From IMG/VR virus record IMGVR_UViG_3300037247_001786, positions 256,001 through 320,000 of that record: DNA of 64,000 bases, one strand, 5' to 3'. This document shows, one piece after another, positions 1 to 64,000 of this stretch (position 1 is the stretch's first letter; each line of letters starts with the position of its first letter). The position numbers were made by a program, and so were the translations under genes. The stretch comes from a virus. Taxonomy: Duplodnaviria; Caudoviricetes. The notes below the pieces were generated by a model. The model saw only the letters and a program-made list of their open reading frames with translations. It ran no database searches and was not told the DNA's origin.

Positions 1-184
1 CAATAACGAATTAATAGTTCGTTGGAGTGAGCCGGGCTACGAACCTATAAAAGAGGCAGTCGATGATTTTGACACTATTCTCTTCGGAGGTAAAGATAAA
101 GACGATAAAAAGAAAATAGATAAAATTAAAAATATAGGTCAGAGATCTTTGGATAATATTATATTAGAATAAAAACAAGTAGTA

Positions 185-208
185 ATGTGATTAGATACTT
201 GTCATAAT
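185..208 (+). promoter_or_regulatory. Recurrent promoter motif (variant ATGTGA-N12-CATAAT)
   Basis: Intergenic, just upstream of ORF 215; same 12-nt spacing as the AAGTGA copies. Confidence 0.55.
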
Positions 209-214
209 AAGAAC

Positions 215-478
215 ATGTCGAAGTCAGAAAAAGAATTTAAAGAGTATATGCTTAAAACCATAGGTGAGATTTTAGAAGAAACCCATCAGGTAAGTGATGA
301 TAGCTGCCCTTTCTGTTGTCAACCTGAATACCCTGTTGACGAAGACGGAGAAGAAATGGGATTGGGAGAGGACTGTTCCGAAGCAGAAGAATGGCGTATA
401 GATCATTATGATGATTGTCTCATCACTATTTTAGAAAAACAACATACGAAAATTCAAAAATACGGCGTTTGGTATTAA
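215..478 (+). CDS. Hypothetical acidic protein with CPFC motif
   Basis: 87-aa ORF directly downstream of a promoter motif. Confidence 0.6.
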   Translation: MSKSEKEFKEYMLKTIGEILEETHQVSDDSCPFCCQPEYPVDEDGEEMGLGEDCSEAEEWRIDHYDDCLITILEKQHTKIQKYGVWY

Positions 479-483
479 TTCGG

Positions 484-636
484 ATGATAACTAAAAAACA
501 AGCAATAGAAGTTGCTGAAAAATCAGCTAGTAAAATACCAGATGATGATTGGTGCGACGAATGTGGATGGTTGTTTGATATGATTGTTAATGGAATTGAA
601 GATATAGAGGAAGAAAAAAATGAAAACAAAAAATAG
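484..636 (+). CDS. Hypothetical protein
   Basis: ATG at 484 chosen to avoid a long overlap with the upstream gene; overlaps the next start. Confidence 0.5.
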   Translation: MITKKQAIEVAEKSASKIPDDDWCDECGWLFDMIVNGIEDIEEEKNENKK

Positions 637-1210
637 CAAAGTAATGATTGATTTTGGACCTGCCGATGATGGTGGACTTATAAAAGGAGCAACATGTTTC
701 CTGTCAGGACCAATTGACCGGGTTGCAGATGACGGAGTCCAATGGAGAAATTACATTAAAGAACAGTCAGAGAAAAGAGATTTAGGCTTAAGTTTCTTCG
801 ACCCTTGTGATAAGCCAGAAGGTCTTGGTTCGGAAATAGGAATTGAGAAGAATAAAGTTCGAGATCTTCTTCAAGAAGGAAAATGGGAAGAGGCTCAAGA
901 TTTTGTAAAAGTATTTAGGAGATATGACCTGAGAGGAGTTGATACTAGCGATTTTCTCATAGTTAAGGTTGATATGAATGTCCACATGTGCGGAACTTAC
1001 GACGAACTCTTTACAGCGGAACGAGAGCAGAAACCTATTTTTATTATTATGGGAACTGGGCAAAAGAAGTTAGATATTCCAACTTGGTTAATCGCTTTTA
1101 TTCGTCCCGATGAAATCTTTGAGACAGAAGATGAGTGCCTCGACCACCTTGAGAAATTGAATAAAGGTGAATTGGAATTTGATAGACGTTGGGTTCCAAT
1201 AAAATATTAA
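620..1210 (+). CDS. Nucleoside 2-deoxyribosyltransferase-like (NDT/Rcl-type fold) protein
   Basis: FLSGPID...WR, FFDP, YDLRGVDTSDFLIV and GTYDELFTA motifs. Confidence 0.7.
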   Translation: MKTKNSKVMIDFGPADDGGLIKGATCFLSGPIDRVADDGVQWRNYIKEQSEKRDLGLSFFDPCDKPEGLGSEIGIEKNKVRDLLQEGKWEEAQDFVKVFRRYDLRGVDTSDFLIVKVDMNVHMCGTYDELFTAEREQKPIFIIMGTGQKKLDIPTWLIAFIRPDEIFETEDECLDHLEKLNKGELEFDRRWVPIKY

Positions 1211-1215
1211 TGGAA

Positions 1216-1239
1216 AAGTGAAATAGTTAAGAATATAAT
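1216..1239 (+). promoter_or_regulatory. Promoter motif AAGTGA-N12-TATAAT
   Basis: Exact motif in the intergenic gap before ORF 1274. Confidence 0.75.
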
Positions 1240-1273
1240 TTAAATAGTTAATTATTAATGGAGATAGTAAAAG

Positions 1274-1750
1274 ATGGCAAAAGAAAAACCGATGTATGAA
1301 TTAGTAGAAGAGTTTTCACAATTGGCTACAGGTCTTGTGGAAAAATATCCAGAAGTATTTTATGGGATAGAAGTTAATAAAATTCGTTGTGTTAAGGTAA
1401 CAAATAAAGATAGAGACGATAAGAAGCAAAGATTATATGAGGTTCAGGCCGTAAAGATGCCTGTTCTTATGGATGCTCCTTATGGATGGTATATCACCGT
1501 TTGGCATAATTTCTGGGACTCCTTTACCGAAAAACAGAAATTGTTGCTTGTTGCAGATGCCCTTCATCACATTCCTAAGAATGCAGTAGAAGATGAGGGC
1601 AAGGTTGTTCCATGTGACGTTAAGGCACATAGCACAATGGTAAGAACTTTTAAAGGCATAGACTATTTAGATGACCCTGATATGCCTCATCTTTTGAATG
1701 AAGAAGTTAAATGGATTACTAATAAATTAGATGTTGATGAACAAGAATAA
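1274..1750 (+). CDS. Phage metallopeptidase-like protein (degenerate HExxH)
   Basis: Resembles putative phage metallopeptidases, but DALHH occupies the HExxH position; GGAG RBS. Confidence 0.45.
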   Translation: MAKEKPMYELVEEFSQLATGLVEKYPEVFYGIEVNKIRCVKVTNKDRDDKKQRLYEVQAVKMPVLMDAPYGWYITVWHNFWDSFTEKQKLLLVADALHHIPKNAVEDEGKVVPCDVKAHSTMVRTFKGIDYLDDPDMPHLLNEEVKWITNKLDVDEQE

Positions 1751-1768
1751 TAAATAGGAGAATATGAT

Positions 1769-2227
1769 ATGCCATACCAATTATGTATGAGAGATGAATA
1801 CGGACAAGGGAGTATACTCTTTTCCGATAACGATTTAGATAAAGCCATTCAACACGGCAAACGATTAATAAATTCTGCGAATGTTGATAACGCTTTAACC
1901 GTTGAGGATAAAAAGCAGAATTGGGAAACTTTCATGATAGAGATAGATGTTCCTGATGATGTTCCTGGAATAGATAATCTTCCTTATACCTATGCTGGCA
2001 AGGATGGCAGAGGTGTGGATCAAGTATTTGATAGCGAGAATACAGTTACCAAGCTTTCGGAAATAGAAGAAATGGTTACTCTTAAAATGTATTTAGGCGA
2101 TCTAGATAAGAAGCCTTGGTATGCTTCGGTTCCTAGTAGAAAAGTTAGAGGAGAAGAGGATATGATAGGCTCTCTGACTCATCCTTCTTTGCAAGGAAAA
2201 AATATCATATATATTAGAAGTCTTTAG
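1769..2227 (+). CDS. Hypothetical protein
   Basis: 152-aa ORF with AGGAG RBS. Confidence 0.75.
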   Translation: MPYQLCMRDEYGQGSILFSDNDLDKAIQHGKRLINSANVDNALTVEDKKQNWETFMIEIDVPDDVPGIDNLPYTYAGKDGRGVDQVFDSENTVTKLSEIEEMVTLKMYLGDLDKKPWYASVPSRKVRGEEDMIGSLTHPSLQGKNIIYIRSL

Positions 2228-2236
2228 GAGATAGTA

Positions 2237-2443
2237 ATGTATAGGGTAGACGAATTTTTAGAATATTGTACTAGACCAAATCGAGCAAAATCTTGTTATG
2301 ATGGTAAGTGGGTTAATGCTAGACCATTACCATTCTATTATGGCATTTTAACTAAAGGGTATTGGATAGAACGAAAAAAGAGAATGAAAGACGCTAAGGC
2401 AGTTTTACAAGGTAAAGCTGTGGCGGTTACCTGGGAGGGATAA
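2237..2443 (+). CDS. Hypothetical protein
   Basis: AGGAG RBS, tight packing. Confidence 0.7.
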   Translation: MYRVDEFLEYCTRPNRAKSCYDGKWVNARPLPFYYGILTKGYWIERKKRMKDAKAVLQGKAVAVTWEG

Positions 2444-2445
2444 TA

Positions 2446-2964
2446 ATGAATCATACTAATGATTGTAATTATTGCGTAAATAAATTTAAATTTAAGTTTA
2501 AATATAGAAAATGGTCGGAAGTAACTAAAGTTCTTTACGATAAAGCAGTAACACGATTTTCTCCAATTGAAACAATTACTTTTATGTTTAAAGGTAAGTC
2601 ATGGATAATTGACTATACTTGTGGGGCAAAATTTGGTGTTGACGCCGGGGCAGTTTCTGATGATTATCTCCATCTTTATTTAACAGAACCATTAACTTAT
2701 ATGCAAGCAAAAAAGAAAAATGAATCTATGGGAAGAGATGTATGGTTAACTCCTTTTGAAGAAGTTAAATCTTTATCGCCTGATAAAGATTTAAAACGTC
2801 TTAAAACTATAAGTAAAGAAGCTGCAAAATTAGATTTACTTATAACTATAGATGATGTTTTCGGCGATAACTTACATCATTATTGTGGCATAAAGACAAT
2901 AAAAGGTAATGAGCATATTAAAATAATGCTTGAAGAAGCATATAGTTGTGGAGAAGATAAATAA
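2446..2964 (+). CDS. Hypothetical protein
   Basis: GGAGG RBS; stop overlaps the next start. Confidence 0.7.
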   Translation: MNHTNDCNYCVNKFKFKFKYRKWSEVTKVLYDKAVTRFSPIETITFMFKGKSWIIDYTCGAKFGVDAGAVSDDYLHLYLTEPLTYMQAKKKNESMGRDVWLTPFEEVKSLSPDKDLKRLKTISKEAAKLDLLITIDDVFGDNLHHYCGIKTIKGNEHIKIMLEEAYSCGEDK

Positions 2965-3638
2965 TGGCAAAAAAATTAATAGTAGGGGTATCTGGAAAAA
3001 AACAATCAGGTAAAAATACTATGTGTGATTGTTTATATAAACTTTTTACTGAAAAATATTCTCCTGAAGATGTTTCGATATTAAGTTTTGCAGATGCTCT
3101 AAAACAAAAAGTTTGTAAAGATGTCCTTGGTCTAACGGAAGAACAGGTGAATGGCACAGATGAGCAAAAGAATACTTTGACTATTTATAAGTGGGAAAAT
3201 TTACCTCATGAAATAAGGCATCATAATAAAATTGGATGCGGCTATGCTCCTAACGGAGAAGTTTGTGAGTATATAAAGCCTACAGGGTATATGACAGCAA
3301 GAGAAATTATGCAAGTTGTGGGTACAGATATTTTTAGAAATTATTTTGATGATAATATTTGGGTCAACGCTACCTTAAGAGATATAGAGAAAAGTGATGC
3401 TAAGGTTGTCTTAATTAGTGATGTTCGTTTTCCTTGTGAAGTAGAGTCTCTTATTAAAGAGGGTGGATACGTTATTAGATTATTAAGAGATGTTTGTGAG
3501 GCTGATTCTCATTCTTCAGAAGTAGCTTTAGATGATTTTAATTTTGAGAAAAAGAATTGTATTATTTTTGACAATAAAGATATGAGTATAGAGCAGCAAA
3601 ATGAAGAAACTATAAAAATTTGTAATAATTTAAAATAG
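2964..3638 (+). CDS. Deoxynucleoside monophosphate kinase (T4 gp1-like)
   Basis: GVSGKKQSGK P-loop, SFADALK, REIMQVVGTD and ISDVRFPCE. Confidence 0.85.
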   Translation: MAKKLIVGVSGKKQSGKNTMCDCLYKLFTEKYSPEDVSILSFADALKQKVCKDVLGLTEEQVNGTDEQKNTLTIYKWENLPHEIRHHNKIGCGYAPNGEVCEYIKPTGYMTAREIMQVVGTDIFRNYFDDNIWVNATLRDIEKSDAKVVLISDVRFPCEVESLIKEGGYVIRLLRDVCEADSHSSEVALDDFNFEKKNCIIFDNKDMSIEQQNEETIKICNNLK

Positions 3639-3648
3639 GAGAATAACA

Positions 3649-3897
3649 ATGTTTTTAAATGTAAAAGAATACCAAAAGGATAGAGAAGTAGTGATCAACA
3701 CAGATAATATTTCATATTTTCATGAGAATAAAGATGGTGACAATGTATATACTCACATAAATTATATTAAGGGGTCTTTTATACATGTTGAAGAGAAGTA
3801 TGATGATTTGAAATTTATACTTACAGGGGCAGATGATATGTTTTCTTATAATCTAGCAGTATTTGAAACGGAAGCAAAACACAATGAAAACAACTAG
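3649..3897 (+). CDS. Hypothetical protein
   Basis: AGGAG RBS, tight packing. Confidence 0.65.
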   Translation: MFLNVKEYQKDREVVINTDNISYFHENKDGDNVYTHINYIKGSFIHVEEKYDDLKFILTGADDMFSYNLAVFETEAKHNENN

Positions 3898-4087
3898 TTG
3901 CGATATTTGCAAAAATAAATTTTCTAAAAGAGACAATTATGTCAGTGGGTCACTTATTGTTAGGGGAAATGCTAATCGCTATGACAATGGGATTTATCGA
4001 CATATTGATGAGTTTGATGTTTGTGAAAAATGTCTTATAGTAGTTGATAAATTTATAGAAAAGTTAAAGAATGAGAAGGAGAAATAA
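3863..4087 (+). CDS. Hypothetical CxxC-containing protein
   Basis: CDIC...CEKC; start may be a few codons downstream. Confidence 0.6.
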   Translation: MKRKQNTMKTTSCDICKNKFSKRDNYVSGSLIVRGNANRYDNGIYRHIDEFDVCEKCLIVVDKFIEKLKNEKEK

Positions 4088-4090
4088 TTA

Positions 4091-5215
4091 ATGGCAACAG
4101 AAATACCATTATCAATTAAATATAGACCTCATAAGTTGTCAGAAGTTATTGGACAGCCAGTAGTAGTAAAAGCTTTTTCTAATGCTTTTAAATATAAAAC
4201 TCTTCACCACGCTTATATCCTTGCAGGAAAATTTGGGACAGGTAAAACCACTGTGGCTCGTATAGTAGCTGCTATGGAAAATTGCGTTAAAGGACCAACA
4301 CAGGAGCCATGTGGAGAATGTAAAAATTGCAAAGAGATATTCGCAGGTACATCTTTTGATATCAGAGAGATGGATGGTGCCAGTAATCGAGGCATAGATG
4401 ATATTAGACAATTGAAAAAAGAAGTTTATCAATCTCCTTTAGAATGTCGTACTAAATATATAATTATTGATGAAGCTCATTCTCTTTCTAGAGAGGGAGC
4501 AGAAGCCGCTTTAAAAATAATAGAAGAGCCACCAGAAAAAGTTCGTTTTATTTTAGCAACAACCGAGCCTCATAAAATTAAAGAGACTATTCATAGTCGT
4601 TGCATTATGTGGAAATTTAATAAAGTAGGTTGGGCGGAACTTTATACTCACTTAAAAAATATTGCTGGAAAAGAAGGATTAGAGTATGATGACGACGCGT
4701 TAAAGATATGTGCCAAGGCTTCTAAGGGAAGTGTTCGAAATGCTTTAGTTAATTTACAGACTATAATGAATTACGTTGGTGAAGATAGGATAACTACTCA
4801 GTCTGTTAAGGAGTCGCTGGGAGCTATAGATGAAAAACTTTATTTTGATTTAATGGATTCTATATCTCAGGGAGATGCTGCTAAGGCACTTTATTATATT
4901 AACTATTTGCTTATGGATGGGAAAGAGGTTGGTCTCATTATTAATGGTATCAATAACCATGTTTGTCATCTGTTAAAAGCGAGAATACTAAAAAAAGATT
5001 TATCTCAATTCTCTTTTAGCGAAGAAGAGTCAAAAAGGTATTGCGAACAATCTGATGCCATGGCCAGTGGAAAAGCTCTTTTATCCATGATGAGACATCT
5101 GCGAGAGATATCTTTTGGGATTAATTACAATTTAGATCCGCAGTCAGAATTGGAAGAATTTGCTATTAGTGCAATACAAGAAGTTAAAACTGCAAAGGCT
5201 AGAGCATCTGTTTAA
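4091..5215 (+). CDS. dnaX: DNA polymerase III subunit gamma/tau (clamp-loader ATPase)
   Basis: KYRP, GQ, GKFGTGKTT Walker A, C4 zinc module (NC...PCGECKNC), DGAS, IIDEAH, EEPP, SRC, GSVRNA. Confidence 0.93.
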   Translation: MATEIPLSIKYRPHKLSEVIGQPVVVKAFSNAFKYKTLHHAYILAGKFGTGKTTVARIVAAMENCVKGPTQEPCGECKNCKEIFAGTSFDIREMDGASNRGIDDIRQLKKEVYQSPLECRTKYIIIDEAHSLSREGAEAALKIIEEPPEKVRFILATTEPHKIKETIHSRCIMWKFNKVGWAELYTHLKNIAGKEGLEYDDDALKICAKASKGSVRNALVNLQTIMNYVGEDRITTQSVKESLGAIDEKLYFDLMDSISQGDAAKALYYINYLLMDGKEVGLIINGINNHVCHLLKARILKKDLSQFSFSEEESKRYCEQSDAMASGKALLSMMRHLREISFGINYNLDPQSELEEFAISAIQEVKTAKARASV

Positions 5216-5226
5216 TAACTAAGTGA

Positions 5227-5293
5227 TTATATATATCCTGTTATGTCGATATACAGTTAAATATCGATATAAAAAATAAGAGGGTATATATGA
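5227..5293 (+). promoter_or_regulatory. RBS- and start-codon-occluding hairpin upstream of the sigma gene
   Basis: TTATATATATCCT (5227-5239) pairs with AGGGTATATATGA (5281-5293); inner stem TCGATAT/ATATCGA. Confidence 0.65.
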
Positions 5294-6039
5294 CTAAGTC
5301 TAAAAAGACGGCGACTAAAAAGAAGAGGAAAAAAGAGATTCCTTTTAAAGATATGGATTTTCCTGATTTAGTAGACATTGTTAAAAGCAGGGGCAGGGTT
5401 GATAAGAATAAAGTTAATGCGGCGTATAACGAGATACAGTCTAGAATGAAAATAAAAATAGGCTACCTTGTGCATAAATTTTATATCCCAGGACATACGA
5501 CAGATGATGTGAATCAAGAGGCACTATTAGCATTGCGTTATAAGGCTATTCCTGATTATAAGAAAAATGTTATAGGTAAAAATGGACCTTATCCGTTTGA
5601 TAAATTTGCTGTTTTATGTATCAGAAGGCATTTGTCAACATTGTTGAAGACCTGTTATCAGAATAAACAAAAAACTTTAAATACTAGCTTATCTTTAGAT
5701 CAAGATAGAAACGAGTCATCAGAAGAAGCTCTATTCTTGGTAGATATTATTCCTAGAACAGAAGGGAATATTTTAGAAGAAATAGGGGATAAAGAATATT
5801 ATAAGTTTTTATTTAATAAGCTATATGAGAGATTGTCCAAATTTGAAAAGCAAGTATTTTTATTATATGCTCAAAAATACTCTTATGAAGAGATAGCTGT
5901 CCTTATCCATAAAAGAAATAAGAGAGATAATAAAAAAAATAAAAAGGTTAAAGATATCATAAAAAGTGTGGATAACGCACTTTCTCGGATGAAGCAGAAA
6001 GCAAAAGAAGTGTTCAAGCAGCATGGAGATGGAGAGTAG
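5290..6039 (+). CDS. RNA polymerase sigma factor, SigH (Spo0H)-like
   Basis: DDVNQEALLAL, FDKFAVLCIRRHL...LNTSLSLD, LSKFEKQVF...SYEEIA...KSVDNALSRMKQK parallel SigH regions 2 and 4. Confidence 0.85.
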   Translation: MTKSKKTATKKKRKKEIPFKDMDFPDLVDIVKSRGRVDKNKVNAAYNEIQSRMKIKIGYLVHKFYIPGHTTDDVNQEALLALRYKAIPDYKKNVIGKNGPYPFDKFAVLCIRRHLSTLLKTCYQNKQKTLNTSLSLDQDRNESSEEALFLVDIIPRTEGNILEEIGDKEYYKFLFNKLYERLSKFEKQVFLLYAQKYSYEEIAVLIHKRNKRDNKKNKKVKDIIKSVDNALSRMKQKAKEVFKQHGDGE

Positions 6040-6085
6040 GCTATAGGTTTCATATTTTCCGAAAAAGATAAATAAAGTTGTAGAA

Positions 6086-6109
6086 AAGTGAAAAGATAAA
6101 CATTATATT
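6086..6109 (+). promoter_or_regulatory. Promoter motif AAGTGA-N12-TATATT
   Basis: Intergenic, upstream of dnaN. Confidence 0.7.
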
Positions 6110-6144
6110 TGAAGAAGAACATTAAAGAATAAACAGGAGAAATT

Positions 6145-7380
6145 ATGGAATTTAATATTAATGTCACAAAATTGTTAAACTCTTTGGGTCCGGTAGCTGA
6201 TATTTCCACAAAAAATACAGTAAAAGATTTTGAAGGGTCATTCATGACATCTATTAATGTCAGAGACAATGAACTCGAATTAGTAGCTCATGGAGGAAAC
6301 GCTTGTATCATATCTAAACTTTTGAATTCAAAAATAGATAAACTAGGATACGAATGTGTTAAGGAAGGAAGTGCTGTTGTAGAAACGAAAAAGTTATTTA
6401 CGACATTGAGTTCTTTTCGACCTAATAAAGAGATATCTGTTACAATGAAGAAGGGTGAATTAGAAATAATTTGCGATAAAACAGAAGAACAGTCTTTGCC
6501 AACTTCTAAGAACAGAGTTGCCTCACCTATGTTATCTGATTCTATTTCTGTAGAGATAGATGTTAATAGAGAGATATTTATTTCTGGTATGCAGAAAGTT
6601 CATTTTTCTGTGGGTATAGAGGAATTTAGACCTCAGTATCTTTGTCAGGTATTTGACATCTCGAAAACTGGAGCGAGGTTTATAGGAGGCAATGGGGCAA
6701 GATTTGCTATTAATGAGATAACTGGTAAGGGAATTTCCACTACAGATAAAAAACAAAGAGTTATCTTTCCTAAAAATAATATTCCTAATATAATTTCTAT
6801 TCTCAAGACATCTTCCTCAGAGAAGATATCTTTAAAAGAAGGGAAAGCAACTAAAATTAATAGTGATCAAATTATTATTGAATTTGATGAAATTACTATA
6901 ATTTTATTAGGTATAGATACTAATCTTAAAACTCAATATGCCGACGTTGATAAAATTTTAGGGTTTAACCATCCTTATCAATTTAAGGTTGATCTCGACG
7001 ATTGGAAGTATCCTACAAAAGGAACAAGAGCTACATACAGCGAAGAAATGAAAAGTGCCAGTCTTGTTCATAATGCTGAAATAGAAGTAGATACAAAGAA
7101 AGACAAATTTATAGTCAAGACAGATACTAATATGAAGTCAAAAAGAACTGTCCCCGTTACAGTTATTCAATCCGGCGATGATGAAAAGGTTACTTTAAGA
7201 TGTAATTCTTTATATCTTGCAGAAATGATTAATCAGGGATACGACAGCGGCACTATGATTATGAGATTCATAGATGAAGATAAACCTATTGTTGTTGATT
7301 ATCCGGATCTTGTAGATGGAGTTAGGGATACTGTTGAGAAATACAGTATGTTTTTCACTACTTCTAGGAAGAAAAAATAG
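6145..7380 (+). CDS. dnaN: DNA polymerase III beta sliding clamp
   Basis: 411 aa with a three-domain pattern; V.FSVG.EEFRPQY, GNGARFA, YADVDKIL and NSLYL resemble beta-clamp segments; neighbours dnaX. Confidence 0.75.
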   Translation: MEFNINVTKLLNSLGPVADISTKNTVKDFEGSFMTSINVRDNELELVAHGGNACIISKLLNSKIDKLGYECVKEGSAVVETKKLFTTLSSFRPNKEISVTMKKGELEIICDKTEEQSLPTSKNRVASPMLSDSISVEIDVNREIFISGMQKVHFSVGIEEFRPQYLCQVFDISKTGARFIGGNGARFAINEITGKGISTTDKKQRVIFPKNNIPNIISILKTSSSEKISLKEGKATKINSDQIIIEFDEITIILLGIDTNLKTQYADVDKILGFNHPYQFKVDLDDWKYPTKGTRATYSEEMKSASLVHNAEIEVDTKKDKFIVKTDTNMKSKRTVPVTVIQSGDDEKVTLRCNSLYLAEMINQGYDSGTMIMRFIDEDKPIVVDYPDLVDGVRDTVEKYSMFFTTSRKKK

Positions 7381-7383
7381 CAT

Positions 7384-8541
7384 ATGAATATTAATGCTTT
7401 TATATTAATGGGAAATTGGCTGGAACGTACTTCTACTCTTGATAAGATCAAGGCATCTATGGGTGAATATGAGTTAGAAGTATATGATGAGTCTTACAGT
7501 TGGGAGTACGTCCAACAAGCCCTTTTAGAGCATTCTTGTTTTGACCAGAATAAATTAATAATCATTAATGGATTGCCTTCAGTAAAAGATAAAGATCCAT
7601 CTGCTTCTAGAACTAAAGTTCTTAATGGTTTAAAAAAGATACTTCCTATGGTTGACGGGAATACCTGTGTTGTTCTTAATGGGATAACAATAACAAGTAA
7701 GAAGTTTTTGGATGCTGTTAACGAGAAAGTACACATAAAAAGCTTTGATATAACTGTTCCCAAAAGAAACGCCCAGGGAAGTGCGGTTAAGAGATTGGTA
7801 GCTTATTTTACATCAAAAGATAAAACGATTAATGATAGTGATGCATATCTTGCAGTTGATTCTATTAATTATAATAGCAAGGATGTTAATCTTGATAAGG
7901 TTTTTCTTATGGCTAAGAAAATAGAAAATCTTGTTGGTGGACGAAAGAAAGTCACTCATGAAGATATAGTATCGATATGTTCTCTGTCTCCTGATTTTTT
8001 AATATGGAATCTTTTTAAAGCTTTAGATAATCAAGATTTTGCGGAGGCTTTAGCATTAATAGATAAGATAGCCAGCAGGAGTCTTTCTTTTGAACATGAA
8101 ATAATAATGGCTCTTAGTGTAATGATATGGAAATTTAGACAGTTACTATTTGTTCGGTCTTGTTTAGATAGCGGTTTAAAGATCAAAGATATAGAAGTCA
8201 GTTTAGGAAGGCTAGTTAAATGGAATAAAAGCGGTCAGGGGGTAAGACGACATGTAGTCCCTCAAGAGACTAAGAAGGATAAAACTCCTATCTCTATGTA
8301 TACAAAGCCATCGATAAATATGTTATTTAATAATACTTATGGAAAATCTCCGATATCTTGTTACTCACAAGAGCATCTTTTAAGAGTACTCCCTATAACC
8401 GAGATGTGTTTAAGAAAAATAAGGTCGGGATGCTCAGAAGGAGAAATAAGAATAGTATTAGAGATACTTTGCTTAGTGATTTGTAATGAAGTAGAATATA
8501 ATGTTGCAAAAGAGATTTTTAAAAGTAATTATTGTTTATAA
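7384..8541 (+). CDS. DNA polymerase III delta subunit-like (HolA)
   Basis: SCFDQNKLIIING, AKKIENL...VTHEDIVSI, IWNLFKAL..QD...AL and helical C-terminus; lies next to dnaX/dnaN. Confidence 0.6.
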   Translation: MNINAFILMGNWLERTSTLDKIKASMGEYELEVYDESYSWEYVQQALLEHSCFDQNKLIIINGLPSVKDKDPSASRTKVLNGLKKILPMVDGNTCVVLNGITITSKKFLDAVNEKVHIKSFDITVPKRNAQGSAVKRLVAYFTSKDKTINDSDAYLAVDSINYNSKDVNLDKVFLMAKKIENLVGGRKKVTHEDIVSICSLSPDFLIWNLFKALDNQDFAEALALIDKIASRSLSFEHEIIMALSVMIWKFRQLLFVRSCLDSGLKIKDIEVSLGRLVKWNKSGQGVRRHVVPQETKKDKTPISMYTKPSINMLFNNTYGKSPISCYSQEHLLRVLPITEMCLRKIRSGCSEGEIRIVLEILCLVICNEVEYNVAKEIFKSNYCL

Positions 8542-8561
8542 TAAAGTGTAGTTACAAAAGT

Positions 8562-8819
8562 ATGGATATATTTCATTTAAATAAGATAAATAAAAAGGCT
8601 TTATCTCTTAATAAAGAAATTATAATAATAACAGAGTTTTGTGAAAAATATGCTCAAGATCCATCGGAACAGAACGGTTCAATTATGATAGAGGCTATTA
8701 TTGAAGCCGATAAGAATTTAAAAGATATTAAAAAAAGTGTAGCTGATTTAGTCAATAAAGTAGATAAAGAAGTTGTAGACATCTCTAAAAAAGAGAATGG
8801 ATATATAATTAAAGATTAG
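8562..8819 (+). CDS. Hypothetical protein
   Basis: Likely ATG at 8562; helical composition. Confidence 0.55.
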   Translation: MDIFHLNKINKKALSLNKEIIIITEFCEKYAQDPSEQNGSIMIEAIIEADKNLKDIKKSVADLVNKVDKEVVDISKKENGYIIKD

Positions 8820-8832
8820 CGGAGATAAAAAA

Positions 8833-9027
8833 ATGCCAGAAAAAGAGATAGAAATAAATATTGATAAAGAAGGAAAAGTTTCTGTAGAAGCATTCGGCTT
8901 TAAAGGACATGGTTGCGAAGAATCAATTAAGTTTATAACTGAGGGTCTTGGGAGGCAAACAGAAATACATAACAAGGCTGAACATGGAGATACCCAATCA
9001 GTTGAAATAAATCAAAATATAGGTTAA
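8833..9027 (+). CDS. DUF2997-like small protein
   Basis: IEINIDKEGKVSVEAFGFKGHGCEE pattern; GGAG RBS. Confidence 0.65.
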   Translation: MPEKEIEINIDKEGKVSVEAFGFKGHGCEESIKFITEGLGRQTEIHNKAEHGDTQSVEINQNIG

Positions 9028-9039
9028 TGAGGAGATAAG

Positions 9040-9339
9040 ATGGCTTTTAAAAAAGTAACCAACTCGAAAACAGATGGAATGTATATTCTTAATAAGTCGG
9101 ATAAGGACAGATATCCTAATGGGTTTCAGTATATTATAGATTCGATAATCTATACAGTAAGGGAAGATGTAACAAAAGACGCTGGTTCAGAAATGAGAAG
9201 AGTAATTTGTTCCGATGGGGCAACTGAGATAATGACGTTAGAGACTATAGATCTAGATTTAAAAGAACCTGGTGCAGAAATACTTGATGACGGTTTGCCT
9301 AAAGAAGATAAAATAGAAGAGGGGGGAGACAGTAGATGA
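9040..9339 (+). CDS. Hypothetical protein
   Basis: GAGGAG RBS. Confidence 0.7.
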   Translation: MAFKKVTNSKTDGMYILNKSDKDRYPNGFQYIIDSIIYTVREDVTKDAGSEMRRVICSDGATEIMTLETIDLDLKEPGAEILDDGLPKEDKIEEGGDSR

Positions 9340-9515
9340 ACAGTGAAAGAGTAGATGAACGCAACTGCAAGACTCATAAATGTGATATAGGTCCAAAAGT
9401 TTTAAAAGTAACTTCAAGGAATTATATCGGCAGAAACCAGTTGTGCCCTTGTCGTAGCGGTAAAAAATATAAGAAATGTTGTCTCTTAAAAAGGGAATAT
9501 ACTCCAGATGAGTAA
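9336..9515 (+). CDS. SEC-C motif zinc-binding small protein (59 aa; absent from the ORF track)
   Basis: Manual translation MNSERV...IGRNQLCPCRSGKKYKKCCLLKREYTPDE; ATGA overlap with the upstream gene. Confidence 0.85.
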   Translation: MNSERVDERNCKTHKCDIGPKVLKVTSRNYIGRNQLCPCRSGKKYKKCCLLKREYTPDE

Positions 9516-9705
9516 AGAAATAGAAATTACAATACCGAGTTTCGGTGGAATAAAAGTTAGTAGGTCCAATCATAAAGAGAATGAAGCTTTGATGGAGTTT
9601 TTGACGAAGTTGTTAGATGAAGAAATGCATGATGAAGTTAAGAAGTTTTTTGAAGAAGAAAACGATGTAGAACTGTTACATGGCTCAGAATCTTTTTGTG
9701 GTTAA
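9508..9705 (+). CDS. Hypothetical acidic protein
   Basis: Overlaps the SEC-C gene stop; tight packing. Confidence 0.6.
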   Translation: MSKEIEITIPSFGGIKVSRSNHKENEALMEFLTKLLDEEMHDEVKKFFEEENDVELLHGSESFCG

Positions 9706-9724
9706 TGACCCCTAATTCAATACG

Positions 9725-9772
9725 CTCCTATATTTAGGTCGATACATATGTATACGACTTTAAATATAGGAG
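9725..9772 (+). promoter_or_regulatory. RBS-occluding hairpin upstream of the resolvase gene
   Basis: Perfect 12-bp CTCCTATATTTA/TAAATATAGGAG; inner GTCG/CGAC and palindromic ATACATATGTAT. Confidence 0.7.
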
Positions 9773-9779
9773 TTTTTTT

Positions 9780-10493
9780 ATGTCAAAATATAAAATAATT
9801 ATTTCTAACGACCCTGGTCTCACAGGCGGGATTACCATTTTAGATGGTAAAAAAGAACCTCAAATACATGAAATGCCAGTTGAAGAAGTAGTTGTAAATA
9901 AGAAGAAAAAGAAAATTTATGACCTTGATGCCATCGCTGCTATATTAGAACCATACCGAGATAAAGATGTTCTATACATACAAGAATTGGTATCAGCGAT
10001 GCCTGGCAATGGAAACGTCTCTATGTTTGGCTTCGGGAGGTCAAGCGGTTCAACTCTTGGAATTGCAGCGGGAGTTGGTTTCGATAGATACGAAGTTCGA
10101 CCTCAAGTATGGAAAAAGCAATTTCCCAAATTAGAAACCCCTATTTTTAAAGATTTGAAGCTTGAAGCAAAAGAACTAAGATCTTTAGGGAAGACGGATA
10201 GGGAAGAGCTAAAAAGGCTTAAAGCATTACAGAAAACATTAAAGGATAAAGCCCTAAAAAAAGCGAATAAGAAAGAAATAGATAAAGTGAAAGCAGTGGT
10301 TGCCTTAAATGCCGCCGGTGTCACTAAAATCAATGCCAAGGCAAAATCAGAAGCTAAAAGAGCTTCGAGATCTCTCGCTTCTGAATTGTATCCTAAATTG
10401 GCTCATCGTTTCAAGAGAGTTAAAGACGATGGCTTGGCAGAATCTTTGTTAATTGCAATTTTTGGAAAAGAAACTCAGGATGAACTGGTATAA
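9780..10493 (+). CDS. RuvC-like Holliday junction resolvase with Lys-rich helical insertion
   Basis: NDPGLTGG, QELV, SMFGFGRSSG, RPQVWKK and DDGLAESLLIA. Confidence 0.8.
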   Translation: MSKYKIIISNDPGLTGGITILDGKKEPQIHEMPVEEVVVNKKKKKIYDLDAIAAILEPYRDKDVLYIQELVSAMPGNGNVSMFGFGRSSGSTLGIAAGVGFDRYEVRPQVWKKQFPKLETPIFKDLKLEAKELRSLGKTDREELKRLKALQKTLKDKALKKANKKEIDKVKAVVALNAAGVTKINAKAKSEAKRASRSLASELYPKLAHRFKRVKDDGLAESLLIAIFGKETQDELV

Positions 10494-10872
10494 ATTTGCA
10501 CAATTTAAAGTTATAGATAATGAAGGGGGTCTCGATACAGACCTCCCCTCTGGACAAAATTATACAGATATCGGACATGATTGGTATTATGGTTATGAGG
10601 ATGATTTTGAAGCAGGTAATTTTAATTATATGTGGCAATTGGTTAATGGGGCAATTGATATTGAAAAGGAAACAGAAGAAATATATGGGCATGGAGATGT
10701 AGAAAGATGGTACGATGTTCCTGAAACTTATAGTGGAAGGTATGAGCAGAGTGGAAGATTATCAATAGTTAGACCCCAAAGAGGAGCTAGTCAATTTAGA
10801 CAAATTCCTCAATCTGTTAAAGATTTATTAAAACAAAAATTTCCAGAGGCTAAAGAGCTTTACGTTTATTAA
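10480..10872 (+). CDS. Hypothetical protein with MxWYKxA N-terminus
   Basis: Starts MNWYKFAQ at ATG 10480. Confidence 0.7.
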   Translation: MNWYKFAQFKVIDNEGGLDTDLPSGQNYTDIGHDWYYGYEDDFEAGNFNYMWQLVNGAIDIEKETEEIYGHGDVERWYDVPETYSGRYEQSGRLSIVRPQRGASQFRQIPQSVKDLLKQKFPEAKELYVY

Positions 10873-10887
10873 GATAGGAGATTAATT

Positions 10888-11259
10888 ATGGGTTGGTACA
10901 AATACGCAAAAGATTTTTATGAGAGAAATATTCTTAATCATAAAATAATATACTTAAAAGGGTTAAGCGATCATCTAGATGGATTGTCTAAATTAGTATT
11001 TCAAAGCGGTAAAAATACGAGAATAGCAAGTCGTAAAATAGTAACCGGCAAAAAGATAACTTCTTATCCCGAGTTAAGGGATATTCTTATAGAAGCTGAT
11101 TCGGTGGTGTTAGATAGTCCTTGGAAATTCAAAGCTTTATGTAAAGAAGCTATGTATCAAATAGAAGGAATGGTTTTCGCACTGGAAGATGAGAGAGAAG
11201 CATTTACACTGGGTAACCAAAAAAAGAGAGTTCAAAAAGGATGGGTAGATAATGTCTAA
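10888..11259 (+). CDS. Hypothetical protein with MxWYKxA N-terminus
   Basis: Starts MGWYKYAK; AGGAG RBS. Confidence 0.75.
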   Translation: MGWYKYAKDFYERNILNHKIIYLKGLSDHLDGLSKLVFQSGKNTRIASRKIVTGKKITSYPELRDILIEADSVVLDSPWKFKALCKEAMYQIEGMVFALEDEREAFTLGNQKKRVQKGWVDNV

Positions 11260-11902
11260 AAAAGATACTGCAATACAAAAAAGAAAAGATGACCCTATGG
11301 TTATCCCTTATTTAAAGACAGATAAAAGAGGCGACATTTGCCATGTAACTTGCAAGTTATGCAATGCTGAATGTAGGGAAGAGGCAGAAAACTATTTTGA
11401 CTCTACTCCTAATTACAGGGCATTAGTAAGGTGGTTGAAGGATAACCATGACATAGAGATATCTTATCCAGCGGTAAGAAACCATATCATCTATCATTAT
11501 CAAGCTAATCAGAAATATCAATATATGGAAGGCTACGCTGATGATATTAAAAAGTGGATGCAAATGCCTAATGAGCGTATTCCCGCTTTAAAGAAAAGAA
11601 GGGCGATACTCGAAAGAGAAATGGTAGGACTAGGGGCTGATATTGACGGACTAAAGGGAGAAGAAAAGAGAAAAAATATAGAATTAATGAAAAAGTTGGC
11701 TGATACTCTTTTGGTTTATGATACAAAGATAGATGAACTTTATAAGAGAATGGAGCCAGTAACGATGGTCTTAACTCAACTTAATATAATTATGACGGAT
11801 GTTGTCAATAACTCACACGAAGATGAAACGAAAGAAGCATTTGACGAAGTTTTAAATAAACTAGAAAGTGCTATAGGCGACATTATTGATTCTGAGGAGT
11901 AA
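11252..11902 (+). CDS. Hypothetical protein with CxxC/His and HTH-like N-terminus (possibly terminase small subunit-like)
   Basis: CKLCN...ISYPAVRNH followed by coiled coil; the function is a guess. Confidence 0.45.
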   Translation: MSKKDTAIQKRKDDPMVIPYLKTDKRGDICHVTCKLCNAECREEAENYFDSTPNYRALVRWLKDNHDIEISYPAVRNHIIYHYQANQKYQYMEGYADDIKKWMQMPNERIPALKKRRAILEREMVGLGADIDGLKGEEKRKNIELMKKLADTLLVYDTKIDELYKRMEPVTMVLTQLNIIMTDVVNNSHEDETKEAFDEVLNKLESAIGDIIDSEE

Positions 11903-11904
11903 AA

Positions 11905-12120
11905 ATGAAAGAGAGACAAACTGAAAATCATAAAAAGATAACAGCAACTACTTCTATAGGTAGTAAAAATAGAACGGTTGGGCTTACCTCTAAACCAAGA
12001 GAAAAAAAGAAAAGAAGTATAAATGCAAATAAATCTACTCCCATAAAGAGAACAGGGAATAGATCTCAGCCTAAAACCAAAGGCTGTTCTGGATGTTCTA
12101 GATATTCAAGGAATAACTAA
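11905..12120 (+). CDS. Small basic hypothetical protein
   Basis: GAGGAG RBS; K/R-rich, ends in GCSGCS. Confidence 0.6.
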   Translation: MKERQTENHKKITATTSIGSKNRTVGLTSKPREKKKRSINANKSTPIKRTGNRSQPKTKGCSGCSRYSRNN

Positions 12121-12124
12121 TAAA

Positions 12125-14491
12125 ATGAATGAAAAAAGAGAAAATTTCCTTAAAGTATTGGGAAGGTTTAGGTACTTATTCAGTTATCTATGCGTAAATC
12201 CTGATCTCATTATAAAAGATTTAGAAAGTATGCCTTCTTATGGAGATGTTGTATATCCTTGTGACGTAATAGAGTTAAGGAGTATTCTAGAGGATATGAT
12301 AATCAAAGATAGTGAATCGATACCCTTCTTCTCTCAAAAATTTTCAGAAAAATATTTAAAAAGATTTCCTATTTTTTTAGTTGTAAGTGAAAAAAAACTA
12401 TGCTACGATAGGCAAGATATTAAGGCTTTAAAGATTTATGATGTCCAAAAACTCGACATCAGCGAAGCTATTAAAAGAATTGTGATAAATGAACCTATCT
12501 CTTCAGAAGTGAAGAAAACTATTCTTAAAATAATTAGAGATACAGGTTGCAAATTAGAATGTGTGATATCAAATAGCGTACCTGGTATAAGTAGTATCAA
12601 TCCGAAATTAAGTTCTAAAAGAAACGGAAAAATGATGAAGAAGTGTCAAACAGTAGATCTTCCTAATGTAAGGTTAACAACTAAAGAAAAGCAGATATTT
12701 GATTTTTTAACAGATGTTAAAAGATCTTTCAATCTCGATATCGAATTCAGAGTAGCGGGTGGATGGGTTAGAGATAAATTAATGGGCAAGGAAAGTGATG
12801 ATATCGATATCGCTATCAGCAATATGACTGGCTCCCAATTAGCGGAATACATAAAAAGACATCCTCAAGCCAAACAGATAATGGGGAAAGACTATACCGT
12901 TCCTGTAAATCCAGAAAAATCAAAACACTTAGAGACTGTAGCTATTGAGCTATTTGGTGATAAGATAGATTTTGTCAATCTTCGTTCAGAGACATATGGA
13001 GATACAAGAGTACCAACAATGGAAATGGGCACTCCTGAAGCCGATGCAGAAAGAAGAGATTTAACTATAAACTCTTTATTCTACAATATAGAAACAGGTA
13101 AGATAGAGGATTATGTCGGAGGTCTTGAAGATATGAAGAATAAGGTTCTTCGTACTCCTATGGATCCGGTACAAACTTTTAAAGATGACCCTTTGCGTAT
13201 GTTGAGAGCAGTTAGGTTTAAAAGTCGCTTCCCAGACTTCCAGGTTGACCCAGGACTCGTCGAAGCGATGAAAGACCCCCAAGTACAGGATGCTTATAGA
13301 AATAAGGTCTCGCCCGAACGTGCTGGACCTGAGATAATGAAGACAATGATAGGGGAAGACCCAGTCGAGGCTTTAAGAATGTTATTTGATACAGACCTCT
13401 ATAAGAGCGTTTTTCATGTGCCAGATATGGAGAACATAAGTCCAGATGGTATAAACATGGATCAAAGAACTCCTTGGCATAAATATAACCTTAAGGACCA
13501 TACTTTAGAAGTTGTAAAGAATCTTAATAATATAATGATGGAAAAAGGTGAAGACAATAAGATGAGAGGTCTAATGAATCTCGCCGCTTTATTTCATGAT
13601 TTTGGAAAGATGAAAAATGATATACCTACTCCTCATCCTAAAAATCCAGAGCAAATGCAATATATCAATCATGAGAAGGCATCAGCTCGCATGGCTGAAG
13701 ATATATTAAAATCAATAGGTGTTGGTAAGGATGATAGAGATATAGTTAACCAGGTGGTAAAATTCCACATGGCCCCTCATTCTTCTGGACAGTGGGGTAA
13801 TAAGGGGAAAGCTAACTTTTTAAGAAGAACTCGTATGCATGGAAAAGAGGAAGAACATAAAGATTTATGGAAATATATCTTTTACCATGCTCAAGCTGAT
13901 GATATGTCTTCACAGCCTGATGATTATAACCAAGAGGAAAGAGAAAAATTATTTACTGATTTTCAACAGTATGTAGAAACTCCTCCTACTCCTCCAAAAT
14001 TATTAGTCAATGGGAATGATGTAAAAGAGGTTTTTGGAGATATTCCTCCAGGTCCTTGGATTAGCGAAATACTAAGGCAAATGCAAGAGAGACAAGACTC
14101 TGGCGAATTTAATACTTATGAGGAAGCCATAGGGGTACTTAAAACTCTAGCTCCTCAACAAAATATAGGAGATAATAATATGACTGCTAATTGGTACGGA
14201 AAAGTTAAGGTGTCTCAACAGTCTCGCCCTCATCCCTTGCCTAAAGAAGATGAGGCAGACGTAGTAAAAGGACCTAAGCCTCATGCTCCTAAATATGAAG
14301 TAGGTATGAAAGTTAATGACAGACGTAAGGGAGTAGCTCTAAAACAAGAGTACGGAGAGGTTAGTAAAATAGAAGGGAATAGTATGAAAATAACATGGTT
14401 CGACAAAGACGGCAAAAAGGCGAAAGAAGAACTTTTTGATATGGTCGAAGACACTGTTCCTCTTTCTCTTATAGTTGGCACTTCTAATTAA
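12125..14491 (+). CDS. cca: CCA-adding tRNA nucleotidyltransferase (class II, HD domain) with N- and C-terminal extensions
   Basis: RVAGGWVRD, DIDIA, DFVNLRSE, DAERRDLTINSL, DDPLRMLRAVRF, ERAGPE and AALFHDFGK. Confidence 0.9.
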   Translation: MNEKRENFLKVLGRFRYLFSYLCVNPDLIIKDLESMPSYGDVVYPCDVIELRSILEDMIIKDSESIPFFSQKFSEKYLKRFPIFLVVSEKKLCYDRQDIKALKIYDVQKLDISEAIKRIVINEPISSEVKKTILKIIRDTGCKLECVISNSVPGISSINPKLSSKRNGKMMKKCQTVDLPNVRLTTKEKQIFDFLTDVKRSFNLDIEFRVAGGWVRDKLMGKESDDIDIAISNMTGSQLAEYIKRHPQAKQIMGKDYTVPVNPEKSKHLETVAIELFGDKIDFVNLRSETYGDTRVPTMEMGTPEADAERRDLTINSLFYNIETGKIEDYVGGLEDMKNKVLRTPMDPVQTFKDDPLRMLRAVRFKSRFPDFQVDPGLVEAMKDPQVQDAYRNKVSPERAGPEIMKTMIGEDPVEALRMLFDTDLYKSVFHVPDMENISPDGINMDQRTPWHKYNLKDHTLEVVKNLNNIMMEKGEDNKMRGLMNLAALFHDFGKMKNDIPTPHPKNPEQMQYINHEKASARMAEDILKSIGVGKDDRDIVNQVVKFHMAPHSSGQWGNKGKANFLRRTRMHGKEEEHKDLWKYIFYHAQADDMSSQPDDYNQEEREKLFTDFQQYVETPPTPPKLLVNGNDVKEVFGDIPPGPWISEILRQMQERQDSGEFNTYEEAIGVLKTLAPQQNIGDNNMTANWYGKVKVSQQSRPHPLPKEDEADVVKGPKPHAPKYEVGMKVNDRRKGVALKQEYGEVSKIEGNSMKITWFDKDGKKAKEELFDMVEDTVPLSLIVGTSN

Positions 14492-14505
14492 GTAAGGATA
14501 TTATT

Positions 14506-15426
14506 ATGGCAGATCCTAATGGAACATTTTTACAAATAGCTTACGGAGGATATATGTTAGTATCTCCTTCTACTACAGTTAAAGAAACATTAGTGTATTC
14601 TGAACCAGGTTTTACGACTATGAGTCCAATAGAATTTGCTATTCCTAAAAGTGATCAATTTTATTTTATAATTAGAAAAAGAAATAATATTTTTGGAACA
14701 ACTTTTGAGGATACAGATATTACTAATTTAGTAACAACGGTAACAGATGCTACTTGGGGTATAAATCTTGAATCGAACTTAGAGGATTTTAGTTCATCGG
14801 TTGCGTCTTATGATGCAAATTGGGAAGATGGTCAATCCGATGCTAAAAAAGTTATTTTAACTGTTAATAGCGGAACTCCCCTTGCCGATCCAGTTAGTAG
14901 GATTAGAGTTATTGATTGTAAGATAAAAGATAAAAGAGATAACGCCTTTTTGTCATTTAGAGTTTTGGTAGATGATTCCAATAAGGTTTTTAATTATCTA
15001 TTAGTAGATTCAAATACAGTCACTCAAAGAGATGACTCTTCTACCTCTGGGTCTACTTTAATTGCAGAGCTTGACGGAGAAGGAGATTCTCATATTTTAA
15101 TATCGCCATTTGCTTCTTTTTTTGAGGTTTCTAAGGGGAGCCATGATTTTGATTATCCTTTAAATACTATTTTCTATAAAAGACAATCAACATATAATAA
15201 AGAAAATTTTACTTATCAGATAAGCGGCTATAGCGATTCTTTTCTGTTAGAGAATGTTAGAATTAAAAATGTTCCCGGATATCCTCAAATGGGAGTTGTT
15301 ATTATAGATAGAAATCTATTTGCAGAAATAGCAAGTGTAGAAAGAGAGATATATGTAGATTTGGAAGTAAGGGGCATTATTAGTGAAATGAGAGATACTT
15401 TTAGGGTTAATTTTGTTAGGACATAA
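14506..15426 (+). CDS. Hypothetical protein (beta-rich, possibly virion-associated)
   Basis: 306-aa ORF with AAGGA RBS. Confidence 0.7.
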   Translation: MADPNGTFLQIAYGGYMLVSPSTTVKETLVYSEPGFTTMSPIEFAIPKSDQFYFIIRKRNNIFGTTFEDTDITNLVTTVTDATWGINLESNLEDFSSSVASYDANWEDGQSDAKKVILTVNSGTPLADPVSRIRVIDCKIKDKRDNAFLSFRVLVDDSNKVFNYLLVDSNTVTQRDDSSTSGSTLIAELDGEGDSHILISPFASFFEVSKGSHDFDYPLNTIFYKRQSTYNKENFTYQISGYSDSFLLENVRIKNVPGYPQMGVVIIDRNLFAEIASVEREIYVDLEVRGIISEMRDTFRVNFVRT

Positions 15427-15427
15427 A

Positions 15428-15928
15428 ATGAGTTGGTACAAACAAGCAAATAATAAAGCTATTTTTGATAAGATAAAAACTATTTTAAAAACTAATAGTT
15501 TTATAAGAAGTCTTATGTCAGATTATAATATATCTACAGAAGATATAGATCAGCATTTAGATTTTGAAATTAAAGAATTGGACGGCAAGTTTGCAGAAGG
15601 TAATGGATTGTTGATAACTCTTGATCCAAAATTATTTGCAGAGAAAGATTTCTTTAAAAATAAATTTCATTTTGTAGTTCATGAGTTCTTTCATTGGATA
15701 AAAAGGCGTTCAGAATCTAAGTTTTACTTTAATGACTCAGAAGAAGTTCAAAGTTTTGTATTGGCTATTGCTTGGGAAATTATTGCCGGAAAGGGTAGCG
15801 AAGAAATATACAAATCAATATATCCAATAGTTGAAGCTCATTTTGAAAATAAAGAAAACTCTCAAGAAGTATTTGAAGATATGATAGATAAAGCTAATAA
15901 ACTCATTGAGGTTCATCAGAGTAGTTAA
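15428..15928 (+). CDS. Zincin-like HExxH protein with MxWYKxA N-terminus
   Basis: MSWYKQA start; VVHEFFHW plus a downstream E. Confidence 0.6.
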   Translation: MSWYKQANNKAIFDKIKTILKTNSFIRSLMSDYNISTEDIDQHLDFEIKELDGKFAEGNGLLITLDPKLFAEKDFFKNKFHFVVHEFFHWIKRRSESKFYFNDSEEVQSFVLAIAWEIIAGKGSEEIYKSIYPIVEAHFENKENSQEVFEDMIDKANKLIEVHQSS

Positions 15929-15959
15929 TTTATTACATACAGGAGTAAATTAGTGTCGC

Positions 15960-18344
15960 ATGGCAATACACATAATAGAACTAATTAACCCTTGCGATAG
16001 ACCTAATTGTGGAGATTTTCCCTTTTTAGAGTTCGTAAGTTTTCCAGGAACGGCAGCCCATTTGCAAAATATGTCAGTGTCATGGAGAATACTTAATACA
16101 GATTCTGTTCCTACAAATACAGAAGTTCATTACTCGTTGAATAGCTCTTCACTCGATAATAGAGTTAATTCAGCAACGTCAAATGGCATTTATAGTGCTG
16201 GAGATAACTTATTTTCTATTATACCTTTTCAGGGGAAGCATGGGGTATTGTTAATACAGGCAAGAGCTATTATTGATGGAGTAATGTATCTTAGCGATAT
16301 CGAGTCTATTGTTATTGACATCTCTTCAGCTAGTTGTTTTCCTGAATGGATTGTTGATCCAGATACACCAGGAAATTTACGAACTGATGTCTATATGGAA
16401 TTTGGGACATGGTATGTTCCAGATCATATACAGATAATAGGTAATTACGATACGGACACTTGTTCAGGAAATGTACTCTATGATACTGGATGTGCAAGTA
16501 CGTTAGATCGTAATTCAAGATATCCGGGAGCTTATCCTCCGACACTGTGGAACTCTGGTTTGCAGTTATACCCTCATGATGAAGCTTTATATTTAAATAG
16601 TAGAGATAAGTTACCTGATGTGGCTGATTTTCAACTCGGAGGTATTTGGCATGATTGTTTCCAAATACATGAGTCTGATTTGCCTATAGGGGTAAGAACG
16701 GTTCCTAATTGTTTTAACAGTTCAGGGACTGCCTACGCTTTTTATGTTTTAGGTCCAGACTTTAGTATAGACAGATTTGGAAGTACAAAAACAGATGACT
16801 TAGACTGCCAAGACGTTAGAACTCTTAAAGCAACAATACACTATCAGACTTATACTATAAGAGATGATATAATAGTGTTCTCTAGCTCTTTAGGAGACCC
16901 TTGTAATGAGCCTATAGATCCCGATAAAGTACTATGGAGAAGTGGTTGCGTTGGGACAGCACGTGGCGAGGGTCCTGGATTGTCAGGTGGTGAATTCGGA
17001 TCGACAGGAAAATATGATACTTTTAAATATTCAGAAATTGATACTCCTTTTACTATTTCTGTCCTCCCTAATTGTGGTGGGACTTCCGGGACAGCGTGGT
17101 GTGCTAAGGTTTATTACGAAGACGGGTCGTTAGCTTGGGATAATTGTGGAACAGATACTCCTGTCTGTTCAGATAGTGATACGGAAGCACCTACTCCTGA
17201 TCCGGCTACGTTTGCTATTGCTCCTGGTGCTGACAGCGATACTGCTATCAGTATGACGGCTACGACTGGAACTGATGCTACGGGGCCGGTTGAATATTAC
17301 TTTGCTGAAACTTCCGGCAGTCCTGGAGGTAATGATTCCGGATGGCAGACATCGCCGAGTTATACCGACAGTGGTTTGACCGCAAGTACTCAGTACACTT
17401 ATACGGTTCAGATGCGTGACTCTGTAACACCTCCGAATGTCGGCACCTCATCGTCTTCTGTCAATGCGACTACGAACGACCCTCCAACTTTTACTCTAAA
17501 AGACACTATAGATGATGGAGGGTCTGCTTTAAATGTATGGGGTGATGGTACTCATATTTATTTGGCAAATGCAGATAGTTTAAGGGCTTACACTTTTAAT
17601 GGAACAATTTTTATTAATGTAGGAATTAAAATTGACGGTGGCAATTTGAAAGTTGGCGTATGGGGTGATGGTACTTATATTTATTTGGCAAATAAGGGAG
17701 ATGGTCTAAGGGCTTATACCTTTAATGGTACAACTTTTACTCTAAAAGACACTATAGATGATGGAGGGGAAGCTTTTAATGTATGGGTCGATGGCACTTA
17801 TATTTATTTAGCAAATGATACTGATGGTTTAAGAGCTTACACTTTTAATGGAACAACCTTTACTAATGTAGGGCATGAAGTCGTCGGAGGGGAAGCTTTT
17901 AATGTATGGGGTGATGGTACTTATATTTATTTGGCAAATAAGGGAGATGGTCTAAGGGCTTATACCTTTAATGGTACAACTTTTACTCTAAAAGACACTA
18001 TAGATGATGGAGGGTCTGCCGTAGGCATATGGGGTGACGGCACTTATATTTATTTAGCAAATGATACTGATGGTTTAAGAGCTTACACTTTTAATGGAAC
18101 AACCTTTACTAATGTGGGGCATATAGATGATGGAGGCTTTGCTTTCGGCGTATGGACAGACGGCACTTATATTTATTTAGCAAATGATACTGATGGTTTA
18201 AGAGCTTATACCTTTAATGGAACAACCTTTACTAATGTGGGGCATATAAATGATGGAGGTAATTCTAGAAATGTTTGGAGCGATGGTACTTATATTTATT
18301 TGACTAGTAGCAATAGTGGTTTGAGAGCTTATACTTTTGTATAA
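15960..18344 (+). CDS. Large mosaic surface/virion protein: duplicated Cys-containing module, fibronectin-III-like domain, 7 LVIVD-like repeats
   Basis: AGGAG RBS; domain boundaries visible in the translation. Confidence 0.8.
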   Translation: MAIHIIELINPCDRPNCGDFPFLEFVSFPGTAAHLQNMSVSWRILNTDSVPTNTEVHYSLNSSSLDNRVNSATSNGIYSAGDNLFSIIPFQGKHGVLLIQARAIIDGVMYLSDIESIVIDISSASCFPEWIVDPDTPGNLRTDVYMEFGTWYVPDHIQIIGNYDTDTCSGNVLYDTGCASTLDRNSRYPGAYPPTLWNSGLQLYPHDEALYLNSRDKLPDVADFQLGGIWHDCFQIHESDLPIGVRTVPNCFNSSGTAYAFYVLGPDFSIDRFGSTKTDDLDCQDVRTLKATIHYQTYTIRDDIIVFSSSLGDPCNEPIDPDKVLWRSGCVGTARGEGPGLSGGEFGSTGKYDTFKYSEIDTPFTISVLPNCGGTSGTAWCAKVYYEDGSLAWDNCGTDTPVCSDSDTEAPTPDPATFAIAPGADSDTAISMTATTGTDATGPVEYYFAETSGSPGGNDSGWQTSPSYTDSGLTASTQYTYTVQMRDSVTPPNVGTSSSSVNATTNDPPTFTLKDTIDDGGSALNVWGDGTHIYLANADSLRAYTFNGTIFINVGIKIDGGNLKVGVWGDGTYIYLANKGDGLRAYTFNGTTFTLKDTIDDGGEAFNVWVDGTYIYLANDTDGLRAYTFNGTTFTNVGHEVVGGEAFNVWGDGTYIYLANKGDGLRAYTFNGTTFTLKDTIDDGGSAVGIWGDGTYIYLANDTDGLRAYTFNGTTFTNVGHIDDGGFAFGVWTDGTYIYLANDTDGLRAYTFNGTTFTNVGHINDGGNSRNVWSDGTYIYLTSSNSGLRAYTFV
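17481..18341 (+). repeat. Seven ~123-nt coding tandem repeats (LVIVD-like beta-propeller blades)
   Basis: Unit ~GDGTYIYLANxxDGLRAYTFNGTTFT; 17662-17768 is identical to 17908-18014. Confidence 0.9.
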
Positions 18345-18428
18345 TATTGGATAGTCAATCCTCATTTTTTGCAAGAAATGGGCATTTTTACTTCATATAA
18401 AGGTTTTTTATCGTAAAAATAGAATGAT

Positions 18429-18452
18429 AAGTGATACAAAATCGCTTATAAT
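18429..18452 (+). promoter_or_regulatory. Promoter motif AAGTGA-N12-TATAAT
   Basis: Upstream of AGGAG RBS and ATG 18472. Confidence 0.75.
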
Positions 18453-18471
18453 TCTATACAGGAGACCTCAA

Positions 18472-19176
18472 ATGCGAAAGCTAAAAGTTACCCGATACAA
18501 ACAGAAACCAGGACATTGTGCGATTGCCGCTTGTGCGACAGTAGGGAATTCTCACAACCAAGGTATAGACTATGAACAATCTCAAGAAATAGCTAAAAAG
18601 AAAGTGGTGAAAAATATAGATGAAGGTTTGGATTCTGGCGAAATAGGAAGTCTTCTGAACCATTTAGGGTTTCAAAAAGTAACTGTAGTTACCACAAATT
18701 TACATATTTTTGACTATTCATGGAACAAATATAAAAAGAATCATCTTATTTCTACAATGAAAGAGATGGGGAAATTTTATAAAGGAGAATATCGAGAAGT
18801 TCTCAAATCCTTACGCAAATGGTTAGAATTGGAACAGTTCGATAATAACATAATCATAGATTATGATTTTAGCAAATATATAAGACAAACCTTAGATAAT
18901 AAGAACCCGCTTGTTTTATCATTTAATTGGACAATGTATTTTAAATATACCAAACAAGGAGAAACTAAGCTTGACTCGATTAAAGGAGAAATGGAAGAAC
19001 ACGCTGTTGTTGCTTACGGGTATAGTAAGAAAGGGGTATATATTTGCGACAGTCACCATGAATGCTATAAATATAAATTGAAAAGATATAGAAGTGGACT
19101 TTACGTTATTCCTTGGGAGCATCTTATGACGATAATGGGTTTGGGGGATTTATACATACCAGAATGCTATGAATAA
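18472..19176 (+). CDS. Peptidase C39-like (papain-fold) cysteine protease
   Basis: QKPGHC (Gln...Cys), EHAVVAYGY and YICDS give a Cys-His-Asp triad. Confidence 0.7.
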   Translation: MRKLKVTRYKQKPGHCAIAACATVGNSHNQGIDYEQSQEIAKKKVVKNIDEGLDSGEIGSLLNHLGFQKVTVVTTNLHIFDYSWNKYKKNHLISTMKEMGKFYKGEYREVLKSLRKWLELEQFDNNIIIDYDFSKYIRQTLDNKNPLVLSFNWTMYFKYTKQGETKLDSIKGEMEEHAVVAYGYSKKGVYICDSHHECYKYKLKRYRSGLYVIPWEHLMTIMGLGDLYIPECYE

Positions 19177-20335
19177 TAAAACAATAACAATTGATAAAAA
19201 ACTTTATGATAAATTAATTTCTAATGAAAAAGAAATTGAAAAAAGTTTACATCTTAACGAGACATTATTAGACGCTATTCCCCATCCTGCGATGCTTATT
19301 GATAAACATAGAATAGTTTTAGCGGCTAATGAAAAAGCTAGAGATATGGGAGCCCAAGTAGGAGGTCTTTGCTATGAAGGATTTTCTACATGTCGAGATA
19401 TCTGTAAAAGTCAAGGTAATTGCTGTTTCTGTAACAGAGAATTAGATATAGATCAGATGGACAGTAAGAATATAGAAATAGAAGCTTACGATAATGTTTG
19501 GGATACATGGTGGGTACCTGTTGATAAGAGTTCTTTTCTTCATTATTCTGTTGATATAACAAATATCCGTAGAGGTGAACAGATTTTAATCGAGTCGGCA
19601 AAAGAGTTAGAATCCAGCAATAAGGAGCTTGAGCAATTTGCATATATTGCTTCTCATGACTTACAAGAACCTCTTAGAGTTGTTTCTACCTATTGCCAAC
19701 TTATTGAAATACTAGCGGATAAGATTTATTTTCGATCTTTAAACAAACAAGAAAAAGAAGAACTTCATCAATATATAACATTTACTACAGACGCTACAAA
19801 TAGAATGCGTTTTTTAATAAAAGATTTATTAGAATTTTCGAGAGTGGGAATGTCTGATGATGATTATGAGATGATAGATATCAATGATGTAATTAAAAAT
19901 ACTATTAAAGATTTTGAGATAGCTATTCAGGATAATGATGCAATTATAGAACATGCATCGATGCCAACCATTATGGGTAAAAGAAGAAGAATAAGCCAAG
20001 TTTTTCATAATATCGTTAGCAATGCAATGAAATTTAAAAGTGATAGAGATGTAGTTATTTCCATTGGGGCAGAAGAGAGGAAAAACGACTGGCTATTTTC
20101 TATTTCAGATACTGGTATAGGTATCGTTGAAGATCAACAAGAGAGAGTCTTCGGTATTTTTAAGAGGCTTCATAGTAGGGAAGATTATCCCGGAACTGGT
20201 ATAGGGTTAGCTTTAGTTAAGAAGATAGTAGAAAATCATGGAGGAAAAGTGTGGATAGAATCGATTGTAGGAGAAGGCTCTACTTTCTATTTTACTATTC
20301 CTAAAAGTTGGGAAATGATAAAAACGATAAAATAA
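19169..20335 (+). CDS. PAS-domain sensor histidine kinase (bacteriophytochrome-type HisKA/HATPase)
   Basis: H-box ASHDLQEPLR, N-box NIVSNAMKF, DTGIGI, FKRLH and GTGIGLALVKKIVENHGG. Confidence 0.92.
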   Translation: MNNKTITIDKKLYDKLISNEKEIEKSLHLNETLLDAIPHPAMLIDKHRIVLAANEKARDMGAQVGGLCYEGFSTCRDICKSQGNCCFCNRELDIDQMDSKNIEIEAYDNVWDTWWVPVDKSSFLHYSVDITNIRRGEQILIESAKELESSNKELEQFAYIASHDLQEPLRVVSTYCQLIEILADKIYFRSLNKQEKEELHQYITFTTDATNRMRFLIKDLLEFSRVGMSDDDYEMIDINDVIKNTIKDFEIAIQDNDAIIEHASMPTIMGKRRRISQVFHNIVSNAMKFKSDRDVVISIGAEERKNDWLFSISDTGIGIVEDQQERVFGIFKRLHSREDYPGTGIGLALVKKIVENHGGKVWIESIVGEGSTFYFTIPKSWEMIKTIK

Positions 20336-20349
20336 TTATTTTGTTTGTA

Positions 20350-20373
20350 AAGTGATTTATTATTTAGTATATT
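20350..20373 (+). promoter_or_regulatory. Promoter motif AAGTGA-N12-TATATT
   Basis: Intergenic, upstream of the structured leader. Confidence 0.7.
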
Positions 20374-20412
20374 GATTAAAGTAATATTCGATTATATGTC
20401 GAGTATAAAGTG

Positions 20413-20465
20413 GGCAGTCGTAGAACTGCCAATAGAGAGGTAGCCGTAGATGCTACCATAGAGAG
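20413..20465 (+). promoter_or_regulatory. Tandem hairpins with identical CGUAGA loops in a 5' leader
   Basis: GGCAGT-CGTAGA-ACTGCC and GGTAGC-CGTAGAT-GCTACC, each followed by ATAGAGAG. Confidence 0.7.
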
Positions 20466-20496
20466 TAAAAGTTTAAAGTAAAAGGAGAGAATAACC

Positions 20497-21369
20497 ATGA
20501 GTTATGATCAAAAAATCGCGTCCGCACGGGCAACAATCAATTCTCACAACGAGAATATCGAAGCAGAAAATCAAATCAATTTCGACGAGTTCTTAAAATC
20601 ACTTCAAAAAGAAGGCGGGACTTCAGAAGCATCTTTATCTCAATGTAGTTGGGAGCTATTGCAGAAATTAAGTCTTCCTATTCTTATCGCTAAACAAGTT
20701 GGTAAGATATTTAGAGGTAAATCAGATGGAAAGAATAAAACAGTCTATGTATCTGAAAGAAAAGCTTCATGCATGACCCCAGTAGAGCTTCTTGAAAGAT
20801 ATATTCCTCAAGATATTGACAATGCTGTTGGAGAAAGACTTCAAAAAGTATCAAGAGGGCTACTTTGTATTGTCTTTAATGATGACGGTTCAGTTAATGT
20901 AGAAAAATCTGCTGAACTTATAAAAGACATACAAAATGATTTGCCGGAAATAGATAAGGTTTCAGTTGACGGTGTCCCAAAACAGGTTTTCCGAATTGGA
21001 GAAAGAACAGATAATTATGCTGATGAAAATCCAATTTATCCTGGTAGAGTATTGAGGTCAGGAGAGACTTGTGACCAAACTTTGCGTTCTTGGAAGGGAG
21101 TTGATATTACGATCAGACAGCTATTGCATTTGGCGGTAACAGAAACTGATGAGATTACTATTAGCTCTATTGAAGATGCTCATAATGTTTTAGACAAAGC
21201 TGTTGGTTCAAATGCTTTTAAGATAATTCAAAGTAGATATCCAGAATCTTCAATTCTTTGGCAGAAGCGTCTTAAAACAGGGAAACTTCCTATATTAAAA
21301 ATTGCATTAGGAACAAATAGTTCTAATAGTAAAAAGGATGATCCTTTCTACGCAAATAGAACTTACTAA
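20497..21369 (+). CDS. Hypothetical protein
   Basis: 290-aa ORF with AAGGAG RBS. Confidence 0.85.
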   Translation: MSYDQKIASARATINSHNENIEAENQINFDEFLKSLQKEGGTSEASLSQCSWELLQKLSLPILIAKQVGKIFRGKSDGKNKTVYVSERKASCMTPVELLERYIPQDIDNAVGERLQKVSRGLLCIVFNDDGSVNVEKSAELIKDIQNDLPEIDKVSVDGVPKQVFRIGERTDNYADENPIYPGRVLRSGETCDQTLRSWKGVDITIRQLLHLAVTETDEITISSIEDAHNVLDKAVGSNAFKIIQSRYPESSILWQKRLKTGKLPILKIALGTNSSNSKKDDPFYANRTY

Positions 21370-21376
21370 TCTTTTA

Positions 21377-21400
21377 AGGGGCAGCGATGCCCCTATTTTT
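21377..21400 (+). terminator. Terminator-like or processing hairpin
   Basis: AGGGGCA-GCGA-TGCCCCT followed by ATTTTT. Confidence 0.6.
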
Positions 21401-21418
21401 AATATAGGAGAAAATCAA

Positions 21419-22672
21419 ATGAGTACAAAAATGAACGTAAAAGAATTTATTTGCACTTTGCATATGCCAAATAAATTAGAACAGATAATTGTAAATGGCG
21501 AAGAAAGACCACATTCTCTACCTCCAGGAAATGCAAGAGAAGCTCATCCTGTTGATTCTTACCCTGCTTGCCCAGACAGTTGGATGAATGGGTCAGATAT
21601 CGCAAGTAGTTATTTCGTAGGAGTAGAAGAAGATAAGGGTATGTGGATGGATTTTAACGATTGTCATTTTCTAGATAGGGATGTTGCTGTAGTAATTAGT
21701 GTTCAGGGAATTAACCCTATTACTGGTCAAAAGACAGATACTTTAAGATTAGAGCAATATAAAGAAAAGTGTCCTATCCATGATGTTTCTTTTCAACAGG
21801 ATAATTATTGTCCTAAGTGTAAGTTTGACTGGCCAGATCAAAATTATTTAGCGACTACAGGAACTAATCATCCTTATTTCTGGTTAGATGGTTTCCGCAG
21901 ACCTGATGGAACTGTTAGACAATACATCTTTACTTCTGAAGAGTTAAAGGGGGTAGCTAGTCAGTTGATAGGAAAAGATAAAGTCTATGCTATAGGTATC
22001 GCTTTTTATTACAGTAAAGAGAAAAAACCTGTTAGACAGAAACCTATCTCCTCTAGATCAGTTTGTATGGATTTTGACAATGATTTTATTCATAAATATA
22101 CTCCGCATACTTATGGACCTACTTCTATTGATTGGGACTCTACGAATGTTCCAGATATGATAATAGGAGGAGATACTTCTTGGCAAACAGATTTAGATTT
22201 TCAATCTGAGACATTGTCTGGGAAGGGGGGGTTAACTTGTGGGAAGATATCAGCTCAAAACCATGAGCCTAAAATAGGATGCAATGCTTTTAAATCTCTT
22301 GGACCGACAACAAAAGAGGGAATATTTCTTCCTGACCAATCTTCTTCAAAGGCTGGGTTATGTTCGCCGAACCTTATAGGCAGAAAACCTGGGGGCGTTG
22401 TCAAAGCTAAAAAATCTAAAACTTATAAGGTAAATAGCATGTCTATACCTATTGAAAAGGTTAAGGCTGTTAAAAAACTTGAGGTTGGTGCAGGGGCTTT
22501 AATAAGTCAAAAAATTAATAGAGATCCTGAGAAGATGGAATATTGGGAAGAAGAGCCTGCTGGCATGATTTATATTAATTACTGCGATGTAGAAACTTCT
22601 TCGAAGATAGTTGAAGCTGGAAAGATAGAAAAGCAGTCTGAAGGCTTTATGAAAGATATAACTGTAGGTTAA
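21419..22672 (+). CDS. Hypothetical protein (WLDG...RQ family, internal CPxH...CxxC)
   Basis: AGGAG RBS before ATG 21419; GINPITG, QNY and FWLDGF...VRQ motifs. Confidence 0.8.
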   Translation: MSTKMNVKEFICTLHMPNKLEQIIVNGEERPHSLPPGNAREAHPVDSYPACPDSWMNGSDIASSYFVGVEEDKGMWMDFNDCHFLDRDVAVVISVQGINPITGQKTDTLRLEQYKEKCPIHDVSFQQDNYCPKCKFDWPDQNYLATTGTNHPYFWLDGFRRPDGTVRQYIFTSEELKGVASQLIGKDKVYAIGIAFYYSKEKKPVRQKPISSRSVCMDFDNDFIHKYTPHTYGPTSIDWDSTNVPDMIIGGDTSWQTDLDFQSETLSGKGGLTCGKISAQNHEPKIGCNAFKSLGPTTKEGIFLPDQSSSKAGLCSPNLIGRKPGGVVKAKKSKTYKVNSMSIPIEKVKAVKKLEVGAGALISQKINRDPEKMEYWEEEPAGMIYINYCDVETSSKIVEAGKIEKQSEGFMKDITVG

Positions 22673-22679
22673 ATTTTAT

Positions 22680-22711
22680 AAAAGAGGATCTATTAACGTA
22701 GGTTCTCTTTT
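22680..22711. terminator. Bidirectional intrinsic terminator
   Basis: AAAAGAGGATCTA-TTAACG-TAGGTTCTCTTTT between convergent genes. Confidence 0.75.
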
Positions 22712-23123
22712 ATTTTTTTCTTTTTTTGAAGTTTAACGAATAAGTAGCATAATTGATTGATCTGGAAAGTTCTTTTTTATTTTCGATTACTTCTCCTTTA
22801 ATTAAGAAATCTCTTATTCCGTGTTTAAAGGCTTCCGTTCCAATAATATGATCTTCTAATCCAGTTAATATAATTATGGGTGTTTTTATTTTATTGTTTT
22901 TAAGTTCTTCTGTCATTAAGGTTATTGTTTGAATACCTTCACTTTCTGGCAATCCTAAATCTAATAAAATAAGATCAAATTCTTTTTCTTTTAATTTCTG
23001 GAAAGCTTTAGATAAGCTACCGCACTCTTCTATTTGCAAATTTTCAAATAAATCATATTCTTCAATATATTTTTTATAAATTTTTCTATCTGCTGGGTTG
23101 TCGTCAATAATTAATATCTTCAT
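22710..23123 (-). CDS. Single-domain response regulator (CheY-like receiver)
   Basis: ILIIDDN, ILLDLGLP (phospho-Asp), IIILTG and DFLIK. Confidence 0.9.
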   Translation of the reverse strand: MKILIIDDNPADRKIYKKYIEEYDLFENLQIEECGSLSKAFQKLKEKEFDLILLDLGLPESEGIQTITLMTEELKNNKIKTPIIILTGLEDHIIGTEAFKHGIRDFLIKGEVIENKKELSRSINYATYSLNFKKRKK

Positions 23124-23145
23124 TTTTTTCCTCTCTGATTCTACA

Positions 23146-23613
23146 TTATTTTATATTTGGCATTTTTGTTGATTTTATCCAAAAGTCGCTGAAAACTTTT
23201 ATTTTCTCGAATAATTCTTCTACATCAAATGTTTTTGTGATATAGGAATTGGCATATAATGAATATGAGGTATTAATATCACCAATATCATCTGATGTAC
23301 TATATATTATTATCGGAATAAGTTTGTATGTTTCATCTGTCTTCAAGCACTCTAAAACTTCAAATCCATTTTTTACTGGAAGATTAAGATCTAGAACTAT
23401 TATATTAGGTGTTTTAACATCGTTGAAGTCGCCCTGTTTGAAGATATAATCTATTCCTTCTTGTCCATCTTTGACATGGAATATCTCCATGTTTTCGATA
23501 TTGGCATTATCAAGTGCTTTTTTAAGAAGTACAAAATCAGGTTTACTGTCTTCTATTACTAGAATTTTAAAAGTGTTATTCATGAGGGAACCTTTATTTA
23601 AAAAATAATTCAT
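23146..23613 (-). CDS. Single-domain response regulator, Rcp1-like
   Basis: ILVIEDS, IVLDLNLP.KNGFEVL, IPIIIYSTS and ANSYITK; alternative start at 23583. Confidence 0.9.
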   Translation of the reverse strand: MNYFLNKGSLMNNTFKILVIEDSKPDFVLLKKALDNANIENMEIFHVKDGQEGIDYIFKQGDFNDVKTPNIIVLDLNLPVKNGFEVLECLKTDETYKLIPIIIYSTSDDIGDINTSYSLYANSYITKTFDVEELFEKIKVFSDFWIKSTKMPNIK

Positions 23614-23659
23614 ATTATTATCTTCTGTAATACACTAAGATATCTTCTATTTTTTTGTA

Positions 23660-23683
23660 AAGTGAAATGTTATAATATACAAT
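23660..23683 (+). promoter_or_regulatory. Promoter motif AAGTGA-N12-TACAAT
   Basis: Upstream of thyA. Confidence 0.75.
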
Positions 23684-23717
23684 TATTGCAAAGTACTTAA
23701 ATATAGGAGAGATAGTA

Positions 23718-24656
23718 ATGAGAGGAAATATACCAACGATTAATATATGCGGAAGAAGTTTACCTGAAGCATGGGAAAAAGCAGTAATAGCAGTTTGGGA
23801 TAAGGGTCTTGACATTAAAACGCAATATGACAAACCAGAAGATCCCCCAAGTAAAGATGCTACTGTTATGATTACAGTAGAAGACCCGTTTGCCGAACCA
23901 AGAATTCATAAGAATTTCCCAGGTGGACCAGAAGAACTCGAATCATATAATCAAGAAGTTCTAGACGGTATTCACAATCATTGGATTGATCCAGAGAACG
24001 GCAAATGGACATATACTTATAATGAGAGATTATATAAGTATACTCCCACAGAGGATTTGAATAATTCTAAATCTCCGAGACCTTTCGAGATTGTTGATCA
24101 AATTCAATATATTATTGACAATTTAGCTAATAGTAATTACAGTAGACGGGCACAGGGTATCACCTGGCAACCAACTTGTGACCCGAAGACATATGACCCC
24201 CCTTGCCTTCAAAGGATCTGGTGCCGTATGCCAGAGGATGAGGATGGGGTTCTCGTATTGAATATGAATTCTCATTGGAGAAGCAGAGATCTTTTTAGAG
24301 CGTGGTTTATGAATGTATACGCTATAACTAATCTTCAAAAAAGAATAGCAGATGCTATATCTGAAAAAATTGGAAGAGAAGTAAAAGTTGGAAGATATGT
24401 CGATATCAGTGATTCTCTTCATCTTTACGGTAGTTATCTTAATGATATCGAACCAGAGATAAAGAAGATGAAAGAAAAACCTATGTTTACTGAAAAATCT
24501 TCTAATAGATACACTGAAGATTATTTGCAAGAGATTAAAAAGAATATAGAACAGAGAACCTATCTAACAACTAGTCCAGCATTCGAAATAATGACAGAAG
24601 AGGCAAGAGAAAATCTTAAAAGGAACCCTGATTTTTATGCAAAGCCAAATGGATAA
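23718..24656 (+). CDS. thyA: Thymidylate synthase (ThyA family)
   Basis: SRRAQ, PPCLQ catalytic Cys, WRSRD, MN (Asn, dUMP-type) and SLHLY. Confidence 0.85.
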   Translation: MRGNIPTINICGRSLPEAWEKAVIAVWDKGLDIKTQYDKPEDPPSKDATVMITVEDPFAEPRIHKNFPGGPEELESYNQEVLDGIHNHWIDPENGKWTYTYNERLYKYTPTEDLNNSKSPRPFEIVDQIQYIIDNLANSNYSRRAQGITWQPTCDPKTYDPPCLQRIWCRMPEDEDGVLVLNMNSHWRSRDLFRAWFMNVYAITNLQKRIADAISEKIGREVKVGRYVDISDSLHLYGSYLNDIEPEIKKMKEKPMFTEKSSNRYTEDYLQEIKKNIEQRTYLTTSPAFEIMTEEARENLKRNPDFYAKPNG

Positions 24657-25083
24657 AAAAACACTTTTTGATATTATAGATTTAGAAGATGGCGATTCTT
24701 CTGTTTTGTTGGCTCAGGTTAAAATGAAGAAAGACTCTTCCAGTGCTAAATATGGTAGATTATATTTTTGTCGGCGTAAATTATCAGAGTATAATGCTAA
24801 ATATAACAGCATTTGTCCATGGTGTAAAGAGAAAAAAGATTTTTTGAGATTATCACTTGACCACGACAAGTTAATGTGTTATAATTGTTTCTATGAAGGT
24901 ATGCAAGCAGATGCAGAGCTTTCTTCCTATCATGGTATTTCAGTTGAAGATGTTGAAGGGTTTATGTATGATGACGAATGGGAAGAACTCTGGGAAAAAG
25001 AAAATCCCCATATGATATTGAATGAAGAAGATGATAAATATTATGACATTAGAAAAAAGGTAGCGACGAAAAATGAATCTTAA
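24649..25083 (+). CDS. Hypothetical protein with CxxC pairs
   Basis: CPWC...CYNC; overlaps the thyA stop. Confidence 0.65.
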   Translation: MDKKTLFDIIDLEDGDSSVLLAQVKMKKDSSSAKYGRLYFCRRKLSEYNAKYNSICPWCKEKKDFLRLSLDHDKLMCYNCFYEGMQADAELSSYHGISVEDVEGFMYDDEWEELWEKENPHMILNEEDDKYYDIRKKVATKNES

Positions 25084-25366
25084 AGATTATATAGATAATG
25101 ATTTACCTTTAGCTGGATATCCTAATTTTAGAACGGGGCAGCTTAAGCGTTTTTATCCCCGCAAACCTCGTAGTTGTCATAATTGTGAATTTGTAATGAT
25201 AGATGAATTTAGTTTAGAAAAAGAGGGATGCAGTACAGGATTTAATACTAAAATAGATGGTGAGAAAATGAAGCCATTAGAAAAATGTTATCCTGTTAAA
25301 GATAATAATACGATGTCTGATTTGCACGCAGATGCTGTGGGTATAAAAATTGAAGAATTGAGATAA
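25073..25366 (+). CDS. Hypothetical protein
   Basis: Tight packing. Confidence 0.6.
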   Translation: MNLKDYIDNDLPLAGYPNFRTGQLKRFYPRKPRSCHNCEFVMIDEFSLEKEGCSTGFNTKIDGEKMKPLEKCYPVKDNNTMSDLHADAVGIKIEELR

Positions 25367-25376
25367 AGGAGTAAAA

Positions 25377-25574
25377 ATGGCTATTGCTAAAACAAGATTG
25401 CATATTATCTGTGGCATATGTGGCAGTAATGAATATCTTAAATTCGAAATTAATTTAACAGGAAACTGCGATAATAACGGGGATGAATTTCCTGCGGTGT
25501 TTATCACTTGTGGGAACTGCTCGTCATTAACAGATCTTTCTGAAGTTATTGATGAAGAGAAAGAAAGTTTATAG
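25377..25574 (+). CDS. Small zinc-ribbon protein
   Basis: CGIC...CGNC; AAGGAG RBS. Confidence 0.7.
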   Translation: MAIAKTRLHIICGICGSNEYLKFEINLTGNCDNNGDEFPAVFITCGNCSSLTDLSEVIDEEKESL

Positions 25575-25585
25575 AGAGAAACAAA

Positions 25586-26620
25586 ATGAATTGGGCAAGA
25601 AAACAATTTAGAGAAGCAGTTTTTGACAGAGATGAGTATCGGTGCGTCATATGCGGGGAGACTGATGACTTAGCGGCTCATCATATAATTGAAAGAAGGC
25701 TCTGGGGGGAATCTCAAGGTTACTTTGGCGATAATGGAGTTACTCTCTGTCAGGAGCATCATATCAAAGCAGAGCAGACGGTGCTGTCTTGTGATGAACT
25801 TCGAGAGGCTGTTGGTATTAAGAGTATAATGTTACCAGAACATTTGTATGAAGAGTATGTCTATACTAAATGGGGGGACATTATACTGCCAGATGGAAGG
25901 CGACTCAAAGGAGAATTGTTCTTTGATGAGTCAGTTCAAAAAATATTAAAAAGCGGTAATATGCTTGATAGTTATTGTAAATATGTCAAATATCCCAGAA
26001 CAATGCATTTGCCGTGGAGTGGCAAGACAACAGATGATGATAGAATGCTAACAAGTACAAAACATTTTACAGGAAAAGAAGTTGTTGTGACGATAAAATT
26101 AGACGGGGAAAACTCTTCTTTATATAAAGGTTATTTTCATGCTCGTTCTATAGATGGAAATTCTCATCCTTCTCAAAGTTTTGTTAAGAATCTTCATTCT
26201 CAAATATCTTATGATATTCCAGAAGATTGGCGTATCTGTGGAGAAAACTTATATGCGAAACATAGTATAAAATATGATCATTTAAAATCTTATTTTTTGG
26301 TATTTTCAATATGGAATGAGAGAAATGAATGCTTGAGTTGGGACGATACCTTGTTATGGGCTGAGTTGTTGGGGTTAGAAACTGTTCCTGTTATTTATGA
26401 AGGGAAATGGGATGAATCGAAGATAAAATCTTTGGCAACTATGACAGATCATCAAGGTGACCCAGTAGAGGGATATGTTGTTAGATTGAGAGACTCGTTT
26501 GATTACGGTTCTTTTAAAGCATCGATAGCTAAATATGTTTCTAAAGAATTTAGAGAAGGTTTGAAACATGAGTATAATTGGAGATATAAACCTTTCGAAG
26601 TTAATAAGGTGGAAAAGTGA
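25586..26620 (+). CDS. HNH domain fused to an Rnl2-family RNA ligase
   Basis: CVICG...AHH...NGVTLC..HH, then KYPRTMHLPWS, KLDGEN (motif I), CGENL, EGYVVR and AKYV. Confidence 0.88.
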   Translation: MNWARKQFREAVFDRDEYRCVICGETDDLAAHHIIERRLWGESQGYFGDNGVTLCQEHHIKAEQTVLSCDELREAVGIKSIMLPEHLYEEYVYTKWGDIILPDGRRLKGELFFDESVQKILKSGNMLDSYCKYVKYPRTMHLPWSGKTTDDDRMLTSTKHFTGKEVVVTIKLDGENSSLYKGYFHARSIDGNSHPSQSFVKNLHSQISYDIPEDWRICGENLYAKHSIKYDHLKSYFLVFSIWNERNECLSWDDTLLWAELLGLETVPVIYEGKWDESKIKSLATMTDHQGDPVEGYVVRLRDSFDYGSFKASIAKYVSKEFREGLKHEYNWRYKPFEVNKVEK

Positions 26621-26874
26621 TTAGAGCTATAGTATCATTGACGTTGGTTTATCCTTATGTTCAATCAATTATGAATTTATTTGATTTTATAAGTTTATGG
26701 GGATGCAATTTAGTATCTGCTAAAACGATAAGTAATGTGGCTGTAATTTCTATTCCAGCAGATAAATTTAAAATGCTATTTGGAGAAAACCCCCGAAAAG
26801 GTAAATATAAAATACCAACTGGTTCGGAATATTTTTTAGTAACGGCAGAAGTTAAGGAAGTAATGACAAAATGA
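26617..26874 (+). CDS. Hypothetical protein
   Basis: GTG start overlapping the upstream stop. Confidence 0.55.
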   Translation: MIRAIVSLTLVYPYVQSIMNLFDFISLWGCNLVSAKTISNVAVISIPADKFKMLFGENPRKGKYKIPTGSEYFLVTAEVKEVMTK

Positions 26875-27785
26875 GCAAACAAACAACTTACATCTTAATT
26901 GGATTACCTGGTAGCGGAAAATCTACTTGGGCTATCAATCACGTGAATAGCGAAACAAGAGTGAAGACGGAGCCTAATTTGAATGGATGTGTTATTATTA
27001 GTAGAGATACTATTCGCCATATGTTGAACGGAAATTATGCTTATATTGAAGACCAACAAGAGCTAATCACCGAGATCGCAGCATCCGCCGCATCCGCTGC
27101 CCTCAAAGAGGGTAAAGATATTATGGTTGATCAACTTAATATCAATAAAGAAGACAGAAAAGAAGTAACCGATTTTATTATCAAACATTTTGAGAGTAGA
27201 GATGAAGTAAATATAATATTTATTCATTTTACAGAAGAACAAAACAATGTTGAAAGAAGGATGAGAGGTGATTGTAGAGGAGAGTATGGAACTTATCATC
27301 AAAGAGTTATTAATAAATCAAAAAAGAAATATGAAGAAGTTGATGAGTCGGAAAATTACGATGTATTTATGCAGATAGATGGTCAAGGAGTTGTCTCTCA
27401 CTGGAGAGTTAATTGCAATGTTGAAGATACAAGTATCTCTAATTCTTTTTCTAGAAAAGAAATAAGAAATTTAAGTTGGAGTATTGCCGAATTTATATAT
27501 CCTCGACTTAAAGCTTTTAAAGAAGAGATTTGTGGTTATCCATCACATTTAGATTATAAAAATGGAAAGTTAAGGCATAGTCGTCGTCACGGACCACTTG
27601 CAAATAGGGCAACACCTAAACTTTGGGAAGAAATTATAGATAAGATGATACTTGCTTTCGAGTTATGGCTATCATGTGATGACTGGAAAGATGAGGTAAA
27701 CAGTAAAGAGTACAATAAAAAATGGGCAAAAATAGATGAGGGATTCGGCTTGTTCCGTAAATATTTTAATGGATTGTGGATCTAA
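26871..27785 (+). CDS. AAA_33/polynucleotide-kinase-like P-loop kinase fused to a C-terminal phage domain
   Basis: GLPGSGKST, ISRDTIR and VDQLN; C-terminal YPRLKAF...WEEIIDKMILAFE. Confidence 0.8.
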   Translation: MSKQTTYILIGLPGSGKSTWAINHVNSETRVKTEPNLNGCVIISRDTIRHMLNGNYAYIEDQQELITEIAASAASAALKEGKDIMVDQLNINKEDRKEVTDFIIKHFESRDEVNIIFIHFTEEQNNVERRMRGDCRGEYGTYHQRVINKSKKKYEEVDESENYDVFMQIDGQGVVSHWRVNCNVEDTSISNSFSRKEIRNLSWSIAEFIYPRLKAFKEEICGYPSHLDYKNGKLRHSRRHGPLANRATPKLWEEIIDKMILAFELWLSCDDWKDEVNSKEYNKKWAKIDEGFGLFRKYFNGLWI

Positions 27786-27786
27786 T

Positions 27787-27996
27787 ATGAAATGTGATAC
27801 TTGTAAGAATAATATTTTTCATCCAGCGGATACATGGCAGGCGGTTGCTGAAGGCGGCTCTGATCCTTATGCCTATTATTATTGTAGTAAAAATCATTGG
27901 GACTCTGATCCTGGATGTTTAGGTTTAGACTTTGATTATGTTGATGACGAAGACCCTTGGGAAGATTGTAAAGATTATAAAGAGAAAGGTAAGTAA
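27787..27996 (+). CDS. Small Cys-containing hypothetical protein
   Basis: MKCDTCKN start follows the upstream stop. Confidence 0.6.
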   Translation: MKCDTCKNNIFHPADTWQAVAEGGSDPYAYYYCSKNHWDSDPGCLGLDFDYVDDEDPWEDCKDYKEKGK

Positions 27997-27997
27997 A

Positions 27998-28516
27998 ATG
28001 CAAAATATATATATTATGATGGGCTTGCCCGGTTCAGGTAAAACTACTTGGGCTAAGAGGATAGCGGCTATAACAGGAGCTATTATCGTTGGTAGAGATG
28101 ATATAAGATATATATTAAGACATAACCATATATATGATGGGTCAAAGAGGAATAAAAAATTTGTTTGGGACATCTCTCAATATATGATAAAAGAATCTTT
28201 GCAAAGAGGATTTGATATTATTCTGGATCAAATGAGCTTAACTAGCAAAAACAGAAAAGATACTGTAGATCTGGTAAAAAAATATGCACCTGGGGAAATT
28301 AGAATACTTGTACTGCACTGTACGGAAGAAGAGAATAACGTAGAGAGAAGAATGAAAAGCGATATGGCGTGGGGAGACGAAAAATACTATATTGATTTAA
28401 TGAATAAGTTAAAAAAAGAAATAGAATTTCCTGACAGTAAGAAAGAGGGATTTGACGGGGGAATTATAATTTCTCCCAATGCGAGTATAGATGAAGTATA
28501 TTCGGCTATCTCGTAA
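27998..28516 (+). CDS. AAA_33/polynucleotide-kinase-like P-loop kinase (second copy)
   Basis: GLPGSGKTT, GRDDIR and LDQMSL; paralogous to 26871. Confidence 0.8.
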   Translation: MQNIYIMMGLPGSGKTTWAKRIAAITGAIIVGRDDIRYILRHNHIYDGSKRNKKFVWDISQYMIKESLQRGFDIILDQMSLTSKNRKDTVDLVKKYAPGEIRILVLHCTEEENNVERRMKSDMAWGDEKYYIDLMNKLKKEIEFPDSKKEGFDGGIIISPNASIDEVYSAIS

Positions 28517-28544
28517 AAATAATTTATAGGAGAGAATAGAAAGG

Positions 28545-29171
28545 ATGGTAAGAATACAATCGCCAAATAAAATAATTTTGGCAAAAAAGAAAAAAAAGAA
28601 GATAAAGATTTTTTTAGACATGGATGGGTGTATTAGCGACTGGCTCGGGGCAGCTTGTAATCTTTGTGATATAGACTTAAATGATACCGATATCAGAGAA
28701 GGCTTAAAAAAGAAAAATGGTTTTTTAGAAGACTTCGTAGATGAAAAAGTATTATGGAAAAACATTGAAGAAGCAGGTGTAGGCTATTGGGAAAATTTAG
28801 ATATATTTCCTTGGGCTAAAAAACTTTATAAGAGTTTAGAAGAATTGGGAGATGATTTTTCTATATTATCTTCACCAGGGAAATTTACAGAAATAGCATC
28901 ACTAGCATGTGACGGCAAAGTTTTATGGCTGGATAAACATTTCGATAATAAAAAGAATTACATATTTGCGTATAATAAATCTATTTGTGCAAGTGAGAAT
29001 ACCATTCTCGTAGATGATAGTCAACATAAAATTGACCCATTTGTCGAAGAGGGAGGGCACGGTTTCTTATGGCCAAATCCTCTATCTTTGATAGACGGAG
29101 ATAAGGATGTCGATGATACTATAGATGAGTTAGTTGATTATATTGAGAGGATGAAAGATGGAGAAGTATAA
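28545..29171 (+). CDS. 5'(3')-deoxyribonucleotidase-like HAD phosphatase
   Basis: FLDMDG, ILSSP, GKVLWL and LVDD. Confidence 0.82.
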   Translation: MVRIQSPNKIILAKKKKKKIKIFLDMDGCISDWLGAACNLCDIDLNDTDIREGLKKKNGFLEDFVDEKVLWKNIEEAGVGYWENLDIFPWAKKLYKSLEELGDDFSILSSPGKFTEIASLACDGKVLWLDKHFDNKKNYIFAYNKSICASENTILVDDSQHKIDPFVEEGGHGFLWPNPLSLIDGDKDVDDTIDELVDYIERMKDGEV

Positions 29172-29553
29172 GGATGTTTATGAAGATTGGAAAAACTCCA
29201 CTGATATAGATAAATTTATTGACTATGATGAATATACCGATGGAAAAAAATATCTTGAAAATTTTTACAAAGAAATTGAGGCTGTTTTGGAGTTAGTTCC
29301 AGAAGGTCTTTTCTTGTCTCAATCTCCTGAACTTAATCCTTGGGAAGCTACCTTCCATTGGTATTCTGATGGAAGAATGTTAGAGATATTGATAGAGTCA
29401 GGAGAGGAATGTATTAAAGCTAGTAGGGAGCCTGACGCTTTCGCAGGGGAGTTTAAATTTGGAGACCCCTTTGATGGTTTTTATGAGAGTAAAATAGAGA
29501 TAGAAAACAAAGAGCGAATTAAGGAGCTATTTAAATGGCTTCTTGATGAATAA
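29158..29553 (+). CDS. Hypothetical protein
   Basis: GAGG RBS, tight packing. Confidence 0.7.
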   Translation: MEKYKDVYEDWKNSTDIDKFIDYDEYTDGKKYLENFYKEIEAVLELVPEGLFLSQSPELNPWEATFHWYSDGRMLEILIESGEECIKASREPDAFAGEFKFGDPFDGFYESKIEIENKERIKELFKWLLDE

Positions 29554-29578
29554 ATAGAATTAGCAGAGGAGAAAAAGA

Positions 29579-29893
29579 ATGATAGAATTAACAGATGATA
29601 GCTTCCAGGAGGAAGTAGAAAAATGCGACATACCTGTATTAGTTGATTTCTGGTCAACGTGGTGTAATCCCTGTAAAATGATGGCACCAATTCTTGAAGA
29701 AGTAGAAGAACACTTTTCAGATAAGATAAAAGTTTGCAAAGCCAATGTGGAAGATGTTCCTGATGTTATTTCGGAATATATGGTTGCCGCTCTTCCAACT
29801 TTAATATTAATAAAAGATGGTAATGTGATAAAAAAAGAAGTTGGATTAAAAACTAAAGATGCACTGATCTCGATGATAGAAGAGGTCTTGTAA
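29579..29893 (+). CDS. trxA: Thioredoxin
   Basis: LVDFWSTWCNPCKM and cis-Pro LPT. Confidence 0.92.
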   Translation: MIELTDDSFQEEVEKCDIPVLVDFWSTWCNPCKMMAPILEEVEEHFSDKIKVCKANVEDVPDVISEYMVAALPTLILIKDGNVIKKEVGLKTKDALISMIEEVL

Positions 29894-29897
29894 TTAC

Positions 29898-30188
29898 ATG
29901 GAAGATAAATGGTATTCGTTAAGATGTAGAGTATTGTTAGCAGAGGAACTTAGAGTATCTCCAGATGATTTAGATATAGAATCAATTTCAGAGATGTTCC
30001 AGAACGCTGACTATCAAGAAAAAGATGAGGAAGGGGCTTATCGAGCCGTTTTGCGTCCTGAAACGAAAAGGCAAGAAGAAGCGATTGTCAATAACTACTA
30101 TGAGGTTATTGTCAATAGAATGATATGCGAAGAGTATCCTTTTCAAGGATTTTTTGATCATATTCGTTCTATTCGGGGGCTTAAATAG
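29898..30188 (+). CDS. Hypothetical protein
   Basis: Tight packing. Confidence 0.65.
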   Translation: MEDKWYSLRCRVLLAEELRVSPDDLDIESISEMFQNADYQEKDEEGAYRAVLRPETKRQEEAIVNNYYEVIVNRMICEEYPFQGFFDHIRSIRGLK

Positions 30189-30462
30189 GTTGAAAATGCT
30201 CAGCACCTTTTTTATCTGTAAAGTGGACTACTGTTCCCATAGTAGAGGAGTATATTCCGTGAATGGTAATTTTCCCTTTATGCAATAAGCGATGACAGCT
30301 AGTGCAGAGACAGATACAATTTGTTGTTTCGTATTTGCCCCCGTCAGCTCCTGGAGTCCCCCAACGATGAACATCTAAAAGGTCATAATCGTCTTCGTGA
30401 CAGAGAGAACATTGCTTTGCTCTTTGTTTGAATAATTTTTTTGAACCAAATGGCTTTTTCAT
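30181..30462 (-). CDS. Small HNH endonuclease-like protein
   Basis: CSLC...DVH...NCICLCTSCH. Confidence 0.75.
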   Translation of the reverse strand: MKKPFGSKKLFKQRAKQCSLCHEDDYDLLDVHRWGTPGADGGKYETTNCICLCTSCHRLLHKGKITIHGIYSSTMGTVVHFTDKKGAEHFQPI

Positions 30463-30477
30463 ATTTTATCCGTAGAA

Positions 30478-30501
30478 AAGTGAAACTATATAATATACTA
30501 T
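30478..30501 (+). promoter_or_regulatory. Promoter motif AAGTGA-N12-TACTAT
   Basis: Upstream of ssb. Confidence 0.7.
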
Positions 30502-30554
30502 CTAATAATCGAAATATAAATAAATAAAGTTTAATTTAAAAAGGAGAACTAAAA

Positions 30555-30935
30555 ATGAATTTTAACAAAGTTATTTTGATGGGTCGCTTAACAGCAGATC
30601 CAGAACTAAAAAGTGGAAACAACTCTAAATATGTAGATTTTTCCATTGCGGTAAACAGGGCTTACAAAGAGAATAAGGAAGTCCATTTTTTCAATTGTAG
30701 GTCTTATGGTCCTATTGCGGAAACTATCAGTAAGCATTTCCAAAAAGGAAGACCTATTCTTATCGAGGGTCGTCTAGACAACAATCGTTGGGAAGATGAA
30801 AAAGGGAAACACAGTATTGTGAGAATCATAGCGGAAGAATTTGAGTTTGTTGATTCTCCAAAGAAAAACGATACACAGGAGAATACGACTCCAGTAGTAG
30901 GAGTTTCAGGAACTGGCGGATACGATCCCCTTTAA
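30555..30935 (+). CDS. ssb: Single-stranded DNA-binding protein
   Basis: NKVILMGRLTADPE, FSIAVNR, KGRPILIEGRL and acidic C-terminal tip DPL. Confidence 0.93.
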   Translation: MNFNKVILMGRLTADPELKSGNNSKYVDFSIAVNRAYKENKEVHFFNCRSYGPIAETISKHFQKGRPILIEGRLDNNRWEDEKGKHSIVRIIAEEFEFVDSPKKNDTQENTTPVVGVSGTGGYDPL

Positions 30936-30947
30936 AGGAGTGCCCAA

Positions 30948-31805
30948 ATGATAAAATTGAAAAAATTAAAATTAACTAACTATTGCGGATTTCAATCACT
31001 TGATATAGATTTTGATTCATGGACGATTTTATATGGGCCGAATGGCTCTTTTAAGAGTAGTTTGCTAGAAGCAGTAAGAATGGTCTCTTGTCCAATGACC
31101 TTTACAAGAGATTGTTCTCTGCTTTTTCGTAAATTAACTTATCATCCTGATTACAAACCAGGTTATGAGGGTTTTGATACTAGCAGGACAGAACTGCATA
31201 TAGAAGGTATTTTTGAAACTACTGATGGAGATAAAAAAGTTATTATCCAAAATGATTGGACACCCGAAGGGTCAGGAACTATATGTAATGAGATAAGTGA
31301 GATATCTCAAAGTCCCACTATCTATATTGATGCAGATCATCCCTTAAATATGAGTAGATTTCAGTTGATAGGAAAATATCAGAAAGAATTCGTAGATTTT
31401 GCTAAAGTAGTATATGGTTTAGATTGTTATCTAGATACTAAAAGAGGTAACGTATGCCAGACATACGATGCCGAGACAAGGGAAACTATCGAATTTATTA
31501 CAGATTTTATTATAGTTAAAAAAGGTAATACTAAAGTTCATTTTAAAAGTATGAGTGATGGCGAAAAGAAAATAGCAACTTTGCTTAGAACTCTTTTTAA
31601 TAGATGTTATAAAAATGATGAAAATACAAATGATATAATCTTGATTGATAATATTGCTCAACACATATACTTTAAAAGGCATATGATATTAATAGAAAAA
31701 CTTAAAGAATATTTTCCAAATAAACAATTTATTATTACCACCCACTCCCCTGTTATTATTGATCAAATGGATAAAAACTGCCTATTAGATATGGAAAATA
31801 TTTAA
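30948..31805 (+). CDS. ABC/SMC-like ATPase (AAA_21/RecF-type) with degenerate Walker motifs
   Basis: LTNYCGF, GPNGSFKS, MSDGEKK signature, ILIDN and TTHSP. Confidence 0.75.
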   Translation: MIKLKKLKLTNYCGFQSLDIDFDSWTILYGPNGSFKSSLLEAVRMVSCPMTFTRDCSLLFRKLTYHPDYKPGYEGFDTSRTELHIEGIFETTDGDKKVIIQNDWTPEGSGTICNEISEISQSPTIYIDADHPLNMSRFQLIGKYQKEFVDFAKVVYGLDCYLDTKRGNVCQTYDAETRETIEFITDFIIVKKGNTKVHFKSMSDGEKKIATLLRTLFNRCYKNDENTNDIILIDNIAQHIYFKRHMILIEKLKEYFPNKQFIITTHSPVIIDQMDKNCLLDMENI

Positions 31806-31821
31806 AATTATCGGAGAAGAA

Positions 31822-32058
31822 ATGAGTAGTAAATTAGATAAAATAAGTGTAGGTTACTCCGGTCTTACAGATTCGATATACTTATATCGGTTTGGTAAAG
31901 ACCAAGGTGAAGCTCTCGATAAGAGAGATGCAGAGAAAGATGTTCTTGCTTGTATTACAGAAAAAATGATGTGGGGAGCAGACAAAGGGTCATCGATGGA
32001 ATACCGTTTTGGCGAACAAAAATACAAAATAACAGTAGAAAAAATTGAAGGAGTTTAA
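31822..32058 (+). CDS. Hypothetical protein
   Basis: GGAG RBS. Confidence 0.7.
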   Translation: MSSKLDKISVGYSGLTDSIYLYRFGKDQGEALDKRDAEKDVLACITEKMMWGADKGSSMEYRFGEQKYKITVEKIEGV

Positions 32059-32061
32059 GTA

Positions 32062-32409
32062 ATGGAAAAAGTCTGCTGCGTAGATATGGACGGGACAATA
32101 TGTGAGTTCGCTTATCCTGATTTTGGAGAGCCTCAACCAGGCGTAAAAGAAGCTCTTCAGAAGATAAAAGATATGGGTTATGAGATTGAGATATTATCTT
32201 GTAGAACTAATCATGAACTTAAAAAATACCCTATTGATAGACAAGAGCAAGTTAGGATGATGGAAGAATATCTTAATAAGCATGAGATACCATATGATAG
32301 AGTTCTAAATAAAGACAAGCCTCTGGCTATTTGGTATATAGATGATAGGGCAATAGGGTTCAGAGATAATTGGGAAGATGTAGTTAAGGAAATTGAAGAA
32401 AATGGATAA
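32062..32409 (+). CDS. Minimal HAD-superfamily phosphatase
   Basis: VDMDGT, ILSCR, KP and YIDDRA. Confidence 0.8.
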   Translation: MEKVCCVDMDGTICEFAYPDFGEPQPGVKEALQKIKDMGYEIEILSCRTNHELKKYPIDRQEQVRMMEEYLNKHEIPYDRVLNKDKPLAIWYIDDRAIGFRDNWEDVVKEIEENG

Positions 32410-33034
32410 TAGAAAAAAAGCAGAATTGGTATTCGAAGAAGAACTAGCATTTATAAAAAACATTTTAATAAAAGAGTTTGTATTAGAATGTTTTGATAAG
32501 TTAACGCCTGATTATTTTTGGGATGGTCCTGCATCTTCGACTGGCAAACATCATCCTAAAATTTCAAATAAAAAACATGGACTCGTTCTTCATACTAAAC
32601 TTTGTGTTTGGTGGGGGCGTAAATTGCATGAGACTTTGTATGCCGGAGAAACTGATTTAGATATTTGTATTGCAGCTTGTCTCTTGCATGATTTGCAAAA
32701 ATTCGGCACTACTCTAAATAAAGATGGCTCCCCCACACTTCCCAAATATTCAAGTATCCACGGGATATTATTAGCAGTGCAATTAGAAGATATCGATTCT
32801 TCTATGACTTGTTTTTGTAAAATAAAAGATAAGACACAGTCCATAATTGATGCTGTAGCTATGCATATGGGGAACTGGACAAATGAAAAAATAAGAAGCA
32901 AATGGTTTGAAGGTAATGATTCCTTACAAGAAGAAATGCTTATAGTTCATTTAGCAGATTATTGTGCTTCGAAAAAAGTGTACGAGAAAATGGACAAATT
33001 GGATAAGTGGGAATTCCCAGAGGAAGCAAAATAA
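32402..33034 (+). CDS. HD-domain phosphohydrolase
   Basis: ASSTGKHH, HTK, LLHDLQK, HMG and HLADY. Confidence 0.82.
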   Translation: MDNRKKAELVFEEELAFIKNILIKEFVLECFDKLTPDYFWDGPASSTGKHHPKISNKKHGLVLHTKLCVWWGRKLHETLYAGETDLDICIAACLLHDLQKFGTTLNKDGSPTLPKYSSIHGILLAVQLEDIDSSMTCFCKIKDKTQSIIDAVAMHMGNWTNEKIRSKWFEGNDSLQEEMLIVHLADYCASKKVYEKMDKLDKWEFPEEAK

Positions 33035-33219
33035 TGGCATGGATCAATTTAGAAGTAATGGGTGACGGTGATAAAGTCAAAGATATTAAAAGCGTTAGAA
33101 TTATGACGGATGACGATGGAGAGCCTGCTATGTTCGCAACGATGGCAGAAGCAGATTATTGGTGTGAGTCCCATTACGAGCCGGGAGCATTGTATGAACA
33201 GATTGAGATATGGGGATGA
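33034..33219 (+). CDS. Hypothetical protein
   Basis: ATG at 33034 overlaps the upstream stop. Confidence 0.6.
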   Translation: MAWINLEVMGDGDKVKDIKSVRIMTDDDGEPAMFATMAEADYWCESHYEPGALYEQIEIWG

Positions 33220-33413
33220 CGAAAAAGAAATTAGAGCAATTATTCGATCTCGCCGAAGAATTATATTTGGAAGAGTTGAAAAAATCAGGAATGGCAGTAT
33301 TGCCTTATGCTTGGGCAAAAAATGATGAAACAGGAGCATTTTTGGCTTTTTCTTGGTTCGGAAAATGTTCAGATAAAATGGAAGAAAAACTTAAGGAGAT
33401 AAAAGACGCATGA
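33210..33413 (+). CDS. Hypothetical protein
   Basis: Tight packing. Confidence 0.6.
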   Translation: MGMTKKKLEQLFDLAEELYLEELKKSGMAVLPYAWAKNDETGAFLAFSWFGKCSDKMEEKLKEIKDA

Positions 33414-33814
33414 AAATTAGAAGAGGCTTTGTAAGTAATAGCAGTTCAAGTAGTTTTATAGCTGGCTTCCCAAAAGATATGAGTGACGAAAATAGGAAAG
33501 AACGAGTTATCGAAGAGCTGGGAGTTGATGAAAATTCATTTTTCTATGATGTAGCAAAACAGATTGCTGATTGTATAGTTGATTCAATTGTTATAAAAGA
33601 TAGAGAAGAGTTTGCGAAAGAGAATTATCTTGATTCTTGGGATCTCATTGAAGAATATGAAAAATCACTCTTTATAAAGTGTGAAGATCAAGGATTTGAT
33701 TACCTGACAGGATCTGCTAGTAATGAATCGTTTGACGATATGGGAGAGATGATATTGTACGATAGGTGTTGGGGAGTAGATGAGGATGATTTTTTTATAG
33801 TTAAAAATTATTAG
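33410..33814 (+). CDS. Phage hypothetical protein of the MKIRxGFVSNSSSSSF type
   Basis: Characteristic N-terminus; AAGGAG RBS. Confidence 0.8.
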   Translation: MKIRRGFVSNSSSSSFIAGFPKDMSDENRKERVIEELGVDENSFFYDVAKQIADCIVDSIVIKDREEFAKENYLDSWDLIEEYEKSLFIKCEDQGFDYLTGSASNESFDDMGEMILYDRCWGVDEDDFFIVKNY

Positions 33815-33828
33815 AGAGAAAATATTTT

Positions 33829-34002
33829 ATGGCAAGTGATTCAAGAGAAATACAAATTATGAGGGCTATATGTTGGGAAAGAGCTAAGGGGGAGTTGGGA
33901 GCTTTGGTCGAGACATATTGGGAAGAGGGTAACTGCAAAAAGATGCAAGAAGAAATTAATAAATTTATAGACATAGTTGAAAATGACGAACTTTTTACAT
34001 AG
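33829..34002 (+). CDS. Small hypothetical protein (57 aa; absent from the ORF track)
   Basis: Manual translation MASDSREIQIMRAICWERAKGELGAL... fills the gap. Confidence 0.65.
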   Translation: MASDSREIQIMRAICWERAKGELGALVETYWEEGNCKKMQEEINKFIDIVENDELFT

Positions 34003-34016
34003 GGAGAAATATTTAG

Positions 34017-34553
34017 ATGATAAGAAGAATTAACTTTTTTGGTGGACCTTGTACTTGCAAAAGTACGAATGCGGCTTTTATTTTCGCGGAATTAAAAAAG
34101 AGAGGATTAAGTGCTGAATTGGTAGATGAATATATTAAGTTCTGGACGTATATTCCGAGAGTACCAAAAGGTTTCGATTCATTATATGTTCAAGCGAAAC
34201 AAATACATAAAGAAGATACAATCCTAAGAGCAGGAACAGATTTTATTGTAAGCGACTCACCAATTATGCTTCAATATTATTACGCTAAGCACCATAATAC
34301 TCCTGCTCAAAAACAAATGTTAGAGATAGCATGTGAATTTGAAGAAATGTATCCTTCCATCAATATCCTACTAACTAGGAATGACGCCGATTATAATGAA
34401 TTGGGAAGATATGAAACCCTAGAACAAGCTAAAGAGATTGATATGGAGCTGGAGGAAGTTCTTGACAATACTTGTACTTGGTACGAATGTCGAGATTGCC
34501 ACGATAATGAAGGAATATTAGATTATGTATTGGGAGAGATAGATAATGAATAG
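34017..34553 (+). CDS. NadR/Ttd14-like (AAA_28) P-loop kinase
   Basis: GGPCTCKST, VDEYIK, IVSDSP and GRYET. Confidence 0.72.
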   Translation: MIRRINFFGGPCTCKSTNAAFIFAELKKRGLSAELVDEYIKFWTYIPRVPKGFDSLYVQAKQIHKEDTILRAGTDFIVSDSPIMLQYYYAKHHNTPAQKQMLEIACEFEEMYPSINILLTRNDADYNELGRYETLEQAKEIDMELEEVLDNTCTWYECRDCHDNEGILDYVLGEIDNE

Positions 34554-35049
34554 TAGTTATGTTGTTGAAAGAACATGGATGACGGAATCTGGATTAAAAG
34601 CTTGTTGTGTTCTTTGTAGAGGAACACATAGATGCGGATATGTTGGAGTTAATGAAGATAATTTTCTTTATGGAGTAAAATGTAGCCAATCTATAGAAAA
34701 GCTTAAAGACGCATATCATAAAGCAATGGATATAAATATGGATGATAATAAAAGAAATAGTATTTCTATCTTATCTAATTCCATGAAAGATGAGGAAGAG
34801 AGGTACAGCCCAGAGATGGCATTTAATGTTCATGGGGGATTAACATTTTCTAACGGAGGAGGGGACAATGACTACCCTATACCTGGAGATACTTGGTGGT
34901 TTGGTTTCGATTGTGCTCATTTAGGAGATGCGAATATAGATGGTTCAGGATATTGCGAAGACGATGCTGTTGTTAGAAGTTTTGACTACGTCGTCGATGA
35001 GTGCGAAAACTTAGCTCAACAAATTGCATTAGTAACAAAAAATAAATAG
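34546..35049 (+). CDS. Phage hypothetical protein
   Basis: HRCGYV...VHGGLTF...WWFGFDCAH motif string. Confidence 0.75.
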   Translation: MNSSYVVERTWMTESGLKACCVLCRGTHRCGYVGVNEDNFLYGVKCSQSIEKLKDAYHKAMDINMDDNKRNSISILSNSMKDEEERYSPEMAFNVHGGLTFSNGGGDNDYPIPGDTWWFGFDCAHLGDANIDGSGYCEDDAVVRSFDYVVDECENLAQQIALVTKNK

Positions 35050-35065
35050 GAGATTTTTTACTGTA

Positions 35066-36097
35066 ATGAGTCGTTATCAAATAATAGAAGGCGATTCGTC
35101 TGAAGCTCTAAAGCAGTTTCCAGATAATCATTTTCATTGTATAGTTACCAGCCCTCCATATTGGCAGTTGAGGGACTATTTCTGTGAGGGGCAGTTAGGT
35201 ATGGAAGCTACTCCAAATGAGTATGTGAGCAATCTGGTGGCGATTATGAGGGAATCTAAAAGAGTTCTTCGTAAGGATGGGGTAATGTGGATGGTTATGG
35301 GAGATACATACTCTACACCTAAGAAGGGGAATACCCAAGATAACGTCAATAGCAAACTGAGAAGAGATAAACTTCACGATCAACATATTGACAAAAAGAC
35401 CCCTAAAGGGATGAAGAAGAAGAATCTTATAGGAATTCCTTGGAAAGTAGCTTTCGGTCTTCAAGATGATGGTTGGATATTGCGTTGTGATATAATTTGG
35501 AGTAAAGTTAATCCAATGCCAGATGGGGCTAAAGATCGTCCAACTCGTTCTCATGAATATGTTTTTATGTTTACTAAAGAAGAGAAATATTATTACGACC
35601 ACTTTGCTGTAATGGAAAAAGCTAAAACAAAGAAAAAAAATACGAGAAAGTTCGGAGCCAATAATCAGAAAGGCACTTTTCGTCAAGACCAGGATAGATT
35701 TTTTACTGATAATGGAAAAAGAAATAAGAGATCAGTATGGACAACTCCTGTAGCGAGTAGTGGAGGTAAACATTTTGGAGTTTTTCCAGAAAAGTTAATT
35801 GAACCTTGTATTTTATCGAGTACTTCTTCTTACGGGTGTTGTTCTGTTTGCAACTCTCCTTGGAAAATGAAGTACGATAAGAAACAGGATGAGTATGATT
35901 GGATACCTACTTGTAAGTGTGGGGAAAAGAATAGTATAGTTAACTGTCGAGTTTTAGATCCTTTTTCTGGAGTTTCGACTACGGGTGTAGTTTGTGTAAA
36001 GTATGATGTTGATTATGTTGGGATAGAACTAAACCCAGAATATGTTGAAGCTGCTCAGGAGAGGTTAGATATGATTGATCCTATTTTTGGAGATTAA
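35066..36097 (+). CDS. DNA methyltransferase (N4-C/N6-A, beta class)
   Basis: TSPPY, IIWSK.NPMP, HEYVF and LDPFSGVSTTG. Confidence 0.9.
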   Translation: MSRYQIIEGDSSEALKQFPDNHFHCIVTSPPYWQLRDYFCEGQLGMEATPNEYVSNLVAIMRESKRVLRKDGVMWMVMGDTYSTPKKGNTQDNVNSKLRRDKLHDQHIDKKTPKGMKKKNLIGIPWKVAFGLQDDGWILRCDIIWSKVNPMPDGAKDRPTRSHEYVFMFTKEEKYYYDHFAVMEKAKTKKKNTRKFGANNQKGTFRQDQDRFFTDNGKRNKRSVWTTPVASSGGKHFGVFPEKLIEPCILSSTSSYGCCSVCNSPWKMKYDKKQDEYDWIPTCKCGEKNSIVNCRVLDPFSGVSTTGVVCVKYDVDYVGIELNPEYVEAAQERLDMIDPIFGD

Positions 36098-36100
36098 ACT

Positions 36101-36295
36101 ATGAAAGGCGATAAGCATAAACCAAAAGGTACTTTTGCTAGATGGGTAGACGCATTTTGCGATGGGCTATATGCACCAAAAGAACCACATTATAGAGTTC
36201 CATCTATGACTGATGGCAAAAAGTATACAAGAAGATGGAGACGAAGAAAAGAAAAGTTAGAATTAAAAGACGAGAAAAATAAATATGAAGAATAA
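36101..36295 (+). CDS. Small basic hypothetical protein
   Basis: GGAG RBS. Confidence 0.55.
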   Translation: MKGDKHKPKGTFARWVDAFCDGLYAPKEPHYRVPSMTDGKKYTRRWRRRKEKLELKDEKNKYEE

Positions 36296-36509
36296 CTGGA
36301 CAGAAGAGTTTGAAAATATGATAGTAGAGGATGAGTGTCCTCGATGCAGTTGGTATCCTGATTGCGATGATTGCATTATTGCATATAGTCCTCAAAGATA
36401 CTCCCACAGTCTATCTATGTTGTCCTCATTTCCCCAATATACTTGGACCGAGATATATGATTGTCCAGAATGTTCTACTAAATTTAAAATGGGGGCTGAA
36501 TCATGTTAG
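36285..36509 (+). CDS. Small Cys-rich protein
   Basis: CPRC, CDDC and CPEC. Confidence 0.6.
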   Translation: MKNNWTEEFENMIVEDECPRCSWYPDCDDCIIAYSPQRYSHSLSMLSSFPQYTWTEIYDCPECSTKFKMGAESC

Positions 36510-37039
36510 AAAAAAAATATGAAGTTAAAAGCAGATTAAAAGTATGTGGTTGTTGTCAGTCATTTGATAAGGATACTGGAGAATATTTTCCTCCCAAAAA
36601 ATTTGAAGAACATAAAGATTATTTAGAATGTACCAATCCAGAATGTTTAGAAGTTTTTAGTACCATACCTATGTTTGAATTTGCTTATTGTTGTCCAGAT
36701 TGCGGTTTTGATTGTCCAGTAGAGGACGAACATTATCAAGTTAGAGACGATGGCTCTTGGAACATATTTCCATATGAACTATTAAATTATAAACCAGTGA
36801 TTACTGAATCTAAAGAAACAGACCCTAACATTATCCTAATAGAAGAAATGGATAAAATTATGAAGGTCAAATTACCTCCTATGCCAGACGATCTAAAAGA
36901 ACTTGAAATTATTGAAGGTAAAGATATTTATCCAAAATGTACAGACGAGTATCTTGATTATGAGGGAAATTATAGTTGGACAGAAACTCATTACTGTCCT
37001 CACTGTAAAAAAGAATATGATTTTTTTAATGGGAATTAA
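36503..37039 (+). CDS. Cys-rich hypothetical protein
   Basis: Several CxxC pairs. Confidence 0.7.
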   Translation: MLEKKYEVKSRLKVCGCCQSFDKDTGEYFPPKKFEEHKDYLECTNPECLEVFSTIPMFEFAYCCPDCGFDCPVEDEHYQVRDDGSWNIFPYELLNYKPVITESKETDPNIILIEEMDKIMKVKLPPMPDDLKELEIIEGKDIYPKCTDEYLDYEGNYSWTETHYCPHCKKEYDFFNGN

Positions 37040-37042
37040 AAT

Positions 37043-37222
37043 ATGGATCATCAATTACCAAGTTGGCAATGTCAATGTTGCGGGAAAAATTATTATGAAG
37101 ACCTAAAAACAATGGGTTATAAATGTACAAAGTGCGGAGCTGAATATAAATTTGGTTATACAGTGACGCATGTCGATAAAGATGGAGTAGAGGAAGTATT
37201 ACATAGGAAAGAGATAAAATGA
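37043..37222 (+). CDS. Small zinc-ribbon protein (59 aa; absent from the ORF track)
   Basis: Manual translation MDHQLPSWQCQCCG...CTKCG... Confidence 0.65.
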   Translation: MDHQLPSWQCQCCGKNYYEDLKTMGYKCTKCGAEYKFGYTVTHVDKDGVEEVLHRKEIK

Positions 37223-37467
37223 TAAAAACTAAGACAGTAACTTATGAGCATAACGTAGTTGTTTCTAAGATTTGCGATAAATGTAAAAAAGAATATGATG
37301 CAGAAAAGGATAGAGATGAATGTCAGGAGTTTCATGCGGTCAGTTTCGTAGGAGGATATGGATCTATCTTCGGTGACGGTACGGGAATTCATTGCGACTT
37401 ATGCCAGCATTGTCTCCTCGATATTATAAAAGATTATATGAGAATAAGTGAGTATAAATATTATTAG
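37219..37467 (+). CDS. Hypothetical CxxC protein
   Basis: CDKC...CDLCQHC. Confidence 0.7.
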   Translation: MIKTKTVTYEHNVVVSKICDKCKKEYDAEKDRDECQEFHAVSFVGGYGSIFGDGTGIHCDLCQHCLLDIIKDYMRISEYKYY

Positions 37468-37478
37468 GATTTATATAA

Positions 37479-37694
37479 ATGAAGTATTGTGTAAAATTAG
37501 GTAATTGTTTAGATGAGTTGAAGAATATACCAGATGGGTCTTGTCGATGTTGCGTCACTTCTCCACCATATTGGGGTTTAAGACAATATCTATTCGATGG
37601 TGCGGTCATACTAGATAACAAGTTAAGCGATGAGGAAAAAGAGATTATCGAAAAAGAGTTAGAGGACTATGGAATCAAACCCAAATCATCTTAA
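37479..37694 (+). CDS. Split DNA methyltransferase, N-terminal part (SPPY motif)
   Basis: GNCLDELKNIPDGSCRCCVTSPPYWGLRQY aligns with the N-terminus of 35066. Confidence 0.8.
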   Translation: MKYCVKLGNCLDELKNIPDGSCRCCVTSPPYWGLRQYLFDGAVILDNKLSDEEKEIIEKELEDYGIKPKSS

Positions 37695-37730
37695 TAAAGA
37701 TTGGATATATGAACATAAGGATTTTATAAA

Positions 37731-38675
37731 ATGAAAATATGGGATATAAAAGAGATACCTGAACATCTTAAAAAACATTTTGCTCCAGCACCTGAACTTG
37801 GAATGGAAGATACTCCCCAAGAATTTGTTCAAAATATGGTTAAAGTTTTTCGCGAAGTAAAAAGGATATTAACACCAGATGGAACTTTTTGGTTGAATAT
37901 CGGAGATAGCTATGTATCTGCTCCAACTGGTTCAAGAGGTAAATGTACTGGTAAGGATCAAGGCTTTGGAGAGAACCATAAACATTCCGGTGCTGCTTTG
38001 AAGAGAAGAGATAAAAGACTTAAAGGGTTATCAGAAAAGAATCTTATAGGAGTTCCTTGGAGATTAGCCTTGGCTCTTCAGGACGATGGCTGGATATTGA
38101 GACAAGATATTATTTGGGCTAAACCTAATCCCATGCCGGAATCGGTAAAAGATAGATGTACTAAATCTCATGAATATATTTTTCTTCTTACCAAACAAAA
38201 AAAGTATTTTTATGACCATGAAGCTATTTTTGAAAAAGCTGCTTTTGACGGAAGGAAAGATACTAAATTAAAAGGTTCTCAAAAATATGAGAGTGGAGAG
38301 TTTCTTCCTGGAAAGAATGAGAATACTTTTCACTCCCAAGCTCATGAGAGATGGCCTAATATGAAGGATGGAGTCAGAATGAGAAATAAGCGTGACGTAT
38401 GGCATATAAATACTGCACAGTTTAAAGGTTCTCATTTCGCTGTTATGCCGATAGAGTTAGCTCAGACTTGTATTAAGGCTGGATCAGAAAAGGGAGATTG
38501 GATACTAGATCCATTTTCAGGAGCTGCTACCACTGGCGTCGCCGCATTAGGAATAGATAGAAATTATATTGGTACAGAACTTAGTCCTGACTTTAGAGAG
38601 ATAAGTTTAGAGAGATTAAATGGGGTAGACCCAATTTTTTCGGAAGAAGTAGAAGGAGTAGAAAATGATACCTAA
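37731..38675 (+). CDS. Split DNA methyltransferase, C-terminal part (SAM-binding motif)
   Basis: ELGMEDTP, WLNIGDSY, IIWAKPNPMP and LDPFSGAATTG; own TAAGGA RBS. Confidence 0.85.
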   Translation: MKIWDIKEIPEHLKKHFAPAPELGMEDTPQEFVQNMVKVFREVKRILTPDGTFWLNIGDSYVSAPTGSRGKCTGKDQGFGENHKHSGAALKRRDKRLKGLSEKNLIGVPWRLALALQDDGWILRQDIIWAKPNPMPESVKDRCTKSHEYIFLLTKQKKYFYDHEAIFEKAAFDGRKDTKLKGSQKYESGEFLPGKNENTFHSQAHERWPNMKDGVRMRNKRDVWHINTAQFKGSHFAVMPIELAQTCIKAGSEKGDWILDPFSGAATTGVAALGIDRNYIGTELSPDFREISLERLNGVDPIFSEEVEGVENDT

Positions 38676-39618
38676 AATAGATAAATACAGAGGAGCGATG
38701 TTAGGGTTGGCTGTAGGCGATGCATTAGGAGTATCTCTTGAGTTTATGCCTCCTGGAAGTTTCGTAGAAGTAACAGAGATGTTGGGAGGAGGTCCATTTA
38801 ATCTTAAACCAGGAGAATGGACAGATGACACTTCTATGGCTCTATGTCTTGCCTCTAGTTTAATAGAATGCGACAAGTTTGATGCTCATGATCAAATGAC
38901 AAGGTATTTGGATTGGAGAGATAACGGTTACATGAGTTCTAGAGGAGGAGGAAAACCATGTGTCGATATCGGAAATACTACAACTGGTGCTATATCTAAT
39001 TTTGAGGAAACGGGTGATCCATTTTCTGGTCCAAAAGAATCTCATACATCAGGTAATGGATCTATAATGAGACTTGTCCCTATTCCTTTGTATTATGGAG
39101 GTAGCCCTATTGATACTTTTGCTTTTGCAGGCGAAAGCTCAATAACAACTCATGGTTCAAAGGAGTGTAAGGATGCTTGTCGATATATGGCATTAATAAT
39201 TAATGGAGCAATTAATGGATTAGTGAAAGAAGACTTGTTATCATCAGATTATATGAAAGATATCGATTTGGATCCTCAAATAAAAGATATTGCAAATGGT
39301 TCTTTCAAAGAGAAAGAGCCTCCAGAAATAAAGGGAACAGGATATGTTGTAGAAAGTTTAGAAGCGGCTTTATGGGCTTTCTATAAGAATGATACTTTTG
39401 AAGATGGTTTAATAGCGGCAGTTAATCTTGGCGATGACGCTGATACAACAGGAGCTGTTTTTGGGCAGATAGCAGGAGCCTATTACGGAGTTGATTTTAT
39501 ACCTGAAAGATGGATAGAGAAGATAGTGGACGCTGACGGAATAATGTATATAGCTGAAACTTTATATGATATGGCGATAGAAAGATATGGAGAAGAGTAT
39601 GGGAACGACAAAGAATGA
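38665..39618 (+). CDS. draG: ADP-ribosylglycohydrolase (DraG/ARH family)
   Basis: GLAVGDALG, WTDDT, GNGSIMR and GDDADTTGA. Confidence 0.93.
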   Translation: MIPKIDKYRGAMLGLAVGDALGVSLEFMPPGSFVEVTEMLGGGPFNLKPGEWTDDTSMALCLASSLIECDKFDAHDQMTRYLDWRDNGYMSSRGGGKPCVDIGNTTTGAISNFEETGDPFSGPKESHTSGNGSIMRLVPIPLYYGGSPIDTFAFAGESSITTHGSKECKDACRYMALIINGAINGLVKEDLLSSDYMKDIDLDPQIKDIANGSFKEKEPPEIKGTGYVVESLEAALWAFYKNDTFEDGLIAAVNLGDDADTTGAVFGQIAGAYYGVDFIPERWIEKIVDADGIMYIAETLYDMAIERYGEEYGNDKE

Positions 39619-40504
39619 TATTAGAAATTGGTTAAAAGAAAAAGACAAATCAGAAGTAAGCCATGTATTGATAGTATGCGATACTTTCGATCATTCGGAC
39701 TATCCTGTTCAAGTGCCTATTGGTAAACATGTCGATGATATTATAAGTCAATATCATGGATCGGATATGCAAAAAGTAATGGAAGTTTATAATCTAAATA
39801 TGGATATAGAAGAACAGTTAAACGAGCATAGAGCTTGGAATAACCAGTCAGCTCCAAAGAAGTTGATCACTTTGAAAGATGCAATAGAGCAGAGGACAAA
39901 GAAAAGAGCTGACGAGATGAGAGATATTCCTGCGTATGATAAGTTCGGTCGTCCATGTCGAGATTTGTATTTTATGAATTTAGCGTTTGAGGTAGCATGG
40001 AAATCTATCGACCCTAATACGAAACACGGTTGTGTAGCGGTCGATAAGAGAGGAGGAGTTATAACTACTGGTTACAATGGACCTCCTCAAGGTTGTAATG
40101 ATGAAAAAATTCCCTTGACAGCTCCAGAGAAATATCGGTTTTTAGAACATTCGGAAAGGAATGTTATAGAAATTTCTGGAGCAACAGGAAGAGCCTTAGA
40201 AGGAAGCACCTTCTATGTGACAGGTTTGCCTTGTTATGAATGTTTAAGGGCGATAATGGGAGCGAGAGTTAGTAGAATCATCTACGGACCTCTTAATTCT
40301 ATTATGTGTATGGAGGAAGGGTATTTTGATGATTATGAAATATTTTTAGAAGGACATCCTTTAGTTGTAGAAAGATTTAGATACGATGAAGAACTATTTG
40401 CTAGAAATAACGAGGCAAAAAAAGCTGTAGAAAATAAACCACCCGTGAATATAGTTAAAGAGTTTAATCTAGGAAATTTTTATGGCAGAGAGACCAATAG
40501 ATAG
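39599..40504 (+). CDS. dCMP deaminase fused to an N-terminal small domain
   Basis: SIDPNTKHG, TGYNG, HSE and PCYEC zinc motif. Confidence 0.85.
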   Translation: MGTTKNDIRNWLKEKDKSEVSHVLIVCDTFDHSDYPVQVPIGKHVDDIISQYHGSDMQKVMEVYNLNMDIEEQLNEHRAWNNQSAPKKLITLKDAIEQRTKKRADEMRDIPAYDKFGRPCRDLYFMNLAFEVAWKSIDPNTKHGCVAVDKRGGVITTGYNGPPQGCNDEKIPLTAPEKYRFLEHSERNVIEISGATGRALEGSTFYVTGLPCYECLRAIMGARVSRIIYGPLNSIMCMEEGYFDDYEIFLEGHPLVVERFRYDEELFARNNEAKKAVENKPPVNIVKEFNLGNFYGRETNR

Positions 40505-41255
40505 GAGAGTTAGTCAATATTTTGAAGGAAAAATTACAGAAGAAAAATTAAATAAGCAAATAGAAGAATACCTAAAAGATGGTATCGCAAGCGGCAAGTT
40601 CACTGATAAAATAATGGCTAGACTTGACCGCAGGAAAGATGCCAACGGTAAGAAAAAAGGCAGAACGTATGCTAGATTCTTCATTGAAATATCCGAAGGC
40701 ATCCGAAAGGAACATGCTATATTTTTAAAATGGATAGAGCATATGGAGAAGATTGGCTATGAAATGAAGTGGGAAAAATATGGTACAGATGCTATTGGGT
40801 TAGCTTTTGTAGAGGTCAAAGATGATAGACCTGATTATCTGGTATCTATAAATAATTCTCCCTTTTTTGTAGTTGATGCTAAGACTTGCCCAATAGAAAC
40901 AAAGAATACTTTTAAAACAGGTGACTTAAGGCATTATGAAAAATATAATGCCAGCATGGTGGTATGTATGGGTAAAATTGGATTAGATAATCAAGAACTG
41001 AAATCATTTTCATTTTATGGACCGCTGGCCATTAGACATCTATTGAAGTTAAAAAGTACAACCTATCCAGAATTTGCTCCAAACAAACAAGCTGTTAGAG
41101 CTTCTTATAAAAAAACGATGAAAAGCAATAGGGCTCAAGTTTCTTTTGAAGAGTTATTAAAGGATGGAACTATGGAGATGGTTAAGGTAACTGAAAAGGA
41201 TCCAGAATTTAGAGGTCCTTTAAAAAGAATTATTGATGGTCACTATTTATTTTAA
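40482..41255 (+). CDS. Putative PD-(D/E)xK nuclease
   Basis: RPDYLV...VVDAK spacing; adjacent to an MTase. Confidence 0.45.
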   Translation: MAERPIDRRVSQYFEGKITEEKLNKQIEEYLKDGIASGKFTDKIMARLDRRKDANGKKKGRTYARFFIEISEGIRKEHAIFLKWIEHMEKIGYEMKWEKYGTDAIGLAFVEVKDDRPDYLVSINNSPFFVVDAKTCPIETKNTFKTGDLRHYEKYNASMVVCMGKIGLDNQELKSFSFYGPLAIRHLLKLKSTTYPEFAPNKQAVRASYKKTMKSNRAQVSFEELLKDGTMEMVKVTEKDPEFRGPLKRIIDGHYLF

Positions 41256-41266
41256 GAAGAAGTTTT

Positions 41267-41989
41267 ATGATAAACACAATTATACATGGCGATTGTAGGA
41301 AGATTTTTCCAGAGATACTAAAGGAGCATAAAGTTTCTTTAGTAGCCTCTGATCCTCCTTACAATATTTGTTTTGGCAAATATGAAGATAAGGGAGGGAA
41401 GGGGTATAAGGACAATTTACCTGATGATGAATACATAGAATTGTTATCTACATTTAAGGGGTGCCCTTCTGCTATTATACATTACCCAGAAGAGATGATG
41501 AAATACGTTGTCCCTGCTTTGGGAGTCCCTGAAGAAGTTCTAGCTTGGTGCTATCCATCTAACATAGGAAAAAAGTTTAGATTGATTAATATCTATGGCA
41601 AAAAACCTAAATTTTCAAAAGTAAGACGACCATATAAAAATCTAAATGATAAGAGGATTCAAGAACGTATCCGTAATGGTAGTAAAGGTGCTCCTTTGTA
41701 TGATTGGTTTGATGACATAAATATAGTCAAAAATGTCAGTAAGGAGAAGACAATTCACCCTTGCCCGATACCTATAGCCCTAATGGAAAGGATTATTTTA
41801 CTACTGACAGATGAGGGAGATTTAGTTATAGACCCGTTTTCTGGTTCAGGAACAACGGCTTTAGCCTGTATTAGATTAAAAAGACAATATATCGGTATAG
41901 AGATGTCAAAAAAGTATTGTGATTTAGCTAATGAGCGTATTAAATTGGAGAAAGAGAAGGTTGATATTTTTAAAGGACTTTCTACTTGA
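41267..41989 (+). CDS. DNA methyltransferase (N6-A/N4-C, beta class)
   Basis: SDPPY, HPCPIP and IDPFSGSGTT. Confidence 0.9.
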   Translation: MINTIIHGDCRKIFPEILKEHKVSLVASDPPYNICFGKYEDKGGKGYKDNLPDDEYIELLSTFKGCPSAIIHYPEEMMKYVVPALGVPEEVLAWCYPSNIGKKFRLINIYGKKPKFSKVRRPYKNLNDKRIQERIRNGSKGAPLYDWFDDINIVKNVSKEKTIHPCPIPIALMERIILLLTDEGDLVIDPFSGSGTTALACIRLKRQYIGIEMSKKYCDLANERIKLEKEKVDIFKGLST

Positions 41990-42013
41990 AAGTGATAATA
42001 TATTCGATACAAT
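41990..42013 (+). promoter_or_regulatory. Promoter motif AAGTGA-N12-TACAAT
   Basis: Directly after the MTase stop. Confidence 0.7.
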
Positions 42014-42099
42014 ATGCTTAGGTATATATTTAATAGTTCTACCATAGAATAGCGTGAGGGACTATTAAAAAAATAATATGCTATTCAGAGGGTTAAGTA

Positions 42100-42237
42100 A
42101 TGATAGCCAAAATCAAGAATTGGGGAATTTGTGCATGGGTAAAGAAAAGATCGTATGAAAGAAAAAGATATAAAGATTTAAAAGAGATAGCAAAGCAAGA
42201 AAGATTATGGGATATGAGATTAAGAGGAGAAAGATAA
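42100..42237 (+). CDS. Small basic hypothetical protein (45 aa; absent from the ORF track)
   Basis: GAGGG RBS; MIAKIKNWGICAWVKKRSY... Confidence 0.5.
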   Translation: MIAKIKNWGICAWVKKRSYERKRYKDLKEIAKQERLWDMRLRGER

Positions 42238-42253
42238 TAAAAAAAATACTTGA

Positions 42254-42277
42254 AAGTGATTAATTTTCTGGTACAAT
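42254..42277 (+). promoter_or_regulatory. Promoter motif AAGTGA-N12-TACAAT driving the structured RNA
   Basis: Predicted +1 (~42284-42285) coincides with the first base of the closing stem. Confidence 0.75.
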
Positions 42278-42284
42278 GAGTAAC

Positions 42285-42689
42285 GTAATAAAAGTATTTG
42301 CGGTGCTGTGTGAAAACGTTGAGAGGCGAAGCACTGAGACCACTTGAAAAGCTTTTATCCCGTTTGCAACCGAAGAGGTCAGGGTCAAAGAGTTTAATAG
42401 ATGGTGGGTATAAAAACTTGTCCCACGGTATCGAGGGCGTTTGGAAGCTGATCTAGACAGCAAACCATAAATCGTAGCAAGTAGCAGAGAAGTGCAGGAA
42501 AAAGATATTGTTCTGCATGGAGCCAATCTTGCCAAACACTTTTATTGCATTTTAAAAATAGAATGTCAGTGGCGTGAGTAAAAGGAGAGTTCGGAACAAT
42601 TACTTGCGTGCATTCAGGTGCAACGGCCGCAGGATACTTACGAATTATCGAAGCTGTTATCAAATTCCTGCCTGACATTTTATTTTTTT
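42285..42689 (+). ncRNA. Candidate large structured ncRNA, family unidentified
   Basis: No long + strand ORF; raised GC; closing stems 42285-42300/42533-42548 and 42553-42569/42672-42688 plus many internal helices. Confidence 0.72.
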
Positions 42690-42708
42690 ATTATGGGAAA
42701 GAAGAACT

Positions 42709-42915
42709 ATGACTAAAACTTTAATTGAGTTAAGAGAAGAATTTGAAGAGATGGCAGTAAATTGCATGTTCGATATAGAACGTAATTCAAATGGTGAATA
42801 TGAAAACACCGGAAGAAACACTTTTATGTTATGGGCAGGGTATTGGGAATGTGCTAGGATTAATGGTATAATAATCGGCAAAGATGCAGAATTTAAAAAT
42901 GCAAATAAAATTTAG
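42709..42915 (+). CDS. Hypothetical protein between the ncRNA and tmRNA
   Basis: 68 aa; the last base of its TAG is G1 of the tmRNA. Confidence 0.65.
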   Translation: MTKTLIELREEFEEMAVNCMFDIERNSNGEYENTGRNTFMLWAGYWECARINGIIIGKDAEFKNANKI

Positions 42916-43263
42916 GGGGTAAAAGGCATCGATTCCTATAGTTGAAAATTAAATAGCGTGTACGAGATGGTAGTTGGCTCGTTAAAAATCTACTAAAGTT
43001 GACTTAATTGACAACAGTTTTGCAATGGCTGCCTAGTCCGAAACTAGGTTGTTTACTCCTGATTCCTGTTAGGGAAGTAAGCACGATAACAGGATAGTTG
43101 AATGTTATTTGTCTCAAGATGACCTGATGCGAAAATGATTTGGGATAGAAAATATGAACCACGTTAATTTGGGTCAAATTTTTGAAATCTAAATAGTTAA
43201 CTACACACGTAGACGTTTAGTTGGAAAGTAGAGAAGACGCGAGTTCGAATCTCGCTACCTCCA
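42915..43263 (+). ncRNA. ssrA: tmRNA (one-piece), tag (A)DLIDNSFAMAA
   Basis: Acceptor GGGGGTA/TACCTCC-A with G3:U70; T-arm GCGAG-TTCGAAT-CTCGC; pk1 ACGAG/CTCGT + GTAG/CTAC; tag ORF 43001-43036. Confidence 0.95.
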
Positions 43264-43265
43264 AT

Positions 43266-43301
43266 AAAAGCCCTGACTTTTAATTAAGTTGGGGCTTTTT
43301 T
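43266..43301 (+). terminator. Intrinsic terminator after the tmRNA
   Basis: AAAAGCCCTGACTT-loop-AAGTTGGGGCTTTTTT. Confidence 0.85.
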
Positions 43302-43307
43302 CTTTGT

Positions 43308-43331
43308 AAGTGATTTTATTTAGGTTATAAT
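43308..43331 (+). promoter_or_regulatory. Promoter motif AAGTGA-N12-TATAAT
   Basis: Immediately after the terminator. Confidence 0.75.
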
Positions 43332-43389
43332 AGAATTTAAGTATTAGTAAATGTTAATAATAATTTTAATTAAAGTAAAGGACGTAAAA

Positions 43390-43557
43390 ATGAAGAATGA
43401 AAAGAAACAATCAGTTTTGGAAGAGTATTGTAGTTACGAAGCAATCCCTGCGGCTAAAAAAGCATGGATCACAATTAGAGCTAAAAAAGATGGTAAGAAT
43501 CCCGTAATGGTTCATGCAGGTTATAAAGCTCATTTTAGTAGACGTAACAAGAAGTAA
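43390..43557 (+). CDS. Small basic hypothetical protein
   Basis: AAGGA RBS before ATG 43390. Confidence 0.65.
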   Translation: MKNEKKQSVLEEYCSYEAIPAAKKAWITIRAKKDGKNPVMVHAGYKAHFSRRNKK

Positions 43558-43574
43558 ATAAACTTCTTACTTGA

Positions 43575-43599
43575 AAGTGATTTTATTATATGATATATT
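43575..43599 (+). promoter_or_regulatory. Promoter motif AAGTGA-N13-TATATT
   Basis: Spacing is one nt longer than the other copies. Confidence 0.55.
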
Positions 43600-43623
43600 A
43601 GGGTTTTAGAGAAAGGTCTGATT

Positions 43624-44205
43624 ATGAGTTTAAAATTAATCGCAGAAACTAAGTGGTTAAAATTCTTTACGCGTACTTATCAAGATAAGAAAGAATTATG
43701 GCGTAAATGGGATTTCATTTCGAGAAAAGATAATCCTGATAACAAAACCGATAGGGCTGACGCTGTCGTTATCGTTCCTTTCTTAGAAGATGGGAGAATG
43801 GTTCTTATTAAACAATTTAGACCTGCAATTAATGATTATATCATAGAAAGTGTAGCAGGCTTAATCGACCCAACTGATAAAGATATCGATGACGCTGCTA
43901 TTAGAGAATTAGAAGAGGAAGTTGGTTTAGAGATAACTTCTTACTGGGGCTATAATCAAAAATTATATAACTCAGTGGGCATCACTGACGAAAGTTGTTC
44001 TTATATTTTCTGCAAGGCAAAAGGGGAACCTTCTACAGAAAAAAATGAAGATTCTGAAGATATTGAGATAGTTATTGTCAATAGGGAAGAAGCTAGAGAA
44101 TTAACTTTTGATGTTAAGCAAAAAATATCTGCAAAATGTTGGCTAGTTCTTATGGCTTATGCTAATGGTTTTGATTGGTATGAAGATGGAGGAAATAAAT
44201 TTTGA
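43624..44205 (+). CDS. Nudix hydrolase, ADP-ribose pyrophosphatase-like
   Basis: LIKQFRP and Nudix box AGLID...AAIRELEEEVG. Confidence 0.88.
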   Translation: MSLKLIAETKWLKFFTRTYQDKKELWRKWDFISRKDNPDNKTDRADAVVIVPFLEDGRMVLIKQFRPAINDYIIESVAGLIDPTDKDIDDAAIRELEEEVGLEITSYWGYNQKLYNSVGITDESCSYIFCKAKGEPSTEKNEDSEDIEIVIVNREEARELTFDVKQKISAKCWLVLMAYANGFDWYEDGGNKF

Positions 44206-44765
44206 GTATATTAGAATTTTATAGAGATAATGAACCAAATCAAGAGGGTCTATTTCTCAGCGATATTATAAAGTTTAATGATGAACAACTTGAAGATAAT
44301 CATTGTTATATTCAATGGCTATTTCCTCTTAAAGAGGCAAGTTCCTGCGTTCCTGGGTCTCCTGTCTTGACAGAGGAAGATATAGAAGTTTTTACCTCTC
44401 ACCCCATGACCACTGAAGAGATGGGAGAGAATTTAAAATTAAGAGGGAAGTTTATAGATGCGTTTTATCTGATGATTCATTTTTATGGATTAAGATTAGA
44501 AATTTCAAAAGACGAAATGCCCAAATTGACGAATCTTTTTATAGCAATCGACCCGAACACATTCGACAGTAAATCGAAAAAATGGATTACTCCCAAAAAT
44601 CATAATTTTTTAAGAATAACTCGTATACTACGCTCTTTGATATTGTTAGGTCATGAGAGTTCAGCGAATATGTTCTATAAGTGTCTTTGTGAAATATATG
44701 AAGACCATAAAGATATCATAGGGTCTACAACAAAACAATTTTGGGACGAATCGATGGAGATATAA
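44202..44765 (+). CDS. OGFr-like (opioid growth factor receptor conserved region) protein
   Basis: HCYIQWLFP and NHNFLRITRILRSL. Confidence 0.85.
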   Translation: MSILEFYRDNEPNQEGLFLSDIIKFNDEQLEDNHCYIQWLFPLKEASSCVPGSPVLTEEDIEVFTSHPMTTEEMGENLKLRGKFIDAFYLMIHFYGLRLEISKDEMPKLTNLFIAIDPNTFDSKSKKWITPKNHNFLRITRILRSLILLGHESSANMFYKCLCEIYEDHKDIIGSTTKQFWDESMEI

Positions 44766-44767
44766 AA

Positions 44768-45010
44768 ATTCCAACTTATCAATATCTATGTGAAAATTGT
44801 GAACATACTTTTGAGAAGATGCAGTCTATGTCTGCTGGCTCTTTAAGGAAGTGCCCAGAGTGTAAAAAACTTAAATTGGTTCGACTTATTGGAACTGGTT
44901 CAGGGATAATATTCAAGGGAGATGGATTTTACGAAACAGATTATAATAGAAGTAAGGATTATAAGAAGAGAAAGAATAAGGGCAAAGATAAGGTTAAAAA
45001 AGGGGCATAA
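44768..45010 (+). CDS. FmdB-family zinc-ribbon protein (probable ATT start)
   Basis: (M)PTYQYLCENC...CPEC...GIIFKGDGFYETDY; GGAGA 7 nt before ATT. Confidence 0.8.
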   Translation: MPTYQYLCENCEHTFEKMQSMSAGSLRKCPECKKLKLVRLIGTGSGIIFKGDGFYETDYNRSKDYKKRKNKGKDKVKKGA

Positions 45011-45074
45011 GAGGATATTTCTCTTTTTTAATTGAATTATAATATATCTGCAATTTTAAAGATGGAGGTATATT

Positions 45075-45674
45075 ATGTTAAAGAGTGCTATCCTGAGTTT
45101 AGTTTTAATTTTTGTTATGATGTTGTCAAGCTGTTCCTTTCCTCAAGTGGTAGAAAAAGAAGTTGAATTTTGTAAGCAAAGTTATTTTATTAACTATGCT
45201 CTTGATCAGATGATTGAACAAATGCCAGATATAGATATGGTTAGTAAAAAAATATCATTGGTAAAGTTCGATACGAATATCGAAGATGATGTAATAAAAG
45301 AAAAAATATTAAATCATTTTACTGAAAAATTTAATAAAGATATCGTAGAGTTGGTCCCTCTTAAAGATTCAAATTACATATTAATTGTCGCTGTAAACCA
45401 TAGCGATCAAAAGGTAATGGTAACAGAAGCTTCTATTGGGGAGACTAAAGAAAAATCTAAAGGAGAATTTTTAAAAGTAAATTTTACTTTTGATGACCCT
45501 TTACTGTTTTCAAAAAACATATATAAATATCATACTAAACATGATGGAACTGTAACGTTAGTAATGATAATGGTAATTGACATGAGAACAGAAGAAACTA
45601 TTTATACCGATAACGCTACTTTTATAAATGTTTATAAGAGTTCCGGGAAGAGAACATTAAAAACTATTAACTAG
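45075..45674 (+). CDS. Putative lipoprotein
   Basis: Hydrophobic signal ending LSSC; GGAGG RBS. Confidence 0.7.
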   Translation: MLKSAILSLVLIFVMMLSSCSFPQVVEKEVEFCKQSYFINYALDQMIEQMPDIDMVSKKISLVKFDTNIEDDVIKEKILNHFTEKFNKDIVELVPLKDSNYILIVAVNHSDQKVMVTEASIGETKEKSKGEFLKVNFTFDDPLLFSKNIYKYHTKHDGTVTLVMIMVIDMRTEETIYTDNATFINVYKSSGKRTLKTIN

Positions 45675-45681
45675 GAAACAC

Positions 45682-46308
45682 ATGGACGTACTATTCATCG
45701 TTGACGTAGAAGCAACTTGTTGGAAAGATAGATATGCCGCCTCAAGAAGATCTGAAATTATAGAGTTGGGAGGTACAACTCTAATGAATATTGATGGGGA
45801 ATTAGAGATATTAGGTTCTTTTTCTGAATTTATAAAACCTAAACTTCATCCTCGTCTTTCTAATTTTTGTAAAAAACTCACATCTATAAAACAAGAAGAT
45901 GTGAATAATGCCGATAACTTTACCAATGCTCTTAAAAGTTTTAGAGAAAAAGCAAAGGCAACAGTTAATGGAATGAGCTGTAGACGAATGATATTCGCTT
46001 CATGGAGTCCATACGATAGGAAGCAGATTAGACAAGATTGCAAACTTCATGAACTACGTTATCCATTCGGAAGGTATTGGGATCTCGAGAAAAGTTTTTC
46101 TGGCTACAAAAAGGAACAAAGATTATACAGTGTAACAAATGCCCTAATATCACTTGGAGAAGAATATAAGGGACAAATACATAGAGCTATATCAGACGCA
46201 GAAAATACCGCAACAATAGTTCAAAAATCAATGTCGGTAAATTGGAAGAAATATTTTGAAAAATTCGAAGAAGAAGCAAAAAGAAAAAGAATTCGTAGTG
46301 GTAAATAA
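45682..46308 (+). CDS. DEDDh 3'-5' exonuclease (ERI1/KapD-like)
   Basis: VDVEAT, EIIELG, LTSIKQ, SWSPYD and HRAISDA. Confidence 0.88.
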   Translation: MDVLFIVDVEATCWKDRYAASRRSEIIELGGTTLMNIDGELEILGSFSEFIKPKLHPRLSNFCKKLTSIKQEDVNNADNFTNALKSFREKAKATVNGMSCRRMIFASWSPYDRKQIRQDCKLHELRYPFGRYWDLEKSFSGYKKEQRLYSVTNALISLGEEYKGQIHRAISDAENTATIVQKSMSVNWKKYFEKFEEEAKRKRIRSGK

Positions 46309-47269
46309 AATAATCTGCGGGGATTCAATTTCTTGTTTGAGGAAAATGCCCAGTGAATGTGTAGATTTAATTATTACTTCACCTCCCTATTTTAAACAAA
46401 GAACCTATATAGAAGGTAAAGATCTAGAGATTGGCAATGAAGAATTTGCTATCGATTATTTAGACATACTGGATAAGGTCTTCTCAGAATGTTTAAGAGT
46501 ATGTAAACGAAATGGTAATATCGTTTTTAATCTTGGGGATAAGTATTTAAAAGGAGATCTCGCACTACTACCTTATCGCTTTGCAATTAGAGTAAAGGAC
46601 AGATATTCTCCTCCTCTAAAACTTATCAATAATATTACTTGGGTTAAAAGTAATCCGACTCCAAGGCAATATGACAGAAGATTAGTCAATTCCACAGAAC
46701 CATTTTTTCACTTCGCTAGAAGTAAAGACTACTATTATGATAGAGATGCTTTCCAATATAGTGAAATAGAGCAAAAAGAGATTACAGCTACAAAGGGTCT
46801 TGCTTATTTAGACAAGATATATAATTCCCGTCTCACCGATACAGAAAAAATAGCGGCAGTAACCGCTATGTATCAAGCAAGACAAGAAATAAGCGATGGC
46901 AAAATAACTGATTTTAGGATGAAAATAAGGGGAGTACATAAATTAGCTTTTGGAGGTCAACAGGGGGGAAGGAATAACGAGATAAAGAATAACGGCTTTA
47001 CTGTTATTAAGATGACTGGACAGAAAATGAAGAGAGATGTGATTGAAAGTCCTGTTGATAATAACAAAGGGATTGACCATCCAGCAATTTTTCCCTTGAA
47101 AGTGATTAAGGATATGGTATTATTGTTATCACCTCAAGATGGTATTGTCTTAGACCCATTTTGCGGGAGTGGCACAACTTGTCTTGCTGCTAAAGAATTA
47201 AATAGAAAGTATATAGGAATAGATCTATCAGAAAAATTTTGTGATATGAGTAGAGAAAGACTTAAATGA
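46298..47269 (+). CDS. DNA methyltransferase (N4-C/N6-A, beta class)
   Basis: TSPPY, HPAIFP and LDPFCGSGTT; GTG start assumed (track start 46256). Confidence 0.9.
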   Translation: MVNKIICGDSISCLRKMPSECVDLIITSPPYFKQRTYIEGKDLEIGNEEFAIDYLDILDKVFSECLRVCKRNGNIVFNLGDKYLKGDLALLPYRFAIRVKDRYSPPLKLINNITWVKSNPTPRQYDRRLVNSTEPFFHFARSKDYYYDRDAFQYSEIEQKEITATKGLAYLDKIYNSRLTDTEKIAAVTAMYQARQEISDGKITDFRMKIRGVHKLAFGGQQGGRNNEIKNNGFTVIKMTGQKMKRDVIESPVDNNKGIDHPAIFPLKVIKDMVLLLSPQDGIVLDPFCGSGTTCLAAKELNRKYIGIDLSEKFCDMSRERLK

Positions 47270-48048
47270 TACATCTCAGTAAAAAAGGAATAAGATACAA
47301 TAACAATTACAACACTGACTGTGATGAGTATGTTGACAGAATGGTTGAAACACTGATTCCTCATCTTCGCGATGAGGTTACTCTCTCTGACGACTATACT
47401 CTTGCCGACTTATTTAAGATATTGGAAAGCGAAGTTGATAATTTTAATCTCATTTTTGGTTCTCATCTCGGGCATTACCCCTTGTCTGATTATATCAAGG
47501 ATATTAACAAAGATGTTGTCGTTGATAACTCCGAACAGGGCATAGACTATTTAGAGGTCTATTGGACTTGTGTATGCGAGGACTATGAAGCAAGGGGATA
47601 TAAGGAGTGGAAAAAAGATATTAATTTTAATGCTGATTTTCACGGTTATGGAACTTGGGCTGATGACGAACATTCTCCCTACCCAGATAATTTCAAAGGA
47701 GGGATTGCTATAGAGTTCACTCCTCTTGCGGAGTTGAAAGATATTATTCTTAAAATAAGAAATAAGACCAAAGTAATTCTTGATGACGGTACTTATCATA
47801 AAAATGAAGATGGTGATTTAACAGACAAAGTTTTGTTCGAGGGAGATAGATATTTTTCTGTTTTCGATTTTATATCTACAATTCTTTATGAAATAAGCTA
47901 CGCTGGTTCTCCTGATATTAGGGATGAATCTTTGAAAGATTTAATATCAACTCATGAAGAGGTAAAAGAAAAAATAGATTCTGGAGACACCTCTTGCTTT
48001 AAAAATTTTGAAGAACTGAAAAAAGATTTAGAAAATGAAGAAAGTTAA
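47266..48048 (+). CDS. Hypothetical acidic protein
   Basis: 260 aa, ATGA overlap. Confidence 0.75.
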   Translation: MIHLSKKGIRYNNNYNTDCDEYVDRMVETLIPHLRDEVTLSDDYTLADLFKILESEVDNFNLIFGSHLGHYPLSDYIKDINKDVVVDNSEQGIDYLEVYWTCVCEDYEARGYKEWKKDINFNADFHGYGTWADDEHSPYPDNFKGGIAIEFTPLAELKDIILKIRNKTKVILDDGTYHKNEDGDLTDKVLFEGDRYFSVFDFISTILYEISYAGSPDIRDESLKDLISTHEEVKEKIDSGDTSCFKNFEELKKDLENEES

Positions 48049-48718
48049 AGAAAAAGGAATAATATTCGACGCTGACATGGTAAGGGAGACCTTATCTGGG
48101 CGGAAGACTTCTATAAGGAGAGTTATAGAGTCACAGCCTCCTGAAGGCTCTTCGCCTATCTATGACTCTCTTGACTGCTACTGGGGTGAGGGTTGGGCTT
48201 TTCAATATCCTAAAAAAGTCTTTGAAGATTTAGTTTTTAATTCTATATTTGAGTTGCCTCAAAATGGTAGATGCCCCTATGGTAAGGTAGGTGATAGATT
48301 ATGGGTGAGAGAAAATTGGGGTTATCACGGTTCGGCATCAGGAGGGGATCCAGAAGTCCATAGCTCTAGTGTAAAATATCTAGCTGATGGGGAACGTAGA
48401 GAAATATATTTTGATAGCTTTGAAGAGATGAGTAACGCTTCTCCTGGGCAAAATATAAAATATCCTAAGTGGATAACTGAAATGGATGAGTTTGAGCAGC
48501 AATATCATACGAGTGAATTTTTGTATGATTGGTGGGAGAAACAAAAAAGTAAACCATCTACTCATATGCGTCGATGGGCTTCTCGGATAACTTTAAAAAT
48601 AACACATGTCGGGATATCGAGACTTCAAAATATTACTGCCGAAGAAGCTGTAAGAGAAGGCATATTAAATTGGGAAGAAAATCCTTGGGTATGGGTAGTT
48701 AAATTTAAGAAGATATAA
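48035..48718 (+). CDS. Phage protein, ASCH/PUA-like
   Basis: IIF..DMVR..L.GRKT..RR, CPYG..GDRLWVRE and PSTHM.RWASRITL. Confidence 0.7.
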   Translation: MKKVKEKGIIFDADMVRETLSGRKTSIRRVIESQPPEGSSPIYDSLDCYWGEGWAFQYPKKVFEDLVFNSIFELPQNGRCPYGKVGDRLWVRENWGYHGSASGGDPEVHSSSVKYLADGERREIYFDSFEEMSNASPGQNIKYPKWITEMDEFEQQYHTSEFLYDWWEKQKSKPSTHMRRWASRITLKITHVGISRLQNITAEEAVREGILNWEENPWVWVVKFKKI

Positions 48719-48734
48719 TTATAGGTACTTTATA

Positions 48735-49283
48735 ATGATACATATTATTAAACAAAAGAAAATTAAGAAGAAACAATTGGTTTGTGATATCGGTGATATT
48801 ATCTATGGTGAAAAATATTTTATTAAACCACAGAAAACCCATTATGGAGATAGAAAATTTCTTTCTATAAATTCTATCTCCTATAATGTTTGGGACTCTT
48901 TAGAGGTTCTTGGAATAGATTTTGAAGACTTTAAAAAAGAAGTTTCTTATATCTGTCCATATACAAAAAATACATATTTTTGGGCTATCCCAATTTATTT
49001 ATTTTCGGATAGAGTAGATGAGATTGTTGACGATACGCAACATATACCTTGGAAGCAAATGTATAAAGACCATGAGTGGGCAGTAGATTTTTATTTTAAA
49101 AAGTATGGCCGTAAAGAAAAAAGCGAGTTTGTAGCAACCAGTATACATGAAGCTTTTTTAGGACCAGGTTATACGTCAGGAACTCGTCCCTGTGATGGGG
49201 GAGGCAATTTAAAAGATGCTGTTATTGATTTGGATAATGGCGACCAACTTGGCTGTAAAGTTTGGGTTTGGTATAATAAATGA
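48735..49283 (+). CDS. Hypothetical protein
   Basis: 182 aa, tight packing. Confidence 0.7.
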   Translation: MIHIIKQKKIKKKQLVCDIGDIIYGEKYFIKPQKTHYGDRKFLSINSISYNVWDSLEVLGIDFEDFKKEVSYICPYTKNTYFWAIPIYLFSDRVDEIVDDTQHIPWKQMYKDHEWAVDFYFKKYGRKEKSEFVATSIHEAFLGPGYTSGTRPCDGGGNLKDAVIDLDNGDQLGCKVWVWYNK

Positions 49284-49468
49284 TTAAAAAAATATTATGT
49301 AAGTTAGGTTTTCATAAATACGAGAGAACAGACACTATGCTTACTCACTCTGTTTGTACTACAGTAGAGTGTAAAAGGTGCGGTCATAGTCTTTCTTCTA
49401 GTAATTTAAAGACAAGAAAAGAGATAGATAAAGAGTTTGTCGAAACGTTCATGAAAGAATTACCATAA
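49280..49468 (+). CDS. Small zinc-binding protein (DUF1660-like)
   Basis: LCKLGFHKY...CKRCG. Confidence 0.65.
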   Translation: MIKKILCKLGFHKYERTDTMLTHSVCTTVECKRCGHSLSSSNLKTRKEIDKEFVETFMKELP

Positions 49469-49479
49469 AGGAATATCGT

Positions 49480-50052
49480 ATGATTAATTTAGCAGGAAAA
49501 GAAGATTGCGATTCAGCTATTATTGAAGAACTAATAAAAGCTGGCATAAACCCAGTTTCTTTAGAAAAAAGTAATCATCCAGAAGTAAAATCTCTGTACA
49601 AAGGAGAGTTGCTCGGTTGGACATTTAGTAGGCAATGGTACTATTGGAGTGCTTCTTGCGAAAATAAATTTAAAGATGGATTGGATATAAAATACGCTTC
49701 TCCTTTACATGCAATTGTCGGAGAAGAAGTTCGCCTAGCCGGTCATTGTTGCTGCCCTTCTCCTGATGATGGTTTCTGGATGGATAAATTCGACAAAGAC
49801 GGTAACGAGTTGATGCGTCAAGAAGAATTGGATGACTGCGAGAAGAAAGCAGAGAATTCAGATTTAATGAGAGAGACATGCGAACACTTATTAGAAGAAT
49901 ACCGAGCTGTTGATAACCCTCTTGAATATGCGAGAGAGAAAGGTAAGTTGCTTGCGACCTCTTATCATATTGACTCTCAACTGGGTTTAGAAATGTTCTG
50001 TGCGGTTCTCCGTAGGCAAAAAGTTCACAACTCTCGTCAACTGAAGGATTGA
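49480..50052 (+). CDS. Hypothetical protein
   Basis: AAGGA RBS. Confidence 0.7.
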   Translation: MINLAGKEDCDSAIIEELIKAGINPVSLEKSNHPEVKSLYKGELLGWTFSRQWYYWSASCENKFKDGLDIKYASPLHAIVGEEVRLAGHCCCPSPDDGFWMDKFDKDGNELMRQEELDDCEKKAENSDLMRETCEHLLEEYRAVDNPLEYAREKGKLLATSYHIDSQLGLEMFCAVLRRQKVHNSRQLKD

Positions 50053-50069
50053 AAAAGTTATAGGGATGT

Positions 50070-50576
50070 ATGAATCAAGAAAAAGAAATTAAATATTATG
50101 CTGGCATTGGAAGTAGGGAAACCCCAGATGACATTCTGGAGATAATGACAGAAATAGCCATAGCAGCAGAAAAAAAAGATTATATTCTTCGTTCAGGAGG
50201 TGCGGCAGGAGCAGACTCCGCTTTTGAAAAAGGTGCAGGCGATAAAAAAATTATATATATTCCTTGGGAAGGTTTTAACGATAGCAAAGAGAAAGCCATC
50301 TCTATAACTACGGAAGCTTTAAAGATGGCAAGCGAGTTTCATCCTGCTTGGCATTATTTGTCTTATGGAGCAAGAAAACTGCAAGCAAGAAATTGCTATC
50401 AGATATTAGGGGAAGACCTTAAAACTCCTGTCAATTTTGTTATATGCTGGACATCCAATGGTAAAGACAAAGGTGGGACAGGACAAGCTATAAGACTAGC
50501 CAAAGCTAATGATATAACAGTATTTAATTTAGCTATCGAAGAACATCTTAATTTTTGGAAAGAAAAAATATGCTGA
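50070..50576 (+). CDS. SLOG-superfamily (DprA/Smf-like) protein
   Basis: YAGIGSRETP, LRSGGAAGAD, ARNCYQILG and GGTGQA. Confidence 0.8.
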   Translation: MNQEKEIKYYAGIGSRETPDDILEIMTEIAIAAEKKDYILRSGGAAGADSAFEKGAGDKKIIYIPWEGFNDSKEKAISITTEALKMASEFHPAWHYLSYGARKLQARNCYQILGEDLKTPVNFVICWTSNGKDKGGTGQAIRLAKANDITVFNLAIEEHLNFWKEKIC

Positions 50577-52045
50577 AACTTCCTTTGAATACGAAGCGAA
50601 AAAAATCTTCTAAGATGAGGACTTTGAGAATTCCTTTTCTAGAGGTTTTTGCAGATAGCCCTAACTACTGGACAGGATTATGCGAATATGGCAGAGTAAA
50701 TATAACTTCAAATGAAAAGATGTTAAGAATAACTGTATCTAAATCCAAAGGCAAAAACGCTCAACATATAACATGCAAATATGATAAATACGGAAATTTC
50801 AGAGCATATTATTCATGCAATAAGGGAGTTCGAGATATAGTATATAATCTCCCTTTTGCATTAAGCTCTTATATTGAATCTCTATTAAATAAGATAACTA
50901 ATGTTAATCAAAATAGATACGCCTCTGATAAAGTTCTAAAAGAATATAGATCTAGATTTATAAGAATATTTGGAGAAGATGCTAGCAATATAGATAAAAT
51001 AGCAAATGTTAAATTCGACGCATTAATTTGGAAACTTATATATCCTTTAAATAGCTACGAAAAGGGAGTTCACTCTGTAGTCCCTTCTTTTATACGAAGA
51101 CCTATGAGATCAAATGATCCAAAAGAGTTCACGATGAGACTTTTTGGGAAAGCTCCCAAGAGTTTAGTGAAGTCGGTTATATTGCATATGCCTTTCACGG
51201 ACGAATTTCTCGATATTCTGTTCTTGGCTAAGATTTTTTATCATATTTGGCCAATAGATAAGGTCGTTGAATTTCTTCGTAAAGCGGCAGAAACTAGAGT
51301 TGAACATGGGAGAGGTTATCGTTCTCTTATTTTTAGACATATGTATCCGACAAGAGATAATTCTAATATTATGCAGATAAGAGTATGGAGAAGTTTTCTT
51401 AGAAAATTTACTCCTAATAAAATTATTAATTCTTTTTGTAAATACCGTTTAGAATTCGGACAATTAGTATGCGATACCTTAAAACAATTATCTGAATTTA
51501 AAGAACGAAATATAAAAGTAACGATATCTAGTAAGATGGATATAAATCAAGTTCATGATGTCGTCTCAAGATATTATATGCGATTGAGCAGGCCAGAGAA
51601 GGCTTTGCCAGTTTATGACTTATTTTATGAGATCAATAACGAAGATATAATGGGATATAAGGTTGTTTTCCCTAAAACAAATTATGATTTAATTAATTGG
51701 GGAAAAAAGATGCAGATATGTGTTGGGTCATATGCAAGTTCTGTAGAGAGAGGGAATAGCGTTATCTTTGCATTATTTAAAGATAGAGTTCCTAAATATT
51801 GTGTTGAGTATAGACCCAAAATAGACGGAGGGTTCCGAATGGCAGCATGTAAAGGGAGGTCTAATAAGAACGCTACAGACGAGATGAGGGAAGCGATAAA
51901 TAAAAAATGTTGGGCACCTACATTAGGACTCGATGCAGGGCAAGTAGAGAATGCTAAATTGGTATATCCAGAATCTCATAAAATAAAAGTTAAGGAGTTG
52001 CCTGATCATATTAATTTAGAAAAAGAAGAACTAGTAGGAGTATAA
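50570..52045 (+). CDS. PcfJ-like domain protein
   Basis: C-terminal HD...L..WG.KMQICVGSY...CVE. Confidence 0.6.
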   Translation: MLKLPLNTKRKKSSKMRTLRIPFLEVFADSPNYWTGLCEYGRVNITSNEKMLRITVSKSKGKNAQHITCKYDKYGNFRAYYSCNKGVRDIVYNLPFALSSYIESLLNKITNVNQNRYASDKVLKEYRSRFIRIFGEDASNIDKIANVKFDALIWKLIYPLNSYEKGVHSVVPSFIRRPMRSNDPKEFTMRLFGKAPKSLVKSVILHMPFTDEFLDILFLAKIFYHIWPIDKVVEFLRKAAETRVEHGRGYRSLIFRHMYPTRDNSNIMQIRVWRSFLRKFTPNKIINSFCKYRLEFGQLVCDTLKQLSEFKERNIKVTISSKMDINQVHDVVSRYYMRLSRPEKALPVYDLFYEINNEDIMGYKVVFPKTNYDLINWGKKMQICVGSYASSVERGNSVIFALFKDRVPKYCVEYRPKIDGGFRMAACKGRSNKNATDEMREAINKKCWAPTLGLDAGQVENAKLVYPESHKIKVKELPDHINLEKEELVGV

Positions 52046-52046
52046 A

Positions 52047-52622
52047 ATGAAAATATTATTAGCAGTAACAGGCTCGATTGCCGCATATAAAGCATGTAGT
52101 ATCACTTCTGTCCTTGTAGATAAGGGGCATGAAGTTCAAGTTGTGATGACAGATAATGCACAGAAGTTTATTACTCCTATGAGTTTATGTGCATTGTCTC
52201 AAAGACCTGTCTTAACAAATGAAGATGAGTGGAAATGTACTGATGGAAAGATACCTCATATTTATTACACTCAAGAGTGGTGCGATATATTCGTGATAGT
52301 ACCAGCTACAGCTAATATCATAGGTAAGATACTTAATGGTATTGCAGATGATATCGTTAGTGCAATGGCTATTGCAACTCCTAAAAGTGTTGAGAAAATG
52401 ATATACCCAGCTATGAACTCGGTGATGTTAGAAAATGCTTATATGAATAAGTTGGGAGAACTTAAAGAAAAGGATTGGCATCTTGGAGATACTCAAGAAA
52501 AGAGATTAGCTTGTGGGTCAGTTGGTAAAGGTGCTTTACAGTCAACAAAAGAGATAGTTAGCATGATGGAATATATGTACGAACGTTGGATTTTGAATAG
52601 GAAGTCGAAAAATGAATGCTGA
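52047..52622 (+). CDS. coaC: Phosphopantothenoylcysteine decarboxylase (HFCD flavoprotein)
   Basis: VTGSIAAYKA, PHI (His), PATAN, GIADD, PAMN and LACG (Cys). Confidence 0.88.
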   Translation: MKILLAVTGSIAAYKACSITSVLVDKGHEVQVVMTDNAQKFITPMSLCALSQRPVLTNEDEWKCTDGKIPHIYYTQEWCDIFVIVPATANIIGKILNGIADDIVSAMAIATPKSVEKMIYPAMNSVMLENAYMNKLGELKEKDWHLGDTQEKRLACGSVGKGALQSTKEIVSMMEYMYERWILNRKSKNEC

Positions 52623-52956
52623 GATATTAATTGCTCAAGGATATAGAAGAGTTTCTAATAAGTTTAGGACTATTGCCAGAATAGATAGGGCAGATTGGGT
52701 CTATGATACTTATTTTGATAAGTTCGGACATACGGATATTGGTATAGCTCAGGCCGTAAGAACGTTCTACGAAGGTAAGCCAATAGATGATTTTGGTTTT
52801 ATGAAAGACTCCGTATTGTATGAGGCAAAATGTGCAGCTGACCATTATCGCAGGTGCATGACTAAAGATAGGATAACAGATGTTTCAATAGAGATATTCA
52901 AAGATATACCGTCTTCGGATTGGGACCAAATAGGATTTGTGAATAATGAAAGTTAA
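52612..52956 (+). CDS. Hypothetical protein
   Basis: Tight packing. Confidence 0.65.
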   Translation: MNAEILIAQGYRRVSNKFRTIARIDRADWVYDTYFDKFGHTDIGIAQAVRTFYEGKPIDDFGFMKDSVLYEAKCAADHYRRCMTKDRITDVSIEIFKDIPSSDWDQIGFVNNES

Positions 52957-53785
52957 ATGGTTAATAGAAGATTATGAACATGATAGCTCTCTTGAACCCT
53001 TAATGGCTGAGGTTAGGAAGCAAGGCATGGACCTTGAGGTTGTTAAATATGAGCCTTGGGAAAGTGGAACTTTCGATAATTATGACAATGAAGATTGCGT
53101 TGTTTTTTATGGAACCCTTAATTTGGGAAGACAACTACAAAGACAAAAGGGTTGGGTACCTGGAGTTTATTGTAATTTTAAAAATCTGTGTTGTAAAGCA
53201 TATTATTCTTATTGGGGAGAATATTTATTTAACCAAGACTATATAATGCTTCCTATGATGGAGATACTTCGTAGAAGAGAAGAAATTTTTAAACAATTTG
53301 GTGTAGATGATACAATTTGGATTCGTCCCGATTCTGGTGCTAAAACTTTTACAGGGCAAACTGTCCCATTAGAACTTTTAGATAAAGAATTTAAATTATT
53401 TGGAAATTATGCTGCTAAACCATTGGATGATATTATAGCAGTTATTTCTTCTCCAAAGGTTATCGATGCCGAGTGGAGAATTGTTGTCGTTGAGGGGAAA
53501 CCCGTAGCTGCAAGTCAGTATAAAAAGGATGACAAATTAGATATTGAAGAAGGATGCGATTATGATGCTTGGAATTTAGCAAGTTCCATAGCATCAGAAG
53601 ATTGGCAACCTGACGTTGCCTATACTCTTGATATATGTTTATCTAATGGAGTTTATCATTTGTTGGAAGCGAATAGCTTTAGTTGTAGTGGTTTGTATGA
53701 ATCCGACCCAAAATTTATTGTTAAGGCTATATCGGAAGTTGCTCTAAAAGAATGGAAAGATTATTATGAGGTGGAAGAAGTATAA
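52946..53785 (+). CDS. ATP-grasp domain protein (DUF4343/R2K-like)
   Basis: IRPDSGAKTFTG, EWRIVV, YTLDI and LEANSFSCSG. Confidence 0.78.
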   Translation: MKVKWLIEDYEHDSSLEPLMAEVRKQGMDLEVVKYEPWESGTFDNYDNEDCVVFYGTLNLGRQLQRQKGWVPGVYCNFKNLCCKAYYSYWGEYLFNQDYIMLPMMEILRRREEIFKQFGVDDTIWIRPDSGAKTFTGQTVPLELLDKEFKLFGNYAAKPLDDIIAVISSPKVIDAEWRIVVVEGKPVAASQYKKDDKLDIEEGCDYDAWNLASSIASEDWQPDVAYTLDICLSNGVYHLLEANSFSCSGLYESDPKFIVKAISEVALKEWKDYYEVEEV

Positions 53786-54198
53786 TGACTAAAAATGTTG
53801 AATACGCTGGTAAGAGAATAGATAATAAAGAATGGGTTTATGGGTATTATGTCAAGATAGAGGATAAATCTTTTATTGCCCCACCTAACGCCAAACTACA
53901 TTACCCAAGGGAATTAAACTTCAACTCATGCATTGTTGTTTTAGAAGAAGTCCATCCAGATTCAGTTAGCAGATGGATAGGCGAACTAGATACAATCGGT
54001 GTCAAGATATATGAAGATAGCATAGTAACTGATTTCGAAGGAAATAGAGGAGTTGTTATCTTTACAAAAGCTGCATTTTGGTGTAGAGAAATAGTCACCA
54101 AGCGAGTAGGATCTCATGGTCCTATTTTTCATGATTGGGATGAGCTACAAGTAATCGGTAACATGACAGATAATCCAGAATTAGCAGAGGATATATAA
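53785..54198 (+). CDS. YopX-family protein
   Basis: GKRIDNKEWVYG, G..IYED.IV and QVIGN..DNPEL. Confidence 0.85.
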   Translation: MTKNVEYAGKRIDNKEWVYGYYVKIEDKSFIAPPNAKLHYPRELNFNSCIVVLEEVHPDSVSRWIGELDTIGVKIYEDSIVTDFEGNRGVVIFTKAAFWCREIVTKRVGSHGPIFHDWDELQVIGNMTDNPELAEDI

Positions 54199-55067
54199 TG
54201 GCTAAAAAGAAAAAAGAAGTCGAAGAAATTCTTAATGGATGGAGAGAACGTATGGAAGAGGGAAAACGTCAAGAGAAGAAAGCTGAAGCGTCAATTATGA
54301 GATGGTGTAAAAATCATTATCCAGATGAGGGTATGGAAAGGGATAAGCATCAAAACAGTTATAAGTGTTTAGCTAAGGCTCTTGAATATTTTGATGTTCA
54401 ATGTCCAAAAGAAGTTGGACAGCTATATCTAGAATGGATGGTAGAAACTTTTGCGAAAATTAAAATAACTAAAAATATACCAGATATAGATTTCATTTAT
54501 CAACAATTGGTTAAGAATGACTATAGTGAAGATAACTCATACGAATATAATGATATGGATAATCACTTATTTTATATACCTACTGATTATGTAGATAGTT
54601 ATGATCGAAGTTTTAATATTTTTGCCATAACCACTCAAAGTACGAATTATCTTGTTATTAGAAAAATACATAAGGATAGAGACTGGGGCAAAAAATATGA
54701 TGAGACTTGTCTTTATAGATATTGGGATTCATATGATTTTGAATCTGAAGATAAACTCGATATTGAAGAAATGGAACTGTTCAAAAAAGAAGGAGTAAGA
54801 AAAGCTATTTTAATGTCCGAGTGGCTTAATTGGAACTATAGTGATAATATTGAAGGTAGACAATATGACCCCGCTAGACCAGACCTTAAATGGTATAAAG
54901 AGAATGACTTTAAAACAAGTTTATTTTGTGGATCTATTTTTAAAGTGGGAGGACCTATAAGTCAAGAACAAGGTGCTATTTTTAAATTTGATGATGTTAA
55001 ATTCGTTATCTTTTTTCTGAGAACTGCTTTTGAAGAATGTGAAAAGATGGAGAAAGAAAATGACTAA
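54198..55067 (+). CDS. Hypothetical protein
   Basis: 289 aa, GAGG RBS. Confidence 0.75.
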   Translation: MAKKKKEVEEILNGWRERMEEGKRQEKKAEASIMRWCKNHYPDEGMERDKHQNSYKCLAKALEYFDVQCPKEVGQLYLEWMVETFAKIKITKNIPDIDFIYQQLVKNDYSEDNSYEYNDMDNHLFYIPTDYVDSYDRSFNIFAITTQSTNYLVIRKIHKDRDWGKKYDETCLYRYWDSYDFESEDKLDIEEMELFKKEGVRKAILMSEWLNWNYSDNIEGRQYDPARPDLKWYKENDFKTSLFCGSIFKVGGPISQEQGAIFKFDDVKFVIFFLRTAFEECEKMEKEND

Positions 55068-55602
55068 ATGGCAATTCCCTCTTATGATGCACGTTAATGG
55101 AAAGACTTCGGACTCTATGTCTTTTCAAAATATAAATTTGGAAAATGAAGTCGAGATTCCAGTTGAACAACATGTAGGGGCTTTTGGAGTGCAAAGGAAG
55201 AAGCATATTCATAATGGGATAGATCTTTATTGCGAGCCTCTGGAGGCAGTTTACTCGGTAGAAAGGGGAACTGTAGTAGATTATAGACAATGGACAGGTG
55301 AAGCCGCTTCCTCGCCCTGGTGGAACGATACATGGGCTATACTTGTGGAGGGGGAATCATCGGTAGTCGCCTATGGAGAAATCTATCCAGTTGAAGTAGA
55401 TATAATTGGAGATAAAGTAGAGGCGGGAGAATTAATAGGTTTCGTTAAAACGGTTTTAAAAAAGGATAAAGGACGACCTATGACAATGCTCCACTTACAG
55501 TGCTACAAACATGGGCATCTATGTGCTGGAGGCTGGAAGACTAACGACCCGAAACCAGATACATTGATTGATCCTACTAATTTTTTATTGGAGGCAGAAT
55601 AA
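55060..55602 (+). CDS. Peptidase M23-family protein
   Basis: GAFG..RK.HIHNGIDLY, YGEI and MLHLQ. Confidence 0.75.
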   Translation: MTKWQFPLMMHVNGKTSDSMSFQNINLENEVEIPVEQHVGAFGVQRKKHIHNGIDLYCEPLEAVYSVERGTVVDYRQWTGEAASSPWWNDTWAILVEGESSVVAYGEIYPVEVDIIGDKVEAGELIGFVKTVLKKDKGRPMTMLHLQCYKHGHLCAGGWKTNDPKPDTLIDPTNFLLEAE

Positions 55603-55880
55603 TGAAAATAGATGAAGAAGAAATAAGATATAAAAGAATATAGAAATTGTTAGGTAATGTTCGTTTTATGCCTTATCTAGATGAACCAGATGAAATTACT
55701 TTTGGAAGGAATCCTATATATATAAATGCGGCGATAGATTTGTATATGAATGACTATCAAGAGGATGATAATTTTTCAAAAGAATACTGTATGGCGATAA
55801 TAATGCAAGCAAGTAAGGGACAGATAAGTCCCAAAATCGTTAAAGCTCATATTGATGATAGATGGAAAACAGACGAATGA
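55602..55880 (+). pseudogene. GatB/Yqey-like small protein interrupted by an in-frame TAG (55641-55643)
   Basis: GGAGG RBS and ATG 55602 are in frame with track ORF 55647; C-terminus AIIMQASKGQISPKIV. Confidence 0.4.
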
Positions 55881-56086
55881 GAATGACCGAATTTTTTAGT
55901 CACGTTAATAGCGAGATACCATTAGGGTATGTTCCTTATCATCTAGATTTGACCGCCGTCAGACAAGATAAAAAAGTGAGAGCATTGAAAAAAGCAATAA
56001 CGAAGAGAAGAAAAGAAGAGAGTAAATTAGAAAATAAGGGTAGAAGAGACGGCACAGAAGATATAGATATTTTTGAGGATATGTAA
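55862..56086 (+). CDS. Hypothetical protein
   Basis: Tight packing. Confidence 0.55.
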   Translation: MENRRMRMTEFFSHVNSEIPLGYVPYHLDLTAVRQDKKVRALKKAITKRRKEESKLENKGRRDGTEDIDIFEDM

Positions 56087-56568
56087 TGGCAAAAATATAT
56101 TGTAAAGAATGTAAGCACATAGCAATATATAAAGAAGTGGTGTATATGGACTATGTTTACACATATAGATGCGATAATGATGTTTGTTTTCAAGGAGGAA
56201 TAGAAGAAGTTGATACTCCGTTAGCAAGAAAAAAAATAGATAGAACGAGGAGAATACTTGATAAGGATATGCTTAACGCTAATAACGGCTGCACTCATTT
56301 CGAGAAAAAAAAGAGATGGATAGATTTTTTCAAAGGAGAAAAACCCGACAATTCTCGGAGTGTTGAAAGCGTCGAAATAGATACGAGTTTAAACGACAGT
56401 GTATTGGAAATAGCTGTACTATATGATAGAATAAAAAAATTGCAGAAAGCGATATCTGATAAAGATGAAACTATATCGAGTCAAGCTCAGATAATCGAAA
56501 GACAAAATAATGTAATGTTTACCAGCACAAAAGGAAAAACTGTTTTTGATAATATAGATTTAGATTAA
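56086..56568 (+). CDS. Hypothetical Cys-containing protein (paralog of 56578)
   Basis: MAKIYCKECKH start. Confidence 0.7.
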   Translation: MAKIYCKECKHIAIYKEVVYMDYVYTYRCDNDVCFQGGIEEVDTPLARKKIDRTRRILDKDMLNANNGCTHFEKKKRWIDFFKGEKPDNSRSVESVEIDTSLNDSVLEIAVLYDRIKKLQKAISDKDETISSQAQIIERQNNVMFTSTKGKTVFDNIDLD

Positions 56569-56577
56569 GGATATGTA

Positions 56578-56853
56578 ATGGAAAAAGTATATTGTAAAGA
56601 ATGTAGACATGTAAGTAAAATAGATGTAGGATATGCGGGAACACCAGAACATCATTGTTTCCACGATGTTTGTTTTGAAAATATCGACAAAGATACTCCA
56701 TTTAGCAAAGGTAGGGACTATAGAGGAGAATGCACCTCTAGAAGAGTTTCTGATTTCCATCAATTGAATGAAAGCAATAATTGTGAGTATTTTGAACTAA
56801 GAGTAAATATTTTTAAACGTATAGCGAATAGCATTAAGGAGTGTTTTGCATGA
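56578..56853 (+). CDS. Hypothetical Cys-containing protein (paralog of 56086)
   Basis: MEKVYCKECRH start. Confidence 0.7.
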   Translation: MEKVYCKECRHVSKIDVGYAGTPEHHCFHDVCFENIDKDTPFSKGRDYRGECTSRRVSDFHQLNESNNCEYFELRVNIFKRIANSIKECFA

Positions 56854-57647
56854 AGAAGATTTTAATTACAAGCGGCGGAACAAGAGAGGCAGTTGATAGC
56901 ATTCGAGTACTGACCAATATCAGTTCAGGAAAATTAGGATCAGAGATAGCAGAGACTTTTTGCGATACCAATTATCCCGAAGATATTTTAACTAAAGAAA
57001 AAATATGGGTTAAAGAGTCACCTCATGGTTCTGAAAAACATATGCTTAAAGATTTTCCAGATCCAGAGTATAAAGTTTATTATCTTCATTCTAAAACTGC
57101 TATAAAGCCTAGAGGAAAAACTATTAAGATGGAATGGAATATGCAATATCCTCTTATGTGGTCAACTAATAGCAGTACAATAGAGATGATAGAAGTTAAT
57201 TCAGTTAATGAAGTTTATGATAAGATGGAAGAACTTGTACCAGAAATGGATGTAGTCATTCATTGCATGGCAGTTAGTGACTTTACATTCAATAGGGATA
57301 ATCCAGTAAAGTTAAAGAGTAATGATGCAGATGGTTTTATAGATTATATGAGGGAAAATATCGTTAAAGCTCCTAAAATCATAACAAAAATAAAAGAGTG
57401 GAATCCAGATGTATTTTTAGTAGGATTTAAGTTTGAAGTTGGGCTGACAGAAAAAGAATTAATTTCTGTTGCAAGTGATTCTATATTAGTATATAATGGC
57501 GATATAGTTGTGGCAAATGATAAGCAACAGATGATAGAAGCTAATGAGCATGTGGCTTATATTTGCAGAAATAAAGATGATTATTATAAAGTTTCTGGAA
57601 AACCAGAAATTGCGAGAACTATATTAAAGGAAAGTACAGGTATTTAA
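56850..57647 (+). CDS. coaB: Phosphopantothenate-cysteine ligase
   Basis: ITSGGTRE.VD.IR.LTN.SSGKLG, HCMAVSDF, LVGFKFE and VVAND. Confidence 0.88.
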   Translation: MKKILITSGGTREAVDSIRVLTNISSGKLGSEIAETFCDTNYPEDILTKEKIWVKESPHGSEKHMLKDFPDPEYKVYYLHSKTAIKPRGKTIKMEWNMQYPLMWSTNSSTIEMIEVNSVNEVYDKMEELVPEMDVVIHCMAVSDFTFNRDNPVKLKSNDADGFIDYMRENIVKAPKIITKIKEWNPDVFLVGFKFEVGLTEKELISVASDSILVYNGDIVVANDKQQMIEANEHVAYICRNKDDYYKVSGKPEIARTILKESTGI

Positions 57648-57648
57648 A

Positions 57649-57951
57649 ATGATAGCTAAAGAATGGTTAACAAAAAAACTGAAGAAAGAATTAACAAAAA
57701 TAAGAGTTTATTCGGTTTTTTGGTGTACCCTTTATATCTTAACTTTTTTGTTGAAGTATATACCTCTATTAAATAGAATACATTATTTTTTCGAAAGAGC
57801 ATATATGGGTTTTGCTATGGCTTATTCAGATACAACACATGCTATTAGAGACTGCGAGGAACATCATAGAGTTATGGGCGTTAGCTCAGAAGAGATTAGT
57901 ATGTTGTATGAAAGTAGAAGTGACGAAGAAAAAATGAAGACATTTCCATAA
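57649..57951 (+). CDS. Hypothetical protein (possible TM segment)
   Basis: Tight packing. Confidence 0.6.
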   Translation: MIAKEWLTKKLKKELTKIRVYSVFWCTLYILTFLLKYIPLLNRIHYFFERAYMGFAMAYSDTTHAIRDCEEHHRVMGVSSEEISMLYESRSDEEKMKTFP

Positions 57952-57961
57952 GGTATTTAAA

Positions 57962-58180
57962 ATGATAAAAAAGATGTTAATAGTATTGGTTTGCCTATCT
58001 CTATTTGGATGTAAAAATATTTCAGATGAAGAGAAAGCAGAGCGGGAAGAAGCTTTGAAGCACTCTAATAGAAGGATCAAATTTACTTCAGAGGATGGCA
58101 CTATTGTTCTTAATATCCGCAGAAGTAGATTTCATCAAATACATATGGAAGACGGTAAAGAGCATTGGTGCTTACATTGA
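57962..58180 (+). CDS. Putative small lipoprotein
   Basis: MIKK + hydrophobic stretch + LFGC. Confidence 0.6.
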   Translation: MIKKMLIVLVCLSLFGCKNISDEEKAEREEALKHSNRRIKFTSEDGTIVLNIRRSRFHQIHMEDGKEHWCLH

Positions 58181-58356
58181 AAAAGATGTTGATATGTACT
58201 CGGTGTGAAATCGAGATGAGGTATATAAAGACTACCGGGAAAGAACCTGGAATGAGGACAGTCTTACATTTTAAGTGTCTTAAGTGCGGATCAAAATCTA
58301 TGCTTGATGCGAAATGGTATAAAAAATTATATAGAAATGGAAGAAGAGTAAAATGA
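58165..58356 (+). CDS. Small zinc-ribbon protein
   Basis: CTRC...CLKC; start uncertain. Confidence 0.55.
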   Translation: MVLTLKKMLICTRCEIEMRYIKTTGKEPGMRTVLHFKCLKCGSKSMLDAKWYKKLYRNGRRVK

Positions 58357-58493
58357 AATGTTCTAAGTGTGGGGAAACAATAAAATGCGTAGAGGCTGTA
58401 CTTAAAAATGGTACGTTCTCTTTTGTATGCCCAAAATGTAACGCAAAGAATTCATTTAAAGCGGAAGTGCAGAAAAAGGAAAATAAATTATGA
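58353..58493 (+). CDS. Small zinc-ribbon protein (46 aa; absent from the ORF track)
   Basis: MKCSKCG...CPKCN; overlaps both neighbours. Confidence 0.65.
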   Translation: MKCSKCGETIKCVEAVLKNGTFSFVCPKCNAKNSFKAEVQKKENKL

Positions 58494-59608
58494 GTAGTAG
58501 TTTAATAGTAAATGTATGCGAAGTTAAGAAAGTTTACCCACATAAAAACGCCGACCGCTTAGAGTTGGCCGAAATTAAAGGTTGGCAAACGGTCATTGGT
58601 AAAGGACAGTATAAGGTTGGGGATATTGTTATCTTTATCCCACCTGATACTTTGGTCCCAGAAGAGTTAGCCGATGAATTAGGTATCAGGAACTATCTTG
58701 GCGGAAAAGATAAGACTAGAGTAAAGACTGTTCGTCTTCGTGGCGAGATGTCCTTTGGTCTTACTATTGATATTCCAGAAGGTAAAGATTGGGAAGTTGG
58801 TTACAACTGTGCAGATGATCTTGGTATTACTAAGTACTTTCCTCCTCTTAGGGCTACTTGCGGAGATTCCGCTCCTGAAGATGCTTTCTTTACGAAATAC
58901 ACTGATATCGAAAATATCAGAAACTTCCCTGATGTTATCAAAGAGGGAGAAAGAGTTATAGCAACAGAAAAGATAGATGGAACGAATTGCCGTACTGGTA
59001 TAAGTTTTTCTATTCTTGAAGATGGAACAGAAACTTACGAGTGGAAAGCTGGTTCTCATAAGCTTAAGAGGAAACGTCCAGAAGATGGTGTTCTTAAAGA
59101 TCATATTTACTGGTACCCTTATACATTAGACAGTGTTCGCAATATGATTGAAACTATTCATAATGCTCCAGAGTTTAAAGCTAAAGAGATTACCCTTTAT
59201 GGTGAGGTATATGGCAAAACAAGAGGTGGTCATAAGTCTCTTCATTATGGAAGAGTTGGTTCTCTCAATTTCGTGGCTTTTGATATGAAGTGGGATGGAG
59301 TTTATGTCAGTTGGGATATTTTCGAAACTCTTTGTTTGGAGTATGGCGTTCCAACAGTTCCGATTGTAGCAGAGTTCGATTTTAGTTTAGAGCAAGCTAA
59401 AGCTCTATCTACTGGTCACTCTCTTCTTGCCGAGGACAATGGTATGGAAGAGCCTCATATGAGAGAAGGCATTGTTATCAAGCCTATCAATGAGAGGCGA
59501 GACCCTACTGTCGGTAGAGTTGTAGTTAAGTTTATTAATGATGATTATATTATCTTAAAGAACAAGGCTTACGATAAAGGAGAAGTCACTGATTTCACCG
59601 ATGAATAA
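58490..59608 (+). CDS. RNA ligase, DRB0094/Rnl5 family with N-terminal OB fold
   Basis: HKNADRLELA, VRLRGEMSFG, TEKIDGTN, YGEVYG, REGIVIKP and VKFIN. Confidence 0.88.
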   Translation: MSSSLIVNVCEVKKVYPHKNADRLELAEIKGWQTVIGKGQYKVGDIVIFIPPDTLVPEELADELGIRNYLGGKDKTRVKTVRLRGEMSFGLTIDIPEGKDWEVGYNCADDLGITKYFPPLRATCGDSAPEDAFFTKYTDIENIRNFPDVIKEGERVIATEKIDGTNCRTGISFSILEDGTETYEWKAGSHKLKRKRPEDGVLKDHIYWYPYTLDSVRNMIETIHNAPEFKAKEITLYGEVYGKTRGGHKSLHYGRVGSLNFVAFDMKWDGVYVSWDIFETLCLEYGVPTVPIVAEFDFSLEQAKALSTGHSLLAEDNGMEEPHMREGIVIKPINERRDPTVGRVVVKFINDDYIILKNKAYDKGEVTDFTDE

Positions 59609-60143
59609 GGAACATGTAAAATTAAGTAGGCTTCTTAGCAAAGTGTTACGTCACGCTCCAGAAAGTATTGGCATAACACTGGATGAAAATGGTTGGGTAG
59701 AGGTTCAAGAACTTCTTAAACGTATTGGCAAGCGTATCACTTTGGAAGACTTGGTCTACATTGTTGTCAATAATAACAAGAAGAGATTTGAATTCTCTAC
59801 CGACCAGAAAGAAATACGGGCTTGTCAGGGACATTCTATTGAAGTAGATTTGGAACTCAAGCCCGTATCTCCTCCTGATATTCTTTATCATGGCACATCT
59901 ATAAAAACTGTCGAGTATATTAAACGAGATGGTATCATCAAAATGAACAGGAACCATGTTCACTTGTCTTTTGATTATGACACAGCACATAATGTAGGTC
60001 AACGACATGGCAAACCCTCAATTCTTTTAGTCGATGCCAAAAAGATGCATGAACACGGTATGGAGTTTTTTACTTCTACTAATCATGTTTGGCTCACAGA
60101 TTTTGTTCCGAAAGAATATATCTTAAATATAAATTACGTTTGA
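59601..60143 (+). CDS. kptA: RNA 2'-phosphotransferase (Tpt1/KptA)
   Basis: SKVLRH, IRACQGHS, LYHGT, RNHVHLS and VWL. Confidence 0.93.
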   Translation: MNKEHVKLSRLLSKVLRHAPESIGITLDENGWVEVQELLKRIGKRITLEDLVYIVVNNNKKRFEFSTDQKEIRACQGHSIEVDLELKPVSPPDILYHGTSIKTVEYIKRDGIIKMNRNHVHLSFDYDTAHNVGQRHGKPSILLVDAKKMHEHGMEFFTSTNHVWLTDFVPKEYILNINYV

Positions 60144-60144
60144 A

Positions 60145-60168
60145 AAGTGATTGCTAATTTAGTACCAT
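60145..60168 (+). promoter_or_regulatory. Promoter motif AAGTGA-N12-TACCAT
   Basis: Directly after the kptA stop. Confidence 0.7.
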
Positions 60169-60200
60169 ATTTTTAGTAATAATATTTAAGAGGAATAAAA

Positions 60201-60518
60201 ATGGACAACATAGGCACTTTAATGACTACTTTTTCATCAGACGATTATATTGGTGGAACTTGTGTTGAGTTAGCATACTATTATGGTTATGAAGCTAGTA
60301 AATGTACTGTATGCGGTAATTTCAATGAAAGCGAATATTGTAGTGAGTGTGACGATGCAGATAGGGACTGGTGTTTTACAGTAAGAAATCTTAGCCATGA
60401 GAGGATATTCGTTAAAACTTATAGAGAACTTGGGGCGGAGAATATGTTCGATTTAAGAGATTGCTTTATAAGAGGAGTAATGAGTTATGTCGAGTCGTTA
60501 AAGGAGGGGCAAGAATGA
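60201..60518 (+). CDS. Hypothetical protein with CxxC pairs
   Basis: GAGG RBS. Confidence 0.65.
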   Translation: MDNIGTLMTTFSSDDYIGGTCVELAYYYGYEASKCTVCGNFNESEYCSECDDADRDWCFTVRNLSHERIFVKTYRELGAENMFDLRDCFIRGVMSYVESLKEGQE

Positions 60519-61228
60519 TCATACCAAATTATGATGATGGAACAGTAGATGTCCATATAGACCCGATAGATTTAGGAAAATGTAAGCAGTTGGCTAGTGT
60601 TTTTAGCAAGCTTGGACAATGGGGAGGTCTGGATACTTACGGTGGAGGCAGTGGCAATACAGTTGATGATACCAAAAGAGTTGAACGTACTGGAGCTTTG
60701 GGGGAAAGGGCTTTTAGCAAGATGACTGGTATTCCGATGAACGAGGAGTACAAAGCAAACGGCGATGCTGGTTTTGATTTTCAAGTTCCTTCTTTTTCTA
60801 TTGATGTTAAATGCCATACAAGAAATCCAAATCAAGCAGAGGAGTGGGGATATCATGGAGAGTTTTTTACGAAGGCTCATTTTAGAAATGGTTCCTATAT
60901 TCCTCCCAGAGCTGATATTCTTATTTTCAGTGCTATTGTGGCAGGAGATGCTACTACGAATAAATATGGTGATGATTGGGGCGAATTTGGGGTAAATAGT
61001 AAAATAGCAGATAATTTAATTATTAGATTTTTTGGAGCTATCAGTAGTAAGAAAGTTTTCAATAATTACCAAGAAAGATTGGGAGCTAAATTACAGAGAG
61101 GTGGACCTAATAGTCATAGTGAGTTTAAAAATTATTACATAAAAAAAGAAGAGTTGTTGCCGATGATAGATTTTCTTTTTAAATATAAAACAGAATTACT
61201 TACAGCTAAAAGTGGTGTTATTATATAA
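60515..61228 (+). CDS. Putative PD-(D/E)xK nuclease
   Basis: GALGE.AF...GDAGFDF...IDVK; AGGAGG RBS; translationally coupled to an MTase. Confidence 0.55.
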   Translation: MIIPNYDDGTVDVHIDPIDLGKCKQLASVFSKLGQWGGLDTYGGGSGNTVDDTKRVERTGALGERAFSKMTGIPMNEEYKANGDAGFDFQVPSFSIDVKCHTRNPNQAEEWGYHGEFFTKAHFRNGSYIPPRADILIFSAIVAGDATTNKYGDDWGEFGVNSKIADNLIIRFFGAISSKKVFNNYQERLGAKLQRGGPNSHSEFKNYYIKKEELLPMIDFLFKYKTELLTAKSGVII

Positions 61229-62193
61229 TGGCATGTTTCCGTTACCCAGGTGGTAAAGCAAAAGTTAAGAAAGAAATAATAGGTAGAATAGGGCGTTATT
61301 ACGATGATAATAAGTGTTACGATACTTGCCAATATGTAGAGCCCTTTTTTGGGGCTGGAGCTATAGGTATGCAGTTTATATCTTCTAGCAATATAAAAAG
61401 TGTTATGATATGTGATGCAGATCCAGCTATATCTGCTTTTTGGAACGCGGTGATTTCCGCTCCTAGTTTTCTCTGCCGAATGGTAGAGGAGTTCGAACCC
61501 TCAGTAGAGGCTTTTTTTAGATTTAAGGAACTATTAACTTCCGACGAGATGCGTACTCTCACTTTTGATTCTTCATGGAGATTTGTAGAAGTTGGTTTTG
61601 CTAAGTTAGCTTTGCATCAAATTTCATATTCGGGATTAGGGACAATGTCAGGTGGACCATTGGGAGGAGTAAATCAGGAATCCGAATATAAGATAGATTG
61701 TCGTTGGAATCCTGATAACATCAAGAAGAATATAAAAGAAGCCCATAAAGTTCTAAGTTCTGTAGATGTCTACAGGGGAGATTGTATGGAGATAGATTTC
61801 TCTTGTGCTATCGACTTACAGAAGGAATTGAGGGATTGGAAGGAGATGGGAGTGGAACCCGAATATGAGATAGAAGAACTTGATTCTAGGTTCTTCTATC
61901 TCGACCCTCCTTACTACGAAAAAGGTGGGGAGTTGTATCAATATAGTTTTAATGAAGAAGATCATAAAAGATTAATGAACATGCTAAAAGAGACAAAGCA
62001 TCCTTGGTTATTATCCTATGACAGTGCGGAGGAGATAAGGGAGCTATACGATTGGGCTTGTATCTCTGAACTGTCATTGACCTATACGATTAATGCTAAG
62101 GATAAGGGGCGGCAAAAGAAAGAATTTCTTATTGCTCCCCCAGAATATAGTTATCTGTTAGATGACTTGTACGAAAATGATATTTTTAATTAG
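61228..62193 (+). CDS. DNA adenine methyltransferase (Dam/D12-like, alpha class)
   Basis: FRYPGGK, YVEPFFGAG, FYLDPPY and WLLSYD. Confidence 0.9.
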   Translation: MACFRYPGGKAKVKKEIIGRIGRYYDDNKCYDTCQYVEPFFGAGAIGMQFISSSNIKSVMICDADPAISAFWNAVISAPSFLCRMVEEFEPSVEAFFRFKELLTSDEMRTLTFDSSWRFVEVGFAKLALHQISYSGLGTMSGGPLGGVNQESEYKIDCRWNPDNIKKNIKEAHKVLSSVDVYRGDCMEIDFSCAIDLQKELRDWKEMGVEPEYEIEELDSRFFYLDPPYYEKGGELYQYSFNEEDHKRLMNMLKETKHPWLLSYDSAEEIRELYDWACISELSLTYTINAKDKGRQKKEFLIAPPEYSYLLDDLYENDIFN

Positions 62194-62202
62194 AGGAAAA
62201 AA

Positions 62203-62544
62203 ATGAGTATTAGAGTTTTAAAATTGAAGAGTGGAGAAGAAGTAATTGCCGATTTAACTGGAGAGTCTGAAGTCGGGGGAAAATCTGTTTTACAAGAAGA
62301 GTTAATTCTTGGGAATCCCCTATCTATTCATATGATGCTGCAAGAAGATGGTATAGAAATACAGTTGCTGCCATACGCCATTTATGCCAAAAATCATAAA
62401 AACATTGTTATAAAAAAAGAGAATGTTATGTTTTGCGTAGAACCCTCTATAAGGGTTAGAAATCAATACGCAGTGATGGTGGGTATACCCGTTATTCCTG
62501 ATGATACAATTATAATTCCTGATGATACGATTATAGGTTCTTAA
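62203..62544 (+). CDS. Sm-like-fold phage protein
   Basis: IRVLKLKSGEEVIA start; ends in a 7-aa duplication (IPDDTII x2). Confidence 0.6.
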   Translation: MSIRVLKLKSGEEVIADLTGESEVGGKSVLQEELILGNPLSIHMMLQEDGIEIQLLPYAIYAKNHKNIVIKKENVMFCVEPSIRVRNQYAVMVGIPVIPDDTIIIPDDTIIGS

Positions 62545-62972
62545 TGAAAATATGGAAATATATTAAATTATGTTTTAATTACTTTAGGATCCCTAAAGGT
62601 GACTACTGTTCACAATTTAAAAGAAGAGTGGATGAGCCTGATGGTAGTTTTTATCATGAGATGAGACGATGTCCTTACTGGGATAAAATTGAAGGTAGGC
62701 ATCATCAAGAAGATGGGTATTGCCACTGGTTAGAGTGGGGAGACTATGATAAAAATAATGATGAAACTATTATTCTTGAGCAGACAGATGTTAAATCAGG
62801 TGTAACAAAAAAAATTACTGCTCCAGAATTACCTTTCGGTATCAGTCTTTTATGGGATGGAGTTAAAGAGTGTGGGTTAAGAAGATACACAGAAAGGGAT
62901 GAAAAAAAAATGTTAAAAGCTGCGAGGAGAACTAAAAATGAGTATCATAAAAGATACATGGGAAATAGTTGA
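62544..62972 (+). CDS. Hypothetical protein
   Basis: IPKGDYC...CPYW...GYC motif. Confidence 0.7.
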   Translation: MKIWKYIKLCFNYFRIPKGDYCSQFKRRVDEPDGSFYHEMRRCPYWDKIEGRHHQEDGYCHWLEWGDYDKNNDETIILEQTDVKSGVTKKITAPELPFGISLLWDGVKECGLRRYTERDEKKMLKAARRTKNEYHKRYMGNS

Positions 62973-63909
62973 TCAGTTTACAAAAGATCCTTCTTACGTT
63001 ACTATCAATAAAGAAGCTATTTCGGTTTTGTCTAAAAACATAAAAGAATATCTCCCTGCCGCGAAAGATTTTTTTATAGGTGAGCCAAGATGGATGAAAG
63101 ATATTAAATGGGATAGTTCTGCTTATAATAAAGTATATGAACTTGTCGCTTATGAATTAATATTTGATTCGGTTAACTATAATTATTGGTATGGTAAGGG
63201 GACAGTTCGACCTAATGGATCCTCTTCATATGAGATGTCTAAATTATTGGATGAATCTTTTATCGAGGCTCACTCTTTTGTAGATGCTCATGCCTTTCTC
63301 ATGGGAGAATCTACTGGACCTTCGAAAGAAATATGTTTCATAGCTGTTACTGTATTTCGTAAAAAATTAAAAAAGAATCGCTATCCTAATATCGAAAATA
63401 GGATTAAGCATCTTGCTGAAGTGCAAACAACTTTTAGTAAGGAGTTCGATTCTATTACTTGGATAGAAGAGTTAATAGAAAAAGTATTAAATGGCAAAGA
63501 GAGTATAGAAGAAACTTTAGAAATTATAACTAATCGTTACACTGGATATTCTTCTGATATGTTTTTAAAAAGAGCCTTTCTCTTTATTATTGAAATGAAT
63601 AGGAGAGTGGGTTGGTATAAGGATGAGATACATTTAGTCCCTATTCCTGCGGACTATCATATACCCAAGATGCTCGATTATCATGGGGTTTTAGATTATG
63701 CTGGTATCTTGCAGAGCAAAATCTTTAATAGAGAACTAATATCATCTGGTTCTTTACAAGAGTGCGAGATAAGGGCTTCTTCTATGAAGGCTTGTCAATT
63801 AATTGCTAAAAAAGCAAAAGTTACGATGGCTGACGTAGATACTTATTTATTTGCAAATAGGAACGTTTGCACTTGTCCTTTTCATCTAACGATAACAACG
63901 GACTATTAA
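62938..63909 (+). CDS. Queuosine-salvage protein-like (DUF2419/QNG1 family)
   Basis: FDSVNYNYW, FLKRA.L, ADYHIPKML..HGVL.Y, ECEIRA and VDTYL. Confidence 0.75.
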   Translation: MSIIKDTWEIVDQFTKDPSYVTINKEAISVLSKNIKEYLPAAKDFFIGEPRWMKDIKWDSSAYNKVYELVAYELIFDSVNYNYWYGKGTVRPNGSSSYEMSKLLDESFIEAHSFVDAHAFLMGESTGPSKEICFIAVTVFRKKLKKNRYPNIENRIKHLAEVQTTFSKEFDSITWIEELIEKVLNGKESIEETLEIITNRYTGYSSDMFLKRAFLFIIEMNRRVGWYKDEIHLVPIPADYHIPKMLDYHGVLDYAGILQSKIFNRELISSGSLQECEIRASSMKACQLIAKKAKVTMADVDTYLFANRNVCTCPFHLTITTDY

Positions 63910-64000
63910 GGGGATGCTACAGGCTTTACAATAAGATAATATTTAAATCCTATTCTACCTATAGTTATTGGTACTCCACCAAGACTTATATATTTAAGGT

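Follow-up and report, generated by a model that had tools for sequence, protein, structure and literature searches.

Does the DNA just ahead of the tmRNA gene of a huge phage encode an RNA of its own and, if so, how long is that RNA, does it belong to a known family, and what might it do beside the tmRNA? The window, by which we mean the whole 64,000-nucleotide stretch that was analyzed, comprises bases 256001-320000 of an IMG/VR phage record that is 460,978 bp long, has direct terminal repeats, and derives from marine-sediment DNA. The tmRNA is the one RNA gene that Rfam detects in the window, and the genes around the locus are all on the + strand. A sequence-only reading had placed a novel structured RNA of about 405 nt at positions 42285 to 42689, transcribed ahead of the tmRNA. 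The placement agrees with what we found: a real structured non-coding RNA lies behind its own promoter, and the linkage to tmRNA holds in 10 of 10 members. The proposed size does not hold, for the segment kept in all members is 42285-42548 alone (domain 1), and the 405 nt are not one unit. The locus contains the following elements.

42250 to 42277, + strand: sigma-70-type promoter (TTGAAA-16-TACAAT, with a TG extension)
42285 to 42548, + strand: domain 1, a conserved structured RNA of 264 nt, recognized by covariance model R1 and covariation, with no Rfam match
42553 to 42688, + strand: domain 2, a putative optional module with a 17-position closing stem and a U-run after it
42709 to 42915, + strand: 68-aa ORF in a variable slot, no Pfam family
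42915 to 43266, + strand: tmRNA, the constant downstream neighbor (Rfam RF00023, 101.4 bits)
43266 to 43299, + strand: intrinsic terminator, the end of the unit

Relatives of the locus were reached via a 257-aa protein located 1 kb upstream (17 relatives in a large protein collection), and further ones via DNA-pattern scans made from conserved blocks. Domain 1 is present in eight distinct full-length copies (the window; L003, to which L015 is identical; L012; L013; L014; L016; L020; and L026) and in two truncated forms in related phage contigs (L027 and L005). Neither blastn against GenBank phages nor scans of IMG/VR with single flanking proteins produced a match. The GTDB pattern matches L017-L019 were rejected as chance (nhmmer E values of 0.002-0.009 over the pattern only, no model match). 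The distribution is narrow, at about ten contigs, including four IMG/VR records (the window's own, L016, L026, and L027). The carriers are a clade of huge (300-460 kb) marine-sediment phages, with one copy per genome in two long records.

Among the seven copies compared, pairwise identity is 63-80% in domain 1 and 56-91% in the tmRNAs of the same loci; because these ranges are similar, we consider domain 1 to be about as constrained as the tmRNA. Family members are about 210-290 nt long, the L016 copy being 212 nt. Covariance model R1 (255 positions, with the outer half of the closing stem P1 trimmed before building) scores the eight full-length members at 215-257 bits and the window copy at 251.8 bits. 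The window copy has every feature by which the R1 family is recognized: the eight-helix fold P1-P6a, the invariant GGUAUCGAG, AAAUCGUAGCAAGUAGC, and AGCYAAUCUUG, and a phage tmRNA downstream. It is almost certain that 42285-42548 is a member of a real conserved structured RNA family.

In the overall plan of the fold, the long stem P1 joins the first transcribed bases to the 3′ end, and four branches carry near-invariant loops and joining strands. In the window, the elements of domain 1 are located as follows.

42285-42300 / 42533-42548, + strand: P1, the closing stem
42301-42311 / 42326-42336, + strand: P2 hairpin with conserved loop GUGUGAAAACGUUGAGAGGCGA
42340-42343 / 42404-42407, + strand: P3, which encloses P3a and a variable tip
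42349-42355 / 42389-42395, + strand: P3a
42424-42429 / 42436-42441, + strand: P4 hairpin with near-invariant loop GUAUCGAGRG
42442-42449 / 42459-42467, + strand: P5 hairpin
within 42468 to 42532, + strand: near-invariant stretch AAAUCGUAGCAAGUAGCAGAGA
42477-42481 / 42528-42532, + strand: P6
within 42493-42517, + strand: P6a, a hypervariable hairpin

RNAalifold, run on seven sequences, predicted 54 pairs, and compensatory double changes affect 24 of these (8 of 14 in P1). Pairs were also counted in a model-based alignment of the eight sequences, with controls in which the partners were slid by 1-3 columns and with 500 shuffles. Standard pairs occupy 94.6% of the pair cells (37-44% in the slid controls), double-sided changes occur in 22 of 51 pairs (0-4 in the slid controls), and the covariation score is 0.41 (0.04-0.08 in the slid controls); 0 of 500 shuffles reach the observed value in any of these three measures. 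Compensatory change in the homologs is therefore strong, and the covariance model and the pair counts support the eight-helix fold. Folding energies of single sequences do not stand out (z = −1.3 to −2.4), and the case for structure is made by covariation, not by thermodynamics.

Most of the helices that the sequence-only reading had drawn from one sequence reappear in this fold. Its 16-position closing stem (42285-42300/42533-42548) forms 15 of 16 pairs by eye and has alignment support in addition. Its CGGTGCT/AGCACTG helix is P2, which the homologs keep with compensatory changes (changes on both sides in 5 of 10 pairs), and its GCTG/CAGC helix is the tip of P5, where double-sided changes affect 6 of 7 pairs. 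The proposed TGCAGGA/TTCTGCA pairing corresponds to P6a and likewise shows compensatory changes in homologs; the sequence and length of this hairpin are wholly different between members, and it is missing in L016. Two other proposals did not survive the comparison. The GTGGG/CCCAC helix (42404/42422) is displaced, as G42404-G42407 pair with CCAC at 42340-42343, and 42424-42429 pair with 42436-42441. The AAACG/CGTTT pseudoknot (42314/42361) is not conserved, as the 42361 side differs in homologs.

The register of P3 is CCAY/RUGG, and CCUA/UAGG in L012; all eight members pair by eye, and R42404 covaries with Y42343. The model-fitted alignment counts one unpaired P3 cell, where L012 is offset by one column. 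In P4, pair 139:152 is G-C in four members, U-A in three, and C-G in one. Position 42422 covaries with 42436 as C-G or U-A (columns 145:159), and we tentatively suggest a 2-bp tertiary pairing, 42422-42423/42435-42436, that would make a small pseudoknot at P4. Unpaired sequence is near-invariant in five places: the P2 loop, GGGUAUAAAAA, the P4 loop GUAUCGAGRG, AAAUCGUAGCAAGUAGCAGAGA, and AGCYAAUCUUG.

The two truncated members retain part of this architecture.

L027:3212-3319, − strand: truncated "mini" form, 48.8 bits
L005:6546-6660: truncated "mini" form, 17 bits

In these mini forms P1, P2 (with its loop removed), P3, and P3a are kept, P4-P6 are missing, and the tmRNA follows 5-52 nt downstream. 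Another relative, L007, has the tmRNA and is without the domain 1 RNA, and the RNA is therefore dispensable.

Could the conservation instead be that of a protein? The region might be a decayed coding region, or it might carry small − strand ORFs (91 and 94 aa), with the apparent structure due to chance. The − strand is indeed stop-poor in several members, and the single-sequence minimum free energy z-scores are weak. Against this, each homolog differs from the window by 3-6 indels that are not multiples of three, so that no frame survives any of the pairwise comparisons, and mismatches fall evenly on each of the three codon phases, without periodicity. The 22 compensatory pairs, against 0-4 in slid controls, and the many G-U pairs, which fit the + strand alone, also oppose an explanation without an RNA gene. 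On the + strand, the absence of a long ORF noted in the sequence-only reading is borne out, with none above 52 aa within 42285-42689. The 91- and 94-aa antisense ORFs, whose conservation would have spoken for a protein, are not conserved at the protein level, and we attribute them to chance because of the frame-breaking indels and the flat substitution phases. Judged from these sequence patterns, the domain 1 RNA is non-coding, and the reading without an RNA gene is largely refuted; we give it hardly any credence.

The claim that the RNA has a promoter of its own also stands: the sigma-70-type promoter at 42250-42277 points in the + direction, like the RNA, and its predicted transcription start (about 42284-42285) is the first base of P1. 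The GC content of the RNA region is raised, as had been claimed (0.42-0.47, compared with about 0.30-0.35 in nearby sequence). The + strand of the window has four copies of the promoter core CTTGAAAGTGAT (at 41985, 42249, 43570, and 47095), against 0.73 expected by chance, and these copies probably mark one temporal class of phage promoters. The RNA is preceded by the same promoter as in the window in L003, L013, and L020, and by TTGACA-17-TATAAT in L012 and L026. Just 5′ of the RNA/tmRNA promoter, the window and three relatives have a very basic 45-aa ORF in the same position; one of these relatives is without a full RNA, and the window copy matched no Pfam family. The copies, matched by position, are located as follows.

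Window 42100-42237: 45-aa basic ORF
L003:6202-6339: 45-aa basic ORF
L005:6254-6391: 45-aa basic ORF
L020:2215-2352: 45-aa basic ORF

The window's own sequence was found in no RNA run. Contigs of relatives are present in two metatranscriptomes from different studies. A 645-nt sediment contig runs from sequence like the end of module X (an upstream element described below) through domain 1 into the first ~110 nt of the tmRNA, and a 217-nt salt-marsh contig covers the P2 region. These contigs show presence in RNA libraries, which can carry DNA, and show neither ends nor strand.

The partner downstream is constant: each of the ten members has a tmRNA 3′ of the RNA, in the same orientation. ARAGORN reported no tmRNA in the window, despite the 101-bit Rfam match, and surveys based on this program would miss this type of phage tmRNA. 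SmpB (PF01668) is absent from the whole 461-kb phage genome; the phage tmRNA must therefore use the host SmpB, which makes SmpB an obvious candidate partner.

Between 20 and 630 nt separate the RNA from the tmRNA, and this gap is filled differently in different members.

L012 and L016: gap of about 20 nt to the tmRNA G1
L014 and L026: gap holds a second RNA module
Window: gap is that second module and the 68-aa ORF
L003: gap is an ORF-free stretch of about 240 nt, followed by two ORFs
L013: gap is a short ORF and a GC-rich stretch
L020: gap is a half-size LAGLIDADG gene whose stop overlaps the tmRNA G1

With a gap of only about 20 nt, L012 and L016 have no room for a second promoter, and it is likely that in such compact members domain 1 is co-transcribed with the tmRNA. 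The 68-aa ORF of the window contains a TG-extended promoter-like site (42843-42872, TTGGGA-18-TATAAT) ~40 nt 5′ of the tmRNA; this site may serve as a separate promoter for the window tmRNA.

The inserted ORFs are mutually unrelated, the 68-aa ORF being unlike those at the same place in L003 and L020. The suggestion that the 68-aa ORF is a partner of the RNA has therefore been dropped, as the slot elsewhere holds unrelated ORFs, a LAGLIDADG gene, or nothing. The LAGLIDADG-type ORF is 110 aa long (L020:2946-3278; PF03161, 26.7 bits), and a stop codon lies over the tmRNA G1 in two unrelated ORFs, this one and the 68-aa ORF of the window (42913-42915). In L013, the ~110 nt directly 5′ of the tmRNA (L013:780-913) are GC-rich, ORF-free, and unlike the other modules, with no Rfam match at the gathering score.

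These arrangements bear on whether the RNA serves the tmRNA precursor in cis. As a pre-tmRNA leader, it would act as a structured 5′ cap against 5′-end-dependent decay, as a block to Rho termination of a long untranslated transcript, or as a guide for tmRNA folding or processing, and it would have no function after cleavage. Such a role would suit an RNA that is always first after the promoter, whose P1 begins at the predicted +1, and which is the direct neighbor of the tmRNA G1 in L012 and L016. The mini variants, which retain P1-P3a alone immediately 5′ of the tmRNA, are a hint of a possible cis role of the 5′ half toward the tmRNA. A leader of this kind fits less well with the 350-630 nt of unrelated cargo that the window, L003, L013, and L020 carry in the gap. 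Because such cargo is tolerated, the RNA need not touch the tmRNA, and a role in trans or at the 5′ end fits better than one as a folding aid. The strongest conservation (the GGUAUCGAG loop, AAAUCGUAGCAAGUAGCAGAGA, and AGCCAAUCUUG) lies in P4-P6, beyond what a protective stem would need. Conserved pairing with the tmRNA is also lacking: a column-wise search for complementarity of at least 7 nt between domain 1 and the tmRNA found none held in all members, and hence no anti-tmRNA arm, and whole-molecule duplex prediction gave meaningless giant duplexes. We regard the cis leader as possible, with odds clearly against it.

To compare domain 1 with known RNAs, Rfam 15 was searched with cmscan: the window at the gathering score, 42000-42950 at E ≤ 10 with lax filters, and L016:1400-2060 at E ≤ 10. 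Domain 1 matches no family at E ≤ 10, including GOLLD, ROOL, RNase P, group I introns, and tmRNA. The expectation of the sequence-only reading that no catalogued family would match is thus confirmed. That reading had also seen no hallmarks of RNase P or of group I/II introns, and we concur. The bacterial A/B and archaeal RNase P RNAs have no match at E ≤ 10, the P4 motifs GGAAAGUCC and ACAGAA...GGCUUA are absent, and the candidate partners of an RNase P pairing are already occupied by the covariation-supported P3a. For group I introns and GIR1 there is no model match, the adjoining tmRNA is intact, and a LAGLIDADG ORF follows the RNA in one member only. The tmRNA clan (CL00001) matches 42915-43266 only, with nothing in domain 1 at E ≤ 10, and inspection of domain 1 by eye found no tag-like conserved frame with a stop and no tRNA-like acceptor or T-arm. 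The likeness to tmRNA (RF00023) and tmRNA-like phage RNAs is one of sharing a locus and, probably, a transcript; by eye, the P4 loop GGUAUCGAG is also similar to the GGYAUCGAU found at the tmRNA 5′ end in these same phages.

The same searches bear on two further functions. A ribozyme might process the precursor at its own 3′ end, at the tmRNA 5′ end, or through an RNase-P-like activity, and the size, the multi-helix junction, and the invariant unpaired bases of domain 1 would suit a catalytic core placed where a cut must occur. Such an enzyme is very unlikely given that RNase P types, group I/II introns, GIR1, and small self-cleavers have no match at E ≤ 10, that the RNase P motifs are absent from the sequence, and that the distance to the tmRNA is so variable. 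A riboswitch-like sensor of a metabolite, a tRNA, or a protein, controlling read-through into the downstream ORFs and tmRNA, would accord with the 5′ leader position, the compact near-invariant loops and possible small P4 pseudoknot, and the U-rich tracts that follow P1 or domain 2 in several members. Yet riboswitch and T-box models give no match at E ≤ 10, and the sequence after P1 is not conserved, differing in every member. It holds no conserved terminator, antiterminator, or alternative pairing, including one that would sequester a ribosome binding site. The regulated "gene" would, moreover, be a stable RNA. We consider a sensor improbable.

How does domain 1 compare with other orphan RNAs? 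The sequence-only reading had offered a new large-RNA class or a distant member of GOLLD or ROOL; the first part is upheld, and distant kinship with the second is not, as neither the GOLLD (RF01998) nor the ROOL (RF03087) covariance model matches at E ≤ 10. Both are phage RNAs found near tRNA genes and without known function, and GOLLD is sometimes covalently linked to tRNAs (PMC12286853). The likeness consists in an elaborate RNA, borne by a phage or prophage, beside a tRNA-type gene, here a tmRNA. The differences are that domain 1 is about 265 nt long, compared with about 580 and more than 800, that its helix plan is different, and that its partner is specifically a tmRNA. As a functional kind, GOLLD and ROOL are marked by homo-oligomeric nanocages, and a multimer of domain 1 would be conjectural. 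Stable RNAs without known function also occur in the tRNA cluster of phage T4: species 1 and 2, of about 120-140 nt, are co-transcribed with tRNA-type genes and released by host tRNA-processing enzymes. They are shorter than domain 1 and belong to another phage group, and we liken them by description only. The raiA motif RNA (RF03072) and other orphan RNAs of 200-300 nt have a similar size, a covarying multi-branch fold, and high conservation; raiA differs in being bacterial and chromosomal, and its model does not match domain 1. The main texts of a catalogue of 10,006 candidate viral RNAs (PMC10690425) and of a huge-phage survey (PMC7162821) describe nothing similar. The best reading is that domain 1 is a new, uncatalogued class of phage RNA. 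The family is real and new, its distribution is narrow, and its link to phage tmRNA is both unique and constant.

We rank the functional readings in the order of a stable RNA acting in trans, a cis leader, a sensor, and a ribozyme. The trans reading is favored because cargo is tolerated, no pairing with the tmRNA is conserved, there is no expression platform, and the loops and junctions are the most conserved parts. Against it stand the mini forms, the dispensability seen in L007, the rarity of the family, the promoter-like site within the 68-aa ORF of the window, and the lack of conserved complementarity to the tmRNA; nor did a partner protein come to light. We propose that the phage promoter drives domain 1, whatever follows it (optional modules and small ORFs), and the tmRNA as one transcript. 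The 5′ ends of tmRNAs are made by RNase P, and host RNase P, cutting at the tmRNA G1, would split domain 1 from the tmRNA. The upstream product in compact members would therefore be domain 1 with a ~20-nt tail. With both ends locked in P1, domain 1 would be stable and would persist, its production matched to that of the tmRNA. It would not be a switch; it would act in trans in the phage's use of ribosome rescue, most likely through a protein or ribosome that it binds or through self-assembly. We hold this full reading, that of a trans-acting stable RNA co-transcribed with the tmRNA and freed by RNase P, somewhat short of even confidence.

A more specific conjecture, which we consider doubtful, is that domain 1 founds an ornate class of phage RNA coupled to tmRNA, which captures host SmpB, EF-Tu, or ribosomes, or self-assembles into a tmRNA-carrying multimer, as GOLLD does with tRNAs. 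If capture or a multimer were true, the phage would thereby control how ribosomes are rescued and proteins tagged while it infects its host. To our knowledge, large structured RNAs without known function are rare, and each one studied (OLE, GOLLD, ROOL, and raiA) gave an unexpected RNA architecture. Unlike these four, domain 1 has a specific and constant partner, the phage-encoded tmRNA, which leads to concrete hypotheses about trans-translation, SmpB, and RNase P processing. At about 265 nt (212 nt in L016), it is also small enough for direct structural work.

The remainder of the proposed 405 nt is domain 2. Its closing stem, drawn by the sequence-only reading at 42553-42569/42672-42688, is real, with 16 pairs by eye including one G-U. 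The domain as a constant part of the RNA is not, as 42553-42688 is recognizable in two other loci only (L026:8092-8240 and L014:4492-4602) and is hence an optional add-on. By eye, the three share the ends CAG-UGGCG ... UGC-CUG and show two compensated positions in the closing stem; their interiors are unalignable with MAFFT. Five of the eight full-length members, including L012, L016, and L020, have no recognizable domain 2, and the L003 spacer is weakly similar. Apart from the ends of domain 2, the optional modules of different loci are not alike. We regard domain 2 as a modestly supported optional module. In L026, a 17-nt direct repeat, TATTGTTCTTTAAAAAT, flanks domain 2 (8083-8099 and 8225-8241), and in L012, L014, and L016 this sequence stands immediately before the tmRNA as its leader. 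The flanking repeat suggests that domain 2 may have entered by insertion or recombination.

Because modules and ORFs before the tmRNA vary, we view the leader as a modular array of which domain 1 is the most constant element. Made up of module X, domain 1, domain 2, and inserted ORFs, this array is relevant to the question of why tmRNAs occur in huge phages at all. Module X is a conserved, ORF-free element of ~240 nt located directly 5′ of domain 1 in L014 (3831-4100) and L016 (1557-1796). It is absent from the window's genome and has no Rfam match at E ≤ 10. A TTGACA-17-TATAAT promoter precedes it, and it contains UAUGG and CCUAAG, the halves of the 11-nt tetraloop-receptor motif, together with a GAUACCCUUCGGGAUUCG hairpin.
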